From the NCBI RefSeq assembly GCF_006345805.1, contig NW_021825402.1, positions 1 to 15,752 of the forward strand: DNA of 15,752 nt, given 5' to 3'. The position numbers and the translations under genes are program-made. Within the stretch, counting starts at the first letter, position 1. Every line of letters begins with the position of its first letter. A model generated the notes under the pieces. The model was given only the letters and a program-made list of their open reading frames with translations. It was not told the origin of the DNA and made no database searches. This document shows positions 1 to 15,752 of the stretch, in pieces. This DNA comes from Octopus sinensis (Eukaryota).

Positions 1-59
1 GATTTGCATATGTTTGAGTTTGTATGTCCGTTTAGACATACCTATATGCCTCTATGTGT

Positions 60-240
60 TTATGTGTGAATGCTTCTGTATACATACATCCATATATACA
101 TACGAACTCACACCCATATGCATACACACACACACACGCATATATGTATGTATATATATAAATCTATATACATATGTATATATTATATATGTATATATAT
201 ATATATATACATACACACACATATTTACATTTATGCATAC
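60..240. repeat. Compound (TA)n/(CA)n microsatellite
   Basis: Dinucleotide runs visible directly; they explain the Y/I/H/T-rich ORFs at 14-271. Confidence 0.95.
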
Positions 241-449
241 AATAAAAATGTGTCTCAATAAAATAAAATAAAAATGGCATACAAACTTTCAGTAACTCAA
301 AAAATATGCAATTATTTCCCTTCGCAATAAATATATATATATATATATTTGTTTGTTTAATTTTATTTTTTGAGTTATATATTTCTCAAATCGGTTGTTA
401 AATATTGCTAATATAAGCGCCATTATATCGTAGCAGCGGCCATGTTTAA

Positions 450-596
450 ATGGCGGCCTTTTGTAAACATCCAGTCTATATAAAACGAAAGATGATTGGA
501 AAAGACAAAAAAGAAATCTTGAAATATCTACGTCAAGGAAGAAATGTTATTATGAGTGCCGCATACGTGGCCGTTCTATTTGCTAGAAATAGTTAA
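450..596 (+). pseudogene. 48-aa ORF resembling the N-terminal CENP-B/psq-type HTH of pogo/Tigger (Jerky-like) transposases; probable decayed transposase fragment
   Basis: aaATGGCG at 450 reads MAAFCKHPVYIKRKMIGKDKKEILKYLRQGRNVIMSAAYVAVLFARNS* (TAA 594-596). KRK..KDKKEILKYLRQG fits the KRK...K-D-K-x-[DE]-I-[IL]-K-x-L-x-x-G pattern recalled from Jerky/TIGD proteins. A Tigger-like end TTTACTG|TA follows at 601-609. Family match is from memory. Confidence 0.45.
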
Positions 597-660
597 CAAA
601 TTTACTGTATCGCCCCGTATCGTCTGATTCATGGAAGGGCAATTTAAGTAATTATTTTCT

Positions 661-693
661 TGATTATCGATACTATGATTATCGATACTATGA
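661..693. repeat. 15-bp tandem duplication (TGATTATCGATACTA x2.2)
   Basis: Exact repeat at 661-675 and 676-690. Confidence 0.95.
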
Positions 694-909
694 GCAACCC
701 ACAAGTCCTAGGGCCAAAACAAAATAAGAAAAGAAAAAAATGGATAGAAATCAAGAAAAATTCTATAAGTTAATGATTTATCTAGCTAATATATAGCTTC
801 TGTATGTCTTTTGGATCTTATATTGGAGAGGTAAATCAAGGGAGATAAATAGAGAATATGAAATGAACGAAGTGAATTACGTAGGGAAGAAGTATGTTTG
901 TCTATTCTT

Positions 910-1337
910 TTGTGTGTGTGTGTATTTGCGTGTGTGTGTTTGTTTGTGTGTCTGTATGTGTTGGTGTGTGTATGCATGTGTGTGTATGCATGCGTGTGTG
1001 TAGATAGTTTAAATGGAGACAGATAAATATAAATACAAATATATGGACACTCACATATAATGATGTAAGTAAATATATAGACCATTATTAGATAGGTAGG
1101 CAGACAGACAGGCAGACAAACACATGAACAGCTAGACGGATGGAGAGACAAGTAACTAAAAAGACAGATGGATAAATAGAGGGTGAGAGAGAGAGAGTGA
1201 AGGAGAAAGAGTGTGAGAGAGAGAGAGTGAAGGAGAAAGAGTGTGAGAGAGTGTGTGTGTGAGAGAGAGAGAGTGAGAGACAGACAGACAGACAGACAGA
1301 TAGATAGACGGATAGACAGACAGATTGATAGATAGAT

Positions 1338-1420
<83 letters not shown>

Positions 1421-1445
1421 CAAACAGACAGGCAGATAGATAGTC
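910..1445. repeat. Compound (TG)n, (GA)n, (ACAG)n, (AGAT)n microsatellites, including a perfect 30-bp duplication at 1183-1242
   Basis: Direct inspection. Confidence 0.95.
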
Positions 1446-1607
1446 AGTAAGCGATCAACACATACGTTACAGTGGTTAAATGCTGTTCAGTTACAAGCCA
1501 ACATGATAATTTCAGAAGATAAAATGGAGGCTTGGAAGAAACGAAAGGAGACAGAGAGGAGAGAATTGCTTTCGCAAAGCCCAAAAATAAAAATATATAA
1601 AATAATA

Positions 1608-1613
1608 ACAATA

Positions 1614-1678
<65 letters not shown>

Positions 1679-1686
1679 TAATAGTG

Positions 1687-1727
<41 letters not shown>

Positions 1728-1842
1728 GTAATAATAAAAATAATAATAATAATAATAGTAATAATAATAATAATAATAATAATGATAATAATAATAATAA
1801 AGAATAAATAAATAAATAATAAATAAATAAATAAATAAATAA
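1608..1842. repeat. (AAT)n then (AAAT)n microsatellite
   Basis: Direct inspection; source of the poly-N/I/Y/L ORFs. Confidence 0.97.
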
Positions 1843-2169
1843 AAGACATTTCAGAAAAACTCGAAGACAAGGAATATAAAACATGAAAAACATGACACGA
1901 CAAGGTGAATAATAAGATATAAATTAGAGTAAGTTCTTGCTAACAACAAGATTCACAGATGTACGTGATGGCAATATCTTACATAATACTACATGCAGAA
2001 ATACTGATACTAGAAAGAAGGAAAAAAATGTGTTGAAAGGAGAGAAGAAAAAAAAGGCTAACAAAAAATATAGAGAGTCAAAGAAACGAAACGAAACGAA
2101 AAATGGATAGAAGCCACGTCTATGTAATAATGGAGGTGAGAATGAGTGTCTGAATATGAATTATGGCGA

Positions 2170-2773
2170 GAGTGAGTGACAGAGTGAGAGAGACAGAGAG
2201 AAAGAGGGAGAGCAGGTTAGGGTGGTGGTAGTGGTGGTGGTGGTGGTGGTGGTGGTGGTGGTGGTGGTGGTGGTGGTGTGTGATCGTGAGGAGAGGAGAG
2301 GAGGGAAAAAGAATGTATAAAGATGCATGGATTGATGTTGGGATGGAGGGAGGGAGGGATGTGATGAAAGGGAGTTAAGGACGTATGGAAAAGAAAAGAC
2401 AAGAAAATATTGAGAAGAAGAAAAAGAAGAAGAAGAAGAAGAAAAAGGAAGAGGAGAAGAAGAAGAAGAAGAAGAAGAAGAAGAAGGAAAGAGGAGAGAA
2501 GAAGAAGAAGAAGAAGAAGAAGAAGAAGGAAGAGGAGAAGAAGAAGAAGAAGAGAAGAAGAAGAAGAAGAAAAAGAAGAAGGAGAATAAGAAGAGGAGGA
2601 AGAACACGAACAAGAACAAGAAGAACAAGAAGAAAACGAAGAAGACGAAGAAGAAGACGAAGAAGAAAACGAAGAAGAAAACGAAGAAGATGATGATGTT
2701 GATGATGATGAAATCAATGTTAAAACATCTCAATACAACTAGATGAAAAGTAGATGTAGTCGCTGCTCTTGTC

Positions 2774-2808
<35 letters not shown>

Positions 2809-2886
2809 TAGTAGTAGTGTAGTAGTAGTGGTGGTAGTAGTAGCAGTAGTAGTAGTGGTAGTAGTGGCAGCAGTAGCAGTAGCAGT
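2170..2886. repeat. Compound (GA)n, (GGT)n, long (GAA)n polypurine tract (2385-2700) and (GTA)n microsatellites
   Basis: Direct inspection; source of the poly-K/E/R and poly-S/F ORFs. Confidence 0.95.
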
Positions 2887-3115
2887 CATGTCTGTTTACG
2901 TTTTGTTGTTGTTTAGCCCTAGTCCAGTATTGATTCAATATTAATAGGATCACGGCTTATGTCTAATACATGCTTTCATATATATTTGCATACATGTGTG
3001 TGTGTATGTGTGTATATTGTTCTACTACTTTTTCCTAGGTGTGTTTTTGGTGTGATTAGTTTGTGATGTAATGTTGATTGAGAAACGTAGTATCTGGTAG
3101 ACTATGTGTGTTGTA

Positions 3116-3321
3116 TAATGGTGCTCAACCATCTTTTCTGCCTGTGGACACTTGTGGTTCCCATTTTACTATGGTGGACCTCCATAGCCATTCAATTCAT
3201 ATGAAAAAAGCCTTACTGTATTTTCATAATTAATTATTAGGAATTACATTTTTAAAAAATCAATAATTAAATCTTGTATCGACTCACTACGTGCCAGATG
3301 GTCCCCGGTTGAGTACCACTG
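3116..3321. mobile_element. Non-autonomous hAT (Charlie-like) MITE, ~206 bp
   Basis: Imperfect 15-bp TIRs: TAATGGTGCTCAACC (3116-3130) vs GGTTGAGTACCACTG (3307-3321), 12/15 match. They resemble the CAGTGGTTCTCAACC hAT end. No 8-bp TSD is recognisable. Confidence 0.65.
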
Positions 3322-3339
3322 GCCTAACTGTAATTTCTG

Positions 3340-3700
3340 GAATAAGATCTTTGTTATAAGTGCTGTGTTACAGCTATAAGTTATCATCTCTGTTTACGCT
3401 GATGTTATTGTAGTAATAATCTGGTGGATTCCCAGGTAGCGTTTATATCTTGAATGCTGTTGACAACACATGATTCAGTAGTACTGCACCGGTGTCGAAA
3501 GCGTAATGATATCTGTGTGGCAGCTGATGACGGGCATTCACATTTTTTTTTTATGTTTGACTGTGAATTTCTTATATCTTAGCCTTGTATTCTGAGTTGC
3601 CCTTCATTCTTATGAAGTGGAATATGTTTGTTGATTCATAGTTTGTGGGGGGGTCACTTACAGTGGTATTATGGGGTTTCCTTCTAAACTAATCCTATTA
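3340..3700 (-). mobile_element. Possible highly decayed Penelope-like element GIY-YIG region
   Basis: Colinear minus-strand peptides with stops and frameshifts: LEGN..VT..TY..ATQNTRLRYKKFTVKH, then STTES..IQDINATWES, then YYNNIS. They follow the order recalled for Neptune/Poseidon endonucleases (CPLEGxC...YIGxTxNTFKxRYxxHK..F...STELS...ITWEI...YNNISKRC). Confidence 0.3.
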
Positions 3701-4034
3701 GGCTTGAATGACGCTAAAAGGTTTGTTAGTCAACCATATCGATTCGATTAATTATCTCACCCTGGTTAACCTCGTACCTATTTTATCGCCCTATCTTTTT
3801 CCCCACCTCCACTGTTCGATTACCCGATATACATAAACAACAACACAGTGGTTTTCCTTCTTGATTAATGAGTAAATACATTGTAAATACATGCAAACGT
3901 ATACAAAAAATACACAAGCATCTATCTAGATACTACACAGACACACACACAACACACACACACACATATTGTCTCGAATAATTGGCTCAAGGCCAAGGTG
4001 GAGTAAATAGAATACATAGGCCATAGTATCCAAC

Positions 4035-4108
4035 GGTACTTATTTTATTGACTCCCGAGAAGATGAGAGACACAGTCAACGTCAGCGGAATATGAACTCT
4101 GATCATAA
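4035..4108 (-). mobile_element. Degraded tRNA-derived SINE fragment (same family as 8781-8992)
   Basis: GGTACTTATTTTATTGACTCCCGAGAAGATGAGAGACACAGTCAACGTCAGCGGAATATGAACTC aligns to 8855-8920 in this window. Confidence 0.75.
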
Positions 4109-4115
4109 AGAAATC

Positions 4116-4250
4116 TAGCAGTTCGGCAAAAGTAACCAATAGAATAAGTATTAGGTTTACAAAAATAAGTCCTGGGGTCGAGTTCTTCAAGTAGAAACGG
4201 TGCTCCAGCATGGCCGCAGTCAAATGACTAAAACGTGTGTCAGTAAAGAG
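4116..4250 (+). mobile_element. 3' part of a SINE (same family as 13870-14266)
   Basis: AATAAGTCCTGGGGTCGAG...CGGTGCTCCAGCATGGCCGCAGTCAAATGACT is the reverse complement of 13891-13960. Confidence 0.8.
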
Positions 4251-4366
4251 CACTGTGTTGACTATATATATTCACACACACACGCACACTCACACACACA
4301 CAAACACACGCACAAACACACAGGCACTCACTCAGACACACACATATATATGCATATGTGACTACA

Positions 4367-4530
4367 TGTGAATCGTTGGCGATTATTTTCCCTTCGTCTT
4401 CCTTTCTATTGGACACTCCTCTGTTTCTGAAGAAGAGCCTTGCTCGAAACGTTAAACCATCTTTCTTTCCTTCCTTGAGCGTCTGCTAATAATTTACTTG
4501 TAACACGTGCTCGCGTTATGTTTTTTGTGA
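4367..4530 (+). mobile_element. Short repeat carrying a hammerhead motif (Penelope pLTR or retrozyme-like remnant)
   Basis: Contains the motif at 4423-4457. The flanks (AAACCATCTTTCTTTCCTTCCTTGAGCGTC...CACGTGCTCGCGTT) resemble a recurrent octopus repeat as I recall it. Confidence 0.5.
4423..4457 (+). ncRNA. Minimal type I hammerhead ribozyme motif (Penelope-type, palindromic stem III)
   Basis: Stem I GUUU 4423-26/AAAC 4454-57; core CUGAAGA 4427-33; extra A4434; stem II GAGC 4435-38/GCUC 4442-45, loop CUU; GAAA 4446-49; palindrome AACGUU 4448-53; cleavage triplet GUU 4451-53. Confidence 0.65.
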
Positions 4531-4614
4531 GTTTCTTGCTCTTCTTTTTGGGGGATATACTATATATATATATTAACATAACTACACACACTCAAATGCG
4601 CTCGCGCACACGCA

Positions 4615-4758
4615 CCAGGGCGCTACGCCGTTTCCACAATGGCAAATTTCTGCCACATAATTGATTAGGCCTTAGCAATATATTCCGGATTTGCCGAACA
4701 TCGGAATCGAAACAACCACCTGTTTAAGTAACCGAATTCATAACCAGAGCTCATATAC
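4615..4758 (-). mobile_element. Highly degraded SINE copy
   Basis: Patchy similarity to 14109-14266 (GGGC...GTTTCC...CAAAT...GGAATCGAAAC...AACCA). Confidence 0.35.
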
Positions 4759-4764
4759 AAACTT

Positions 4765-4778
4765 ACATACATACACAC

Positions 4779-4809
<31 letters not shown>

Positions 4810-4843
4810 CATACATACATACATACATACATACATACATACA
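4765..4843. repeat. (ACAT)n microsatellite; a second tract lies at 5358-5510
   Basis: Direct inspection. Confidence 0.97.
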
Positions 4844-4844
4844 T

Positions 4845-5357
4845 GGTGGCTGCCCCTCATTATTGAGTATGGCCATTGCACGAAGCTTAATCAATTTTGT
4901 TATCGTGCAATGCCTATGCAAGAAGATTTTTTTAAAGTGAAGAAAGGCTGCGCACTGAGTCAATCCCACACAGTAAGCAACAGCAGCCATAATCCGAAAA
5001 GAAGAACAAGTCAACATCATCGGTAACCACTGAGTCGCAGGGTTTATATCGGAGTTATCCCAGTTACCTGAGTTACCTTCTTCTAGAAGGATGCCCTAAC
5101 AAAGGCTAGGAGTCCTTCACTCTCAATGGTTTAACCGCGCGATCGGGTATTCAGTCCGATTATTTCTATGTCCCCGCGCATGATACAGACTTAAGACATT
5201 TATTGGATGGCGGCCATAACTCTGAAGAGTTCCTCCGCCCTTTGACGGGTTTTGCTTTTCATCCCGCAGGAAGTCCAATAAAGACCCTGCTCACCAAGCA
5301 AGCTTGGTGGGGTTGCCGGTTTAGTCGCCGACGACCCGACCATGAAACAGGTTGTAC
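4845..5357 (+). mobile_element. Probable 5' UTR fragment of an RTE-clade LINE, bounded by (ACAT)n tracts
   Basis: GAGTTACCTTCTTCTAGAAGGATGCCCTAACAAAGGCTAGGAG and GGTTTAGTCGCCGACGACCCGACCATGAAACAGGTTGTAC resemble RTE 5' UTR motifs recalled from memory. Several strong hairpins; no ORF. Confidence 0.45.
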
Positions 5358-6029
5358 ATACATACATACATACATACAAACAAACAAACATACATACGTA
5401 CATAAATAACATACATACATACATACATACATACATACATACATACATACATAAATACATACATACGTACATACTTACATACATACATATATGCATACAT
5501 ACATAATAACACACGCACACAAACACACATACACGCCCCAAGCTCACGCGCGCATAGTTGTGGTGGGAGCGTTTGCGGGTGTGTGTGATGCGTGACGTGT
5601 GGGAATATACAGAGTTGTCACCATTGACAATACACAACCAACAGTACGTCAGTTGTACAAACCTGTATGTCAGCAATTAGCTGACATTAAATTGAATACA
5701 TGACACTCAAATAACTCTCCTATCCTTACTCCATCCCTCATTAATACCCCCCTCTCTCTGCTTCTTTTTGCTTTTTTACTCTCACTCTTCACAGTCTTCC
5801 TAAGGCGCTCTCATTCTCTCTATACCTCCCTCTGTCTCTCTGTCTCTCTCTCTCTCTCTCATTTTATTACCACCAAGCTTACTTTCTATGCCACCTTATC
5901 TCTTTTACTATACAGACATATATATATATCCATGTTTCCTTTCTTCTCTCCGACTCTTCCCCCTCTCTCGTCCTTCATCTAGCTTTCGTACTCTGGTACA
6001 ACTATATGACCACCTTTCTCTCTCACACA

Positions 6030-6320
<291 letters not shown>

Positions 6321-6569
6321 GTATGTCACTATGTCGGTCTCTATGTTTGTATGTATAAATAGATCCATGTACATAAATCTGAACAAAATTCTAAAAATAT
6401 TGGTCTATTACTTATCTATGTCAAATCATGTCAAAGCATGACTGAGACAAGTAAGAAACAAAAGATAGAGTAAGTACCACTGAAGTACCAGTCGAGTACC
6501 AATCAGTTATCTTTCTTCTACACGCTAGATCTAGTACCTATACTAGAAACAAATATTCCATGGTGCTTG

Positions 6570-6760
6570 ATTGAAAGACTCGGTAGAGCAACGGAAATCT
6601 GCTCCCAGGTTTTTTATCCTGTTTTCAAACTCCTTTACAGTTCATCTTTTCAAGGTCATTAAAATAAAGTAGCAATCAAGTCCTGAGGTCTATGGTTCGG
6701 ACCAACACTGTCCTGCCCCCTCAAAATTGCTGGCCTTGTACCAAATTCAGAAACTGTTAT
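6570..6760 (+). mobile_element. Degraded SINE, upstream member of a head-to-tail pair
   Basis: TTCATCTTTTCAAGGTCATTAAAATAAAGTAGCAATCAAGTCCTGAGGTC...CCCCCTCAAAATTGCTGGCCTTGTACC resembles the SINE 3' half at 7675-7770 and 9125-9180. Confidence 0.55.
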
Positions 6761-6761
6761 T

Positions 6762-6962
6762 AAGGCGGCGAGTTGGCAGAATCATTAGCGCGTCGCACAA
6801 ATTGCTTAGAGACATATAGGATATTTACGTTCTGAGTTCAAATACCGCCGAGATCAACTTTGGCTTCAATTGTTACGGGTTTTATAAAATAAGAACCAGT
6901 CCAAGCACTAAGATCAATACGTGCAACTCTTTCCTCTAAATGTGACTATATTAGAAACGATT
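6762..6962 (+). mobile_element. tRNA-derived SINE, near full length, running into an (ATT)n tail
   Basis: AAGGCGGCGAGTTGGCAGAATCATTAG (A-box-like) and GAGTTCAAATACCG (B-box-like); aligns with 9023-9198. Confidence 0.85.
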
Positions 6963-6972
6963 ATTATTATTA

Positions 6973-7031
<59 letters not shown>

Positions 7032-7062
7032 GCTGTTCTTGTTGTTGTTATTATTATTACTG
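6960..7062. repeat. (ATT)n/(GTT)n microsatellite; similar tract at 7505-7645
   Basis: Direct inspection. Confidence 0.97.
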
Positions 7063-7495
7063 TTGAGTGAGAGAGCAGAGCATGCCCTCGATGTGACACT
7101 GATGTACAAATATACGAAGCCCAGTATACCTATCATCACTACCCGTCTGATAAGGGTACTCCAGGTACATGTATCACAACCATATCTGCACAACATGGTG
7201 ATCTCATATCAAGATAAACAGTGCATGACCTTGTAGGTGGGGCTCAGTTAGAATTTTCTTCAGATTGAATAGCCCATCTCGCTCAAAAGGTTTCCAAAGG
7301 TGAATGATCCAAACCCCAAAAAATGCTCCCCACTACATCTACTCGTAATCAGAGATGCACATATCCTCAGCCACTAAGGGACATGCTCAACTGGTTAAGG
7401 TCAAGCAATTGAGAAGCGAACCTGGGGTTTTGAGAAGAATATTTGCCGCAGCCCATCTTTTTTACCAAGACAAAACAATGTTCATCATAACACTT
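7063..7495 (-). mobile_element. 5'-truncated non-coding retroposon with an (AAT)n 3' tail
   Basis: Minus strand ends ...GCTCTCTCACTCAACAGTAATAATAAT.... I recognise it as an abundant octopus interspersed repeat; family not assigned. Confidence 0.6.
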
Positions 7496-7602
7496 TCTGC
7501 CTTACTATTATTACTATTATTATTATTATTATGTTGTTGTTGTTGTAGTTAGTGGTGGTGGTGGTGGTGGTGGTGGTAGTGTTGCTGTTGTTGTTGTTGT
7601 TG

Positions 7603-7644
<42 letters not shown>

Positions 7645-7647
<3 letters not shown>

Positions 7648-7786
7648 ACCCGAAACGATGAAAGGTTGACTTCGCCTTTGATTTTTTTGGGGGTCGATAA
7701 ATCAAGTACCAGTCGAGCACCAGTAAACGACTTACCCCTCCCCCACCCCATATATTGCAGGCCTTGTGTCTTTAGTAGGAAGGATT
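7645..7786 (+). mobile_element. SINE 3' half (7666-7786) preceded by an inverted fragment of the same segment (7645-7665)
   Basis: GGGGGTCGATAAATCAAGTACCAGTCGAGCAC...GGCCTTGTGTCTTTAGTAGGAAGGATT matches the family; ATGACCCGAAACGATGAAAGG is the antisense piece. Confidence 0.8.
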
Positions 7787-8215
7787 TAGAGTTTATCGAA
7801 AGGTGGGTGAAAGTTGCGAGAATGGCATGAGTGGATGGTACCCCTCTAAGTGTAGACCTACGAGTCGGTGAGAAGGAATTGGAGAGGGTACTCGCTCTTC
7901 GTGTTCAGGAAAATCTCGAACAGCGCGGTTCCCCGAATATCCCTAGAGATCATTATGTATCGGAAGGGCTACATCTCTATCGTCTTCCCCACTTTTTCTT
8001 TTCTTTAAACCCTTGCATACTATGTATATATTCCTTTCTTTTTCATTGTATACCGTGTATGCTTACATTTTTTTTGTCTCTAATCTAATTATTTTTTTCA
8101 TTTCTTTATTTCTAAACCTCAACACTTTGTCTTTGTATTGCCCCTCCCCCCTCTCATGGCAAATAAATGAAATCATTATTATTATTGTTGTCGTTGTTGT
8201 TGTTGTTGTTTATGA
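7787..8215 (+). mobile_element. 3' end of a LINE, probably L1/Tx1 clade: ORF2 C-terminal remnant, 3' UTR, AATAAA and simple-repeat tail
   Basis: EFIERWVKVARMA*VDGTPLSVDL (from 7789, TGA 7828-30) resembles the C-terminus of octopus Tx1-like ORF2 as I recall it. T-rich UTR, AATAAA 8162-8167, then (ATT)/(GTT) repeats. Confidence 0.55.
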
Positions 8216-8780
8216 AATTAATGGCTTTATTGTATTCACTAATTTCCTAAACGTTTCGTTCAGTTTTACCTCCGCCTCACACCCTATCATTCTCTCCTCT
8301 TTCTTTATATCTCTTTCTCTCTCTCTCTCTCAATCTCTCTCTCTCTCTTTCTATCTCTCTTACACACTTTGATGTCATTCTAGAAGTTATCTTGTATGTA
8401 TCATAAAAATTGTACAACGACACACAATTAACCAGTGCGTTAATTAATGAATTAATTAAGTTATTAACTATTTTAATAATGTTTTTCTTACATTCGACTT
8501 GAGGTCACGCATGTTTGTAAATGAGAGACTGTCGCAGTTCAGTCCAGTCATATATACGCTGACCTTCCCCCCACCCCGCATATATGAAGGATGGAGTAAT
8601 GTATTAGTGAAGGCAGTGCGGATGGTAGTGCTAATGGTATTGTTAGAGTAGAGTCATTATCACGCTAATATATTCACCACCAGCACCACTGCAATCACCA
8701 TCACCACCTCCACCATCGACGACAAAATATTATCAATACCATCACAACTCGCAACCACACTAATCGAAGACAATAATAAT

Positions 8781-8992
8781 CTTTACTACTATAGGCACAA
8801 GGCCTGAAATTTGGGGAACAGAGTAAGTCGATTACATCGACCCAAGTGCTCGACTGGTACTTATTTTATCGACCCCGAAAGGATCAAAGGCAAAGTCGTC
8901 CTCGGCGGAATTTGAACTCAGAACGTAACGGCAGACGAATTACTGCTAGGCATTTCGCCCGGCGTGCTAACGTTTCTGCCAGCTCGCTGCCT
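8781..8992 (-). mobile_element. Full-length, well-preserved tRNA-derived SINE
   Basis: Reverse complement begins AGGCAGCGAGCTGGCAGAAACGTTAGC, has B-box-like GAGTTCAAATTCCG, and ends GGCCTTGTGCCTATAGTAGTAAAGATTATT. Confidence 0.9.
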
Positions 8993-9022
8993 CCAAAGGA
9001 ACAGTAATATTAACAAAAATAA

Positions 9023-9265
9023 AGGCGGTGTGCTGACAGAAGCGTTAGCATGCCGGGCGAAATGCGAAGCGGTTTTTCGTCAGCCGTTACATTCTAATTT
9101 CAAATTCCGTCGAAGTCGACTTTGCCTTTCATCCTTCCGGAGTCGATTAAATAATTACCAGTTTCGCACTGGGGTCGATGTAATATGTAATCGACTTAAT
9201 CCCTTTATCTGTCTTTGTCCCCTCTTTGTTTAGCCCCCGGTGGGTAATAAAGAAATAAATAATAA
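9023..9265 (+). mobile_element. Full-length SINE of the same superfamily with a different 3' end
   Basis: Aligns to the reverse complement of 8824-8992 with ~27 mismatches in 169 nt by hand count, plus a 7-nt ATGTAAT duplication. Confidence 0.9.
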
Positions 9266-9337
9266 CAATAATGTTTGCGTGGCTGGTAATCCTACGCGCA
9301 ATAGTAATCTAATTTTCCATTAACCATTGTCTACCGT

Positions 9338-9570
9338 CACATGACTGTGTGATAAGAAGTTTGATTCCGAATCACATGGTTCGGGGTTCAGTCCCACTGG
9401 GTGCCAACCTTTGGAAACGGCTTCTACCATAGCCTTAGCCCGACCAAATCATTGTAAGTGGATTTGGAGGAAGGAAACTGAAAGAAGCCTGTCGCATGTG
9501 TCTGTGTGTGTATATGTATGTGTGCGTGTGTGTTTTTGTTTGTGTTTGTCTCCCACCACATATATATATA
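9338..9570 (+). mobile_element. tRNA-derived SINE, second family, with internal microsatellite, truncated
   Basis: GACTGTGTGATAAGAAG...GGGTTCAGTCCCACTG...GGAAACTGAAAGAAGCCTGTCG is the reverse complement of 14109-14266. Confidence 0.85.
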
Positions 9571-9677
9571 CTCACACACATATATATATATGTATTGTAT
9601 GTAAGTATGTTGTATTATGTATGTATTAATACATATATATATACACCTATATATATATTAATATATATATAAATGTA

Positions 9678-9722
<45 letters not shown>

Positions 9723-9830
9723 CACACACCCACATATATATATATATATATATAATATATATTTATATAGGTGTCGTGAAGCAAATAAAATAGAACACAA
9801 AACATGTGTATATGTATGGTGTGTGTGAGT

Positions 9831-9865
<35 letters not shown>
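9570..9865. repeat. (TA)n/(TG)n microsatellites
   Basis: Direct inspection. Confidence 0.95.
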
Positions 9866-10429
9866 ACTTGATATACTCCGATGTAGGCAATGCTTGGAAT
9901 AAAGCTGGCCTAATCATGAATGGTTTTAATTATCGGTCTACCGGTCAAGTCAAGACCAAGGCTTAAGCAAGAAACACGATTCAGTGGCTAAACGTCTAAA
10001 CGGTCGGTCAACACGCGAGAAAGAACAGCTAATATTTCCCTGAAAAAACTACCCTACATTATTAGAAAAATGAGGACACAATTTAGGTCTGTTGTCGCTG
10101 AATAAAGGGTCACGGATGGCACGTCTTGATCATGGGATTATTTAATCAATTTTGATTCGGGTGGAACAACAAATCCACCATGAAAAGAACACACAGAAAA
10201 AAGCAAAAAAAGAACAATTATAAACTGAAAAACCAAAAAGAAACAAACATAACAATAATAATAAATAAACGGGATTGAAAGAAGTAAAAAAACTCAGTGA
10301 CAGCTGGTTAATCCCTGACTTAAATGTCCGCTAATCCCTTAAACCAAATGATGTCCCTATTAAAGGAGTATGTCCCTCTTATCAATTTCACCTTGCATTG
10401 TAAAATTGGGCAAAGATGGCGTTATGAAA

Positions 10430-10839
10430 ATATTATTGTTGCTGTTGTTGTTGTTCTCGGTGGTGGTGGTGGGGGTGATGGCGGTGGTAGTAGTGGTTTG
10501 GAGGTAGTGTTGTAGTTGTTGTAGTTGTTGTTGGTGGTGATGGCGGTGGTGATGTTGGTCGTAGTGGTGGTGGTGGTGGTAATGCTGAATGCGTTGTTGA
10601 TGGTGGTTATGATTGTTGTTGTGGTGGTGGTCGTCATCGTGGTAGCAATGGAAATGGTGGTGGTATCGGCAGTGGCAATGGTGAGGGTGGTGATAATGGC
10701 GGTGTGGTTATAGCGGCGGTGGTGGTGGTGAGTTTGGAGTCTAGCATTTATGGTGGCCGCCGATCTTCCTAATGAAAATGTATCATGACTGGTGTTGTTT
10801 TTGTTGTTGTTGTTGCTGTTATTATTATTAATATTATTA

Positions 10840-10908
<69 letters not shown>

Positions 10909-11090
10909 TATTTATGTGCAGTGGTTGTTGTTGTTGTCATTGTTGTTATATTCTTATCTTTATTCGTGTAAATTGAGTTATGATGGTGATGTTGTTGTTG
11001 TTGTTGTTGCTGTTGGTGGTGGTGGTGGTGGTGGTGGTGGTGGTGGCGGCGGCGGTGGTGGCGGTGGTTGTGGTGGCGGTATTGGTGGTG
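10430..11090. repeat. Degenerate trinucleotide low-complexity region: (GTT)n, (GGT)n, (ATT)n
   Basis: Direct inspection; source of the poly-V/T/I/G ORFs. Confidence 0.95.
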
Positions 11091-11666
11091 GGGATTCTAG
11101 TGGAAGCCATGGAACGGTAAGGGGTGATGCATCTCATTGTCTTTATTCTTGTTGAGAGTCCTGGGTTTATGTAGAAGTATATAATGTCCGTGGCAGCGTG
11201 TGGAGACATAGAGAGACATAGAGAGAGAGGGGGGAGAGACTAAGGGAGAGAGCCTTAGAGTGGAAGAGAGAGAGAGAGATGGAGAGGGAGAAAGAAATAG
11301 ATAGATACACAGATAGACGGGTAGATAGATAAACCCGAGTTAAATGTGTCGACTGGACGCGATTATCGCCCACTCAATCTTGATCATTTCTACAATTGAA
11401 ACTAATTAAAAACAAACAATACTTCGCTAACGCCTCTGTAATTATATAATGAAATAAGGAGTTCAAAATGGGATTACAAAATGGGATGCGATTACAAAGA
11501 TGGCCGAATGTTGTGCATTAAACGATCTTAACTATGGAAGGAAATCGGAGATATAATTGAAATTTTTAAGATAATGGAACAAGGCTATGAGTTTAACTAT
11601 TTTAATTATGAAAGGAAGTCGGTGATATAACTGAAATAGTTAACAAGGTTCAGCGTAAAGTATAAA

Positions 11667-11887
11667 CCCTTTTGTTATCATATTTCTGTTGAGATCCTCT
11701 GTGTTTCTTTCAATTTATTTTAAATATAATAAAGAATTTAGTAAAATAACTTAGTTATCATTAAGCTAATGTTAGGAACATAAATTGTGACTAAGGTTTG
11801 TTGAAGGTTTTAATTCAGAACTTTTGAAGACAAGACAATTGTACTACAGAGTCAGACCCAGTTTCAGCCGGGTTGGTAATAAAGGCG
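11667..11887 (+). mobile_element. piggyBac-like MITE, copy 1
   Basis: (TAAA)CCCTTTTGTTATC...GGTAATAAAGGCG(TCAA); degenerate TIRs and TTAA flanks. Confidence 0.8.
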
Positions 11888-11918
11888 TCAAGAATTGTTT
11901 TTCTGTTATATATTTTAA

Positions 11919-12139
11919 CCCTTTCGTTACTATATTTATTTTGAGATGCTCTGTGTTTCTTTCAATTAATTTTAGATATTACAAAGAATTTAGTAAAATA
12001 ACTTAGTTATCATTAAGCTTATGTTAGGAATATAAAGTGTTACTAAGGCTTGGTGGAAGGTTTTAATTCAGAACTTTTGAAATCAAGACATTTGTACTCA
12101 GAGCCAGTGGCAGTTTCAGCTGGGTTGGAAACAAAAGGG
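11919..12139 (+). mobile_element. piggyBac-like MITE, copy 2
   Basis: (TTAA)CCCTTTCGTTAC...GGAAACAAAAGGG(TTAC). Confidence 0.85.
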
Positions 12140-12170
12140 TTACGAATTGTTTCTCTGTTATATATTTGAA

Positions 12171-12390
12171 CCATTTCGTCACTCTACTCATTAAAATGCT
12201 CTTTTTTTCTTTCAATTAATTCTAAATATAACAAAGAATTTACAAAAATAACTTAACTATCACTAAGTTATTGTTAGTAACATAAATTGCGACTAAGGTT
12301 TGGTGGAGTATTTTATTTCAGAACTTTTGAAAACAAGACACTTGTACTACAGAGCCAGACGCACTTTCAGCTGGGTTGGTATCGAAAGGG
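12171..12390 (+). mobile_element. piggyBac-like MITE, copy 3
   Basis: (TGAA)CCATTTCGTCAC...GGTATCGAAAGGG(TTAA). Confidence 0.85.
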
Positions 12391-13149
12391 TTAAACGATA
12401 TTAATTATGGAAGGAAATATCAGATATAATTGAACTATTAAAGATAATGAAACATGGTTCAGTGTTATGCTGAAACAATACGGGAGCAAAATTGAAATAT
12501 TTAAGATAATGAAACATAGCTAAGTGCTGTACATTTATCGACGTTAAGTGTGGAAGGATATCGGAGAAATGATTGAAATATTTATGTTAATGAAATATGT
12601 TTGGGTGTTTTGCGTTAAACTATGGTAGGTATGGAAGTAAATTGGAGACATAATTGAAATATATACAATAATGAAACAATATCAAGAAGATCTATAAAAT
12701 TTATGCATGAAAATAGAAATAATACTTTTAAGAAGTGGAATTTCCAAGGGTTACGACAGGTTCAATAAAATGTCATAAGCGGGGATGTGGGATGGGGGCG
12801 AAGCGAGGAGAAAGAAGAGGAGGAGGAGGGGGAAAAATTGGTTAGAAAGGAAATGTAGGAGAAGCGCACAGACGAAGCGGAAGATGGAGAGAGAGAGAGA
12901 GAGGAAGGAGGGAAAGAGGGGAGAGAGGGGGAGCGAGGGGGAGAAAAGAGAGAGGAGAAAAATCAAAGTAGAAAAAGCGATCGCAGGGAATTATTTTCGA
13001 TTTTTTTTTGTTTTTTGGTAATTTCAAATATTTTCAAAATATTTTCAGACAACATGGCCCCATCCTGCCCTGCTCCACCTTCATGCAATTCCATGTGTTT
13101 CAAGATGTCTTCACTTGTCTACACATATCTTTTAATGCATTTCGAATAA

Positions 13150-13314
13150 ATCTTTCATATATATTTATATACACACATACGCACATACCTACACATACAT
13201 GCAAATATATATACATACATATATATATATGTGTATGTGTGTGTGGTGTGTGTGTATGTATACATATGTGTGTATATAAACATCTCTTTCTATATGTATG
13301 TATATAAGCATGCA

Positions 13315-13368
<54 letters not shown>

Positions 13369-13570
13369 TACATATATACATAATATATATAAATATATAT
13401 GTGTTTGTGTTTTTTTTATGTATGTTTATTTTAAATATATGTATAAATACGTGTCTACATGTATATATATATTGTACTGTATATACATGCATTTATGTAT
13501 ATATACATATACATTAAATGTGTATATATAATATATACATATATACATGCAAACAGACAAACACACATAT
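13150..13570. repeat. (TA)n/(CA)n/(TG)n low-complexity region
   Basis: Direct inspection. Confidence 0.95.
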
Positions 13571-13869
13571 TAAATTTACACGTGGTAAATAAGCTTCCCA
13601 AAAAATTTCCACCATCTTCCACACACTCCCGACTCCTGTCTCTTCCCTCAAGTTCTTCTTCTTCCCGAACCCCCCCCCCCCCTGAATTCAACCCCACGAA
13701 GACATTTTTTTTTAAAATCCCCTTCGCAAGTTATTTCTCTCCTCCCTTTAACAATTCCACTTTCTACCATGTTTCCATTCATTTTCTTTATTTTTCTTCT
13801 TTAAACCACTTTTGTCCGGTTCCCCTTCATTCGAACTCGCTTCAATATTTGTATCATTCTTATTTATAT

Positions 13870-14266
13870 TCTTTTATTTGTTTATTTGTTTCAGTCATTT
13901 GACTGTGGCCATGCTGGGACACCGCCTTGAACGGATTTAGTCGAACAAATCGACCCCAGGACATTTTTTATTAAGCCTAGTACATCGGTTGTCATGCGAT
14001 GGTGAGAGGACAAACTCAGACACAAAGACACACACATAGATACACACACATACACACGCACGAACACACACACACACACATACACACGCACACATATATG
14101 CATATATACGACAGGCTTCTTTCAGTTTCCGTCAAACAAATCAACTCACAAGGCTTTGGTCAGCCCGAGGCTAAAGTGGAAGAGACTTGCCCAAGGTGCC
14201 ACGCAATGGGAATGAATACGAGACCGTGTGATTGCGAAGGGAGCTTCTTACCACACGGCCACACCG
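13870..14266 (-). mobile_element. Near full-length SINE, second family: tRNA-like head, internal (TG)n, internal deletion near 13983
   Basis: Head is complementary to 9338-9494, middle to 14694-14726 and 3' part to 4160-4235. The segment seen at 4116-4150 and 14727-14745 is absent. Confidence 0.9.
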
Positions 14267-14272
14267 AAACGG

Positions 14273-14502
14273 CACACCGTCGGTTACGACGACGAGTGTT
14301 GTTCCGGTTGATTTTATCAACAGGACAGCCTGCTCGTGAAATTAACGTGCAAGTGGCCGAGCACTATACAGACTTGTGTACCCTTTACGTAGTTCTCAAG
14401 GAGATTCAGCGTGGCATACAAGGTGACAAAAACTGACCCTTTTTGAAATACAGGCCCTGTCCATTTTTGCCACCTGAGTTAACTCTGGTGCAACGTAAAA
14501 TA
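14273..14502 (-). mobile_element. 5'-truncated SINE of a third family
   Basis: GGCACACCGTCGGTTACGACGACG...CAGCCTGCTCGTGAAATTAACGTGCAAGTGG...TTTTTGCCACCTGAG is recognised from memory as a recurrent octopus SINE body; no second copy in the window. Confidence 0.6.
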
Positions 14503-14617
14503 ATATATCGACGTAAAGTCCGGACAGTACGAAAAAGGCTAGCAGACCCACTTCGAAGTCCTTGTCACCACTCATCATCTAAAAGTAAAATGAATATGGT
14601 CCCTACAAAAGCTATTA

Positions 14618-14747
14618 GATTTGGTAGATGGAAACTGAAAGAAGCCCGTTCTATATTATATATATATATATGTATGTATGTATATGTGTCGGTGTTTGTC
14701 CTCCTACCATCGCTTGATAACCGATGCTGGTGTGTTTACGTCCCTGT
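14618..14747 (+). mobile_element. Internal fragment of a second-family SINE
   Basis: GATTTGGTAGATGGAAACTGAAAGAAGCCCG...GTTTGTCCTCCTACCATCGCTTGATAACCGATGCTGGTGTGTTTACGTCCC; complementary to 13983-14142. Confidence 0.85.
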
Positions 14748-14839
14748 ATGTAGTTGTGTATGTGTATGTGTTTGTGTGTGTGTTTATATTCCAAATTCAA
14801 AACGTTGAATAAGCAGATTTATCGATGAACTCACGAAAA

Positions 14840-14990
14840 CACAAACATAACATGTACACACATGCACACACACGCACACACACACATACACACACACGCA
14901 CACACACGCACACACACAAATATGCATACATATAGAGAGTGAGACAAAGAAATAGAAAGATAGACATACAGTCAGACAGACAGACACATA

Positions 14991-15054
<64 letters not shown>

Positions 15055-15061
15055 TATAGAT

Positions 15062-15107
<46 letters not shown>

Positions 15108-15118
15108 AGATAGATAGA

Positions 15119-15170
<52 letters not shown>

Positions 15171-15172
15171 GC
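14840..15172. repeat. (CA)n, (ACAG)n, (ATAG)n compound microsatellite; (TA)n at 15560-15752
   Basis: Direct inspection. Confidence 0.97.
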
Positions 15173-15707
15173 ATCCATGATTCTGTTTGCATGCGCGTGT
15201 GGAAATAAGCGTTTCCCACACAACAAAAACGACAACGGGTGTCCACAAGGATACCTCGTATACCTCGCGTGTAAACAACGTTCGAAATTAATCATATAAT
15301 TACCGGCTCATGCTTACACACACAGACACACACACACACACACATGTACATACACACACAAAGAGCCATACACATGCATAGCCTTACAAAAGCGCTTATG
15401 TGGTCGTGTTTGTGTGTATTCCTGTTTGAAAGTGCGTCTGAATAAACGTAGGTAAAATTTTGACATACGTCTATTTGTCTAATATCCGCTAGTCTATCAA
15501 CTACAAGCAAACCAATTAACACACCTTCAATTCACATGCACACCACACACCCACCTATAAACCCACAATACATCTATATAACATATAATATATACATATA
15601 TATTACTTGTATATATATTTTATGTATATATTCTATATATATATATATATATCTATATACTATATATATATGTATATATATATTGTAACATATATATATA
15701 CATATGT

Positions 15708-15752
<45 letters not shown>

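What the first reader, a model, noticed from the sequence alone, without database searches (positions are those of the whole stretch)
11663..12394. MITE trimer with a constant foreign spacer at a single TTAA: composite transposon or nascent satellite
Seen: three ~221 bp TIR elements in the same orientation with a 252 bp period. Both internal junctions carry nearly the same 23-nt spacer (GAATTGTTT[T/C]TCTGTTATATATT, 11892-11914 and 12144-12166) between TTAA-like sites. Removing the whole trimer restores the host minisatellite at its own TTAA: GGTTCAGCGTAAAGTA|TTAA|ACGATATTAATTATGGAAGG, matching GTGCA-TTAA-ACGATCTTAACTATGG in unit 1. So the spacer does not look locally derived. Inference: a dimer or trimer with captured spacer moved as one composite unit using the outer TIRs, or a concatemer was integrated, possibly followed by unequal crossover. 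This would be a route from MITE to satellite DNA.
Basis: partly seen in the sequence, partly recalled or inferred. Interest (0 to 1): 0.7.

Follow-up and report, generated by a model that had tools for sequence, protein, structure and literature searches.

The report
Old piggyBac-type MITE trimer, foreign spacer
Three decayed copies of a small piggyBac-type transposon, joined head to tail by the same 23-base foreign linker, sit as one block in a single TTAA site; this probably records a transposon pair jumping as a unit, but tandem arrays of this kind are already known.

Summary
At 11663-12394 there are three same-orientation elements of 221/221/220 bp with a 252-bp period. Each ends in a ~12-nt inverted repeat, CCCTTTCGTTAC...GTAACGAAAGGG, and is flanked by TTAA-like quartets. 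The two internal junctions each hold the same 23-nt spacer (22/23 identical).

Removing the block and one TTAA restores a host minisatellite unit without gaps. The spacer shows no significant similarity to the flanks or the element.

The block therefore most likely arrived as a pre-formed multimer whose junction arose at another locus. The likeliest path is two insertions into TTAAs 27 bp apart, movement from the outer ends (macrotransposon-like), and unequal exchange to add the third copy.

I could not test this across loci, because no available collection held the source genome.

"Nascent satellite" is not supported. There are only three copies, 82-86.5% identical, with no homogenisation, so this is an old inert relic.

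Tandem arrays of full-size piggyBac-like MITEs with conserved inter-element gaps were reported in corals in 2010. MITE-to-satellite routes and macrotransposons are also established.

Verdict: real feature, interpretation partly supported, modest novelty. Interest 0.3.

The parts
11496..11662 (.). Host minisatellite, left part (units u1, u2 and the first 25 nt of u3; 74-81-bp units)
   Evidence: the repeat finder families D9/D11; unit alignment
11663..11666 (+). Left copy of the outer target-site duplication, now TAAA (one change from TTAA)
   Evidence: Sequence; the reconstructed empty site has one TTAA
11667..11887 (+). M1, 221-nt element copy. Left inverted repeat CCCTTTTGTTAT at 11667-11678; right end ...GGTAATAAAGGCG at 11875-11887
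   Evidence: nhmmer E = 5.5e-71
11888..11891 (+). TCAA, a degenerate TTAA to the right of M1
11892..11914 (+). Spacer 1, GAATTGTTTTTCTGTTATATATT (83% A+T), not similar to the host flanks or to the element
11915..11918 (+). TTAA to the left of M2
11919..12139 (+). M2, 221-nt element copy. Left inverted repeat CCCTTTCGTTAC at 11919-11930; right end GGAAACAAAAGGG at 12127-12139
   Evidence: nhmmer E = 5.1e-72
12140..12143 (+). TTAC, a degenerate TTAA to the right of M2
12144..12166 (+). Spacer 2, GAATTGTTTCTCTGTTATATATT (22/23 identical to spacer 1)
12167..12170 (+). TGAA, a degenerate TTAA to the left of M3
12171..12390 (+). M3, 220-nt element copy and the most diverged. Left end CCATTTCGTCAC at 12171-12182; right inverted repeat GGTATCGAAAGGG at 12378-12390
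   Evidence: nhmmer E = 9.1e-70
12391..12394 (+). Right copy of the outer target-site duplication, TTAA
12395..12690 (.). Host minisatellite, right part (rest of u3, then u4-u6)

Best explanation
This is an old, inert head-to-tail trimer of a ~221-bp non-autonomous DNA transposon with piggyBac-type hallmarks: a TTAA target and 12-nt inverted repeats beginning CCCTTT.

The ancestral repeat unit was TTAA-M-TTAA-spacer (4 + 221 + 4 + 23 = 252 bp). The block M-TTAA-sp-TTAA-M-TTAA-sp-TTAA-M lies in one TTAA of a host minisatellite.

Most likely history (inferred):
1. At another locus, two copies inserted in the same orientation into two TTAA sites 27 bp apart. This left a complete TTAA on each side of the native 23 nt.
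2. A piggyBac-type transposase paired the outermost left and right ends and moved the pair, with the captured 23 nt, as one unit into this TTAA. This is macrotransposon-like.
3. One out-of-register (252-bp) exchange, either at the donor or here, added the third copy and duplicated the spacer.
4. All copies then decayed neutrally by about 7-9% per lineage.

Shown: the anatomy, the single outer target duplication, restoration of the host unit, and the non-local spacer.

Inferred: the donor locus, use of the outer ends, and the order of events.

No present-day function is indicated.
For: - Period-252 array with three full copies.
- The ends match the piggyBac definition in PMC5381638: TTAA target duplication, inverted repeats of 12-19 bp, first six bases C[C/A/T][C/A/T][T/G/A][T/A/G][T/G/A]. 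They also match the CC[C/T]T hallmark in PMC2872659.
- Kolobok/T2 MITEs, the other TTAA users, end in AGGRR, which this element does not.
- The array starts and ends exactly at inverted repeats, and the outer quartets are TAAA/TTAA.
- Removing the block restores a gap-free host unit with a single TTAA, at the position where three of four paralogous units also have TTAA.
- The spacer has TTAA-like quartets on both sides at both junctions, as expected for two separate insertions rather than one shared target site.
- The spacer matches neither flank nor the element and is absent elsewhere in the window.
- Movement of two linked elements plus intervening DNA from their outer ends is documented for Ac macrotransposons (PMC9910405).
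Against: - No second locus with the junction, no donor locus, no dispersed monomer and no autonomous partner could be examined.
- There is no other copy of the element in the 15.7-kb window, so even the claim that it is a dispersed family rests on structure alone.
- A 23-nt, 83% A+T spacer gives little power to exclude a diverged local origin. The whole-minisatellite comparison gave p = 0.08-0.10.
- The pattern of shared differences does not show the chimera expected from a dimer-to-trimer exchange, in which the middle copy would be the 5' part of the last copy plus the 3' part of the first. If anything it trends the other way, but not significantly (permutation p = 0.06-0.16).
Confidence: 0.5

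Rival explanations
1. Origin in place. One monomer inserted at the host TTAA, and replication slippage or unequal exchange then duplicated a 252-bp unit made of the element plus 27 bp. The spacer would be local or filler DNA that can no longer be recognised. This is the mechanism Wang et al. proposed for coral CMITE arrays.
For: - Coral arrays with highly similar elements and gaps were attributed to slippage (PMC2872659).
- The spacer is short and A+T-rich, so homology tests are weak.
- The best match to the host minisatellite, on the reverse strand, has p about 0.08-0.10.
Against: - A duplicated unit of element plus flank must leave a copy of the spacer next to the first or last copy. The left flank matches 7/23 and the right flank 6/23 in register, with p = 0.4-0.8.
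- The array begins and ends exactly at inverted repeats.
- The host unit is restored without gaps and has no room for the 23 nt.
Confidence: 0.2
2. Copying by repair rather than transposition. A single copy already sat at this TTAA. A break within it was repaired from a tandem array of the same family elsewhere, with the two ends invading out of register. This copied M-sp-M-sp-M into the resident copy while keeping its original ends and target duplication.
For: It explains the same anatomy without requiring use of the outer ends. The uneven distribution of shared differences (M3-unique changes concentrated in columns 1-152) would fit a patchwork origin.
Against: The mosaic signal is not significant. 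A donor array is still required and has not been observed. No direct evidence exists.
Confidence: 0.15
3. Concatemer integration. A 252-bp circle (element plus spacer), popped out of a donor dimer, was amplified by rolling-circle replication, and a three-unit piece was integrated.
For: Rolling-circle replication followed by insertion of the concatemer is one of the three mechanisms reviewed for tandem transposons, and was proposed for the Bari1 array (PMC5932611). The 252/252-bp periods are exact.
Against: The block ends precisely at inverted repeats with a TTAA duplication, which points to a transposase cut rather than random integration of a concatemer. It still needs a donor dimer. There is no evidence for circles.
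Confidence: 0.08
4. Three independent insertions into a pre-existing 27-bp host repeat, or an assembly artefact.
For: TTAA quartets flank every copy.
Against: - The host unit has no 27-bp repeat and is restored only if both spacers are removed.
- Three same-orientation hits are improbable.
- The copies differ by 13-18%, so a collapsed or duplicated assembly of one copy is excluded.
Confidence: 0.02

Closest known systems
Tandem arrays of full-size piggyBac-like MITEs (CMITE) in Acropora corals (Wang et al. 2010, PMC2872659)
   Same: These are small TTAA-targeting elements with CC[C/T]T ends, repeated head to tail as whole elements. One reported array has gaps between elements, and both the elements and the gaps are highly similar.
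   Different: The coral arrays were attributed to replication slippage, and no empty-site or flank test was reported. Here the flanks exclude a simple local origin of the gap sequence, and the whole array sits in one target duplication. No sequence similarity between the two families was tested.
Ac/Ds macrotransposons of maize (Huang and Dooner 2008; Wang et al. 2022; cited in PMC9910405)
   Same: Two linked elements and the DNA between them move from the outermost left and right ends, leaving a single target duplication around the composite.
   Different: Different superfamily (hAT, 8-bp duplication), kilobase scale, and shown experimentally. Here the event is only inferred, from one old locus with 23 nt captured.
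Tandem transposon dimers by double insertion, expanding by unequal exchange (McGurk and Barbash 2018, PMC5932611)
   Same: Head-to-tail whole DNA transposons serve as seeds for satellite arrays. Identical junction sequence in every unit indicates descent from one dimer (hobo array, R1 array with 33-nt junctions).
   Different: That model puts only the local target duplication in the junction. Here the junction is TTAA + 23 foreign nt + TTAA, and the array did not expand.
Tandem-repeat-containing MITEs and MITE-derived satellites (pearl and DTC84 in bivalves, Xstir/Xmix in Xenopus; listed in PMC6947457 and PMC10048060)
   Same: Short tandem arrays of fewer than 10 units are associated with small non-autonomous DNA transposons, including in molluscs.
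   Different: In those families an internal core is repeated inside one pair of inverted repeats. Here every unit carries its own pair of inverted repeats and its own TTAA quartets.

Membership tests
piggyBac superfamily, non-autonomous element (MITE) | TTAA target-site duplication | tested here: met
   The outer quartets are TAAA/TTAA (7 of 8 bases). The reconstructed empty site has one TTAA, conserved in paralogous host units. All six quartets are within one change of TTAA.
piggyBac superfamily, non-autonomous element (MITE) | Terminal inverted repeats of 12-19 bp beginning C[C/A/T][C/A/T][T/G/A][T/A/G][T/G/A] (CC[C/T]T hallmark) | tested here: met
   Consensus CCCTTTCGTTAC against the reverse complement of the right end, CCCTTT(T/C)GTTAC: 12 of 13. 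Definitions come from PMC5381638 and PMC2872659.
piggyBac superfamily, non-autonomous element (MITE) | Small and non-coding | tested here: met
   220-221 nt with stops in all frames. No Rfam or tRNA match in the window.
piggyBac superfamily, non-autonomous element (MITE) | Dispersed multi-copy family, with insertion polymorphism or empty sites | not testable with these tools
   There is no further copy in the window and the source genome is not in any searchable collection. Only a paralogue-based empty site is available.
piggyBac superfamily, non-autonomous element (MITE) | Autonomous partner encoding a piggyBac transposase with matching ends | not testable with these tools
   No transposase gene is in the window. 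piggyBac elements are reported in Octopus vulgaris (PMC13282606), but the organism of this window is not established.
Kolobok / T2-MITE | TTAA target with terminal AGGRR (RR) motif | tested here: not met
   The ends are CCC...GGG, not AGG.... The definition is from PMC6004289.
Satellite DNA (nascent or established) | Many tandem units with homogenisation (high identity within the array) | tested here: not met
   There are three units, 82-86.5% identical, Jukes-Cantor 0.14-0.18. The array boundaries are fixed at the inverted repeats.
Composite / macrotransposon insertion | One target duplication around the whole composite, with the host restored on removal | tested here: met
Composite / macrotransposon insertion | Intervening DNA foreign to the insertion site | tested here: inconclusive
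   No significant similarity to the flanks (p = 0.4-0.8) or to the host minisatellite (p = 0.08-0.10). However, 23 A+T-rich bases give low power.
Composite / macrotransposon insertion | A donor locus, or the same composite at other loci with different flanks | not testable with these tools
   All routes to the source genome failed.
Double-insertion tandem dimer (McGurk and Barbash) | The junction consists of the local target duplication only | tested here: not met
   The junction is 31 nt: TTAA + 23 nt + TTAA.
Tandem-repeat-containing MITE (pearl / DTC84 / Xstir type) | Repeats lie inside a single pair of inverted repeats | tested here: not met
   Each unit has its own pair of inverted repeats and its own TTAA quartets.

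The most novel reading that the evidence does not exclude
The dimer M-TTAA-23 nt-TTAA-M is itself a mobile composite family in this genome. In that case piggyBac-type transposase would repeatedly use the outer ends of closely spaced MITEs, scattering ready-made tandem seeds (each able to grow by unequal exchange) across the chromosomes. This would be a transposase-driven way of dispersing proto-satellites, and has not been demonstrated for piggyBac MITEs.
Probability: 0.25. Interest if true: 0.55.

Novelty: new member of a known kind. Interest (0 to 1): 0.3.

Why it matters
How whole transposons without internal repeats become tandem arrays is still debated; double insertion, rolling circle and slippage have all been proposed. 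This locus offers an unusually clean natural record. The surrounding host minisatellite acts as a built-in empty-site control, and it shows that a multi-copy block with a non-local linker entered one TTAA. If the same junction is found at other loci, composite transposition would be added to the mechanisms that seed dispersed short arrays. On present evidence it is one old, three-copy relic of a kind already described for piggyBac-like MITEs, with no sign of function or ongoing expansion.

Tried and rejected
1. DNA scans of public collections for the element core.
- Pattern TTCAGAACTTTTGAANNCAAGACA gave 0 hits in metagenome and genome contigs.
- Pattern AAAGAATTTANNAAAATAACTTA gave 23 loci (L001-L023). 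Under an nhmmer profile of the element, all matched only over roughly 25-60 nt around the searched pattern, at E >= 0.03, so they are chance matches.

2. Using the open frame across both junctions (alignment A1) as a handle to find other genomic copies: no protein shares words with it. The exact 60-aa ORF is not on record.

3. Exact look-ups of two long window ORFs, to reach the same locus in other assemblies: not on record.

4. A chimeric query of translations of the window's SINE-like repeats, to reach annotated proteins and thereby genomic loci of the source organism: 8000 candidates, none at E <= 0.001.

5. Pfam on the non-repetitive ORFs, Rfam and ARAGORN on the whole window: nothing above threshold.

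6. Local origin of the spacer (either flank, either strand, or the element itself): rejected at the power available.

7. Chimera test for dimer-to-trimer unequal exchange. A simple Fisher test gives p = 0.012, but the breakpoint-corrected permutation gives p = 0.06-0.16, so the result is not significant.

8. Special conservation of the spacer: 1 difference in 23 is within expectation (P = 0.10-0.19).

9. A PIF/Harbinger reading (3-bp TAA duplication, ends ACCC...GGGT) was considered. It fits the outer junction equally well but is not favoured, from my own knowledge of Harbinger ends and untested here, because CCC...GGG with TTAA is the piggyBac hallmark.

10. The supplement of the Octopus vulgaris repeat paper holds no consensus library.

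Full report
**What is there**

Tandem Repeats Finder reports one array at 11665-12388 with period 252, 2.9 copies, 84% matches and score 990. The repeat finder gives spacings of 252 and 250. Reading and aligning the sequence gives this layout:

| Coordinates | Feature |
|---|---|
| 11663-66 | TAAA |
| 11667-11887 | M1 (221 nt) |
| 11888-91 | TCAA |
| 11892-11914 | spacer 1 (23 nt) |
| 11915-18 | TTAA |
| 11919-12139 | M2 (221 nt) |
| 12140-43 | TTAC |
| 12144-66 | spacer 2 (23 nt) |
| 12167-70 | TGAA |
| 12171-12390 | M3 (220 nt) |
| 12391-94 | TTAA |

The spacers are GAATTGTTTTTCTGTTATATATT and GAATTGTTTCTCTGTTATATATT, identical at 22 of 23 positions. They occur nowhere else in the window even with three mismatches, where none is expected by chance. 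An nhmmer profile of the element finds only these three copies in the 15.7-kb window.

**What the unit is**

The left-end consensus is CCCTTTCGTTAC(T). The reverse complement of the right-end consensus is CCCTTT(T/C)GTTAC(C). That is 12 of 13 positions, with a chance probability of about 1e-6 at this base composition.

These boundaries were not chosen to make an inverted repeat. They are fixed independently, by where homology to the host minisatellite stops.

All six quartets flanking the three copies are within one change of TTAA. A TTAA duplication together with 12-19-bp inverted repeats whose first six bases fit C[C/A/T][C/A/T][T/G/A][T/A/G][T/G/A] is the published definition of piggyBac-like elements (PMC5381638). 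CC[C/T]T is called the hallmark terminal motif (PMC2872659). The other TTAA-targeting superfamily, Kolobok with its T2 MITEs, ends in AGGRR (PMC6004289), which this element does not.

The element is non-coding and matches no Rfam family or tRNA. By structure, then, it is a piggyBac-type MITE. Two defining features could not be tested: whether it is a dispersed family, and whether it has an autonomous partner.

**The insertion site**

The surroundings (about 11496-12690) are a degenerate minisatellite of 74-81-bp units (families D9/D11; autocorrelation peak at 81). Joining 11662 to the TTAA at 12391 gives a unit reading ...GTAAAGTA TTAA ACGATATTAATTATGGAAGG...

This unit aligns without gaps to units u1, u2, u5 and u6. 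Three of those four have TTAA at the same place. The whole 728-bp block therefore lies between one target duplication, and the host has no room for the 23-nt spacer.

**Is the spacer local?**

- In register, the spacer matches the 23 nt to the left of the array at 7/23 and the 23 nt to the right at 6/23.
- Best local alignment scores, on both strands and compared with 2000 shuffles, give p = 0.4-0.8 for the immediate flanks, 0.08-0.10 for the whole host minisatellite, and 0.4-0.6 against the element itself.

A simple local tandem duplication of 'element plus flank' must leave a spacer copy beside the first or last element, and none is there. The test has limited power, because the spacer is only 23 bases and 83% A+T.

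**Most likely history**

The ancestral unit was TTAA-M-TTAA-spacer (4 + 221 + 4 + 23 = 252 bp). A full TTAA on both sides of the spacer is what two separate insertions into TTAAs 27 bp apart would leave. A double insertion into one site would leave only a single TTAA in the junction, which is the McGurk and Barbash model (PMC5932611).

The most economical account is as follows:
1. A dimer formed at a locus where the 23 nt is native.
2. It was mobilised from its outermost ends into this TTAA, as documented for Ac macrotransposons (PMC9910405).
3. One out-of-register exchange, before or after the move, added the third copy.

Steps 1-3 are inference. What is shown is the anatomy, the single outer duplication, the restored host unit, and the spacer's lack of detectable similarity to local sequence.

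I rank three rivals below this:
- An origin in place with an unrecognisable or filler spacer.
- Break repair copied from a donor array elsewhere.
- Integration of a rolling-circle concatemer.

Three independent insertions, or an assembly artefact, are contradicted.

**Age and the 'nascent satellite' idea**

Pairwise identities are 86.5% (M1-M2), 82.1% (M2-M3) and 81.8% (M1-M3), counting gaps. Jukes-Cantor distances are 0.14-0.18.

Unique changes number 17 (M1), 13 (M2) and 27 (M3), which is roughly star-like with M3 the most diverged. There is no homogenisation and no growth beyond three copies. This is an old static relic, not an emerging satellite.

The spacer's single difference is within expectation (P = 0.10-0.19), so nothing suggests selection on it. 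M3-unique changes cluster in the first two-thirds of the element (Fisher p = 0.012), but a breakpoint-corrected permutation test gives p = 0.06-0.16. The expected chimeric signature of a dimer-to-trimer exchange is therefore neither confirmed nor excluded.

**What could not be done**

That needs the source genome, and no available collection contains it:
- Two DNA scans each of metagenome and prokaryote genome contigs gave nothing or chance matches.
- The open frame across the junctions has no relatives.
- Exact look-ups of window ORFs are not on record.
- A chimeric query built from the window's SINE-like repeats found no annotated protein that could lead to other genomic loci.

The organism itself is not established by any tool.

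**Comparison with what is known**

- Wang et al. (2010) described tandem arrays of full-size piggyBac-like MITEs in Acropora corals. One had gaps between the elements, with both elements and gaps highly similar, and the authors attributed this to replication slippage.
- MITE-derived satellites and MITEs that contain tandem repeats are listed in reviews (PMC6947457; PMC10048060).
- Tandem dimers of DNA transposons as seeds of satellites are established in Drosophila.
- Composite movement from outer ends is established for Ac.

This locus is therefore a new example of a known kind. Its one distinctive point is that the host minisatellite supplies an internal control, and this control argues against slippage in place and for arrival as a block.

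**Verdict**

'Nascent satellite' is not supported. Interest 0.3.

Noticed in passing
window 11496-11662 and 12395-12690: The host sequence is itself a degenerate minisatellite of about six 74-81-bp units, with consensus roughly ...CATTAAACGATNTTAANTATGGAAGGAAATCGGAGATATAATTGAAATATTTAAGATAATGAAACA... One unit (u4, about 62 nt) is shortened. TRF does not detect the array at default scores.
   Followed up: partly
window 8778-8992(+), 7668-7786(-), 4001-4108(+), 6763-6909(-): Four copies of a SINE-like dispersed repeat, 72-75% identical, with the core AGTGCTCGACTGGTACTTATTTTATCGACCCCGAAAGGATCAAAGGCAAAGTC...GGCGGAATTTGAACTCAGAACGTAA. No Rfam or tRNA match.
   Followed up: partly
window 14054-14256(+) vs 9347-9545(-); 14618-14699 vs 9461-9543 and 14064-14142: A second dispersed repeat family, 72-77% identical, adjacent to (AC)n/(GT)n tracts.
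   Followed up: no
window 13888-13983 vs 4148-4234(-): A third short dispersed repeat, 75% identical, containing ...GTCCTGGGGTCGA...CAGCATGGCCRCAGTCAAATGACT.... In the copy near 4000-4260 it lies directly next to the first family, so the two may be parts of one longer element.
   Followed up: no
window 13999-14808 (+): Two ORFs of 145 and 121 aa lie in the same frame, separated by a single stop. There is no Pfam match and the region is partly made of the second repeat family. It is probably a chance open frame in a slightly G+C-richer stretch (43%).
   Followed up: partly
whole window, e.g. 1586-1822 (AAT)n, 2413-2690 (AGA)n, 6035-6316 (TATC)n, 10459-11091 (GGT/TGG)n, 9560-9769 and 13318-13545 (AT)n: Microsatellite density is extreme: 114 TRF rows in 15.7 kb, with strong strand asymmetry of G and A in 1-3 kb and 10-13 kb. 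No protein-coding gene is recognisable.
   Followed up: no
window 11743-11770, 11995-12022, 12247-12274: Each element copy carries a small internal palindrome, AAATAACTTAGTTAT, seen as a weak nhmmer match of the profile to its own reverse strand. Whether it is a subterminal binding motif is unknown.
   Followed up: no
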